Virus record (IMG/VR): IMGVR_UViG_2529292921_000020
Length of the DNA: 43,121 nucleotides
Direction: 5' to 3' (one strand)
Source: a virus
Taxonomy: Duplodnaviria; Heunggongvirae; Uroviricota; Caudoviricetes
The notes beneath the pieces were generated by a model. That model did no database searches. It worked only from the letters and a program-made list of their open reading frames with translations, and had not been told where the DNA came from. The translations under genes were made by a program, and so were the position numbers. Numbering within the stretch: the stretch's first letter is position 1; each line of letters opens with the position of its first letter. Below are positions 1 to 43,121 of this stretch, piece by piece.

Positions 1-1131
1 TCAAATGACCAGTTTTTTCCATTCCTTACCGCGTGCGTCGTTGTAAATATCGGTCATTTTTTGATTCGAATGGCCTAGCAAAATTTTGGTATCAACCCCC
101 TGCTCTCTGAACAATCGCTCTGATAAAGATCTCTGCTCATGGAAAGAGGGAGGGGTGCCATTAGCACGCCAGTTGTAATCCACAGAATCCCGGGCTTTTT
201 TAAATGCAACGGTTAATGTTGCTGGCTTAACCATCCCGCCGCGCTTAGCTGTCCCTTTCGCGTGATGGTGGTGCAATAGCCACGGACTAAGAACGCAATC
301 GCGGCAGGATGACACCACATCATCCAGGGTGAGATTTAATTTATCGCAACGCAGAGCCAGAGGGATGGCAATCCGGGTTCCTGTTTTTTGCTGTTCGACA
401 TGAAGATAACCATCCCGGATATCCGAAAATTGCATTTTGCAAATATCTGAAAGGCGCTGGCCTGTCATCAGTGCCAGCAGCATACCGCGCTGTAAAAAGT
501 AACCATCCTTTTCCGCTGCGTTATAAATCATCATCCACTCATCAAAAGTCAGTCGCTGTCTTGATATCCGCACCTGCGGTTTTTTTGCCGATTCTGCAGG
601 GTTAAAGCCTGGCGGGACATCGCCCGTTTGCTGAGCTTCCCGGAAAACATCGATCAGTACTTTCCTGAAAATTTGTCCCATTCTGTTATGTCCTCTGGCC
701 TTGTACTCTTCCAGTACTGATACCACATCTTTTACGGTTATGGCATCTAACGGTCTGGTGCCAAAACGTTCATCAAATACCCTGAGAGGGGCCGCTTTCT
801 GTTTCAGCGTGTTGAGTTTGATCTCGCCGTTTTCATATCTTTCCTGTTGAATTTTTCTGTAATTATTCAGAAAAATGGTAACGGTTGATGAACCGCCGGT
901 ATCACTAATAATTTTCTCCTGCAGACTGAGCATTTGTTCCATTTGCTGCCGGGCAAGACGGCTGTTCGCTTCTGCTGCAATAGTTTCTGCCAGTTTCTGG
1001 TCAATACTGCCGAGACCGTGATTTTTGCCTGTTATGGGATGCCTGTAACGCCAGTAAACTTTGTTATTTCTTTTGTCAAAATACGGAGATAATCCCGGAA
1101 CATCGGTTTTATATTTTCGCGGGCGCGCCAT
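1..1131 (-). CDS. int: Phage tyrosine integrase (lambda Int-like)
   Basis: 376-aa ORF; N-terminal arm-binding-like region and C-terminal catalytic region (HxxR...Y context, LLGHS motif) resemble lambda Int; sits at the prophage end next to an excisionase; stop codon at positions 1-3, so attL lies outside the window. Confidence 0.9.
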   Translation of the reverse strand: MARPRKYKTDVPGLSPYFDKRNNKVYWRYRHPITGKNHGLGSIDQKLAETIAAEANSRLARQQMEQMLSLQEKIISDTGGSSTVTIFLNNYRKIQQERYENGEIKLNTLKQKAAPLRVFDERFGTRPLDAITVKDVVSVLEEYKARGHNRMGQIFRKVLIDVFREAQQTGDVPPGFNPAESAKKPQVRISRQRLTFDEWMMIYNAAEKDGYFLQRGMLLALMTGQRLSDICKMQFSDIRDGYLHVEQQKTGTRIAIPLALRCDKLNLTLDDVVSSCRDCVLSPWLLHHHHAKGTAKRGGMVKPATLTVAFKKARDSVDYNWRANGTPPSFHEQRSLSERLFREQGVDTKILLGHSNQKMTDIYNDARGKEWKKLVI

Positions 1132-1357
1132 CTTCCAGTATCCTCTTCAAAGCAGGGTGATCTGTGGCGATCACCTCCGGCTTGTTTACCATTCCGACAA
1201 AGCGAGCTTGCGGATCCACTCGCCAGCGTCTTCCAACTTTTTTGGGGAGAGGAAATATCATTCCGGCTTTAGCGTATTTACTTAACGTACTCGGAGTTGG
1301 GACCGGTTCACTGAATTCCTCTTTTGCCCACTCAGTGAGCAGAATAAGTCTTGCCAT
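1109..1357 (-). CDS. xis: Excisionase (Xis-like)
   Basis: 82-aa ORF immediately upstream of and overlapping int; small basic DNA-binding protein (LTEWAKE...GRRWRV) typical of lambdoid excisionases. Confidence 0.7.
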   Translation of the reverse strand: MARLILLTEWAKEEFSEPVPTPSTLSKYAKAGMIFPLPKKVGRRWRVDPQARFVGMVNKPEVIATDHPALKRILEDGAPAKI

Positions 1358-1421
1358 GAGCGTCGTTCGCTAATCATGGTCGCCGCCACTATAGCTGGTG
1401 GGCAACGACCGGGGTTGAACA

Positions 1422-3893
1422 TTAAAAATCAGCCTGATTCGGGATCAGTTTTTGCCAGATAACTGAAACGTATTTTGCTTGGTAACGGGCGTCATCAAGT
1501 GCATTATGGCGCTCACCTTCGAATGGAATAGCCGTTCTGGCATCGAAGTCTATGGCTTTCCCCAGCTCAACGATTGTGCGTACATCGCGATCGTTGTAGT
1601 AACGCCACGGGCAGGGGATCCCCTGCCGTTCGTATGAACGGCGCAAAATCGTGTTGTCGAAGTTGGCTCCATTTCCCCAGACCTGAACAAAAAATTCACC
1701 GGAGTTTTCGTCGATAAATTCCCGCAATTGTAACAGTGCATCATCTAACGGGATTTCATCGGTCATAATGGCAGATTGCGCTTCGCGTGATTGCTTAAGC
1801 CACCATTTAATGGTGTCCCGATCAATGACCCCGCCAGCAGTTTCCAGATCGATAGTCTTACTAAATTCCGGTCCCATATCTCCGGTTTGCGGATCGAAAA
1901 ATATTGCACCTATTGAGATGATCGGGGCATCAGGATTTTTTCCCATGGTTTCAAGGTCGATCATTAGATGGTCACACGTCCTGCTGGTGGATGTGATTTC
2001 GTGATGACCGTTCACCTTAATTGAGTGATCTGCCGTCTCGCCAGTTTCATTATCGCTATCGTGATGCTGATTGCCGTCAGTGTTCTCCTTGTGTGGATGT
2101 TCAGCGCCTTCCATTTCCTCCGGATCATCTTCCTGAACTTCAACCTGATACTCTTCATCGAATGTTTCCTGGTATGTTGCGTCGCCCATCACCGCGCCAC
2201 AATCAGGGCAGTTGCCGCCGCCGGTCTGACCGCAGGCGGTGCAGACTTTTTCCACTTCCTGTTGCGCCACTGGTTCAGGCTGTTTCGTTTCTGGCTCGTT
2301 TTGTAACGCATTTGGGCTGTTTTGTTCCGCTTTCTGGCCGTTCTGTTCCGTTTCTTGCTGGTTCTGATTCACTGAATCGCGGGTTTCAATCCCCTTCACC
2401 CATTTCGGATCATTCTGGTCGCTAATCCCTGCAACAAATTCTCCGCGAGAGGCAGCAAGCAACTTATCGGCGTCAGGCTGGCTGATATTGGCTGCCTGCA
2501 TAATTTTGTTTACTTCGTCAGCGGTAACTTTTACCGGCTCTGGTTGTGCGGTCGTGTCAGATGCACCAGTATTTTGTTGTGAACCTGAGTATGTACTGTT
2601 TTTGCGGGCGAAATATTCTTCTTTCGTGATTTCAGTAGCCCCGGCAGCCAGCGCCTTATCCAGACCAGAAAGTTTGTTTGCGCGACCGTATTTTTCGCCA
2701 TCCTTGTCGGTGAAGAGGAAGTAGAACGGCCCTTCACGCTCTACAGATGGTTCGACTTCCACTTTGCATTCGGTTTTTTCGTTGTCCGGAATTGCCGTTT
2801 CCACTGCATCAGTTTCTGGTACTGGCGACGAGAGAGTATCAGTTGCGCTCTGATTTCTTCCTTCATCTTCAAACACGCCCTTTGTAGTCAGGTATTCAGT
2901 AATGTATTTGTTCAGTGCCACAGGGTCTTTGTGAATGTCGATCGGACGTTCACGGACAAGGCCAAAAATAGTCTGGCGGTCGTAGCGAAGGGCATCAGGC
3001 TGTTTGCGCATTGATGCCGAGATACGCTTCCAGTCTTCGCGGTCGTTGTCGATAACTTCATTTTTTGCCCAGCGATGGATGCTGCCGTCAATGTTTCCGG
3101 CATCCACATCACCAGGCCAGAGAGCGTAGGCCAGTTCGTCATCCAGTGTTTTCCATGTCTGCTTGTATTCGCGATGAATGGCAGCAATGACCGGGCTGAT
3201 TTTTCCTGTTGAATTTTCAGTGTGCTGTTGATTGGCTCTGGCGCGGGCGAGATCAACAACAGACGTGTATTTTCCGGTTTCCTTGCGTTCACCTTCGCGA
3301 CGTTTTTTCCAGATGCGCATCTCTGCCTGAATTTCGGGCCATTTGGCACCAGGCTTACATTTATGCTTAACCCACCCGATGGCATGCAGCTTAAGCTCCG
3401 GATACATGGCGTTAACTTCTGGCATTTTCATCAACGCTTCAACGATATGTCCGTCGAATGTTGCCATGTCTTCCTGCAACAATTCCTGTGCGCTAATAAC
3501 CATATCAACGGTGATGTTTTCACATGTGTCGAACTTAACCATGACAGCGTTCGGTACTTCAGGGGCCAGCTTGTCAAAAGTGACGTTCATCGGATCTGAT
3601 TCAGTCTCAACCGGGACAAAGGAAGCAGACTCCTCATCCCAGCGGTTTTCCTGCATATATTCAGCATCCCAGGAATCGAGGGCAGGGCGGGGTATGCCGG
3701 GTTTATCCTCACAGACAATAAATTTATAAGCGCAGTCCTGAGCTGCAGGGAATTGCTCCAGAAATTGCCAATGAAATTTTGCGCGTGCGCGACGCTCATC
3801 ACCAGCTTCAATGGCAGTGGCCACCGCAACAGCGCTATCTTCTTTTATGGCCTGTTCATCAGGAATAGCAGCGCAAATAAAGACTTTACTCAT
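1422..3893 (-). CDS. Phage exonuclease with C-terminal DEDDh (DnaQ-like) 3'-5' exonuclease domain; occupies the RecE/Exo VIII position
   Basis: 823-aa ORF; C-terminal ~180 aa carry Exo I (MIDLETMG), Exo II (WGNGANFDNTIL) and Exo III (HNALDDARYQ) motifs; long acidic Q/E-rich N-terminal region; position downstream of xis as for recE in Rac-like prophages. Confidence 0.6.
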   Translation of the reverse strand: MSKVFICAAIPDEQAIKEDSAVAVATAIEAGDERRARAKFHWQFLEQFPAAQDCAYKFIVCEDKPGIPRPALDSWDAEYMQENRWDEESASFVPVETESDPMNVTFDKLAPEVPNAVMVKFDTCENITVDMVISAQELLQEDMATFDGHIVEALMKMPEVNAMYPELKLHAIGWVKHKCKPGAKWPEIQAEMRIWKKRREGERKETGKYTSVVDLARARANQQHTENSTGKISPVIAAIHREYKQTWKTLDDELAYALWPGDVDAGNIDGSIHRWAKNEVIDNDREDWKRISASMRKQPDALRYDRQTIFGLVRERPIDIHKDPVALNKYITEYLTTKGVFEDEGRNQSATDTLSSPVPETDAVETAIPDNEKTECKVEVEPSVEREGPFYFLFTDKDGEKYGRANKLSGLDKALAAGATEITKEEYFARKNSTYSGSQQNTGASDTTAQPEPVKVTADEVNKIMQAANISQPDADKLLAASRGEFVAGISDQNDPKWVKGIETRDSVNQNQQETEQNGQKAEQNSPNALQNEPETKQPEPVAQQEVEKVCTACGQTGGGNCPDCGAVMGDATYQETFDEEYQVEVQEDDPEEMEGAEHPHKENTDGNQHHDSDNETGETADHSIKVNGHHEITSTSRTCDHLMIDLETMGKNPDAPIISIGAIFFDPQTGDMGPEFSKTIDLETAGGVIDRDTIKWWLKQSREAQSAIMTDEIPLDDALLQLREFIDENSGEFFVQVWGNGANFDNTILRRSYERQGIPCPWRYYNDRDVRTIVELGKAIDFDARTAIPFEGERHNALDDARYQAKYVSVIWQKLIPNQADF

Positions 3894-4137
3894 TTTGTTT
3901 TACCTCATTACAGATTTAAGGGTGAACAAATCCCTGCCATTGCTGGCATATAAGAATGAAACCGGATGTTTATTACGGAACTGTTTTAAAGACCTGCCGG
4001 GATTTCGTTATTATCCTGGTGAATAACTTTATCGACCGGGTAACAGTTACCGGGAATTTTCTGTTCGGTTGCTGCAGTCACACACTCCTGCATTGTCCTG
4101 TGAACACTGACTGCAATATCAACTGGCTCTCCGGAAA

Positions 4138-6193
<2,056 letters not shown>

Positions 6194-6840
6194 TTATTTA
6201 ATAGCTCCCGTTCGTGTTTTCTCTTGTTAATGGCATCTTCAGTAAATACAGGGTTACTGATAGTGACACCAATTTCAAAACAACCTTCAGACGTATTAAC
6301 GTTTGGTAATAACGTTTCCATTATCGCGTCCTCAACAATGAATTTTGTGATGTGGTGCCTGGTGCCTCCAGGTGACGTTAACCAGTTAACAATTAACGCC
6401 GGATACAGAGAATCCACCCATAACACTGTTTTTGGTTTTAACTGTTCCGCGTGCGCTCAGCCGCATTCACCGCATCACAAAATTCACTTTAAAAACGGCG
6501 GCAGAGCAGTCACGGAGTAAAACTGATACCGCCAAACGTCACCAGAAAATTGATAACAGAGGGCGTTGCAGCGGGGTTGTCGCTTAAGCGTATGGTCAAC
6601 CTGACAACCCGGTGTCCTCAACGGGGAAGGAATAACCCCGCCATACTTACCGCCGCGCCATTTCGCGGAGTGCCACAACCGGAAGCGCACGGTCGAACTA
6701 AATTTAACGACACCGTACAGAGAGACCAATTTCGCCGTGCGCTTTCGCGTTATGCCCTGACTTTTCAGGGACATATCCTTTCAGTAAACTGTCAGTGCCG
6801 GATGTTCACCCGTGTCCGGCGCACGCACTCCACCTGACCC

Positions 6841-7158
6841 GTGGAGAACTCCTTAATTACCAACCCTCAGGAGGGTGAAATGGATAAAAAGCAAATTGAG
6901 GCCCTGCAATCTATTATTGAAAAACAAGATGAAGCTATCAGGATTCTTTCATATCGCACTGATATGATACTAAATATGCTTTCTGCATTAACGGCTGCGC
7001 TTGGTGGTACAAAAACAAACGTATACCGCGAAGTTGTTATTCAACAGATAGATAAATTTGAAAAAACCATACCAGGTATTAATGCTCATCTTGCAGAACA
7101 AGAGAAAGACCATGCTCTTATGGCAATTTCTTCAGTAGCTCTCCCGAAAGTTGAGTAG
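6841..7158 (+). CDS. Hypothetical protein in AT-rich island
   Basis: 105-aa ORF, predicted helical/coiled-coil, strongly AT-rich codon usage unlike the surrounding phage genes; true start may be the internal Met (MDKKQIEAL). Confidence 0.4.
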   Translation: MENSLITNPQEGEMDKKQIEALQSIIEKQDEAIRILSYRTDMILNMLSALTAALGGTKTNVYREVVIQQIDKFEKTIPGINAHLAEQEKDHALMAISSVALPKVE

Positions 7159-7531
7159 TTTTAATTGTTGTTTTGAAATAATCACTGCTTTCACATTTGA
7201 GTGATTTCATGGCAATCCAAATGCGGGCCTCTGTGCCTGCATTTGGTTCCAGTTGCTGTAGACGTTTTGCGTCTTCCAAAAGTAAGGCGATAATGTGTTT
7301 CAGCTTCTCATCATTTGCTTGATTCTTGTTTTCAGGCGAATTCTGTCCGCCGAATAGGCGCTTCTCTTCATACAGACCTATAAAGGCACGACGCACGTTA
7401 CCGGATATAGTATCGATGGTTTCTTTTTCTACGGTACTCAGGTCAAGAGTCGCCAGTTGAGAGCGAACCACATTCGATGCCATTTCCTGGAATGGTACTG
7501 GTAAATCTTTAAATTCCATCGTCAACCTCAT
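7118..7531 (-). CDS. Hypothetical protein in AT-rich island, convergent with 6841-7158
   Basis: 137-aa ORF (probable start MEFKDLPV); no recognisable motif; occupies the kil/sieB position of Rac-like prophages. Confidence 0.4.
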   Translation of the reverse strand: MRLTMEFKDLPVPFQEMASNVVRSQLATLDLSTVEKETIDTISGNVRRAFIGLYEEKRLFGGQNSPENKNQANDEKLKHIIALLLEDAKRLQQLEPNAGTEARIWIAMKSLKCESSDYFKTTIKTTQLSGELLKKLP

Positions 7532-7764
7532 CAGTCAGTGTTTCTGGTTAACCAGCGACGCGCGCCAGCTTCAGTTTTAAACGTTTTGCTTCTGGTATAC
7601 GTCATCGCGGTAAACGTGCCGTCCTGGTTGGGGAACACGCCACATACCAGAGATTCGTTGTTGCCAAGATTGAGCATATCCATGTTGACCTCATTTCCCC
7701 TTAACGCCGGGGTAGCGGAACAAAAACCTGCTGCATAGTTATTAAAGTTGAACCCTGCCGTCAT
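7531..7764 (-). CDS. DUF1391-family small protein (YdaF-like)
   Basis: C-terminal 50 aa (MDMLNLGNNESLVCGVFPNQDGTFTAMTYTRSKTFKTEAGARRWLTRN) match my recollection of Rac YdaF; real start is probably the internal Met near 7683. Confidence 0.6.
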   Translation of the reverse strand: MTAGFNFNNYAAGFCSATPALRGNEVNMDMLNLGNNESLVCGVFPNQDGTFTAMTYTRSKTFKTEAGARRWLTRNTD

Positions 7765-7869
7765 GTTCTTACGCCTCGGGCTGGCTACTTAACCCCTGAC
7801 CACTGCCTGGTAACTCGAAGTATTGCCCTGCATTCTGTGGGGCGGGGTGGGTTGGTATGAAAAGAAGGA

Positions 7870-7906
7870 TACCCATAGGTATTTAAAAAGTAAATACCCA
7901 TGGGTA
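7870..7906. promoter_or_regulatory. OL-like operator pair: TACCCATAGGTA (7870-7881) and perfect palindrome TACCCATGGGTA (7895-7906)
   Basis: Two 12-bp dyad-symmetric sites 25 bp apart, between the 3' end of the leftward repressor gene and the leftward early genes. Confidence 0.5.
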
Positions 7907-7948
7907 AATTTTTGCGGGGTCTTAACTGGTGACTAGTTGTTTGGTGAG

Positions 7949-8367
7949 CTATGATGCGTTTTGTGCTTTCTTTTTACGGATTTCTTCGTAGATCATATTG
8001 TAATACTGTTTTTTCTCTTCAAGAGTTTTTAATAATTTATCCGCTTCACTTTCTGGCAGTTCGTCTAAGAGATCTAAAAAAATACGTTGTCGTGGCGTTA
8101 GAACCCTTGTTTCATAACTGGAGGCTGTGTTCGTTGATGATGAAACGATACCATCCATCCATCCCCGGGGTAACCCAAAGGACTCTTCGATAATCTCCAC
8201 CATATCATCAGCGATCCGTTTTTTCCCTTTTTCCCCTCTGGGTACAACATTCTTGATACATAAGAAGGCTCGCGCCCGATCTTTCTGGCCACGTTAACCG
8301 CTTTACCATCGCATTTCTCATCACGAATTTTGATGAGTTGCTGTCGTCTAAATTCATATTTGTCCAT
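7949..8367 (-). pseudogene. Leftward prophage repressor (RacR/DicA position, HTH N-terminus), split into two overlapping frames by an apparent frameshift in T6/T5 runs at about 8217-8230
   Basis: ORFs 8098-8367 (HTH-like ...AVNVARKIGREPSYVSRML...) and 7949-8203 overlap in different frames; both frames are open across the homopolymer tract, so a 1-nt indel would give one ~140-aa protein. Confidence 0.55.
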
Positions 8368-8467
8368 AGGTAAATAATAGATGCGATTACCGCAAGGTAA
8401 ACAACCTGTGGGTATTGACTTTTGTTTACCTGCGGGTGTTCTTTGCTGTGTTTACTAAGGAGTAGCT
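8368..8467. promoter_or_regulatory. Divergent OR-like control region with repeated GGTAAAC / GTTTACC half-sites
   Basis: 100-bp intergenic region between divergent repressor and Cro-like genes; GGTAAATAA, GGTAAACAA, TGTTTACC, TGTTTACT repeats; TTGACT -35-like hexamer at 8415. Confidence 0.5.
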
Positions 8468-8749
8468 ATGGAAGAATTAAGAATATTTCTCAATTCTCTT
8501 TCGTCAGATGAACAGCGTATGTTTGCATGCGAGTGTGGTACCAGCATCGGTTATCTAAGAAAGGCATTGAGTAAAGGTCAAGTGTTAGGGGCATCGTTAT
8601 GTGTCCTTATTGAGCGAGCCAGTAATGGTGAAGTTACACGTCAGCAACTAAGGCCTTTTGATTGGATGAATATTTGGCCCGAGCTGGAAGATACCAAAAC
8701 GTTAACACAACCACTTTCTAGGAGCTTGATTCATGAAAATCAAGCATGA
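8468..8749 (+). CDS. Cro/YdaS-like small DNA-binding protein
   Basis: 93-aa ORF divergent from the repressor, first gene of the rightward operon; HTH-like segment (ECGTSIGYLRKALSKGQV). Confidence 0.55.
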   Translation: MEELRIFLNSLSSDEQRMFACECGTSIGYLRKALSKGQVLGASLCVLIERASNGEVTRQQLRPFDWMNIWPELEDTKTLTQPLSRSLIHENQA

Positions 8750-9158
8750 ACACATCCGCATGGCGATGAATGTCTGGGCGCATCCGGACGGCGAAAAAGT
8801 GCCGGCTGCGAAAATTACCAAAGCGTATTTCGAGCTGGGAATGACGTTCCCGGAACTGTATGACGACAGCCATCCGGAAGCCCTGGCCCGTAATACCCAG
8901 AAAATTTTCCGTTGGCTGGATAAAGACACCCCTGATGCTGTTGAAAAAATGCAGGCTCTGTTACCGGCGATCGAAAAGGCGATGCCGCCTTTGCTGGTGG
9001 CCCGTATGCGCAGCCACAGTTCTGAATATTACCGTGAGATCGTCGAACGGAGGGATCGGCTGGTGAAGGATGTCGATGATTTTGTTGCGTCAGCGGTTGT
9101 TTTGTATGACCAGATGAATCGCGGCGGCCCGGCAGGGAATGCTGTGGTGATGCACTAA
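8733..9158 (+). CDS. YdaT-like protein
   Basis: 141-aa ORF overlapping the Cro-like gene end; N-terminus MKIKHEHI... and size match my recollection of Rac YdaT. Confidence 0.5.
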   Translation: MKIKHEHIRMAMNVWAHPDGEKVPAAKITKAYFELGMTFPELYDDSHPEALARNTQKIFRWLDKDTPDAVEKMQALLPAIEKAMPPLLVARMRSHSSEYYREIVERRDRLVKDVDDFVASAVVLYDQMNRGGPAGNAVVMH

Positions 9159-9165
9159 AAGCACG

Positions 9166-10143
9166 GTGTTCGGGGGTTTTATGAGCAGCAAGCTTCATGG
9201 TCTTGTCTGGGAAGGGTGCGCCTTCACCGGCATGATCTTATCCAGGGTGGCGGTTATGGCCCGTCTTGCAGACTACAGCAATGACGAGGGCGTGTCATGG
9301 CCTGCCATTGAAACTATCCGGCGTCAGATCGGTGCAAGAAGTGAATCCACAGTGAAATCGGCTATTGCAGAACTGGCGAAAGAGGGCTGGCTGACGAAGG
9401 AAGAGCGTAAGGTCGGTGGGCGTAATGTAAGCAATATCTATCGGCTTAATGTGGAAAAACTCGAAGCAGCTGCGGCGGCGGCGCGTGAGTCATATAAACC
9501 GAAAAGAAAAATTAGCCCGGCAAAAAATGACCCGTTAACAGTTGACCCGTCAAATATTGACCCCTCAACGGTTGACCCGTCAAATTTTGATGGATCAACT
9601 GTTGATAAAAAACTGCCGATTAGGGGGGCGATGATTGACCCCGATCCGTCAGTATTAAAACCTGATCCGTCAGATAAAAGATCTTCTTGTCCGGACGCTT
9701 CGCAACCGGACCCGCAGACGGCTGAACAGGATTTTTTAACCCGACACCCTGACGCGGTTGTGTTCAGTGCGAAAAAACGCCAGTGGGGAAGTCAGGAAGA
9801 TTTGGTGTGCGCACAGTGGATCTGGGGACGAATCGTGAGTCTTTACGAGCAGGCGGCCAGCTATGATGGCGAGATCGCTAGACCGAAAGAACCCAACTGG
9901 ACAGCATGGGCCAATGACGTTCGCACAATGCGGATGCTGGATGGCAGAACTCACAGACAAATTTGTGAAATGTTTGGGCGTCTCCAGCGGGATTCGTTCT
10001 GGGTAAAAAACATCATGAGTCCGGCAAAACTCCGGGAAAAATGGGATGAACTGGTTATCCGCCTGGGGCGTTCGCCTGCGCAGCGTTGCGTGAATCACAT
10101 TTCTGAACCGGACACTGAAATTCCGCCGGGCTTCAGGGGGTAA
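9166..10143 (+). CDS. Phage replication initiation protein (winged-helix N-terminal domain) with internal origin iterons
   Basis: 325-aa ORF; N-terminal HTH-type segment (SWPAIETIRRQIGARSESTVKSAIAELAKEGWL); iterons inside the coding region as in lambda O. Confidence 0.65.
   Translation: MFGGFMSSKLHGLVWEGCAFTGMILSRVAVMARLADYSNDEGVSWPAIETIRRQIGARSESTVKSAIAELAKEGWLTKEERKVGGRNVSNIYRLNVEKLEAAAAAARESYKPKRKISPAKNDPLTVDPSNIDPSTVDPSNFDGSTVDKKLPIRGAMIDPDPSVLKPDPSDKRSSCPDASQPDPQTAEQDFLTRHPDAVVFSAKKRQWGSQEDLVCAQWIWGRIVSLYEQAASYDGEIARPKEPNWTAWANDVRTMRMLDGRTHRQICEMFGRLQRDSFWVKNIMSPAKLREKWDELVIRLGRSPAQRCVNHISEPDTEIPPGFRG
9525..9620 (+). repeat. Putative replication origin: four TGACCC(G/C) iterons at about 15-bp spacing plus the palindrome TCAACTGTTGA
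   Basis: aatGACCCGTtaacagtTGACCCGTcaaatatTGACCCCTcaacggtTGACCCGTcaaat; encodes a repetitive peptide (LTVDPSNIDPSTVDPSNFD). Confidence 0.6.
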
Positions 10144-10183
10144 GTGTTAATTTCTGGTCATGAGGTAATTTTCAGGAGGGCTT

Positions 10184-10606
10184 GTGGCAAAAGTTTTTAC
10201 ACAAGAAGAGCGGGAAAAAATTAAAGGGCAGGTTGTTGAACTCGTACGCCAGAGTGGGCGCGAGACGTTACGACAACTGGAAACTAAAACTGGGGCAACA
10301 AGATATCTGATGAGCGTTCTGGCCAGAGAGCTGGTTGCCAGTGGCGATGTATACAACTCTGGTTACGGGTTATTCCCGTCTGAACAGGCGCGTAAGGACT
10401 GGCAAAATGCCCGTAAAAAGCTCTCAAGGGCAAAGCTGAAGAAACCATCTGCGGTTGATCCGGACCTTATCTGGTCATTACCTGACGGAGAAATACGTCG
10501 CTACGACAGGCGTCAGAACATAATCTGTCGCGAGTGCCGGAAGAGCGAAGCTATGCAGCGCGTACTGGCGTTTTATCAGGGGAATTTTGAGGAGGTGGTG
10601 CGGTGA
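10184..10606 (+). CDS. Hypothetical early-region phage protein
   Basis: 140-aa ORF after the replication gene; no recognisable motif. Confidence 0.4.
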   Translation: MAKVFTQEEREKIKGQVVELVRQSGRETLRQLETKTGATRYLMSVLARELVASGDVYNSGYGLFPSEQARKDWQNARKKLSRAKLKKPSAVDPDLIWSLPDGEIRRYDRRQNIICRECRKSEAMQRVLAFYQGNFEEVVR

Positions 10607-10849
10607 GTGAATCAAAATGCCAGGTTAATGGCAACAAGATAGAACCATGTGCAGCACTGGCAAAGTCCCTTGAGCGTGATGCTGAATACACGATGCGAAA
10701 AGGTCTGCTGATATACAAAATCTGAAATGAGAGTTTAACTCGCGGTCCTGATTTTGTGATGTTGCGTTCCGGTGAATTTTCTAAATTACCAGTTCGGGTT
10801 TCATTTTGTCCGTTCTGTGGTGAAAGTCTGAAAACGTGGGAGAACAGAA

Positions 10850-11161
10850 ATGAATGAAATTAAAGAAATACCAGTAGTACGTGATGAATATGGCTGCTGG
10901 ACGCATCCTGAATATGAAAAATTCTGTGACGGTCGGGAATATATTTCAACGGAAGAGTTTAACGCCTGGATGGAGGAAAATAATCTTCAATACGTCCTCT
11001 GCTTCAGAGATGAAGGATGTGCTGACCTTGATGCGTGTGATGCTGATATTTCTGCATGGGAACCGGAACGACCAGAGGGCAATGGATGGTTTATTGGTTC
11101 AATACATGACACCGAAGATGGCCCGGTTTGTGTATGGCTGAGAAATAAGGTCGAAGCATAA
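10850..11161 (+). CDS. Strongly acidic small protein (hypothetical)
   Basis: 103-aa ORF; about 25 Asp/Glu versus about 9 Lys/Arg by hand count. Confidence 0.45.
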   Translation: MNEIKEIPVVRDEYGCWTHPEYEKFCDGREYISTEEFNAWMEENNLQYVLCFRDEGCADLDACDADISAWEPERPEGNGWFIGSIHDTEDGPVCVWLRNKVEA

Positions 11162-11281
11162 AGGCTATAAACCGACTAACAACTAAATACTGAAGATTTA
11201 AATCAGAAACGATTTTTATTAAATCCTTAACCGGAGGGATTCCTGCACCCTCAAATCATCAGGAGGCCGCCCGAAAGGGCG

Positions 11282-11788
11282 GTGGAGATAATAATGGGAA
11301 TAACTAAAGAACGATTGTTGGAAATAGCAAACCTTAGTGATTGGGCATTAAGTGATGAGAGAATTGTTTCTCCTCATGCTTATGAGTCAGTTACAAGTAT
11401 AGAAATAACAACAATGGCTAGAATGCTGCTTGGTTATTTCAAAATAGAAAATAAAAAACAGATGGATAGTAATGTTGATATATGTGAGATTTTAGACGAT
11501 TGGGGGGCTTGGGTTGTGGCTGGTAATAGTTCTATTGATTGGCAGGAAATAGCTGATAAATATAAAAATGTTGTTCCTCATGGTAAAAAATCACGTCGTC
11601 AGTGCAGCAATGATGAAGGGCGAATTATTGACATTAGTATCCTTAGGTTAGAAAGATATAAGCAACAAGAATATGAGTTAATTGTTGCTCATTTCGTGAT
11701 TGGTTTATCTCTTCGTGCTATTGCAAAGCAACAAGGATGTTCAGATGGAACAATTCGTAAAAGATTGCAAAAAGCCTTAGGTTTTTGA
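11282..11788 (+). CDS. Q-like antitermination-family protein (QuuD-type), AT-rich
   Basis: 168-aa ORF; motifs WGAW, SRRQCSNDE and C-terminal HTH CSDGTIRKRLQKA resemble my recollection of DLP12 QuuD; real start may be internal. Confidence 0.45.
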   Translation: MEIIMGITKERLLEIANLSDWALSDERIVSPHAYESVTSIEITTMARMLLGYFKIENKKQMDSNVDICEILDDWGAWVVAGNSSIDWQEIADKYKNVVPHGKKSRRQCSNDEGRIIDISILRLERYKQQEYELIVAHFVIGLSLRAIAKQQGCSDGTIRKRLQKALGF

Positions 11789-11817
11789 CTGGATATATAG
11801 CAATTACCAGTTAAGAG

Positions 11818-12450
11818 TCAGCGGTTTTTACCAGTGTAATGGTATAAGGATACTCCCATGTGTCTTACATGATATGGAAGCGCTGTTGCTGGATGCTTTG
11901 TGATACTCTTAAAGCGGAGGGGAGAGCCTTCCGCTTCAATTTCTGCGTCCGAAACGGTCGTAGAGAAAAATTCTTTCCATTCATTGAATTTTACTGCTGA
12001 TTTGTCAGACTTTATATAAATTAGAATTCCTCCATGATCGTCACGTGACGTACCCGTGCCGTAACGTTCGGTTAGCTGAATCCAGCCATTATGAATAGAT
12101 TTGGGGCCTCTCCATAATTTTGCTTCACCGATCCATTCGAATTTTCCGAATTGATGTTTAACTAATAAATCAACGTGACCGCCATGTTGAGTATCATGTT
12201 CAACATCATAAAACCTACCTTTCAGGAAATTTTTGATCGACGCTGTTAGCTCGTCCTCTCCCCACTTAGCATCTTGATAGAAGTGTTTGTCATTTTCTAA
12301 ATTCTGAATAGCGTCGTCTAAATCTTCATAGAGTTGCTTTACAAAAATATTTTTGTCTGCAGCTAATTTTCTTTGAACCATTCCCCTAAATTCAGGATCC
12401 ATTCTAATTAATGATTGAAGGTCTGCAGTACAGATGTTTACATCACTCAT
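11818..12450 (-). CDS. PD-(D/E)xK-type nuclease-like protein, third gene of a three-gene operon
   Basis: About 210 aa from MSDVNICTADL; core motif GGHVDLLVKHQFGKFEWIGEAKLW (D...ExK); start ATG overlaps the upstream stop (ATGAGTGA). Confidence 0.55.
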   Translation of the reverse strand: MSDVNICTADLQSLIRMDPEFRGMVQRKLAADKNIFVKQLYEDLDDAIQNLENDKHFYQDAKWGEDELTASIKNFLKGRFYDVEHDTQHGGHVDLLVKHQFGKFEWIGEAKLWRGPKSIHNGWIQLTERYGTGTSRDDHGGILIYIKSDKSAVKFNEWKEFFSTTVSDAEIEAEGSPLRFKSITKHPATALPYHVRHMGVSLYHYTGKNR

Positions 12451-12871
12451 GCAGACTCTCCAAAAGACTCGAAGGAGTAAAGTATGGATAAAGATACTGG
12501 CTAAAATTATCAACCAATTCGCCAGTTTCTGGATGGTAAAAACTTCCTGTGTCTAAAGCATAGGAAATAAGATCATCTTCAACTGGTATTGGTTCTTCCG
12601 TTAAATTATCAATGTATTGAAAATGCATATCCAATAGATGTGCTTTATAGCTAGATAAATAATCAGTTGCTTTTATTAGCAGGATATAGTCATCTTTCGT
12701 ATCAGTTAGATAGGTTAAACCATTGATAAGGGTTTTGTATGTAAAGTGATTGATATTTTTAGCATCTTTACTAACCAGAAAAAGAAAAAGATCACGACAC
12801 ACACTGCGAACAGGATCATTAAAATCCTGCTCTATTTGCGTGATAATGTCGTGATATATACTCTTTTTCAT
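12443..12871 (-). CDS. Hypothetical protein, middle gene of the three-gene operon
   Basis: 142-aa ORF, AT-rich; start overlaps the stop of the upstream gene (ATGA) and its stop overlaps the start of the nuclease gene. Confidence 0.5.
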   Translation of the reverse strand: MKKSIYHDIITQIEQDFNDPVRSVCRDLFLFLVSKDAKNINHFTYKTLINGLTYLTDTKDDYILLIKATDYLSSYKAHLLDMHFQYIDNLTEEPIPVEDDLISYALDTGSFYHPETGELVDNFSQYLYPYFTPSSLLESLHE

Positions 12872-13964
12872 TTATGGCCTGATGATCTCGCTCTTCTTTT
12901 CTCTTCACAGGACTTAACAGAATCCAATATTTTTTCAACAATAAATATAATCGAATCAATGTTGTTACAGTTCTTCGCAATTGCTTCATGCAACCTAATT
13001 CTAGGATTATCAAGCATTGTCCTTTTTCCTGGTAATATTAACTCTACTGATAAAATATGTGAAGAACTTTGTGGTAAATCCCAAATTTTTCCCAACTTAA
13101 ACTTTGTCAATATTGGGCTTGCGGACTCTCCACTATGATGGTAAACATCTTGACGCAAACACTTTTGACTTGGTTTGAGTTTTAAAGAACTTGTATTGCC
13201 ATCTGAGGTGATAAAAGATACATGAGAAATTCTGCCATCTACTTTTTCGTAAAGATCTTGTATTGAACCAAATAATTCAAGAGGATTGTTTAAAATAACG
13301 CCAGCTTCTTTTTTATAAATTTAGCCACAAGGTATTGTTGAGGCTGTGATTCACTTCTTGGAAGGATAGATAAATCAATCGTAAGAATTAATATTTTTTC
13401 TGCAGGCATTAGCATGATGGTATTAAAGCATTGCGTGACTTGGCGTGTTTTGCATTTTATTTCTCCACCATTAGCACGTAATTCCATACCCGCATCGCTA
13501 AGATGTGTTGGGTCAAGCTCTATCACTTCAGTGTAATACGCTTTGGATAAAAAAACAGCAGTGTCAATTTGTTTATCACGAATGATATCTTGACGTAGTT
13601 CAGCAAAATGCAGCTCAGTATCAGCAACTAACAGCTCCTCTCTGGATAAAGGAATTGGGTATTTTTCTGAGAAGGGGCTATTGTCCTTTTTCTGATTTGT
13701 GAAAATTGTTTGTAATTTTGCTACGTCTTCATCGGTGATTCTATAAATAGAAAGTAATCGATTCCCGCTAAAAATTAAACCTTTCCAGAAATCGTCGATT
13801 CTGTCTTTTAGGTCGGGATTATGCTGAACTACACTATTTACACGTTCAATAAAAAGGGGTAATCCTTGGGCCGTTACACCCAGTGATGAACCAAGAAGCT
13901 TACGGGTGTTGCGCCAGCCAAAGCGTGAATTGATGTTTTTTACTGTTTGCTCAAGCATTAACAC
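12868..13964 (-). pseudogene. First gene of the three-gene operon, split into two frames (13290-13964 and 12868-13320); about 360 aa if fused
   Basis: 224-aa ORF ends at a TAA at 13290-13292 while the downstream frame is open from 13320 to 12868 without a start codon; the frames overlap around a T6 run at 13309-13314. Confidence 0.45.
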
Positions 13965-14304
13965 TTCCTTAATTTTCCCTTAACAATTTAGGGTGCTAAA
14001 CTTTTTTGCGCAGTTTACATAAAAAAATAGTGCGTACGCAAAAACTATCTAACATGATGAGCTTTAACCGGGAAATTTGTATATGTTGTGAGCATAAAGT
14101 TGGCTGAGAAATCTAAAACGGGTAGAATGACTGCGGGTGCTTGAGGCTATCTGTCTCAGGCATGAACACCAAAAGGCAGATAGAGAAAAGCCCCAGTTAA
14201 CATTACGCGTCCGGCAAGACGCTTAACATTAATCTGAGGCCATATCTATGCTCTACACACGTAGGTTAGCCTCTTACGTGCCGAAAGGCAAGGAGAAGCA
14301 GGCT

Positions 14305-14460
14305 ATGAAGCAGCAAAAGGCGATGTTAATCGCCCTGATCGTCATCTGTTTAACCGTCATAATGACGGCACTGGTAACGAGGAAAGACCTCTGCGAGGTA
14401 CGAATCCGAACCGGCCAGACGGAGGTCGCTGTCTTCACAGCTTACGAACCTGAGGAGTAA
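14305..14460 (+). CDS. hokD: Hok/Gef-family type I toxin (HokD/RelF-like), with overlapping upstream mok-like frame from 14248
   Basis: MKQQKAMLIALIVICLTVIMTALVTRKDLCEVRIRTGQTEVAVFTAYEPEE, near-identical to my recollection of E. coli HokD; upstream leader has inverted repeats (CTATCTG / CAGATAG). Confidence 0.8.
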   Translation: MKQQKAMLIALIVICLTVIMTALVTRKDLCEVRIRTGQTEVAVFTAYEPEE

Positions 14461-14526
14461 GAGACCAGGCGGGGGAGAATCCCTCGCCACCTCTGATGTG
14501 TCAGGCATCCTCAACGCACCCGCACT

Positions 14527-14553
14527 TAACCCGCTTCGGCGGGTTTTGTTTTT
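14527..14553 (+). terminator. Rho-independent terminator downstream of hok
   Basis: CCCGC-TTCG-GCGGG stem-loop followed by TTTTGTTTTT. Confidence 0.6.
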
Positions 14554-14625
14554 CCTGGCATTCTGGTTTACAATTCGCACGCCAGCCTGAACAACTGGCA
14601 CCTGCTGCGCCAGCAGAGACAACCG

Positions 14626-14904
14626 ATGGCGCACGATACCAAATTACACAATTCTGATGATTCTGCCGTCTTTGCCAGCAGGCACGGGCGGCGTTCCCGC
14701 ACTTTCAAATCTGACTGGTTCCAGCATCCCCCATGCACTGAAGAACAGGCCGAGTGGCTAATTCAGTGCTACCGCAGACACGGATACGAGATTAAGAAAG
14801 CCCTCAGCCTCGATTATCGTCACTGGATAATCTCCGTCAGGCTTCCTTACTCCGAACGACCACCGCGTCCGTCCCGCACATTCCAGCAACGCATCTGGAG
14901 GTAA
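14626..14904 (+). CDS. Hypothetical small phage protein (rem position of Qin)
   Basis: 92-aa ORF immediately upstream of the DUF968 gene. Confidence 0.4.
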   Translation: MAHDTKLHNSDDSAVFASRHGRRSRTFKSDWFQHPPCTEEQAEWLIQCYRRHGYEIKKALSLDYRHWIISVRLPYSERPPRPSRTFQQRIWR

Positions 14905-14905
14905 C

Positions 14906-15955
14906 GTGCGGGTATTACTTCGACCTGTTCTGGTACCGGAACTCGGGCTGGTGATCGTTAAGCCGGGCCGTGAATCCATGCCGGTATTCCACAATACCCG
15001 GGTACTGGTGGAGCCGGAACCGAAAAGCATGCGTAATCTGCCGTCCGGGGTCGTTCCTGCCGTTCGCCAGCCGCTGGCGGAGGATAAATCATTACTGCCA
15101 TTTTTCAGCGACGAACGAGTGATTCGTGCTGCTGGTGGCGCTGGCGCATTGTCTGACTGGTTACTGCGCCATGTTAAATCCTGCCAGTGGCCACACGGTG
15201 ATTATCACCACAGTGAAACCGTCATTCACCGTTATGGTACCGGCGCAATGGTGTTGTGCTGGCACTGCGACAACCAGCTGCGCGACCAGACCTCCGAATC
15301 ACTCGGGCAACTTGCTCACCAAAACCTGTCAGCATGGATGATTGACGTCATACGCCATGCAATGAATGGCTCGCAGGAACGGGAATTATCGCTGGCTGAA
15401 TTATCCTGGTGGGCGGTCCGCAATCAGGTGGCGGACGCGCTACCGGAAGCGGTATTACGTCGTTCGCTGGGGTTGCGTGCGGAAAAAATCCGCTCAATGT
15501 ACCGTGAAAGCGACATCGTACCGGGAGAGCAGACCGCCACCAGCATACTGAAACAGCGCACAAAAAATCTTGCGCCGCTGCCTCACGCCCACCAGCAACA
15601 GAACCCACCACAGGAAAAGACGGTGGTCAGCATTGCCGTTGATCCTGAGTCTCCGGAATCTTTCATGAAACGACCTAAACGTCGCCGCTGGGTTAACGAG
15701 AAATACACACGCTGGGTGAAGACACAGCCGTGTGCGTGTTGTGGTAAGCCAGCCGACGATCCCCATCACCTGATTGGTCATGGTCAGGGCGGAATGGGGA
15801 CAAAATCTCACGATATTTTCACGCTACCGCTGTGTCGGGAGCATCACAACGAGCTTCATGCGGATCCGCTGACGTTCGAAGAAAAGCATGGTTCTCAGGT
15901 TGATTTAATTTTTCGTTTTCTTGATCACGCCTTTGCAACTGGCGTGCTTGGGTAA
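14906..15955 (+). CDS. DUF968-family phage protein (YdfU-like)
   Basis: 349-aa ORF; C-terminal Cys/His-rich motif CACCGKPADDPHHLIGHGQGG...CREHHNELH; position upstream of rusA and Q. Confidence 0.65.
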   Translation: MRVLLRPVLVPELGLVIVKPGRESMPVFHNTRVLVEPEPKSMRNLPSGVVPAVRQPLAEDKSLLPFFSDERVIRAAGGAGALSDWLLRHVKSCQWPHGDYHHSETVIHRYGTGAMVLCWHCDNQLRDQTSESLGQLAHQNLSAWMIDVIRHAMNGSQERELSLAELSWWAVRNQVADALPEAVLRRSLGLRAEKIRSMYRESDIVPGEQTATSILKQRTKNLAPLPHAHQQQNPPQEKTVVSIAVDPESPESFMKRPKRRRWVNEKYTRWVKTQPCACCGKPADDPHHLIGHGQGGMGTKSHDIFTLPLCREHHNELHADPLTFEEKHGSQVDLIFRFLDHAFATGVLG

Positions 15956-15967
15956 AAGAGGTGACTG

Positions 15968-16327
15968 ATGCTCATAGATTTGGTTTTACCTTACCCGCCG
16001 ACGGTGAACACTTACTGGCGACGCCGTGGCAGCACATATTTTGTATCAAAAGTCGGTGAGCGTTATCGCCGTGATGTGGCGCTTATTGTTCGCCAGCAGC
16101 AACTGAAATTAAACCTGTCCGGAAGGCCGGCAATAGAAATTATTGCAGAGCCACCGGATAAGCGCCGTCGTGACCTGGACAATATCCTGAAGGCACCACT
16201 GGATGTACTGACGCATGCGGGGCTGCTCATAGACGACGAGCAGTTTGATGAAATTAATATTGTGCGCGGTCAGCTTGTTCCTGGTGGGCGGTTGGGGATA
16301 AAAATCACAGAACTGGAGTATGCATGA
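15968..16327 (+). CDS. rusA: Holliday junction resolvase RusA
   Basis: 119-aa ORF; conserved RusA motifs (RRRDLDNILKA, LIDDEQ, GGRLGIKITE). Confidence 0.85.
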   Translation: MLIDLVLPYPPTVNTYWRRRGSTYFVSKVGERYRRDVALIVRQQQLKLNLSGRPAIEIIAEPPDKRRRDLDNILKAPLDVLTHAGLLIDDEQFDEINIVRGQLVPGGRLGIKITELEYA

Positions 16328-17013
16328 ATAACCAGTATTTACAGTTTGTTCGTGAGCAACTCATGATTGCCACCGCCGATTTGAGTGGATCAACAAAAGG
16401 GCAGCTTGAGGCCTGGCAGGAGAATGCCATGTTTGATACAGGGCGTTACAGGCGTAAAAAAATCCGGTACCGCGATGAAGTGACTGGAAAAATGATAACG
16501 CGGGATAATCCACCAATCCCGGGAAAGCAATCGCTGGCGAAGGGGGCGTCAATTCCTCTCGTCAGTCCGGTTGAGTTTTTGACATCATCGTGGCGGCGGG
16601 CTGTTCTGTCTCTTGAAGAACATCATAAAGCCTGGTTGTTGTGGTGTTACAGCGGGAGTATTTGTTGGGAATATCAGATCGCGATAACACAGTGGGCGTG
16701 GAATGAATTTAATACTCAATCCGGTACCAGAAAAATTGCTGGGAAAACGCAGGAACGCCTGAAAAAATTAATCTGGCTGGCGGCGCAGGCAGTAAAAGCA
16801 GAACTTTTTGGTGGGGAAGGTTATGAATATCAGGAGCTGGCATTACTGGCGGGAGTGACAACTAAAAACTGGTCCAAAACATTTACTCGTCACTGGGTTG
16901 CAATGAAACACATTTTTCACCGACTGGATAGTGAGGCTTTATTATTTGTAATGAGAACACGTTCAAAACAAAAGGCGGCATTTTCAAAGCAAAGTGTTGC
17001 AAAAGTAGATTGA
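16324..17013 (+). CDS. Late-gene antitermination protein Q-like
   Basis: 229-aa ORF directly after rusA and before the promoter, terminator and tRNA-lysis region, the canonical Q position; family assigned by synteny. Confidence 0.6.
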   Translation: MNNQYLQFVREQLMIATADLSGSTKGQLEAWQENAMFDTGRYRRKKIRYRDEVTGKMITRDNPPIPGKQSLAKGASIPLVSPVEFLTSSWRRAVLSLEEHHKAWLLWCYSGSICWEYQIAITQWAWNEFNTQSGTRKIAGKTQERLKKLIWLAAQAVKAELFGGEGYEYQELALLAGVTTKNWSKTFTRHWVAMKHIFHRLDSEALLFVMRTRSKQKAAFSKQSVAKVD

Positions 17014-17077
17014 AAGGCATATATTTCATGCAAATCTGATATTTTGCCGATTTTGTACGTGATGGCAAAATCAAACA

Positions 17078-17104
17078 AAACCCGCCCACAAGCGGGTTTT
17101 TTTG
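17078..17104 (+). terminator. Rho-independent terminator downstream of Q (tR'-like)
   Basis: AAAACCCGCCCACAAGCGGGTTTTTTTG: GC stem plus T7 run. Confidence 0.65.
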
Positions 17105-17170
17105 TGCCACTTATCTCGGATAGACATGGTGAATGCGCTGGTGGAGGAGATAAGGGTGATTTTTGTATGC

Positions 17171-17199
17171 TTGCAACATTGATTTCGTAACGTTATTAT
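17171..17199 (+). promoter_or_regulatory. Sigma-70-like promoter upstream of the tRNA cluster
   Basis: -35 TTGCAA (17171-17176), 17-bp spacer, -10 TATTAT (17194-17199), about 10 bp before tRNA 1. Confidence 0.55.
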
Positions 17200-17208
17200 C
17201 CTGCGCCC

Positions 17209-17284
17209 GGCCCTTTAGCTCAGTGGTGAGAGCGAGCGACTCATAATCGCCAGGTCGCTGGTTCAAATCCAGCAAGGGCCACCA
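17209..17284 (+). tRNA. tRNA with CAT anticodon (Met or lysidine-modified Ile2; ileZ-like position), CCA encoded
   Basis: Hand-folded cloverleaf: acceptor GGCCCTT / AAGGGCC, anticodon loop CTCATAA, T-loop TTCAAAT, 3' ACCA. Confidence 0.8.
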
Positions 17285-17285
17285 A

Positions 17286-17361
17286 CCGCCACTAGCCATC
17301 AGGAAAGAGCGTCAACCCTTTAAGTTGAGTGTGCGAGGTTCGAGTCCCCGGTGGTGGTCCA
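17286..17361 (+). tRNA. tRNA-like gene with atypical D-arm and anticodon loop (argN-like position); anticodon uncertain
   Basis: Acceptor CCGCCAC / GTGGTGG (one G-U), T-arm CGAGG-TTCGAGT-CCCCG, 3' TCCA; anticodon loop reads CCTTTAA with C at position 33. Confidence 0.5.
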
Positions 17362-17374
17362 TTATCGGTATTCT

Positions 17375-17448
17375 GCGTTGTTAGCTCAGCAGGACAGAGC
17401 AATTGCCTTCTAAGCAATCGGTCACTGGTTCGACTCCAGTACAACGCG
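17375..17448 (+). tRNA. tRNA-Arg (anticodon TCT, reads AGA); CCA not encoded
   Basis: Acceptor GCGTTGT / ACAACGC, D-arm AGCTCAGCAGGACAGAGC, anticodon loop CTTCTAA, T-loop TTCGACT. Confidence 0.8.
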
Positions 17449-17576
17449 CTACACTTATTTTCCCGGCTCGCTTTTGCGGGCCTTTTTTTTAAATGTCTCA
17501 CAATTCAGACGGTTGACAGTTGTCTGTTTTGCGGGGAGTTTGTTAAGTAAGCGACTCGTCAGAACCGTATTGATAT

Positions 17577-19148
17577 TTACTGAGAGCTCAGATCAACTTT
17601 CCAGGGCAACAGATCGCGTACCCGGTTTGCCGGCCAGTCCTGGATATGTTCAATGACGTAACGCAGCCACTTTTCTGGCTCCACATTGTTCAGACGGCAT
17701 GTGCCGATCAGCGAGTACAACACCGCCGCATGTTCACCACCGCTGTCGGAACCCGCGAACATCCAGTTTTTCCGGCCTACGGCCACTCCCCGTAAGGCGT
17801 TCTCTGCGATGTTGTTGTCGATTTCCACCCAGCCATTACTGCAGTACACGTTCAGTGCATCCCACTGTTTCAGCAGGTATGCGAACGCTTTTGCCGTATC
17901 TGAGTGACGCGACAGTGTTTTCATCTGTTGCTGTATCCAGTCATACAGTGACTGCATCAGTGGCGCGGCTCTGGCTTTTCTTGCCGCCAGACGCTGTTCT
18001 GCTGAACAGCACCGGACCTCTGCCTCGATGGCATACAGTTCACCGATACGCTGCAGGGCTTCCGTGGTGATGTAGGTGGGCGCTCTTGCATGCACATCGT
18101 GGATTTTTCTCCGGGCATGAGCCATACACGCGGCTTCCGTTATTCTGCCGGATTCGTATAACGCCCGGTAACCACCGTAAGCATCGGCCTGAAGCACACC
18201 GCTGTAACCGGCCAGGTGATTTTGTGGATGGATACCTTTCCGGTCCGGACTGTACGCGAACCAGACCGCCGGGGGCATCTGTGAACCGGCGTTACGGTCA
18301 TCACGGACGTAGACCCACAGCCGGGCTGTCCGGGTTTTACCGCTGCCCGGCTCCTGGACCGGGACGGGGATATCATCAGCATGGACTTTACCGGGCATCA
18401 GCACATACTGGCGCAGGACGTCATACAGCGGCTCCAGCAGTTCAGCAACAGCACCTGTCCAGCGCCCCAGTGTGGCACGGCTCAGCTCCACGCCCTGACG
18501 ACGGTATATTTCTGACTGGCGGTATAACGGCAGATGGTCTGCATATTTCCCGGTGACAACATGGGCCAGAAGCCCCGCTCCGGCATAACTGCGTGCAATG
18601 GGTTTTGAAGGTACTGGTGCCTGCACGATATGGTCGCACCGGCAACAGGCCTGTTTCGGACGTTGTGTTTCGATAACCTTAAAGGCGCTGCTGATAAGCT
18701 CCAGTTGCTCTGACACATCACATCCCAGAGAACTGAGTTCACCACCACAGGCAGGACAGCATTCCTCTTCCGGCCGGATAACCCGGGTTTCACGGGGAAG
18801 TGAGGCCGGTAACGGTTTACGGGCTGAAGACTGGCGCAGGGCGGATGGCAGTACCGGGTCATATTGCTCACCCAGCGTTTCCGCCATTTCTTCCTGAAGT
18901 GCGCTGATTCGCTCCTGTGCTTCCTGTATCTGCCGTTCGGTTTTTGCACGAAGTTTTTCTGAGCTTTTACCGAACTGCATACGTTGCAGTTTCGCAACCA
19001 GCGCCTTCAGCCGGTTGATTTCGGAAGCATAAGCCGCCACCCGCTGTGAGAGCAGGCGGTTGTATTCAGCCATCTGGCGGATGGTGTCCTGTTGCGTCTG
19101 CAACAGTGCCCGCAGGCGGGCGTTCTCATGAGCAAGTGAGGTGTCCAT
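17577..19148 (-). CDS. IS66-family transposase (TnpC)
   Basis: 523-aa ORF with N-terminal coiled coil, Cys-rich zinc-binding region and DDE core typical of IS66 transposases. Confidence 0.85.
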
Positions 19149-19167
19149 ATCCTCACTTTACAACGGG

Positions 19168-19515
19168 TTATATGCGGATTCCAGCGCGTTCCGTTCGTTT
19201 CGGGTGCTTCCAGTTGATACCTTCAAGAAGCATGGATAACTGAGCCGGAGTAAGGTGCACCTTGCCGTCACGGGTGACTGGCCAGACGAAGCGGCCCCGC
19301 TCCAGGCGTTTGGTGAAGAGGCACAGTCCGTCACTGTCAGCCCACAACACTTTTATCTGGTCACCCCGGCGTCCGCGGAAGATGAACAGGTGTCCGGAGA
19401 ACGGGTCATCCTTCAGGACGTTCTGAACTTTTGATGCCAGGCCGTTAAAGCCATTTCGCATATCGGTGATACCTGCAACCAGCCAGATACGCGAACCTGC
19501 AGGGAGAGATATCAT
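19168..19515 (-). CDS. IS66 accessory protein TnpB (Orf2)
   Basis: 115-aa ORF MISLPAGSRIWLVAGITDMRNGFNGL..., characteristic IS66 Orf2. Confidence 0.8.
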   Translation of the reverse strand: MISLPAGSRIWLVAGITDMRNGFNGLASKVQNVLKDDPFSGHLFIFRGRRGDQIKVLWADSDGLCLFTKRLERGRFVWPVTRDGKVHLTPAQLSMLLEGINWKHPKRTERAGIRI

Positions 19516-20192
19516 CAGTGGCTGCTCCCTTTTATTTCGCGGATAAGTGTCTGTAATAACGCCGGCGTCAGTTTACCTTTAAGCCTGAGAGTTCCGGCCG
19601 GCAGAACCAGCTCACAACACAGACTGTCGGACGGTGTATTTATCTGCTCTGGTTCCTGTGCGGGGGCCGGGATTTTATTATCCGGCTCCGGCGTTAACGT
19701 CACGGGAAGCAGTGCCGGCATATTTTTTCCGGAAGGCAGCAGGCCACCTTTCCGGTATTGATGGCGCCAGTTGAAGAGCAGGTTATCGTTGATTCCGTTT
19801 TCCCGGGCGATCTGCGCCACACAGGCTCCGGGCTGCAGTGACTGCTCCACTAAGGCGATTTTAAACTCATAAGGGAAGTTGGGCCGCCGGGGACGTTTTT
19901 TTACCACGGGGGCTTCGGATATAACGGTGCTTTCAGGACGTACGACTGGTACCGTGGAAAATTGTCCGTAAAGGCAGGCATCAAGTTCCTGCTCCGACAT
20001 GCCTGCGGGCAAAGGCCACGAAAGGCCAGCTCTCCGAAAGCGCACGAACATACTACAAACTGTTGATTTTGGTACACCCAGGCGACGCCCGGCCACAACC
20101 CGGGGTAAATGTTCTTCAAAGTGAAGACGTAAAGCTTCAGTGATCCAGGTCCGGTGTTTCATACGATAGTGTCCATTAAAAATGATGGACAT
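19515..20192 (-). CDS. IS66 accessory protein TnpA (Orf1)
   Basis: 225-aa ORF with N-terminal HTH, first gene of the IS66 operon, coupled to TnpB. Confidence 0.7.
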   Translation of the reverse strand: MSIIFNGHYRMKHRTWITEALRLHFEEHLPRVVAGRRLGVPKSTVCSMFVRFRRAGLSWPLPAGMSEQELDACLYGQFSTVPVVRPESTVISEAPVVKKRPRRPNFPYEFKIALVEQSLQPGACVAQIARENGINDNLLFNWRHQYRKGGLLPSGKNMPALLPVTLTPEPDNKIPAPAQEPEQINTPSDSLCCELVLPAGTLRLKGKLTPALLQTLIREIKGSSH

Positions 20193-20646
20193 TATTTTTG
20201 TAGAGCCGGAGGAAACAGACCAGACGGTTTAAATGAGCCGGTTACTTTGTTAAAAGAAACTGGCATGGTGAATCCCCCTGTGCGGAGGGGCAATCAGCGA
20301 GTAGGTATATGGGATAATCGCGGATTCAGGTGCTGGTACTGAATTCACCGGGAGGCACCCGGCACCATGCAATGGCACATAGCGCCACTCTCCAGCCCCT
20401 CTCCGGAGGGGCTTTCTTATGGACAAAAAAAGCCCGCGCAGGGAGACGCGGGCGGCAAGGAATAAACAACAAAACGTGAAGTAATATTTCAGCTGGCGAA
20501 TAATATCCGACAGTAATCACTCTGCGCAATAGCGCGGCCTTTTTCGTATTGCGGACTGTTGTCTCTCTTCTGCCATTGTCCTGTAACTTCCGGACTTCAG
20601 CCCGCTCCTCATTTTACTCACAATATTATCCCGGCCGGGAGGATTC

Positions 20647-22500
20647 ATGGCATTTAAATACTATGATGTTGTCAGGGCGGCGTCGCCGTCAGACCTTGCG
20701 GAAAAGCTGACACATAAACTGAAAGAGGGCTGGCAGCCGTTTGGTAGTCCGGTGGCCATAACCCCTTATACCCTGATGCAGGCGATTGCAGCAGAAGGTG
20801 ATGTGGTCGTCAGTGGTGCAACTGAGCCGGACTGGTTCTACGTGGTTGTGCTTGCCGGACAGTCCAACGGCATGGCCTACGGTGAAGGGCTTCCGTTACC
20901 GGATTCTTACGATGCTCCGGATCCGCGCATTAAACAGCTGGCGCGCCGCAGCACGGTAACTCCGGGTGGAGAGAGTTGTACGTATAACGACATCATCCCG
21001 GCTGACCACTGTCTGCATGATGTGCAGGATATGAGTACGCTGAATCATCCGAAGGCAGACCTGAGCAAAGGGCAGTACGGCTGTGTCGGCCAGGGCTTAC
21101 ATATTGCCAAAAAACTGCTCCCGTATATCCCGAATAACGCGGGGATCCTGCTGGTACCATGCTGTCGTGGTGGTTCGGCATTCACCCAGGGCGCGGAGGG
21201 GACATTCAGTGCGGACGCGGGGGCCAGCCAGGATTCGGCGCGCTGGGGGGTGGGTAAACCGTTATATCAGGACCTGATTGCGCGCACTAAAGCTGCATTA
21301 CAGAAGAACCCGAAAAATGTGTTGCTGGCGGTGTGCTGGATGCAGGGAGAGTTTGACATGAGCGCCGCCACCTACGCACAGCAACCTGCGCTGTTTACAG
21401 CCATGCTGAAGCAGTTTCGTGCTGACCTCACTGTGTTTAACGCGCAGTGTCATGGTGGCAGTGCTGTAAATGTGCCGTGGATTTGTGGTGACACGACGTA
21501 TTACTGGAAAAATACATACGCTACCCAGTACGACACCGTGTACGGCGGGTATAAAAACAGGGAGAGTGAGGGCGTTTATTTTGTGCCCTTCATGACAGAC
21601 GGTAACGGCGTCAATACCGCCACTAACGCACCGGCAGAAGATCCGGATATTCCGGCATCAGGATATTACGGTGCGGCATCGAGAACGAATGGAAACCAGG
21701 TATCATCAAACCGCCCGACACATTTCAGTTCATGGGCGCGCAGGAGCATTATTCCGGATCGTATGGCAACCGCTATTCTGAACGCAGCCGGGCGCACCTC
21801 AGCTTTCATCAGTGGTAAGGCACCGGAAATCAAACCCTCGCCCGGCGGCAACACGCCATCGGGGCCGTCTGAAGATGCATCCGTACGCACAATCTCCCTG
21901 TTGCCGACAGCCGGAGAGGCTGCTGCGCAGGGCTGGACCATTAAGGACGGCGGAATTCAGTTGTCGGGTGGTGTATTTAAGATCGCCAAGCAGAGCAATA
22001 AAACCTGGTCCCTGATGCATCCGGTGGATGACGCAGTCTCCCTGCTGACACGGGGTGGCAGACTGAGCTGTAAGTTTCGACTGTCAGGCGCACTGACCAA
22101 CAACCAGTTCGGCCTGGGAATTTATCTGTATACCGATGTAGCGTTACCTGACGTCGTGGCGATGACCGGGACTGGTAACCCGTTCCTGATGTCGTTCTTC
22201 ACCCAGACCACAGACGGCAAACTGAATCTGATGCATCACAAGAAAGCAGGAAACACAAAGTTGGGCGAGTTCGGGAATTACAGTAATGACTGGCAGACGC
22301 TGGAACTGGTGTTCACCGCCGGCAGTGCCACGGTTACTCCGAAACTGAATGGAGTGGCTGGCCCGGCATTCCAGGTCATAAAAGACAGTCTGACACTGGG
22401 GCTGAATGCGCTGACGCTGACGGATATTACCAAAAATGCAGCGTATGGCGTTGAGATAGAAAGTCTGGTGCTGGAGATAAATGCACCGGCATCATCATAA
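20647..22500 (+). CDS. nanS: Phage NanS-p-like sialate O-acetylesterase (DUF1737 N-terminus plus SGNH-type hydrolase)
   Basis: 617-aa ORF; N-terminus MAFKYYDVVRAASPSDLAEKL..., esterase block VVLAGQSNGMAYGEG; sits downstream of the Q-tRNA region where Stx phages carry this gene after stxAB. Confidence 0.7.
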   Translation: MAFKYYDVVRAASPSDLAEKLTHKLKEGWQPFGSPVAITPYTLMQAIAAEGDVVVSGATEPDWFYVVVLAGQSNGMAYGEGLPLPDSYDAPDPRIKQLARRSTVTPGGESCTYNDIIPADHCLHDVQDMSTLNHPKADLSKGQYGCVGQGLHIAKKLLPYIPNNAGILLVPCCRGGSAFTQGAEGTFSADAGASQDSARWGVGKPLYQDLIARTKAALQKNPKNVLLAVCWMQGEFDMSAATYAQQPALFTAMLKQFRADLTVFNAQCHGGSAVNVPWICGDTTYYWKNTYATQYDTVYGGYKNRESEGVYFVPFMTDGNGVNTATNAPAEDPDIPASGYYGAASRTNGNQVSSNRPTHFSSWARRSIIPDRMATAILNAAGRTSAFISGKAPEIKPSPGGNTPSGPSEDASVRTISLLPTAGEAAAQGWTIKDGGIQLSGGVFKIAKQSNKTWSLMHPVDDAVSLLTRGGRLSCKFRLSGALTNNQFGLGIYLYTDVALPDVVAMTGTGNPFLMSFFTQTTDGKLNLMHHKKAGNTKLGEFGNYSNDWQTLELVFTAGSATVTPKLNGVAGPAFQVIKDSLTLGLNALTLTDITKNAAYGVEIESLVLEINAPASS

Positions 22501-22650
22501 AAAGTGAGCCAGCCAAATGGAAGGTATCGTTAAACTCACCGGTAGTGTCAGTGGGTCGTCTGAGATGCCTGCATGAGTTATCAGAGCCATCAGTACTTAA
22601 CTGGTGGCTTTTTTTATTGTTGTCAGCTTCCGGATAACGGGAGACGGGGT

Positions 22651-22866
22651 ATGGACCAGATGGAAAAAATCACAACAGGTGTGTCATACACCACGTCAGC
22701 GGTGGGAACGGGCTACTGGTTCCTGCAGTTGCTGGACAGGGTTTCCCCGTCTCAGTGGGCGGCAATAGGCGTGCTGGGGAGTCTGCTGTTTGGGCTGCTG
22801 ACATATCTGACTAACCTGTATTTCAAAATCAGAGAGGACCGTCGTAAGGCGGCACGGGGAGAGTAA
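22651..22866 (+). CDS. S: Pinholin (S21-like class II holin), possible dual start MDQM
   Basis: About 71 aa with two TM segments and charged C-terminus (...[22 protein letters not shown]); ORF-track N-terminal extension overlaps a terminator-like hairpin, so the start is placed at 22651 or 22660. Confidence 0.8.
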
Positions 22867-22870
22867 TTCA

Positions 22871-23221
22871 ATGACTCAAAACTATGAACTGATTGTGAAA
22901 GGGATCCGCAATTTTGAGAATAAAGTTACGGTAACTTTAGCGTTACGGGACAAAAAACGCTTTGACGGTGAAATTTTTGACCTGGACATCTCGCTGGACC
23001 GTGTTGAAGGTGCCGCGCTGGAGTTTTATGAGGCAGCAGCCAGAAGGAGCATCAGACAGGTCTTCCTGGATGTTGCTGCCGGGTTATGTGAAGGGGATGA
23101 GCAGTCGCCGGAAAAGCGCCCCGTAATTTTAGAGGCGCAGAATGTATGGATAACCTACAAAGGAAAGCTACCGGGAAGAATTACTGGTTCTCTGAAGACT
23201 CCTCCGGAATCACAACCTTAA
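22871..23221 (+). CDS. Hypothetical protein between holin and endolysin
   Basis: 116-aa ORF tightly packed after S. Confidence 0.4.
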   Translation: MTQNYELIVKGIRNFENKVTVTLALRDKKRFDGEIFDLDISLDRVEGAALEFYEAAARRSIRQVFLDVAAGLCEGDEQSPEKRPVILEAQNVWITYKGKLPGRITGSLKTPPESQP

Positions 23222-23284
23222 GTCACTGACCGGAACAGATAAACCTGTCCGTGGGCAGAAACCGATAAATCCTGATAAATATCC

Positions 23285-23818
23285 ATGAACGCAAAAATCA
23301 GATACGGCCTGTCGGCTGCCGTTCTGGCGCTGATTGCCGCTGGTGCGCCTGCGCCTGACATTCTCGACCAGTTTCTGGATGAAAAGGAAGGTAACCACAC
23401 CACGGCATACCGTGATGGCGCGGGTATCTGGACCATCTGCCGCGGTGCCATCCTGGTGGATGGCAAACCTGTCGTTCCGGGCATGAAGTTGTCGAAGGAA
23501 AAATGCGACCGGGTTAACGCCATTGAGCGTGATAAGGCGCTGGCATGGGTGGAGAAAAACATCAAAGTGCCATTGACCGAACCCCAGAAAGCGGGGATCG
23601 CGTCATTCTGTCCGTACAACATTGGTCCCGGTAAGTGTTTCCCGTCGACGTTTTACAGACGAATTAATGCAGGTGATCGCAGGGGAGCATGCGAAGCGAT
23701 TCGCTGGTGGATTAAGGACGGTGGCAGAGACTGCCGTATTCGCTCAAATAACTGTTACGGTCAGGTATTCCGTCGTGACCAGGAGAGCGCGCTGGCGTGC
23801 TGGGGAATCGACAGATAA
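23285..23818 (+). CDS. R: SAR-endolysin (phage lysozyme, R21-like)
   Basis: 177-aa ORF; N-terminal signal-anchor-release segment (LSAAVLALIAAGAPA) followed by lysozyme catalytic region (E...D...T context). Confidence 0.85.
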   Translation: MNAKIRYGLSAAVLALIAAGAPAPDILDQFLDEKEGNHTTAYRDGAGIWTICRGAILVDGKPVVPGMKLSKEKCDRVNAIERDKALAWVEKNIKVPLTEPQKAGIASFCPYNIGPGKCFPSTFYRRINAGDRRGACEAIRWWIKDGGRDCRIRSNNCYGQVFRRDQESALACWGIDR

Positions 23819-23910
23819 GCAGAATATTTTGCTGAAAAATGAGGTTGGCCAACGCGGGCGGATAACACGAAGTCCTGTGAACTGGCAAAACCTAAGTGAA
23901 TAAAAGTAAA

Positions 23911-23947
23911 AACCCCGTTTGTTGGCAGCAAGCGGGGTTTTGTTTTT
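23911..23947 (+). terminator. Terminator-like GC hairpin with T-run downstream of R
   Basis: AACCCCGTTTGTTGGCAGCAAGCGGGGTTTTGTTTTT. Confidence 0.5.
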
Positions 23948-24012
23948 ATGGCAGTAAGCTATGGGAGGCTGCCTTGATTGATTTTAGCAAACTGATTAGG
24001 GAGTTGCGACTC

Positions 24013-24459
24013 ATGATTAGTCAATTACCAAACTGGAAATTTTTGCTGGTCTGGAGCATCCCTTTTTTATGGGTAGTATCCCAGTTAATTGTGGCAATTA
24101 AGGGGTAGCTATGTCAGACAAACTCATAACGCCGGCAAAGGTCCTGTGTGTGATTGTCGGTATTTCATTTTCACTAATGCTGGTTGCTCTTTTTCTGTCC
24201 CTCGCCTGGGTGATGTTGTCTTCGTCGGGGCTGCTGGGGTGACAGTGACTGATGACATCAGCAGAGCGCTGGCTTTTGCTATTAAGTGGGTGGCTGTTGG
24301 TATTGCTGTGTCTCCGATGCTGTATGGGCTGGCAAAACTGGTCATTGCGCTGAAATCGTGAACTTTAAAAAGATGAGTGCTGAACTTATTCGGGCAATGG
24401 CATTTGCCATTCGTATTGTGGCCATTGCTGTTCTGGTCTGGGCAATCCGTTGGTGGTGA
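24013..24459 (+). other. Tandem array of four small hydrophobic peptide ORFs (24013-24108, 24111-24242, 24245-24361, 24373-24459; 31, 43, 38 and 28 aa)
   Basis: Back-to-back ORFs each encoding one predicted TM helix; ORF3 (TDDISRALAFAIKWVAVGIAV...) and ORF4 ([20 protein letters not shown]...) are clearly paralogous; ORF2 begins MSDKLI. Confidence 0.4.
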
Positions 24460-24460
24460 T

Positions 24461-24955
24461 ATGAACCGTGTTCTGTGTGTGGTGATTATTGTCATGCTGG
24501 TAGCCTGTGGTGTGCTTAGTCTGGGGCTGAATCATTACCGCGATAACGCCATCACCTACAAAGCGCAGCGCGATAAAAAAGTCAGTGAGCTGAAACTGGC
24601 GAATGCCACTATTACTGACATGCAGCAGCGCCAGCGAGATGTCGCTGCGCTTGATGCCAGATACACGAAGGAATTAGCCGATGCGAGAGCTGAAAATGAA
24701 ACTCTGCGCGCTGATGTTGCCGCTGGTCGTAAGCGCCTGCGGGTCAACGCCACCTGCCCCGGTACCGTGCGTGAAGCCACCGGCACCTCCAGCGTGGATA
24801 ATGCAACCGGCCCCCGACTGGCAGACACCGCTGAACGGGATTATTTCATCCTCAGAGAACGGTTGATGACAATGCAGAAGCAGCTGGAAGGGGCGCAGGA
24901 ATATATCCGCACTCAGTGCACTAAGCTGGCTTTTTATTATCCGGAGGATACATGA
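24461..24955 (+). CDS. Rz: Spanin inner-membrane subunit Rz
   Basis: About 165 aa from [19 protein letters not shown]-terminal TM then coiled-coil periplasmic domain; Rz1 is embedded in the +1 frame. Confidence 0.8.
24696..24866 (+). CDS. Rz1: Spanin outer-membrane lipoprotein subunit Rz1 (embedded in Rz)
   Basis: [15 protein letters not shown] lipobox followed by a Pro-rich mature peptide, entirely within the Rz coding region. Confidence 0.75.
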
Positions 24956-25176
24956 AGAAATTACGGGTAACCGTAGAACCTTGTCAGGGAACAATTCCGT
25001 TCCGTATTTTGCAGCGTGGTCGTGTTCTTGTTGAAGGTTCGTTCAGTGGTAAATGTACGCAATTACACTCCCGGACCTTTCAGGTGAATGCCACGAATGA
25101 AGAGCTAACCGTGGAGTGTACGATGAATGCCGCTAAATGCCGCATGGTATCCGCTGCATTACAGCCAGTGTGTTGA
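24952..25176 (+). CDS. Hypothetical small protein after Rz
   Basis: 74-aa ORF overlapping the Rz stop. Confidence 0.35.
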
Positions 25177-25374
25177 GCGACCTTATTATCCATGCGCGGT
25201 ATTGTCGCCGTATTCCTGCATTAACAGAGACCGCAGCCCGACAGGGAGACTCCTCTGCGCGAGTGTGCGGGGATAATCAAAAACGATACACACCGGGGTT
25301 TACCGCGTTAACGGAGCGCGGCGTTGTCCCCTCATAGTCGCCTGTCCGGTGCGATGGTGGAAGAAACCGAACGT

Positions 25375-25635
25375 TCATTTCTCGTTATTTGTCATGCTGG
25401 CCGGGCGCAGATGCGTTGCATCTGTTGCCAGCCTTCTCCTGCAGGCTTCAATAACCCACGCTGAAAAGTTACCGGACCCTTTATGCTCAAGGGCGATGTT
25501 GATCTGTTCAATTATGTGATTGGGGAAACGGATATTGCGGGTTGTGGTTCTGCGGGTCCGGTTTTTCGATGACATATTTATTTCCTTTACTGATTGCCAT
25601 ATGACGGGGATTTTACATGGCTGAGCTTCGTACAC
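25375..25635 (-). CDS. Ribbon-helix-helix (Arc/CopG-like) DNA-binding protein
   Basis: Probable start MSSKNRT (near 25575); NIRFPNHIIEQINIALEHKGSGNFSAWVIEACRRRL fits the beta-strand/helix/helix pattern. Confidence 0.5.
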   Translation of the reverse strand: MYEAQPCKIPVIWQSVKEINMSSKNRTRRTTTRNIRFPNHIIEQINIALEHKGSGNFSAWVIEACRRRLATDATHLRPASMTNNEK

Positions 25636-25982
25636 TCCAGAGCAGAATCAAAACACTGAATACCCGACGGGTGAATATTCTGAAGGGGGAGCAGCGTCGT
25701 GTCAGTGGCAGTGCACGTGTTTCCCTCAAGCGTCATATCTGGCTGAGGGACGCCGGGCAGTGCTGTATCTGTGGTCGTGTGGTTGACCTCTGTGACAGTG
25801 AACTCGATCACCGAATTGCACTTCAGTTCGGTGGTGGTAATGAGGAGACGAATCTTTGGACGCTCTGTGCCGAATGCCATCGACAAAAGTCTGCTCGTGA
25901 AGCGGCGAGTGGTATGCCGGACCCGACGCTGCCGGAGGTGTCCGGAGGTAGTGGCAGAGAGGACGACATCATCGGACTGTAA
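25617..25982 (+). CDS. HNH endonuclease (terminase-associated)
   Basis: 121-aa ORF; CxxC...HRIALQFGGGNEETNLWTLCAECHRQK; immediately upstream of the terminase genes. Confidence 0.8.
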   Translation: MAELRTLQSRIKTLNTRRVNILKGEQRRVSGSARVSLKRHIWLRDAGQCCICGRVVDLCDSELDHRIALQFGGGNEETNLWTLCAECHRQKSAREAASGMPDPTLPEVSGGSGREDDIIGL

Positions 25983-26068
25983 CCCAACCCGGGGGGGGTA
26001 TCATCCGGCGTAAAAAACGATCGCTTTGGACACCGCGCCCCCTCTCACGCAGAGAAAAAATTCCCGTT

Positions 26069-26200
26069 TCAGGGCAGTTAACATGTTAACTGGCTGCCCG
26101 GGCATTTTTGCGGTTTTTATCTTTATTATTCAGTTTGTTGTGCGGAAAAAATGTTAACAGGCTTTTTCAGCAAATGTTAACCGGGCAGCAGTTAACATTT
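26069..26200. repeat. Repeated GTTAACAT / ATGTTAAC motifs upstream of the terminase small subunit gene (candidate terminase-binding or cos-proximal sites)
   Basis: cagGGCAGTTAACATGTTAACtgg at 26069-26093 (palindromic core), ATGTTAACAGG at 26151, AATGTTAACCGGGCAGCAGTTAACATTT at 26173-26200. Confidence 0.5.
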
Positions 26201-26272
26201 GCGGCATGAGACGCCGGGAAAAATGGGCTGAACCATACCCGGCTGAGTGCGTTCTGGACCCGGGAGGAGGCT

Positions 26273-26836
26273 GTGCTGACAACGCAAAAACGAAAATTTG
26301 CGCTGGCGCTCATGTCCGGGAAAAACAAAACAGCGTCAGCCATTGCCGCCGGTTATTCGGCGAAGACCGCCAGGGTTAAAGGCTCGCAGCTGGCAAAAGA
26401 TCCGGAGGTGCTTGCGTTTATAGCCCGTAAACAATGCGAGACGGTGGAGGTGGATGAGGTTCCTGTTTACCGGCAGAAAAAATCAGAGCAGGAGGATAAA
26501 CCCCGTCGCCGTGAGGCGGCTGCAATACCACAGCCGGACGAAAACAATCCGGAGATGCCACCGTCCGCGGTGATGTCTCCTGGTATTGAATATATGGAGG
26601 ATGGTCTTCCCGATCCGGTGAAAGCCATGGGGCGGATCCTGGTGGAAAACCTCTGCATTGATCCGAAACTGGCACTGGATGCGGCCTGGCGTCTGGCGCA
26701 GTTCACGCACCATAAAAAAGGGGATACCGGGAAAAAATCGGCAAAAGGTGATGCCGCGAAAAAAGCGGCTAACCGTTTTGCGGTGCCACCGCCACCCCGA
26801 CTGGTGGTGAATAACGATAATGAGGGCAACGGATGA
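26273..26836 (+). CDS. Terminase small subunit
   Basis: 187-aa ORF with N-terminal HTH (KTASAIAAGYSAKTARVKGSQLA) directly upstream of and overlapping the large subunit. Confidence 0.8.
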   Translation: MLTTQKRKFALALMSGKNKTASAIAAGYSAKTARVKGSQLAKDPEVLAFIARKQCETVEVDEVPVYRQKKSEQEDKPRRREAAAIPQPDENNPEMPPSAVMSPGIEYMEDGLPDPVKAMGRILVENLCIDPKLALDAAWRLAQFTHHKKGDTGKKSAKGDAAKKAANRFAVPPPPRLVVNNDNEGNG

Positions 26837-28494
26837 TACCTGTATGGAGCACAGCCTGCCCGGACTGGGCAGAGCGCCTGAAAAAGGGGCTGTCGATTAT
26901 TCCGGATCCGATTTATCCGGACGAGGCCGCACATGCCCTGGCGATTTTTAAACAACTGCGGATTGTGGATGCACCTGGTAGCCCTACGTTCGGGGAGTCC
27001 TGTGCACCGTGGGTGTTTGACCTGGTGGCGGCCCTGTTTGGCTCCTACGATGCGCAGACCGGTGTACGCCATATCAAGGAAGTTTTTATCCTTATCCCCA
27101 AGAAAAACTCGAAGTCCACGCTGGCCGCGGGGATCATGATGACTGCACTGTTACTGAACTGGCGGCAGGCGGCGGGTTACACGATTCTGGCCCCGACTGT
27201 GGAGGTGGCGGCCAACGCCTTCAACCCTGCCCGGGATATGGTACGACGTGACGATGATCTGGATGACCTCTGCCAGGTACAGACCCATATCCGGACCATC
27301 ACCCACCGGGTGACAGACACCACCCTGAAGGTGGTGGCAGCCGATCCGAATACGGTGTCCGGTATCAAGTCCGTGGGTACGCTGATTGATGAGTTGTGGC
27401 TGTTTGGCAAGCAGTGCAAGGCGGAGGACATGTTACGTGAAGCCATAGGCGGCCTTGCCTCCCGCCCGGAAGGGTTTGTGGTGTATACGACCACCCAGTC
27501 GAATGAACCGCCCGCCGGGGTGTTCAGACAGAAACTGCAGTACGCCCGGGATGTGCGCGACGGCAAAATTCATGATCCGCACTTTCTGCCGGTGATATTT
27601 GAACACCCTCCTGAAATGGTGGAAAGCGGGGCTCACCTGCTGATGGAAAACCTCGCCATGGTCAATCCTAATCTCGGCTATTCAGTGGATGAGGCCTTTC
27701 TGTACCGGGAGTACCGTAAAGCCCGGGAAGCCGGTGAAGAGACATTCCGGGGGTTCATGTCAAAACACGCCAATGTGGAAATTGGTCTTGCCCTGCGCTC
27801 TGACCGCTGGGCGGGGGCTGATTTCTGGGAAGAGCAGGGCCGTTGTATCAGCCTGGACGATATCCTGCGTCGTGCTGATGTGGTGACGGTGGGGATTGAC
27901 GGCGGAGGGCTGGATGATCTGCTGGGGATGTATGTGATTGGGCGTGACCGGGAGACCCGCGAATGGCTGGGCTGGGGCCATGCCTGGGCGCATGAAACCG
28001 CGGTGGTCCGACGGAAGAGCGAGGCGTCCCGGTTTCAGGATCTTGTTGCCTGTGGAGATATGACCATTGTCCGGCGTGTCGGGGATGACACGGCGGAAGT
28101 GGCGGAATATGTGCGTCGCATTCATGAGGCTGAGTTACTGGACCATATCGGTATTGACCCGTCAGGGGTGGGGCAGATTCTGGATTCACTGGCGGAAGCC
28201 GGGATCCCCGACGGAATTGTGGTGGGGATAAGCCAGGGCTGGAAACTGGGCGGGGCCATTAAAACCACCGAGCGCAAACTGGCTGAAGGGGTGCTGGTGC
28301 ATGGTGACCAGCCCCTGATGGCCTGGTGTGTCGGCAATGCCCGGGTGGAGCCTAAAGGTAACGCCATTCTTATCACCAAACAGGCCAGTGGACGGGGAAA
28401 AATTGACCCGCTGATGGCGCTGTTCAATGCGGTCTCCCTGATGTCCCTTAACCCGGAACCGAAAAAGAAAGAATATGCGGTTTTTTTCATATAA
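26833..28494 (+). CDS. Terminase large subunit
   Basis: 553-aa ORF with ATPase Walker A-like (ILIPKKNSKST), Walker B-like (LIDELW) and C-terminal nuclease region. Confidence 0.85.
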   Translation: MIPVWSTACPDWAERLKKGLSIIPDPIYPDEAAHALAIFKQLRIVDAPGSPTFGESCAPWVFDLVAALFGSYDAQTGVRHIKEVFILIPKKNSKSTLAAGIMMTALLLNWRQAAGYTILAPTVEVAANAFNPARDMVRRDDDLDDLCQVQTHIRTITHRVTDTTLKVVAADPNTVSGIKSVGTLIDELWLFGKQCKAEDMLREAIGGLASRPEGFVVYTTTQSNEPPAGVFRQKLQYARDVRDGKIHDPHFLPVIFEHPPEMVESGAHLLMENLAMVNPNLGYSVDEAFLYREYRKAREAGEETFRGFMSKHANVEIGLALRSDRWAGADFWEEQGRCISLDDILRRADVVTVGIDGGGLDDLLGMYVIGRDRETREWLGWGHAWAHETAVVRRKSEASRFQDLVACGDMTIVRRVGDDTAEVAEYVRRIHEAELLDHIGIDPSGVGQILDSLAEAGIPDGIVVGISQGWKLGGAIKTTERKLAEGVLVHGDQPLMAWCVGNARVEPKGNAILITKQASGRGKIDPLMALFNAVSLMSLNPEPKKKEYAVFFI

Positions 28495-28556
28495 CCCTGT
28501 TCACACTGTAACCATCACGAACCGCTCCGGCGGTTTTTTATTTTCAGGAGGCTGAT

Positions 28557-37812: not shown

Positions 37813-39238
37813 TAATGCCAGTCAGTTAAGCAACTGACTGGCTCTTTTTCGGGGCTGTGGGGTATTTCCAGGGCCTCTCCTTTACCACTCTCGGGAAGGC
37901 CCTTTCCCTTCTTGTCGGTAATTTCACAAGTTGTCCCATACTTGCAAGATCGCGCATCAGCTCCGGTATACGTCCCGGTGAAGCGCCCTGCAATGTCATC
38001 AGCATTCTCATCACCATTCCGCATGATTCTGAGAAACTCAGTTGATTCGGCCAGTAACCTTTCAGATGTTCCGCCATTTTAATCATCTGATATCTCACCA
38101 GATTATAAGCCAGTAAGACACCCCACAGCTCTTGCTCCACAAGCTCCGGCTTTTTACTTCTCAGCGTCAGCCTGCTCCGTTGCATCGTCTGTTTTATCTC
38201 CCTGTATCCCAGTTCGATTTCCCAGCGATGACTGTACAGATCCCCCATTTCTCCTCCGGGGAAGCGCATGGCGTCCGTCATCGACGTCAGCAGATGGCAG
38301 ACTTTTCCTTTGCGCGTCACGGTCAGCAGGCGGGCAGTCACTTCATTTCCCAGTCCCGGCCACTTTTTTCGTGCCTGCGGGCTGGTTTTCAGCTTCACCA
38401 GATGATCGCCTTTACCCAGTTTTCTGATCTCTTCATATTGCGCTCCCTTTCTGAGAGGTATCATCCAGTGGCGGTGTTCTCCCGCCAGGCTCCAGGCATT
38501 TAACAGTCCCAGTGAGTAATAACCTTTATCCATTAACGTCAGAGTGTTATCGCCGGTTTGTTCTATAAGTTGCTCAGCAAGCTCATTTTCGCTGTTCTTC
38601 ATCGTGCCGAAGGCTGCAGCCGTCAGCAGATGGCTGGTCAGTTCCATCTGGCAGACCATTTTGACCTGCGGGTAGAGCGCCGGGTTCCCGGCATGTGTCT
38701 GGCGGGGGAAGGCTGCATCGTTCTCTGGTGTATCCGGTGTGCGCCAGAACACACCATCGATGGCCAGCAGGGTCAGGCCGCACCAGTGCGGATGCGGCGT
38801 GGCGTTATGCCAGAGCTGCGCTGTTTTCGTGAACACGCGGCGGACAGCCTCACTTCCCAGGCGCTGGCGGGCCTGAATAACGGCACTGGGGGCAACGAAG
38901 GGGCGATTGCCCGGCAGCATGATGTCCAGGCGATTCACAATCTGGTGAAGAGGTTCTTTACGCTCAAGCGCCATGCCAACAATACACCAGACCATCATTT
39001 CGAGGGGAAGACGGCGCTTGCGTAGCGTTACAGTACCTGATTCGGCAAGGCAACGAGAGATGAGTTCGGGGTCGAGGTAATCCCCCAGAGAAGTCAGTGG
39101 GTTACGCAGAGAATCGTAACGGGATACCAGATCAAGAGCCTGTCCAATGTGCATAAAAAAATCCGGAAACAAGTGAGCGTTTCCGGATTCTTACACAGCC
39201 ACTGGATCGGTCAACTGATCCTTAACTGATCGGCATTA
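37813..39238 (-). mobile_element. IS4, 1426 bp, flanked by 12-bp direct repeat GAACCGCTGAGG
   Basis: Termini TAATGCC... and ...GGCATTA; GAACCGCTGAGG at 37801-37812 and 39239-39250; element length matches IS4. Confidence 0.9.
37826..39154 (-). CDS. insG: IS4 transposase InsG
   Basis: Translation from [30 protein letters not shown]... matches my recollection of E. coli K-12 InsG; the ORF-track start at 39172 is 6 codons upstream of the likely true start. Confidence 0.9.
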
Positions 39239-39278
39239 GAACCGCTGAGGCGGTTTTTTTACGCCCGGAGAAAGGTGA

Positions 39279-42200
39279 ATGGCGACGTTACGTGAACTGA
39301 TTATCAAAATTTCGGCAAATTCGCAGTCATTCCAGTCGGAGATCCAGCGGGCTTCCCGCATGGGCAGTGAATATTACCGGACCCTGCAGAATGGCGGGCG
39401 TCAGGCTGCCGCAGTCGCCCGGGAGCAGCGACGCGCCCTGGCTGAGCTGAACAGCCAGTTGACGGAAATCCGCGCTTCAGCTGCCGGAACGGCGGGGGCA
39501 TTTGCAGGTGCCTTTGCCACCGGACACCTGATTTCTCTGGCCGATGAATGGAGTTCCGTGAATGCCCGACTGAAACAGGCGTCGCAGTCATCCGATGAAT
39601 TTTCGTCATCACAGAAAGTGCTGATGGATATCAGCCAGCGGACGGGCACGGCATTTTCAGATAATGCGGCCCTGTTTGCCCGCTCGGCAGCCTCAATGCG
39701 TGAATATGGTTACAGTGCTGATGATGTGCTGAAGGTGACGGAGGCCATTTCCACGGGGCTGAAAATCTCCGGTGCCAGTACGGCAGAGGCGGGCTCGGTG
39801 ATCACCCAGTTCAGCCAGGCGCTGGCACAGGGTGTGTTACGCGGTGAGGAATTTAATTCGGTCAATGAAAGCGGAGACCGGATCGTACGTGCACTGGCTG
39901 CGGGTATGGGCGTGGCCCGTAAAGACCTTAAGGCGATGGCGGACGACGGCAAACTGACGGCGGATAAAGTCGTTCCTGCGTTAATCAGCCAGCTGGGGGT
40001 ATTGCGTGATGAATATGCCGCCATGCCGGAAACGGTCTCTGACGGGATCACAAAGGTGGAAAACGCCTTTATGGCCTGGGTGGGTGGCGCGAATGAAGCC
40101 AGCGGAGCGACGAAAACGCTCTCCGGCGTGCTGAACGGTGTTGCCGGTAATATTGATAATGTGGCAACAGCCGCTGGGGCGCTGGTTGCCGTCGGGGTTG
40201 CCCGGTACTTTGGCAATATGGCCTCCGGAGCGGTGTCTGCCACGGCAGGACTTGTGACGGCAGCACGTAATGAAGTGGCACTGGCGGAAGCACAGCTCAG
40301 GGGGACGCAGATTGCCACGGCGCGGGCAAGGGCAGCCGTGTACCGTGCACAGCAGGCTGTGGCGGCAGCCCGCGGGACGGAGATGCAGATTGCTGCAGAA
40401 GCCCGTCTGGCGGCCACACAGGAACGCCTGAACAGAAATATTGCTGCCAGAACCGCAGCCCAGAATGCGCTGAACAGTACAACGGCGGTGGGCTCACGTC
40501 TGATGACTGGTGCGTTGGGACTGGTTGGTGGCGTACCCGGACTGGTGATGCTGGGGGCAGCAGCATGGTATACGCTGTACCAGAATCAGGAGCAGGCCAG
40601 GGAGTCAGCGCGCCAGTATGCACTGACGATAGATGAAATCGCGCATAAAACGCTGTCAATGTCTTTGCCTGAAGCCTCAGATAATGAAGGACGAACACGG
40701 GCGGCGCTGGCAGAGCAGAACCGGCTGATTGATGAACAGGCCAGCCGGGTGAAATCCCTGCAGGAAAAAATCGCTGGATATCAGTATGTTCTGGCTAACC
40801 CTGGCTGGACAACCGGTGACGGATTCATGATAAACCATCTGACATCGGTGAAGACCGTGACGGAAGGGCTTTCTCAGGCAACAGAGCAGCTTGCCGTTGA
40901 GCAGTCCCGTCTGGCACAGATGCAGGAAAAAGCGCAGTCCATTCAGGATGTGCTTGCCGGGCTGGAAGACCGTCGTGTGGCGTTAATTCGTCAGCAGGCG
41001 ACAGAGCAGAATAAGGTGTACCAGTCCATGCTGGTTATGAACGGTCAGCATACGGAATTCAACCGTCTGCTGGGGCTGGGTAATGAACTGCTTCAGCAGC
41101 GGCAGGGACTGGTGAATGTGCCGTTACGGCTGCCACAGGCCACTCTGGATGATAAACAGCAGAGTGCCCTGACAAAAACAGAGCGTGAGCTGGCCCTGTC
41201 CAGACTGAAAGGGGAAGAAAAAGAGCGTGTCCGACTGGGGTATGCGGCGGATGACCTCGGTTTTGTGGGTGAACCGTATCAGGAGGCGAGACAACGTTAT
41301 ATCAGTAATGCCCTGGAAGCCTGGCGCAATAACGAGGCGAATAAACCCAAATCCCGGGGTGGAAAATCAGAGACGGAAAAAGCGGAAGACAGTTTTTCCC
41401 GGCTGCTGAAGCAGCAGAAAGAGCAATTGGCACTTGCGGGGCAGAATACAGAGCTGGCGAAGCTGAAATACCAGACTGCGCAGGGCGAACTGAAAACCCT
41501 GACGGAGATGCAGAAGCAGGAACTGCTGCGCAATGCGGCCCTGATTGACCAGCAAAAAATCCGGGAGCAGTTGCGGTCCCGGGAAGAGACCCTGAAGAAT
41601 GATAATGTGGCTGCGCGTGCATCAAATGAAGCGGAACTGCTGGGGTACGGGCAGGGAGAGCGGCTCCGTGAACGCATGCGGGAGTTGCAGCAGATCCGCG
41701 ACAGTTTCCGCCAGAAGGATGCGGACCTTCAGTCTCAGTATCAGACCGGGGATATCAGTGAGGATTTTTACAGACAGGCTCTGGCACAGAACGCGCAGTA
41801 TCTGAGTGAACGTCTGAAAGAGCAGGAAGCCTTTTATGCCGAATCGGATGTGCAGCGTGCGGACTGGCAGAAAGGGCTGCAGGAGGGATTCAGTAACTGG
41901 GTGGATAATGCGTCCGATTACGCCTCACAGGCAGCACAGCTGGCGACGGAGGGTATCTCAGGGATGGTGAATAACATCACGGAGATGCTGAACGGAAATA
42001 AAGTGGAATGGCGCAGCTGGGCCTCATCAGTGCTGCAGGAAATATCAAAAGTTCTTATGAATGCCGCGATTGACAACGGGATCAAGACGGCGGCAAACAG
42101 TATGTCCGGAGCGGGAGGATTTATCGGCAGTATTGGTAGCTGGCTGGGCGGTGCGGTGGCCAATGCAAAAGGCGGGGTGTATACCTCGGCAAACCTGAGT

Positions 42201-42521
42201 GCGTACAGCAACAGTATTGTGGATACGCCCACGTACTTTGCCTTTGCAAAAGGGGCGGGACTGATGGGGGAGGCCGGTCCTGAAGCCATTATGCCCCTGA
42301 CCCGGGCGGCGGATGGCTCGCTGGGTGTGCGAGCGGTGGGCAGTATGAACGGCAGTGCAGGTCTGGTGTATTCCCCGGTCTACCATATCGCCATTCAGAA
42401 TGACGGGACTAATGGCCAGATAGGGCCGGAAGCTGCGGGCAGCCTTGTGCAACTGATTGACCAGCGGGTGCAGGCGGTGATGCTGTCCATGCGACGTGAC
42501 GGAGGAATGCTGAGTGGCTGA
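39279..42521 (+). CDS. Tail tape measure protein (lambda H-like)
   Basis: 1080-aa ORF, alpha-helical and Ala/Gln-rich with Gly-rich hydrophobic segments; located between G-T and M. Confidence 0.85.
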   Translation: MATLRELIIKISANSQSFQSEIQRASRMGSEYYRTLQNGGRQAAAVAREQRRALAELNSQLTEIRASAAGTAGAFAGAFATGHLISLADEWSSVNARLKQASQSSDEFSSSQKVLMDISQRTGTAFSDNAALFARSAASMREYGYSADDVLKVTEAISTGLKISGASTAEAGSVITQFSQALAQGVLRGEEFNSVNESGDRIVRALAAGMGVARKDLKAMADDGKLTADKVVPALISQLGVLRDEYAAMPETVSDGITKVENAFMAWVGGANEASGATKTLSGVLNGVAGNIDNVATAAGALVAVGVARYFGNMASGAVSATAGLVTAARNEVALAEAQLRGTQIATARARAAVYRAQQAVAAARGTEMQIAAEARLAATQERLNRNIAARTAAQNALNSTTAVGSRLMTGALGLVGGVPGLVMLGAAAWYTLYQNQEQARESARQYALTIDEIAHKTLSMSLPEASDNEGRTRAALAEQNRLIDEQASRVKSLQEKIAGYQYVLANPGWTTGDGFMINHLTSVKTVTEGLSQATEQLAVEQSRLAQMQEKAQSIQDVLAGLEDRRVALIRQQATEQNKVYQSMLVMNGQHTEFNRLLGLGNELLQQRQGLVNVPLRLPQATLDDKQQSALTKTERELALSRLKGEEKERVRLGYAADDLGFVGEPYQEARQRYISNALEAWRNNEANKPKSRGGKSETEKAEDSFSRLLKQQKEQLALAGQNTELAKLKYQTAQGELKTLTEMQKQELLRNAALIDQQKIREQLRSREETLKNDNVAARASNEAELLGYGQGERLRERMRELQQIRDSFRQKDADLQSQYQTGDISEDFYRQALAQNAQYLSERLKEQEAFYAESDVQRADWQKGLQEGFSNWVDNASDYASQAAQLATEGISGMVNNITEMLNGNKVEWRSWASSVLQEISKVLMNAAIDNGIKTAANSMSGAGGFIGSIGSWLGGAVANAKGGVYTSANLSAYSNSIVDTPTYFAFAKGAGLMGEAGPEAIMPLTRAADGSLGVRAVGSMNGSAGLVYSPVYHIAIQNDGTNGQIGPEAAGSLVQLIDQRVQAVMLSMRRDGGMLSG

Positions 42522-42855
42522 GATAAAAACGCTGCATCTGGTCCCGCGTGAAGGGATGCAGGTGAGTGAGAAACCGTCGGTGGCGAGGGTACGGTTTGGT
42601 GACGGTTATGAACAGCGCCGCCCGACGGGACTTAATGCCCGACTGAAGACGTTTCAGGCGGTGTTCCGGGTGACGGATGAGGCGACCCGGCGATGGCTGG
42701 AAGAGTTTTTATCGTGGCATGGTGGTTACCGTGCCTTTTTGTGGCGACCGCCGAAACATAACCGGACGGTGAGGGTGGTATGCCGGGAGTGGAGCGTCAC
42801 AGATAACGCCAGGTACAGTGATTTCAGTTGTACGATTGAGCAGGTGGTGAACTGA
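42514..42855 (+). CDS. Minor tail protein M
   Basis: 113-aa ORF overlapping the tape measure stop; lambda gpM-like size and position. Confidence 0.7.
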   Translation: MAEIKTLHLVPREGMQVSEKPSVARVRFGDGYEQRRPTGLNARLKTFQAVFRVTDEATRRWLEEFLSWHGGYRAFLWRPPKHNRTVRVVCREWSVTDNARYSDFSCTIEQVVN

Positions 42856-43121
42856 TGCAGGATATTCACGAAGAAAGTCTGAACGAGTCGGTTAAATCAG
42901 AGCAGTCACCGCGGGTGGTACTCTGGGAAATCGACCTGACGGTACAGGGTGGTGAGCGGTATTTTTTCTGCAATGAGCTGAATGAAAAAGGGGAGGCGGT
43001 TACCTGGCAGGGGCGGCAATATCAGGCATACCCGATTGACGGCAGTGGCTTTGAGATGAACGGGAAGGGCAGCAGTGCCCGCCCGTCGCTGACGGTGTCG
43101 AATCTGTTCGGTCTGGTCACC
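42855..43121 (+). CDS. Minor tail protein L, N-terminal part (runs off the window)
   Basis: Open frame from ATG at 42855 to the window end (MQDIHEESLNESVKSEQSPRVVLWEIDLTVQGGERYFFCNE...); follows M as in lambda. Confidence 0.65.
   Translation, partial: MQDIHEESLNESVKSEQSPRVVLWEIDLTVQGGERYFFCNELNEKGEAVTWQGRQYQAYPIDGSGFEMNGKGSSARPSLTVSNLFGLVT

Follow-up and report, generated by a model that had tools for sequence, protein, structure and literature searches.

The holin gene of the phage 21 S family that we analysed opens with two closely spaced methionine codons but lacks the basic residue that separates them in most of its relatives. On balance we favour the reading that the gene carries an inherited phage-21-type dual start from which two isoforms are probably made, and that the charge-based antiholin switch has been lost. 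This reading draws on the observed homology, the conservation of the methionine pair, the missing basic residue and the geometry of the Shine-Dalgarno (SD) elements, from which we infer start use and function. The gene belongs to the late genes of a lambdoid prophage and lies within a stretch of DNA of 43,121 nucleotides that was analysed as a whole and is referred to below as the window.

The holin gene and its genomic setting

Positions 22651-22662 of the plus strand read ATG GAC CAG ATG (Met-Asp-Gln-Met), in frame with an open reading frame of 71 codons that ends at position 22866. An earlier note on this DNA had pointed to two methionine codons at this site with two codons between them, and had remarked that the intervening residues are Asp-Gln rather than a basic residue. 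Coordinates and residues are correct, and the second observation became the key point of the present analysis. Read from the first start (AUG1), the S-type pinholin gene (22651..22866, plus strand) encodes a protein of 71 amino acids that begins MDQMEK. RefSeq annotates the identical gene from ATG1 as a class II holin family protein (WP_000372595.1). Read from the second start (AUG2, Met4; 22660..22866, plus strand), the gene would encode a protein of 68 amino acids, which positional homology with Met4 of P21-type S identifies as the equivalent of S21-68.

The assignment to the pinholin family, which the note had also made, is borne out by a match to PF04971 ('Bacteriophage P21 holin S') that covers residues 5-67 of 71 with an E-value of 9e-33 and 112.5 bits, against a cut-off of 26 bits, and by the pairing of the gene with a SAR-type lysozyme. 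The protein also matches PHROG holin families. Members of the P21 holin S family form small heptameric channels that depolarise the membrane. The first hydrophobic segment of the window holin begins at about residue 8. In a sequence-level test, residues 8-28 had a mean Kyte-Doolittle value of 0.53 and consisted to 52% of Gly, Ala, Ser or Thr, which characterizes this segment as weakly hydrophobic and SAR-like. Residues 36-56 (mean value of 1.55) include the stretch GVLGSLLFG with Gly-x3-Gly spacing and form a clearly hydrophobic second segment. At the same level, the protein fits the typical pinholin layout of about 70 amino acids with two hydrophobic segments and a charged C-terminal tail.

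Downstream of the motif, the genes follow the order of a lambdoid late-gene lysis cassette, that is, S, DUF1327, SAR-type lysozyme and Rz/Rz1. The DUF1327/YdfR-family reading frame between S and R (22871..23221, plus strand; PF07041, E-value of 7.5e-43; RefSeq YdfR family) matches PHROGs of unknown function; in the IMG/VR sample it follows the Met-Asp-Gln (MDQ) allele of the holin gene in 9/9 cases and the Met-Tyr-Gln (MYQ) allele in 38/90. The endolysin gene R (23285..23818, plus strand; PF00959, E-value of 9.3e-24) encodes a SAR-like N terminus, whose Gly/Ala-rich hydrophobic stretch IRYGLSAAVLALIAAGAPAP consists to 50% of Gly, Ala, Ser or Thr, and an E-x8-D-x5-T motif that begins at residue 35. 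As judged from these features, the arrangement of a pinholin with a SAR endolysin is that of the Stx phages, whose S proteins are P21-family pinholins paired with SAR endolysins (PMC8136144; PMC10462455). The gene for the i-spanin Rz (24461..24955, plus strand; PF03245, E-value of 7.2e-51) lies in a 192-residue reading frame that opens with a GTG at position 24377; the PF03245 match begins at residue 57 of this frame, and the likely start of Rz is the Met codon at 24461. The gene for the o-spanin Rz1 (24681..24866, plus strand; PF06085, E-value of 1.7e-21) is embedded in Rz.

A gap of about 640 nt (23819-24460) separates the lysozyme gene from the probable Rz start and contains several small hydrophobic open reading frames (23896-24108, 24111-24242, 24089-24361 and 24286-24459). 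These match PHROGs of unknown function (phrog_6632, 4906, 3246 with an E-value of 4e-59, and 4493), and a Pfam search of the frames between 23896 and 24459 yielded no match. They may encode small additional membrane proteins of this cassette and, should the dual start have ceased to provide an antiholin, would be candidates for that role.

Upstream of S lie the gene for the antiterminator Q (16324-17013), followed by three tRNA genes, and a gene for a SASA/NanS-p-like esterase (20647-22500). Between the tRNA cluster and the esterase gene, an IS66-family element on the minus strand with TnpC, TnpB and TnpA reading frames (17577-20192) fills the slot that stx takes up in Stx phages; the window carries no stx gene. 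The closest matches among complete genomes carry other IS elements in this slot, for example ISEc13 in E2348/69. A prophage of this strain is the best match among complete E. coli genomes (100% identity over 70% of 9 kb), and none of the matches is full-length.

The interval that separates the esterase gene from S contains a strong intrinsic-terminator-like hairpin with a 12-bp stem (22583-22611), followed by a T-run (22583..22617 in total, plus strand). It lies only about 35 nt ahead of the holin start, and late transcription has to pass it, presumably by Q antitermination. No Rfam family was detected between positions 21500 and 24000, and no credible feature on the opposite strand overlaps the motif site. 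An extended reading of the holin gene, as a 97-residue frame from the ATG at 22573, was rejected, as it runs through the terminator hairpin and has no SD element, and as the relatives all differ in the length of this in-frame extension; one phage record carries a comparable annotation of 106 amino acids.

Conservation of the methionine pair and the missing basic residue

We read the start DNA directly, independently of gene calling, in 74 related loci, with one genome per species. Two closely spaced Met codons were present in 71/74 loci. Conservation of M1 and M4 reaches at least 90% across the family protein alignment, in which the window protein shares 77-80% identity with P21-type S and aligns with it at both positions. 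A Met at residue 4 is found by chance in about 2% of reading frames (16 of 833 distinct frames of at least 150 amino acids from the window and the fetched loci), so that a fortuitous pair devoid of evolutionary or functional meaning can in principle arise. Such a chance pairing is contradicted by the conservation of both Mets across the family, which extends over the 74 loci and many enterobacterial genera and includes a type member with an experimentally described dual start; we consider it extremely improbable. As judged from the alignment, the Met-x-x-Met of the window is the evolutionary counterpart of the Met1/Met4 pair in phage 21 S.

According to two secondary sources, phage 21 S gives rise to the antiholin S21-71 and the holin S21-68 from Met1 and Met4, respectively, and the extra basic Lys of S21-71 restricts the release of its first helix from the membrane, which makes this form a temporary inhibitor (PMC9636201; PMC13056207). 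The window gene has in common with phage 21 S the PF04971 domain, the lengths of 71 and 68 amino acids, the Mets at positions 1 and 4, two tandem SD-like elements upstream, a weakly hydrophobic SAR-like first helix and a SAR endolysin partner. In contrast, the extension of phage 21 S is M-K-S with a charge of +1 in the tail of the long form, whereas that of the window is M-D-Q, without a basic residue and with a tail charge of -1.

The earlier note had likened the motif to the dual starts that produce holin and antiholin isoforms, with lambda S as its reference. The likeness itself stands, since the motif is the positional homologue of the proven Met1/Met4 pair of phage 21, but lambda S is the wrong comparator and phage 21 S the right one. 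Lambda S (S107/S105) likewise has two in-frame starts a few codons apart before the first transmembrane helix; however, it belongs to an unrelated protein family of class I with three helices and forms large holes rather than pinholes. Its motif is Met-Lys-Met, in which the Lys is essential to the inhibitor logic of S107, following the same charge principle (PMC6116005). Within the family studied here, a distant branch from Trabulsiella, Raoultella, Shimwellia, Sodalis and others (L049-L057, ~1495-1510) starts in the manner of lambda, with Met-Arg-Met or Met-Lys-Met, where a single codon instead of two separates the Mets, and a CCCC/GGGG hairpin precedes its start.

A Lys or Arg lies between the two Mets in 67/74 loci. 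The corresponding start types are MYRM (29 loci), MKSM (20 loci; the P21 type), MLRM (7 loci), MHRM (2 loci), M-R-M (7 loci) and M-K-M (2 loci), and MKSM, MYRM, MLRM and MHRM are the relatives of the dual-start motif at 22651..22662. Among the 74 loci, a basic residue is absent only from MYQM (3 loci), MDQM (1 locus, plus the window) and two odd cases. Its absence is confined to the Stx-phage/Qin clade that contains the window, in which the start reads MYQM, MDQM or MNQM. MYQM is found in VT1-Sakai, VT2-Sakai and other Stx phages, and MDQM in the window, E. coli ATCC 11775 and phage vB_EcoS-716R1. A published working definition of a dual start demands a basic residue between the starts (PMC9671378). 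Our literature search yielded neither a discussion of the missing basic residue in this clade nor an article on the start motif of S in Stx phages or Qin; the primary papers on phage 21, which lay outside this search, may mention the missing residue.

The nearest relatives of the window holin are the S proteins of Stx phages (VT2-Sakai, VT1-Sakai and 933W-type), which are 97-99% identical, have the same upstream SD region and likewise carry no basic residue. They differ from it at residue 2, which is Tyr in these proteins and Asp in the window, a single T-to-G change from Tyr to Asp, and the VT2-Sakai record describes its own S as similar to Qin S. An IMG/VR scan with fixed flanks and nine free bases gave 105 MYQ, 14 MDQ and 1 MNQ alleles among the first 120 contigs listed. 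Within this set the alleles differ solely at the first base of codon 2, codon 2 is never basic, and ATG1 is intact in 120/120 contigs.

In the window, the side chains give the N-terminal tail a net charge of -1 in the long form and of 0 in the short one, compared with +1 and 0, respectively, in the P21-type and MYRM genes. The extension of the window thus shifts the charge in the direction opposite to that of the known antiholins of phage 21 and lambda. With its positive side outside, the membrane potential works against the export of positive charge and in favour of that of negative charge, and for this reason Asp2 should help, not hinder, the exit of the first helix. Because the Met-Asp-Gln extension leaves the long form with one positive charge less than the short one, the charge switch would be lost, and the brake of the lysis timer is probably disabled or altered in the window allele. 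The same charge difference, together with relatives that lack ATG1 in 25-28 phage records of mostly Stx1a-converting type, speaks against the suggestion in the earlier note that the two starts yield a holin and an antiholin.

Could the long form nevertheless act as an inhibitor? A working phage-21-like pair, in which both starts are used and the 71-residue form delays lysis, for instance because a longer polar tail or the free amino terminus slows the exit of its first helix, would agree with the positional homology of the motif to the proven P21 dual start, the SD-like elements at both AUGs, the presence of ATG1 in 120/120 IMG/VR contigs listed and the label 'holin/antiholin component S' given by some depositors. 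However, these labels are automatic annotation, codon 2 varies between Tyr, Asp and Asn, relatives without ATG1 exist in Stx1a phages, and the tail charge of the long form lies below that of the short form, the reverse of the situation in P21 and lambda. Moreover, the literature credits inhibition to the basic residue (PMC9636201, PMC6116005, PMC13056207). The retention of ATG1 in all 120 contigs listed could reflect a selected role of the long form, but it carries little weight because these contigs are too similar to each other, and helix exit might be slowed by three extra residues with a free amino terminus even if none of them is Lys. Overall, we judge a functional antiholin pair of this kind to be unlikely.

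Under the favoured reading of an inherited dual start without the charge switch, the ancestral three-residue extension with its Lys or Arg would have slowed the exit of the first helix and made the long form an antiholin. The likely path to the present allele would then comprise a change of Arg to Gln in the Stx-phage/Qin clade, followed by the T-to-G change from Tyr to Asp in the MDQM allele. The 71- and 68-residue isoforms would both act as holins, with the short form as the sufficient effector, and the long isoform would at most shift lysis timing slightly. A more speculative variant, to which we assign a low probability, is that the dual start has been re-purposed: the first helix of the long isoform would exit the energised membrane faster than that of the short form, turning the long isoform into the pro-lysis form, and residue 2 (Tyr, Asp or Asn) would serve as a dial for lysis timing. 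If true, this dial would also set the timing of toxin release in Stx phages.

Ribosome-binding signals and use of the two starts

Each of the two AUGs is preceded by an SD-like element recognized by its pairing with the 16S tail. The first, GGGAG (22639..22643, plus strand), is located 7 nt before AUG1, and the second, GGGGT (22646..22650, plus strand), 9 nt before AUG2. In simple thermodynamic estimates, which underlie all SD energy and accessibility figures given here, GGGAGA pairs with the 16S tail at -6.9 kcal/mol, 6-7 nt before AUG1, and GGGGUA/CGGGGU pair at -6.1/-5.9 kcal/mol, 8-9 nt before AUG2. The estimated costs of opening the two elements are alike (4.5 kcal/mol for SD1 and 4.8 kcal/mol for SD2). 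P21-type genes share the two-element layout, with pairing energies of -10.2 kcal/mol for AUG1 and -5.6 kcal/mol for AUG2. Since each AUG has its own SD-like element at a workable spacing, products of 71 and 68 amino acids are both plausible, and by these estimates both AUGs look usable.

The same signals bear on whether a single start is used in vivo, most likely AUG1, which would yield a lone 71-residue holin and leave Met4 as an internal Met inherited from dual-start ancestors. The GGGAG element at the ideal distance of 7 nt from AUG1 is the marginally stronger of the two, and the RefSeq annotation begins at AUG1. Against this, the second element 8-9 nt before AUG2 is nearly equal in strength and accessibility, and the same SD layout is reported to give two products in phage 21, according to a secondary source (PMC9636201). 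In addition, a variant of the clade without ATG1 demonstrates that the AUG at codon 4 can serve as a start. We regard single-start use as possible, with a probability well below that of the two-isoform reading.

The variant in question reads ATA CAT CAG ATG and occurs in the 25-28 phage records mentioned above, as well as in one locus of E. albertii. Its leader is of another kind, with the sole good SD element 9-10 nt before the fourth codon. With ATA at codon 1 and the SD element placed for the AUG at codon 4, only the 68-residue protein can be made. The S proteins of this subset of Stx1a phages (for example Stx1a_10051 and YYZ-2008) are 90% identical to the window protein, belong to the same clade and have the same Met4-Glu-Lys short-form start; unlike the window gene, with its ATG at codon 1, they represent a natural single-start version. 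Their sequences suggest that the short form alone can serve in the clade.

A stem-loop over the SD element that apportions initiation between the starts belongs to the dual-start motif of the lambda and phage 21 kind. Folding predicts a 6-bp hairpin in the leader of the window gene (CUUCCG-GAUAA-CGGGAG; 22627..22643, plus strand; -7.4 kcal/mol), of which SD1 forms the 3' arm. The SD-containing hairpin is far weaker in the window than in the phage 21 type, with SD1 opening costs of 4.5 versus 12.6 kcal/mol; in the P21-type locus L024, SD1 is strongly sequestered (opening 12.6 versus 6.4 kcal/mol). SD occlusion in the window was no better than in shuffled upstream sequence (267/400 shuffles), and this test was significant only for the representatives of the P21 type (5/400) and of MLRM (4/400). 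Because occlusion does not rise above that of shuffled upstream sequence, we claim no regulatory hairpin in the window.

At the level of the family, a helix with the SD element as its 3' arm had 82.8% of cells paired, compared with 35-57% in slid-partner controls, a contrast that is inflated because the helix was read off the same sequences on which it was tested. Compensatory changes were seen in 4/7 pairs, and 0/500 shuffles reached the observed covariation score. RNAalifold, applied to a MAFFT alignment of 44 start regions, yielded no consensus fold, as the 5' arms do not line up with one another.

Occurrence and significance of the clade

The gene and its protein are ordinary and have been annotated before. 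The exact 65-nt stretch around the motif is present in 606 complete E. coli records, and the clade in 2,419/5,426 complete E. coli genomes (~45%), with a median of 2 copies per genome. The exact window protein is encoded on at least 1,000 contigs and in sequenced phages such as vB_EcoS-716R1, 733R4, 640R1 and 813R8. The 68-residue form has been called on 340 contigs; we did not use these gene calls as evidence for the short form, as ATG1 is intact in some of them and rearrangement junctions occur at the start in others, which renders them uninformative. In L206-L209, L211 and L212 (~585-600), rearrangement junctions fall no more than a few bases away from ATG1. Beyond these junctions, on the upstream side, lie a flgI gene, a gene for an ABC permease and an IS element; in two of the contigs the holin gene itself is partially duplicated. 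The junctions could mark a hot spot of recombination or insertion, or be assembly artefacts.

Dual-start holins are the textbook case of a timer protein that carries its own brake. A very common clade, which also comprises the S genes of most Stx phages, keeps the two starts but does so without the charge that defines the brake. If this clade is truly without antiholin control, or is controlled differently, this would bear on the timing of lysis in Stx phages, for which lysis is a route of toxin release.

What the first reader, a model, noticed from the sequence alone, without database searches (positions are those of the whole stretch)
24013..24459. Array of four paralogous small hydrophobic peptide ORFs between endolysin and Rz
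After a terminator-like hairpin downstream of R, four tightly packed ORFs (31, 43, 38, 28 aa) each encode a single predicted TM helix. ORF3 and ORF4 are clearly paralogous and ORF2 shares the N-terminal MSxxLI pattern. Lambdoid lysis cassettes normally run R straight into Rz. These could be lysis-timing regulators, type I toxin-like peptides, or a decaying duplicated gene.
Basis: seen in the sequence. Interest (0 to 1): 0.55.

Follow-up and report, generated by a model that had tools for sequence, protein, structure and literature searches.

The report
Small membrane peptide genes in lysis cassette
Between the cell-wall-degrading enzyme gene and the outer-membrane-disrupting gene of an E. coli prophage lie four real, conserved genes for tiny membrane-anchored peptides of untested function; relatives sit in the same slot in many phages, including Shiga-toxin phages, so they probably fine-tune host lysis.

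Summary
A strong terminator-like hairpin (23909-23941) follows the SAR endolysin gene R. Four chained small ORFs then run into Rz (24461), each with one hydrophobic helix.

Three corrections:
- ORF1 most likely starts at TTG 23974 (44 aa), not ATG 24013.
- ORF3 may start at GTG 24239, overlapping the ORF2 stop.
- The four are three families, not four paralogues. ORF3 and ORF4 are true paralogues. ORF1 shares only a C-terminal motif with them. ORF2 is unrelated.

All are hypothetical-protein families without Pfam or NCBIfam models. Each shows its lowest pN/pS in the proposed frame. An ORF2 homologue in O157 Sakai has published ribosome-profiling support.

No single longer gene underlies the region. 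ORF3 and ORF4 are short forms of 48-60 and 37-50 aa relatives.

The families recur between endolysin and spanin genes in cassettes with different holins, endolysins and spanins. The first ORF is usually preceded by a similar hairpin and Shine-Dalgarno leader. A few members lie in tail-gene slots.

Best reading: late-expressed, tail-anchored inner-membrane accessory peptides of the lysis cassette, probably modulating lysis. This is untested. A moron or exclusion role is the main rival.

The parts
22651..22866 (+). Pinholin S (phage 21 type) with a dual start, M1 at 22651 and M4 at 22660. First gene of the lysis cassette; given as context.
   Evidence: PF04971 Phage_holin_2_1, E = 9e-33. The sequence begins MDQMEK.
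22871..23221 (+). YdfR-family (DUF1327) gene inserted between the holin and the endolysin. Context.
   Evidence: PF07041, E = 7.5e-43. It occupies the same position as ydfR in K-12 Qin.
23285..23818 (+). SAR endolysin R, 177 aa.
   Evidence: PF00959, E = 9.3e-24. The N-terminus RYGLSAAVLALIAAGA resembles that of 933W R, which is used as a SAR endolysin in PMC9239132.
23909..23948 (+). Terminator-like hairpin AAAACCCCG...CGGGGTTTT plus T-run. In relatives a similar hairpin forms the 5' boundary of the small-ORF module.
   Evidence: 15-pair stem. Folding gives -25 kcal/mol, z = -4.97. A similar hairpin lies 33-64 nt upstream of the first small ORF in 15 of the 21 loci checked, across different cassette types. 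Two of the other six carry a different GC-rich stem with a T-run by eye. The consensus structure has 10 pairs, 3 of them with compensatory changes.
23949..23973 (+). Leader of ORF1 with the Shine-Dalgarno site GGGAGG (23963-23968).
   Evidence: Duplex with the anti-SD of -10.2 kcal/mol, 5 nt from TTG 23974. Relatives carry a conserved leader ending in AAGGGAGAA before the start codon.
23974..24108 (+). It has an N-terminal amphipathic IDFSKLIRELR segment and a C-terminal transmembrane helix.
   Evidence: phrog_6632, E = 1.3e-12 for the longer form. Homologues of 44-45 aa occur in Citrobacter, Enterobacter, Klebsiella and Providencia, starting at the same position. pN/pS is 0.48 in frame against 0.76 and 1.95.
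24111..24242 (+). ORF2, 43 aa. It has a short basic N-terminus, one transmembrane helix and an SSSGLLG tail. It is a separate family.
   Evidence: phrog_4906, E = 4.5e-21. 205 clusters at 90% identity, mostly 43-49 aa. Present in 276 phage records including 933W. pN/pS is 0.40-0.48 in frame against 0.84-1.47. The Sakai homologue XECs191 has RIBOseq support (PMC5597208).
24239..24361 (+). ORF3, 40 aa from GTG 24239 (GTGA overlap with the ORF2 stop) or 38 aa from GTG 24245. It is the short form of the 48-60 aa 'KYKR...AFAIKW...ALKS' family.
   Evidence: phrog_1115, E = 3e-24. The family has 316 clusters. Core pN/pS is 0.18 against 1.31 and 3.5. In L174 the frame is closed upstream of the same GTG. 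PGAP calls a 51-aa version with a CTG start.
24373..24459 (+). ORF4, 28 aa. A paralogue of ORF3 with the short '[19 protein letters not shown]' C-terminus. Its stop lies 1 nt before the Rz ATG.
   Evidence: BLASTP against ORF3, E = 3e-5. phrog_4493, E = 3.8e-6. The same MSA(E/D)xIRA short form occurs in L009, L102 and L110. pN/pS is 0.23 against 0.85 and 1.9.
24461..24955 (+). Rz i-spanin, with the Rz1 o-spanin embedded at 24681-24866. This is the downstream end of the chained unit.
   Evidence: PF03245, E = 4.4e-51. The embedded 61-aa ORF carries the lipobox LVVSAC.

Best explanation
ORF1 to ORF4 are genuine genes for very small tail-anchored inner-membrane peptides. Each has a cytoplasmic N-terminus and a single C-terminal transmembrane helix. 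They belong to three sequence families: ORF1, ORF2, and ORF3 with ORF4.

Together they form a mosaic accessory module of the phage lysis cassette. Recombination, not local duplication, assembled it. Upstream it is bounded by a conserved terminator-like hairpin and a Shine-Dalgarno leader. Downstream it is chained cistron to cistron into Rz.

Inferred mechanism:
- The module is transcribed only as part of the Q-antiterminated late transcript, which reads through the hairpin.
- It is translated by coupling along the chain.
- The peptides insert into the inner membrane, where they modulate lysis through helix-helix contacts. The Ala-rich A-x-A-F-A-I-[KR] face is the candidate contact surface.
- The target could be pinholin triggering, SAR-endolysin release or spanin action.
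- The module is dispensable and tunes lysis; it is not a core component.

Shown here: the anatomy, the family membership, purifying selection, the recurrent endolysin-spanin position and the conserved hairpin. Inferred: the timing of expression, the membrane topology and any effect on lysis.

The confidence of 0.5 is for the whole statement including the lysis role. That the ORFs are real genes for conserved membrane peptides I put at about 0.85.
For: - Reality of the genes. All four match PHROG families. Homologue lengths are consistent across 316, 205 and 16 clusters. pN/pS is lowest in the proposed frame for all four. Start positions are conserved as ATG, GTG or TTG. RIBOseq supports the ORF2 homologue XECs191 in O157 Sakai (PMC5597208).
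- Membrane character. Hydropathy supports one hydrophobic helix each. AlphaFold of the ORF3/4 family gives a short N-terminal helix and a 38-residue helix with pLDDT 86-88.
- Lysis context, ORF3/4 family. It lies between a lysozyme and Rz in Salmonella (L089). It lies between a transglycosylase-type endolysin and a phrog_214 spanin with a lambda-S-type holin (L092). It lies after an M15 peptidase (L086) and after a GH108 endolysin (L190).
- Lysis context, other families. ORF1 family lies between a GH19 endolysin and an i-/o-spanin pair (L098). ORF2 family lies after GH108 endolysins in Cronobacter and Citrobacter. Both the ORF3/4 and ORF1 families flank a holin and a SAR endolysin in L186.
- Chaining. 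Spacers are 1-11 nt and there is a GTGA overlap.
- Expression with late genes. There is no + strand promoter-like site in 23800-24500.
- Dispensability. Closely related S, R and Rz cassettes lack the module.
- Module boundary. The hairpin plus leader is conserved across cassette types.
Against: - No experiment links any of these peptides to lysis. No paper describing them functionally was found.
- There is no similarity to any known holin, antiholin, releasin or spanin family.
- The R-Rz slot also hosts a non-lysis gene, ant, in 933W-like phages. Position alone is therefore weak evidence.
- Some family members sit outside lysis cassettes: after tail-fibre genes (L187, L095) or between tail genes (L100).
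- Partner holins, endolysins and spanins all vary, so no specific target can be named.
- The RIBOseq signal for XECs191 came from uninduced cultures. That fits spontaneous induction, but it also fits expression in lysogens.
- The pN/pS figures are pooled over non-independent pairs of few sequences.
Confidence: 0.5

Rival explanations
1. The ORFs are moron-type cargo. The peptides would be small membrane proteins that benefit the lysogen or the phage in a way unrelated to lysis. An example is superinfection exclusion at the inner membrane, as with HK97 gp15. On this view the R-Rz junction is simply a permissive insertion slot in the late operon.
For: - The same slot carries ant in 933W and Ss-VASD.
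- Family members occur in other late-operon slots near tail genes.
- Copy number varies widely, from 0 to 4, and allelic shuffling is extensive. This is typical of accessory cargo.
- The XECs191 RIBOseq signal was obtained without induction.
- The module has its own conserved boundary element.
Against: - No promoter-like site lies upstream on the + strand.
- The terminator-like hairpin lies upstream of the ORFs, not downstream, so it would block read-in during lysogeny.
- The ORFs are chained into Rz.
- Most members, and members of all three families, sit inside lysis cassettes of unrelated composition.
- There is no PADLOC match.
Confidence: 0.25
2. The ORFs are non-functional or merely structural. 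They would be remnants of recombination, with ORF3 and ORF4 as truncated genes. Alternatively, translated spacers whose only role is to carry ribosomes from the hairpin to Rz, with the peptide sequences irrelevant.
For: - ORF3 and ORF4 lack the N-terminal 'KYKRxxLRLxMKNG' part found in relatives.
- ORF3 is frameshifted and ORF4 is absent in phiSTEC1589 (L085). ORF1 has an internal stop in L006.
- ORF4 has no Shine-Dalgarno site.
- The last codons of ORF4 (TGG TGG TGA) form the Rz Shine-Dalgarno-like sequence.
- R and Rz are translationally overlapped where the insert is absent.
Against: - Amino-acid sequences are under purifying selection (pN/pS 0.18-0.48 in frame).
- The short MSA(E/D)xIRA form of ORF4 recurs with both C-terminal types in independent loci.
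- The 'RWW' C-terminus is kept in loci where no Rz follows (L185, L186).
- The four-ORF block is kept intact in 587 complete genomes.
Confidence: 0.12
3. The ORFs are type I toxin-like peptides: membrane-depolarising toxins controlled by an antisense RNA.
For: They are small hydrophobic single-helix peptides. One minus-strand promoter-like site lies at 24117-24088.
Against: - Promoter-like sites are no more frequent than in shuffled sequence (2 found, 2.9 expected).
- There is no Rfam family.
- There is no promoter of their own.
- The four cistrons are chained into Rz in the sense orientation within a late operon.
- There are no matches to toxin families in Pfam or NCBIfam.
Confidence: 0.04
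4. The region is one longer gene broken by frameshifts. The candidate is the 90-aa ORF at 24089-24361, or an ORF2-ORF3 fusion.
For: phrog_3246 (90 aa) matches the long ORF over its full length. Proteins of 83 aa that fuse ORF2 and ORF3 are called in some assemblies.
Against: - The N-terminal part of the 90-aa frame shows pN/pS of 1.24-1.47. ORF2 is the selected frame there.
- The fusion proteins have different junction points at homopolymer runs, as sequencing errors would give.
- In relatives ORF2 and the ORF3 family occur separately and in the opposite order.
Confidence: 0.02

Closest known systems
Phage P2 LysA (membrane protein encoded between endolysin K and the spanin genes lysB/lysC; my own knowledge, Ziermann et al. 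1994)
   Same: It is a non-essential membrane protein encoded between the endolysin and spanin genes, and it is thought to influence lysis timing.
   Different: LysA is about 140 aa with several transmembrane helices. No sequence relationship was detected. The peptides here are 28-60 aa with one helix, and they occur as a variable array.
Mu gp25 'releasin' (DUF2730; PMC9239132)
   Same: It is a small single-pass inner-membrane accessory protein of a lysis cassette with a SAR endolysin. It acts without being a holin.
   Different: gp25 is 99 aa, with N-out/C-in topology and a 73-aa cytoplasmic domain. It maps downstream of the spanins. The ORFs here give no Pfam DUF2730 match, and their families also accompany other endolysin types (M15, GH19, GH108).
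Antiholins (lambda S107, phage 21 S71, T4 RI, P1 LydB; my own knowledge)
   Same: They are small membrane-associated regulators that set the time of holin triggering.
   Different: S107 and S71 are alternative translation products of the holin gene itself. RI and LydB are not tail-anchored peptides. No homology was found. The window already has the S71/S68 dual start.
HK97 gp15 and other moron-encoded small inner-membrane exclusion proteins (my own knowledge, Cumby et al. 2012)
   Same: They are small inner-membrane proteins carried as accessory inserts in the late operon of lambdoid phages.
   Different: Morons have their own promoter and a downstream terminator, and they are expressed in lysogens. 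Here no promoter is seen and the hairpin lies upstream.
XECs191 of E. coli O157:H7 Sakai (PMC5597208)
   Same: It is a direct homologue of ORF2, with the 933W-type sequence. It was reported as a translated intergenic small gene predicted to lie in the inner membrane.
   Different: It was reported only as one entry in a genome-wide list. Its position in the lysis cassette, its family and its neighbours were not discussed.
Type I toxins (Hok, TisB, Ibs, Ldr; my own knowledge)
   Same: Similar size and hydrophobic single-helix character.
   Different: There is no antisense RNA, no promoter of their own and no family match. The ORFs are polycistronic with Rz.

Membership tests
PHROG families of unknown function (phrog_6632, phrog_4906, phrog_1115/3246/4493) | Significant profile match over most of the protein | tested here: met
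   ORF1 long form 1.3e-12; ORF2 4.5e-21; ORF3 3e-24; ORF4 3.8e-6.
ORF3/ORF4 'AFAI[KR]' tail-anchored peptide family (defined here) | The motif A-x-A-F-A-I-[KR] at the start of a single long C-terminal helix, ending in ALKS or (R/K)WW | tested here: met
   Alignments A3 and A7. ORF3 and ORF4 both carry the motif. HMM searches recover 316 clusters and 32 representatives at 50% identity.
ORF3/ORF4 'AFAI[KR]' tail-anchored peptide family (defined here) | The N-terminal basic segment M-x-KYKRxxLRLxMKNGxE of the long form | tested here: not met
   The window's ORF3 and ORF4 lack it. They are short forms starting at VTDD and MSAE.
Holin | Match to a holin family, and a charged cytoplasmic C-terminal tail after the last transmembrane helix | tested here: not met
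   None of the four ORFs matches a Pfam or NCBIfam holin model. Their C-termini are KG, LLG, KS and RWW, with no charged tail. The cassette already has an S21-type pinholin.
Holin | Lethal hole formation or membrane depolarisation on expression | not testable with these tools
   Needs expression experiments.
Spanin (i-spanin, o-spanin or u-spanin) | An N-terminal transmembrane helix with a long periplasmic coiled-coil domain, or a lipobox lipoprotein | tested here: not met
   The peptides have at most about 15 residues beyond the helix and no lipobox. Rz and Rz1 are present separately.
Releasin (DUF2730) | A PF10805 match with N-out/C-in topology and a cytoplasmic C-terminal domain | tested here: not met
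   No Pfam match at E <= 1. The helix is C-terminal, not N-terminal.
Type I toxin-antitoxin | A small hydrophobic toxin peptide | tested here: met
   28-44 aa with one hydrophobic helix each.
Type I toxin-antitoxin | A promoter of its own and an overlapping or adjacent antisense RNA | tested here: not met
   No + strand promoter-like site in 23800-24500. One minus-strand site, within chance expectation. No Rfam match.
Moron (Juhala et al. 2000 sense) | An accessory ORF flanked by its own promoter upstream and a terminator downstream | tested here: not met
   The hairpin is upstream and no promoter-like site was found. The ORFs run straight into Rz.
Moron (Juhala et al. 2000 sense) | Present or absent between otherwise similar phages, and found in several late-operon slots | tested here: met
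   The insert is absent in Qin, DLP12 and the related cassettes where Rz was found. The slot content is variable. Some members lie near tail genes.
Anti-phage defence proteins (PADLOC) | A match to a defence-system model | tested here: not met
   No match at E <= 1 for any peptide or long-form relative.

The most novel reading that the evidence does not exclude
The four ORFs represent an unrecognised class of phage lysis-cassette microproteins. The class would consist of hairpin-delimited, recombination-shuffled cassettes of tail-anchored peptides, several ending in the motif L-I-x-A-I-R-W-W. These would act in the inner membrane to tune the late steps of lysis: pinholin triggering, SAR-endolysin release or spanin activation. 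The class would span enterobacterial temperate phages, including the 933W-like Shiga-toxin phages, where an ORF2 homologue lies upstream of Rz and is unannotated in the 933W record.
Probability: 0.3. Interest if true: 0.7.

Novelty: new member of a known kind. Interest (0 to 1): 0.45.

Why it matters
Lysis timing sets burst size. In Shiga-toxin phages it also sets when and how much toxin is released. The three-step lysis model (holin, endolysin, spanin) has no place for these peptides.

Their distribution is wide:
- An ORF2 homologue is found in 276 phage records, nearly all Stx-converting or related Escherichia/Shigella phages. It is unannotated in the 933W record.
- Some part of the query, which includes the 3' flank of R and the hairpin, is found in 2066 of 5426 complete E. 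coli genomes.
- The full four-ORF array is found in 587 of them, including O25b:H4 isolates.

If the peptides modulate lysis, they would be a new and easily tested layer of control. If they act in the lysogen, they would be a new set of prophage-encoded membrane microproteins. Either way, the work gives corrected gene models and defines three microprotein families with a shared upstream hairpin. That makes them tractable for deletion and co-expression experiments.

Tried and rejected
- Pfam, NCBIfam and PADLOC scans of all peptides and long-form relatives gave nothing.
- An Rfam scan of 22400-25700 at E <= 1 gave nothing.
- Literature searches by phrase, by concept and by peptide strings found no functional description. 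The Enterobacteriaceae microproteome preprint does not mention lysis or prophage.
- DNA repeat search: ORF3 and ORF4 share no DNA repeat, so recent tandem duplication is rejected.
- The 90-aa ORF (24089-24361) and the PGAP 51-aa CTG-start model for ORF3 were rejected on frame-specific selection and the lack of a Shine-Dalgarno site.
- The minus-strand 123-aa ORF at 24124-24495 was set aside as the antisense of the hydrophobic ORFs. Selection supports the + strand frames.
- ORF2-ORF3 fusion proteins of 83 aa in some assemblies have varying junctions at homopolymers and were treated as assembly errors. A programmed -1 frameshift was considered, but there is no canonical slippery heptamer.
- The idea that the C-terminal 'RWW' exists only because TGGTGGTGA serves as the Rz ribosome-binding site was rejected as the sole cause. 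The motif is kept where no Rz follows.
- Microdiversity within the four-ORF arrangement was too low to test selection: 3 synonymous and 1 non-synonymous change in four loci.
- The IMG/VR scan returned mostly near-identical E. coli loci and added little diversity.
- A fold search of the AlphaFold model was not run. A model of two helices would give meaningless matches.
Full report
**What is in the window.** The window is an E. coli lambdoid prophage. The 661 bases 23820-24480 are 100% identical to prophages in O25b:H4 and other strains. Some part of that stretch is found in 2066 of 5426 complete E. coli genomes, and 587 genomes carry at least 80% of it in one place.

The lysis cassette reads as follows:
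- S21-type pinholin with a dual start (22651/22660-22866, PF04971).
- A YdfR/DUF1327 gene (22871-23221).
- SAR lysozyme R (23285-23818, PF00959).
- A 155-nt non-coding stretch.
- Four small ORFs.
- Rz (24461-24955, PF03245) with Rz1 embedded (24681-24866).

**Check of the observation.** The hairpin is real and strong. It spans 23909-23941 with 15 pairs and a T-run. It folds at -25 kcal/mol with z = -4.97.

The four ORFs sit at 24013-24108, 24111-24242, 24245-24361 and 24373-24459. Each has one hydrophobic stretch. Spacers are 2, 2, 11 and 1 nt, so the ORFs and Rz form a chain.

Two gene models need correction:
- ORF1 most likely begins at TTG 23974 (44 aa). A GGGAGG site lies 5 nt upstream (-10.2 kcal/mol). 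Homologues in Citrobacter, Enterobacter, Klebsiella and Providencia are 44-45 aa, begin (M/V)IDFSKLIRELR, and start at the same position.
- ORF3 can begin at GTG 24239, giving the classic GTGA overlap with the ORF2 stop. In relative L174 the frame is closed just upstream of this codon. The PGAP model, 51 aa from a CTG, has no ribosome-binding site.

**Are they genes?** All four match PHROG families of unknown function. None matches Pfam, NCBIfam or PADLOC. Sources name them only 'hypothetical', 'membrane' or 'prophage' protein, apart from two records that mislabel them 'Rz'.

Family sizes in the large protein collection are 316 clusters for ORF3/4, 205 for ORF2 and 16 for ORF1, with tightly clustered lengths.

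Pooled Nei-Gojobori pN/pS was computed in the proposed frame and in the two shifted frames:

| ORF | In frame | Shifted frames |
|---|---|---|
| ORF1 | 0.48 | 0.76, 1.95 |
| ORF2 | 0.40-0.48 | 0.84-0.86, 1.24-1.47 |
| ORF3 core | 0.18 | 1.31, 3.5 |
| ORF4 core | 0.23 | 0.85, 1.9 |
| N-terminal 22 residues of the long form | 0.40 | 0.98, 2.0 |

These figures are pooled over non-independent pairs of few sequences. They indicate the selected frame and are not precise estimates.

The 90-aa ORF at 24089-24361 is not selected in its N-terminal half, where ORF2 is the selected frame.

Direct evidence of translation exists for one homologue. Hücker et al. 2017 list XECs191 (O157:H7 Sakai 1945984-1946130; MMGWLMISDKLITLVKSLCVLVGISFLVMLVAIFFSTAWRVLTLSGLVG) among RIBOseq-supported novel genes. 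In LB its RNA RPKM was 30.0, its ribosome RPKM 12.6 and its coverage 0.55. It was predicted to lie in the inner membrane (PMC5597208). This is the 933W-type ORF2.

**How the four relate to each other.**
- ORF3 and ORF4 are paralogues (BLASTP E = 3e-5). Both fall in one HMM family whose core is A-x-A-F-A-I-[KR].
- They share no DNA repeat, so they were brought together by recombination, not recent duplication.
- In relatives the family is longer. The ALKS type is 48 or 60 aa (M-x-KYKRILLRLTMKNGLELKAPVTDDISRA...). The RWW type in O157 is 37 or 50 aa. The long-form start is kept as ATG or GTG across E. coli, Salmonella and Citrobacter.
- The window's ORF3 and ORF4 are therefore short forms. The MSA(E/D)xIRA short N-terminus of ORF4 recurs with both C-terminal types in other loci, so it is a stable variant.
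- ORF2 is unrelated to the others.
- ORF1 shares only the C-terminal motif L-I-x-A-I-(R/K)-(WW/G/S) with the ORF3/4 family (hhalign probability 25-64%).
- AlphaFold of the ORF3/4 family gives a short N-terminal helix and one 38-residue helix (mean pLDDT 74).

**The slot and its variability.** K-12 Qin and DLP12 run R straight into Rz. So do the R homologues from species-representative genomes where an Rz of the window's type was detected.

In E. coli and its phages the slot is a mosaic. Arrangements seen include:
- ORF2 alone.
- Long form plus ORF2. This was the commonest arrangement, 69 of the 80 best IMG/VR loci.
- A single RWW-type gene (O157).
- ant plus an ORF2-like gene (933W, Ss-VASD, P8983).
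- Long form, ORF2, ORF3, ORF4 (L174).
- Other small transmembrane ORFs (L009, L110).

ORF2 homologues occur in 276 phage records, nearly all Stx-converting or related Escherichia/Shigella phages. The one in the 933W record is unannotated.

Decay is also seen. ORF3 is frameshifted and ORF4 is missing in phiSTEC1589, and ORF1 has an internal stop in L006.

Within the four-ORF arrangement the block 23974-24459 is almost invariant, while the 3' flank of R varies. I found 3 synonymous and 1 non-synonymous change in four loci.

**Context outside E. coli.** This is the strongest argument for a lysis link.

| Family | Locus | Context |
|---|---|---|
| ORF3/4 | Salmonella L089 | Between a lysozyme and Rz |
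| ORF3/4 | L092 | Between a transglycosylase-type endolysin and a phrog_214 spanin, behind a lambda-S-type holin |
| ORF3/4 | L086 | After an M15 peptidase |
| ORF3/4 | Citrobacter L190 | After a GH108 endolysin |
| ORF1 | Enterobacter L098 | Between a GH19 endolysin and an i-/o-spanin pair |
| ORF2 | Cronobacter, Citrobacter | Follows GH108 endolysins |

In metagenomic locus L186, members of the ORF3/4 and ORF1 families flank a holin-like gene and precede a SAR endolysin.

There are exceptions. Members lie after tail-fibre genes (L187, L095) and between tail genes (L100).

**A conserved boundary element.** In 15 of the 21 loci checked, the first small ORF is preceded at 33-64 nt by a hairpin AAAA-CCCCG...CGGGG-TTTT. 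Most of these also carry a conserved leader ending in AAGGGAGAA before the start codon. Two of the other six carry a different GC-rich stem with a T-run by eye.

This holds with different endolysins and even in non-lysis slots. The outer stem is conserved, and inner pairs change in a compensatory way: 10 consensus pairs, 3 with double changes.

The unit that moves therefore looks like hairpin, leader and small ORF(s). No + strand promoter-like site lies between the hairpin and Rz. No Rfam family matches.

**Interpretation.** The shown facts fit late-expressed, tail-anchored inner-membrane accessory peptides of the lysis cassette.
- The upstream hairpin would block read-in unless RNA polymerase is Q-modified.
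- The chain of short spacers and overlaps would couple translation down to Rz.
- The Ala-rich helix face suggests helix-helix binding to a membrane partner.

Which partner is unknown, because holin, endolysin and spanin types all vary among loci.

The main rival is accessory cargo unrelated to lysis, for example exclusion at the inner membrane. It is supported by ant occupying the same slot, by the tail-region members and by the mosaicism. The position of the hairpin, the lack of a promoter and the dominance of lysis contexts weaken it.

Remnant, spacer, type I toxin and broken-long-gene readings are less likely, for the reasons given under rival explanations.

**Novelty.** The genes are already in databases as hypothetical proteins and PHROGs. 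One homologue is in a published list of translated small ORFs. No function, family description or link to the lysis cassette was found in the searchable literature.

I rate the finding a new member of a known kind, namely small phage membrane accessory proteins, and of moderate interest. It would rise if a lysis phenotype were shown, especially for Stx phages.

Noticed in passing
window 23909-23973; also L089 2913-3000, L190 2235-2295, L098 2439-2500, L092 1062-1149, L008 1294-1381, L187, L186, L185: A hairpin AAAA-CCCCG...CGGGG-TTTT lies 33-64 nt upstream of the first small transmembrane ORF in loci with unrelated endolysins and even in non-lysis slots. Most of these loci also share a conserved leader with a Shine-Dalgarno site. 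Its role is unexplained: terminator read through by Q, RNA stabiliser or recombination linker.
   Followed up: partly
L188 and L189, 1-859 (Cronobacter prophage): Genes for an LT-II-like enterotoxin (PF01375 Enterotoxin_a plus PF06453 LT-IIB) lie immediately upstream of the holin genes. This is the position stx occupies in Stx phages.
   Followed up: no
L086 1349-1531, L110 3452-3727, L189 and L190 2640-2822: A 60-aa predicted lipoprotein (MxRKHWTHR...LLVGC..., phrog_7528, unknown function) takes the place of Rz directly downstream of the small ORFs, in cassettes where no Rz-like gene was recognised. It may be an alternative outer-membrane step of lysis.
   Followed up: partly
L186 2501-3685 (metagenome contig): Directly after capsid gene E comes an array of small genes: an ORF3/4-family peptide, a second similar one, a holin-like 59-aa protein, a 51-aa transmembrane peptide and a 32-aa ORF1-like peptide ending in AVRWW. 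A SAR endolysin follows. This is a lysis cassette rich in these peptides but in a different gene order.
   Followed up: partly
window 24180-24245 (ORF2/ORF3 junction); proteins P0092, P0101, P0104-P0106: Several assemblies encode 83-aa ORF2-ORF3 fusion proteins with different junction points at the T5 and C3 runs. These are probably homopolymer sequencing errors. A natural frameshift was not excluded.
   Followed up: partly
window 24952-25176: A 74-aa ORF overlaps the Rz stop (ATGA). It matches phrog_2571 (unknown function) and is annotated as hypothetical by PGAP. It is another uncharacterised gene chained to the lysis cassette.
   Followed up: no
L009 1014-1166 and 1330-1479; L110 3218-3367: Further unrelated small transmembrane ORFs of 49-50 aa (for example MIKAETT...AWIICTALVAYTTIYLNR) occupy the same R-Rz slot. 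Hybrid proteins such as P0107 join their N-terminus to the AFAIKW helix.
   Followed up: no
window 23820-23900: The 3' flank of R is much more variable between otherwise near-identical prophages (9-11 substitutions in about 75 nt) than the small-ORF block that follows (0-3 substitutions in 486 nt).
   Followed up: partly
L089, L092 and L008, leader between the hairpin and the long-form start: In these loci the leader carries a 26-nt insert. It creates an 8-codon mini-ORF (for example ATG TGT AGG GAG GTG TAT TCC CTG TGA) whose stop overlaps the GTG start of the long-form gene, and it adds a second GGGAGG site.
   Followed up: no

Follow-up and report, generated by a model that had tools for sequence, protein, structure and literature searches.

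The 290-bp gap between hnh and terS (positions 25983–26272) of the window, by which we mean the whole 43,121-nucleotide stretch of DNA that was analysed, holds the cos site of a Stx-type lambdoid prophage, a conclusion supported by the virion ends of the near-identical Escherichia phage Lys8385Vzw, which serve here as a proxy. The gap contains five clustered copies of the 8-mer GTTAACAT that, judged from sequence comparison, most likely act as docking sites of the small terminase subunit (TerS). We consider it rather probable that the gap is an HK97-style, HNH-assisted cos with 3' overhangs in which these five half-sites would form a specificity element bound by TerS. This TerS-binding reading is favoured because of the clustering of the motif, its concerted change between lineages, its correlation with the TerS recognition helix, subsequent lookups of further TerS variants, and satellite-like loci in which a different TerS is paired with different repeats.

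The window represents a Stx-type lambdoid prophage of E. coli, and its segment 25600–26900 is 93–99.7% identical to BP-4795, 2851, 1717 and many Stx1a/Stx2c phage records. A lysozyme gene (23285–23818), Rz (24377–24955) and a minus-strand DUF3950 gene precede hnh, which is located upstream of the terminase genes in the manner of an HK97-type module; further HK97-type genes encode a Phage_portal protein and a Peptidase_S78-Phage_capsid (protease-capsid) fusion. The large terminase subunit (TerL) shares 23% identity with HK97 gp2 over ~490 aa (E 2e-11), and no sequence similarity was detected between TerS and HK97 gp1 (TerS). At the equivalent position, Salmonella phage FSL SP-016 encodes an HNH protein 69% identical to that of the window, and the TerL proteins of both phages are 83% identical. 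The features of the region are collected in Table 1; the 290-bp gap before terS and the neighbouring HNH gene, both described in an initial annotation made from the sequence, are found there as claimed, the latter with a Pfam HNH domain.

Elsewhere in the prophage, a Q antiterminator gene (16324–17013) is followed by tRNA genes Met, Lys and Arg (17209–17449), IS66-family transposase genes (17577–19148 and 19515–20192) and a nanS-like DUF1737/SASA esterase gene (20647–22500). The prophage is stx-negative downstream of Q and the tRNA genes, the locus where Stx phages carry stxAB. The early region contains an IS21-type pair, consisting of an rve integrase-like transposase gene (4224–5246; Pfam rve, HTH) and a second ORF (5243–6025) that we take to be an IstB-like helper. 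Due to the IS21 pair and the IS66 insertion, the prophage may be defective.

Table 1. Features of the packaging region, in window coordinates.
Feature	Position	Strand	Description
hnh	25617..25982	+	HNH endonuclease, 121 aa; Pfam PF01844 (E 2.7e-7); PHROG 589 (E 1.8e-44)
G8 run	25991..25998	+	within the conserved upstream element CCCGGGGGGGGTATCATCC, ~40 bp upstream of the cut
cos cleavage site	26034..26043	+	CGCGCCCCCT, counterpart of the 10-nt 3' cohesive end in Lys8385Vzw
Left-end core with A-tract	26044..26066	+	CTCACGCAGAGAAAAAATTCCCG
GTTAACAT copies 1–5	26077–26084, 26083–26090, 26151–26158, 26174–26181, 26191–26198	+, -, -, -, +	within 122 bp
Sites 1+2	26075–26092		perfect 18-bp palindrome CAGTTAACATGTTAACTG; two GTTAACAT half-sites overlapping by AT
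T-rich spacer	26104..26147	+	IHF-like core ATTCAGTTTGTTG (26128–26140), candidate bend
Site 3	26151..26158	-	lone ATGTTAAC copy, inverted partner absent nearby
Sites 4+5	26170..26202		perfect 12-nt inverted repeat GCAAATGTTAAC-n9-GTTAACATTTGC
terS	26273..26836	+	187 aa; GTG start, Shine-Dalgarno GGAGGAGG; Pfam Terminase_2; PHROG 641
terL	26833..28494	+	HK97-type large terminase; Pfam TerL_ATPase and TerL_nuclease (PF03354, PF20441)

The position of the cut derives from Lys8385Vzw, a phage induced from a STEC strain and sequenced, which PhageTerm assigned to the cos type with 3' cohesive ends, its cos being CGCCCCCCCT at the genome end (PMC7946995). The TerL of this phage is 97.6% identical to that of the window; the GenBank record of the phage terminates in ...GGACACCGCCCCCCCT and opens with CTCACGCAGAGAAAAAATTCCCG / CTCACGCAGAGAAAAAATTCCCGTTTCAGGGCAGTTAACATGTTAAC, a junction that corresponds to 26043|26044. 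These ends were mapped in the relative and not in the window prophage, with its IS21 and IS66 insertions. They support the cos-type packaging site proposed in the initial annotation, with the cut ~26–35 bp upstream of the interval then marked and the packaged left end beginning at 26044. Since the cut falls at 26043|26044, the repeat array lies between it and terS, at +34 to +155 from the left end of the virion DNA. Position 26037 of the cut site is polymorphic among close relatives. As regards a second end mapping, the phage collection yielded only Lys8385Vzw, the phi330 record having been rearranged to begin at terL. Two IMG/VR contigs (L036 and L056) end near the gap, but within the repeats and away from 26044; these ends resemble assembly breaks and were rejected as virion ends.

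On both sides of the cut, the sequence from the G-run to the A-tract (~25990–26066) is kept whatever the type of TerS. A run of G6–G9 at the matching relative position is shared by 22 of 22 distant prophages of Enterobacterales and by the satellite-like loci described below, and the G8 run of the window may be cosQ-like or a contact for terminase or HNH. The A-tract core is likewise near-invariant across four E. coli lineages, the 22 distant prophages and satellite-like loci with other TerS proteins and repeats. Because it is common to lineages with differing TerS DNA-binding domains, this core is unlikely to be an element of TerS specificity. No sequence likeness was found between the window cos and that of HK97. 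In the PPompW prophages (LC567818, LC567822 and others), the IS110-family element ISEc20 is inserted at the conserved G-run (window position 25995), which splits hnh and part of the cos region from terS and may inactivate packaging.

Counting both strands, the 43-kb window contains six copies of GTTAACAT versus 1.05 ± 1.0 expected from shuffled sequences, and none of 100 shuffles reached six. Five of the six copies lie in the hnh-terS gap; by a rough estimate, the chance of so many sharing one 122-bp stretch of 43 kb is ~1e-9. The initial annotation had described the repeats as units opening with GGGCAG, one of them forming the palindrome GTTAACATGTTAAC. The recurring motif stands, with five clustered copies, and the palindrome is present and extends to the 18 bp listed in Table 1. 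The GGGCAG part belongs to the unit only loosely: GGGCA is found 5' of copies 1 and 5 and CTGCCC 3' of copy 2, and these flanks are not kept in sister lineages. That annotation did not include the 12-nt inverted repeat formed by copies 4 and 5, nor the correspondence of copies 1 and 2 to an ancestral terS start region, nor the restriction of the multi-copy array to some lineages.

Two additional arrangements of the motif were observed in the window. Sites 2 and 5 with their flanks (26083–26101 and 26181–26198) form an 18/19-nt long-range inverted repeat, ATGTTAACTGGCTGCCCGG / CCGGGCAGCAGTTAACAT, whose pairing dominates the predicted RNA fold; it is lineage-specific and absent from L166 and L170. 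At 6377–6397, the sequence GTTAACCAGTTAACAATTAAC contains a pair of GTTAAC cores, 8 bp apart from start to start as in the cos palindrome, plus an ATTAAC. This GTTAAC pair (6377/6385) was considered as a related element and judged unrelated, lying within overlapping ORFs beside the IS21 pair and being probably a coincidence of coding sequence.

A first IMG/VR scan for TerS yielded loci with 79–99% identity, nearly all of them at least 94%. Among close relatives the 8-mers never vary, an observation of little weight with ~12 variable columns in the whole 200-bp stretch. More diverse relatives were drawn from a protein search and a GTDB scan. Three E. coli lineages possess the long gap and an identical five-site layout and spacing. 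In the window and in L166, whose TerS is 65% identical, GTTAACAT is present at all homologous sites, and [G/T]TAAACAT is found at the homologous sites in L170, L172, L181 and L165 (only the distal sites in L165, for which 92 bp upstream were available). Site 3 becomes ATGTTTAT in L170 and L181, changing together with the other sites, and sites 4+5 are kept there as AAATGTTTAC-n9-GTAAACATTT; L166 has an additional GTTAAC copy at sites 4+5. Among the sister lineages the spacing of the sites is constant, their flanks differ, and the sequence past site 5 diverges freely.

More distant relatives bear on the origin of the array. FSL SP-016 and 22 prophages of Atlantibacter, Kluyvera, Enterobacter, Citrobacter, Serratia, Erwinia, Pantoea and other genera encode TerS proteins 33–49% identical to that of the window. 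The hnh-terS gap of these short-gap relatives is usually only ~105 bp and strongly conserved, with the layout G-run, ...GGACACCGCGCCCCCTCTCACGCACAGAAAAAATTCCCCTCTGGAGGGTGTAAAC-ATGTTAACAGCG. In most of the short-gap loci examined, a near-palindrome, GTAAACATGTTAAC, overlies the terS start (ATG TTA ACA, encoding Met-Leu-Thr); L098 and L100 differ. BLAST aligns the window with FSL SP-016 up to the terS start of the latter, GTAAAC-ATGTTAACAG, so that sites 1+2 correspond to the start-codon region of the short-gap relatives and copy 2, by homology, to the ancestral terS start. Wherever the site of a short-gap locus lies on the terS start, the Leu2-Thr3 codons are TTA-ACA, with TTT-ACG in L101; they are CTG-ACR where the sites lie upstream (window, L166, L170, L098 and L100). 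Such codon usage suggests that the DNA sequence itself is under selection.

The homology of copy 2 to the ancestral terS start, together with the resemblance of the flanks of the copies to that start region (AAATGTTAACAGG versus AACATGTTAACAGC), would also be expected if the copies were functionless relics of a duplicated terS 5' end or start region (ATG TTA AC). Such relics should, however, decay independently, whereas all five copies share one variant per lineage and their spacing is constant even though the sequence after site 5 diverges freely. Moreover, arrays arose independently in L179, L180 and the satellite-like locus L176. We therefore regard relics without function as very improbable.

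The arrangement of the sites varies within the phage family. L098 (1950–2000) and L100, relatives from Pantoea/Morganella with the TerS helix 'KTAKVKG' and the terS start ATG CTG ACA, carry their sites upstream of terS, as three direct repeats GT[T/A]AACCC 12–13 bp apart in L098 and as a single ATTAACCC in L100; site orientation, direct or inverted, is thus not fixed.

This variation bears on whether the repeats act instead as RNA, i.e., as hairpins of the late transcript that would work as a terminator or attenuator or control terS translation, an explanation we judge fairly improbable. The RNA of 26044–26290 is more stably folded than shuffled sequences (z = -3.3), T-runs lie 3' of the first palindrome, and the L166 hairpin GGTGGTTAACATGTTAACCACC is directly followed by TTTT...TTTTTT in a terminator-like manner. 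The arms of both inverted repeats also change in a compensatory way between lineages, but such changes are expected from any symmetric protein sites. A consensus scan of the gap found no terminator, and only a weak minus-strand promoter-like match composed of the repeats themselves; an Rfam scan of the region gave no match at E <= 1. Site 3 lacks a local partner and still changes in concert with the others, the first hairpin of L170 is weak and AU-only, the repeats GTTAACCC of L098 are direct rather than inverted, and the short-gap relatives have one near-palindrome on the start codon and no U-run. Furthermore, the long-range pairing of the minimum-energy fold, between sites 2 and 5 and their flanks, is absent from L166 and L170, and a conserved RNA structure was rejected on the ground that the fold is stable but this pairing is not kept in sister lineages.

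A coding function is even harder to reconcile with the array. Starting from the ancestral terS ATG, positions 26083–26157 could encode a small hydrophobic peptide, MLTGCPGIFAVFIFIIQFVVRKKC, to which the repeats would be incidental; the same 24 codons are open in the window and L166, and the TAA stop lies inside site 3. Nevertheless, this ORF is shortened to 14 codons in L170 and L181, has no PHROG match and is preceded by a weak Shine-Dalgarno sequence (CAGGGCA). The T-rich spacer gives Phe, Ile and Val codons in any frame, and the peptide leaves sites 4 and 5 unexplained, all of which makes it extremely improbable as the reason for the repeats.

The TerS-binding reading, in turn, is consistent with the predicted structure of TerS, which matches Pfam PF03592 (Terminase_2) with E 1.3e-8. 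In an AF2 model, residues 1–55 have pLDDT >93 and include helices 19–25 and 30–41. Foldseek matched this N-terminal domain to 4zc3 and 2cmp (TM 0.81–0.84), the top match being the DNA-binding domain of SF6 TerS (4zc3, TM 0.84, rmsd 1.6 Å). Helix 30–41, which contains residues 32 and 35, aligns with the HTH recognition helix of SF6.

The sequence of this helix varies with that of the repeats. TerS proteins with the helix 'KTARVKG' pair with GTTAACAT and those with 'KSARCKG' with TATAAACAT. Thr32 is found with TTAAC in the window, L166, L178 and L179 and in the short-gap loci L091 and L101-103 (there in the non-coding half-site); L098, of the same Thr32 group, agrees only in its GTTAAC core, and an ATTAAC copy is present in L100. 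Ser32 accompanies TAAAC in ~20 short-gap loci (in the non-coding half-site), in L170-type loci and in L180, and Cys35 accompanies TATAAAC...ACCC in two unrelated backgrounds (L170 and L180). The one exception is L094, which combines Ser32 with ATTAAC. Once the pairing had been seen, four more TerS variants that differ in their helix sequences were looked up, and all agreed with the residue-32 pairing: P0081 (Thr32) has ATTAAC-ATGTTAAC; in P0086 (Thr32) the gap is long and contains GTTAACATGTTAAC and additional ATGTTAAC copies; P0066 (distant background, Ser32/Cys35) combines TATAAACATGTTTATA with several copies of ATGTTTATACCC; and P0005 (Ser32/Cys35), whose TerS is 89% identical to that of the window, has a full TATAAACAT-type array. 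The repeats and the HTH codons lie <300 bp apart, so part of this correlation arises from co-inheritance of the repeats with the 5' half of terS, and linkage alone could produce it. The concerted identity of all copies within each lineage is the stronger argument.

These same observations bear on the possibility that the repeats are bound by a protein other than TerS, such as HNH or TerL, a phage regulator, or a nucleoid protein of the host. In its favour, the hexamer GTTAAC is generic and symmetric, and hnh is likewise adjacent and co-inherited. However, the motif variant follows the recognition-helix residues of TerS across several clades, the four additional lookups fit as well, and a host factor would not account for lineage-specific motif switches within E. 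coli. Since, in addition, satellite-like loci without nearby HNH or TerL combine a TerS and repeats of their own beside the same core, we consider binding by a different protein unlikely.

The satellite-like loci, L167-L169 (~1300–1500), L174/L175 and L176/L177 (~1760–2017), were found in E. coli and Salmonella, with D5-primase, AAA_25, AlpA, SSB and a capsid-like 307-aa gene as neighbours. Their core is of the phage type (G-run, cut site and A-tract) and precedes private repeats, AAGTTACAC(CC), present in one to about six copies and both orientations, and a lone TerS gene; HNH and TerL are absent nearby. The C-terminal half of the satellite TerS resembles that of the phage TerS, and its HTH helix differs (KTARVKG[W/C]QL). 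This organization looks like piracy of HNH-cos helper phages by a TerS swap. A shared core combined with private TerS and repeats fits an arrangement in which TerL and HNH would act on the core and TerS on the variable repeats.

Extending this, we tentatively propose, as a possibility short of a probable conclusion, that cos is modular: a universal TerL/HNH core would be joined to a swappable cassette of TerS HTH and half-sites, in which Thr32 or Ser32 would set TTAAC or TAAAC, and the satellites would exploit this design. If so, lineages would diversify their packaging specificity by changing TerS and every repeat copy together, and satellites with a shared core and a private TerS/AAGTTACAC pair would represent a route of piracy undescribed in E. 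coli.

For the window, we propose the following mechanism. The lineage-independent core (G-run, cleavage site and A-tract; ~25990–26066) would be the substrate of TerL and HNH, and the five GTTAACAT half-sites (26077–26198) would constitute the specificity element, a functional analogue of lambda cosB. HTH domains of oligomeric TerS would bind the half-sites, thereby anchoring TerL at the left end for the start of packaging and positioning it for cleavage at termination. The T-rich spacer would probably bend the DNA, either intrinsically or via IHF, allowing one TerS oligomer to touch both proximal and distal sites. The array itself would have expanded from the single ancestral near-palindrome that overlaps the terS start in most relatives. 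A bending role of the spacer is plausible: its length, its T-tracts and ATTCA-n4-GTTR are kept in L166, L170 and L181, with divergent sequence in between. Its core ATTCAGTTTGTTG resembles the lambda H' core and has one mismatch to the IHF consensus WATCARNNNNTTR, a weak match of which there are 79 in the window versus 55 expected.

We found no description of a packaging-specificity element for these phages in the literature, and a full-text search for the palindrome returned no paper. The element is a previously undissected example of the well-known cosB-like kind, and the concept as such is ordinary. The family includes EHEC Stx1- and Stx2c-converting phages (BP-4795, 2851, 1717 and others) and has cos ends already mapped, and a defined TerS array would explain which DNAs can be packaged, including the mobilisation of virulence genes between prophages and by satellites. 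The array also offers a simple, testable specificity pair, T32/V35 with GTTAACAT versus S32/C35 with TATAAACAT; of the leads obtained, this pairing of TerS with its repeats and the satellite loci are of most interest. Beside lambda gpNu1 and the ring-threading TerS of HK97, a defined array would represent a third, HTH-type solution to cos recognition.

In lambda, cosB comprises R3-I1-R2-R1 between cosN and Nu1, with I1 as an IHF site; gpNu1 has a winged HTH, and TerL alone cuts to leave 12-nt 5' overhangs. As in lambda, the window has short repeats of mixed orientation between the cleavage site and terS, here predicted to be bound by TerS, and a spacer (I1 in lambda, a T-rich and putatively bendable segment here) that divides proximal from distal repeats. 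Unlike lambda, it combines an SF6-type HTH in TerS (Terminase_2), 10-nt 3' overhangs by proxy, an HNH partner and unrelated repeats. The element would thus be cosB-like in function and, because of its Terminase_2 TerS with an SF6-type HTH and its 3' overhangs, stands outside the lambda cos family proper. The HTH fold and the Terminase_2 assignment are shared with SPP1/SF6 G1P, which recognises several repeated boxes. Those phages package by the headful (pac) mode with boxes on both sides of the cut, whereas the window has cos-type unique ends and repeats on one side only; the headful packaging of characterised Terminase_2 members does not apply here, a close relative having defined cohesive ends.

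An HNH-assisted cos packaging module of the HK97 type was reportedly described by Kala et al. in 2014. HK97 is the only HNH-cos system to have been dissected; its TerS binds a single 15-bp site (+15 to +29) and threads the DNA through its ring, the overhang is a 10-nt 3' extension, and terS begins at +50 (PMC11331095). Like HK97, the window has hnh directly upstream of cos, a homologous TerL, a 10-nt 3' overhang and an A/T-tract beside the cut, and the terS start of its short-gap relatives lies similarly near the cut, at +40. The A-tract core is located at the position of the HK97 TerS site and could itself be the real TerS site. In contrast to the single site of HK97, five HTH-type candidate half-sites extend over ~120 bp in the window. 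Finally, satellites are known to redirect packaging, as with the SaPI TerS and in PICIs (10.1101/2022.09.08.507074). The satellite-like loci described here share this logic, by which helper TerL is redirected to satellite DNA, with a helper-type core, their own TerS and their own repeats, whereas the known E. coli PICIs use Rpp or a full set of capsid and terminase genes (cf-PICIs) rather than the swap of a lone TerS.
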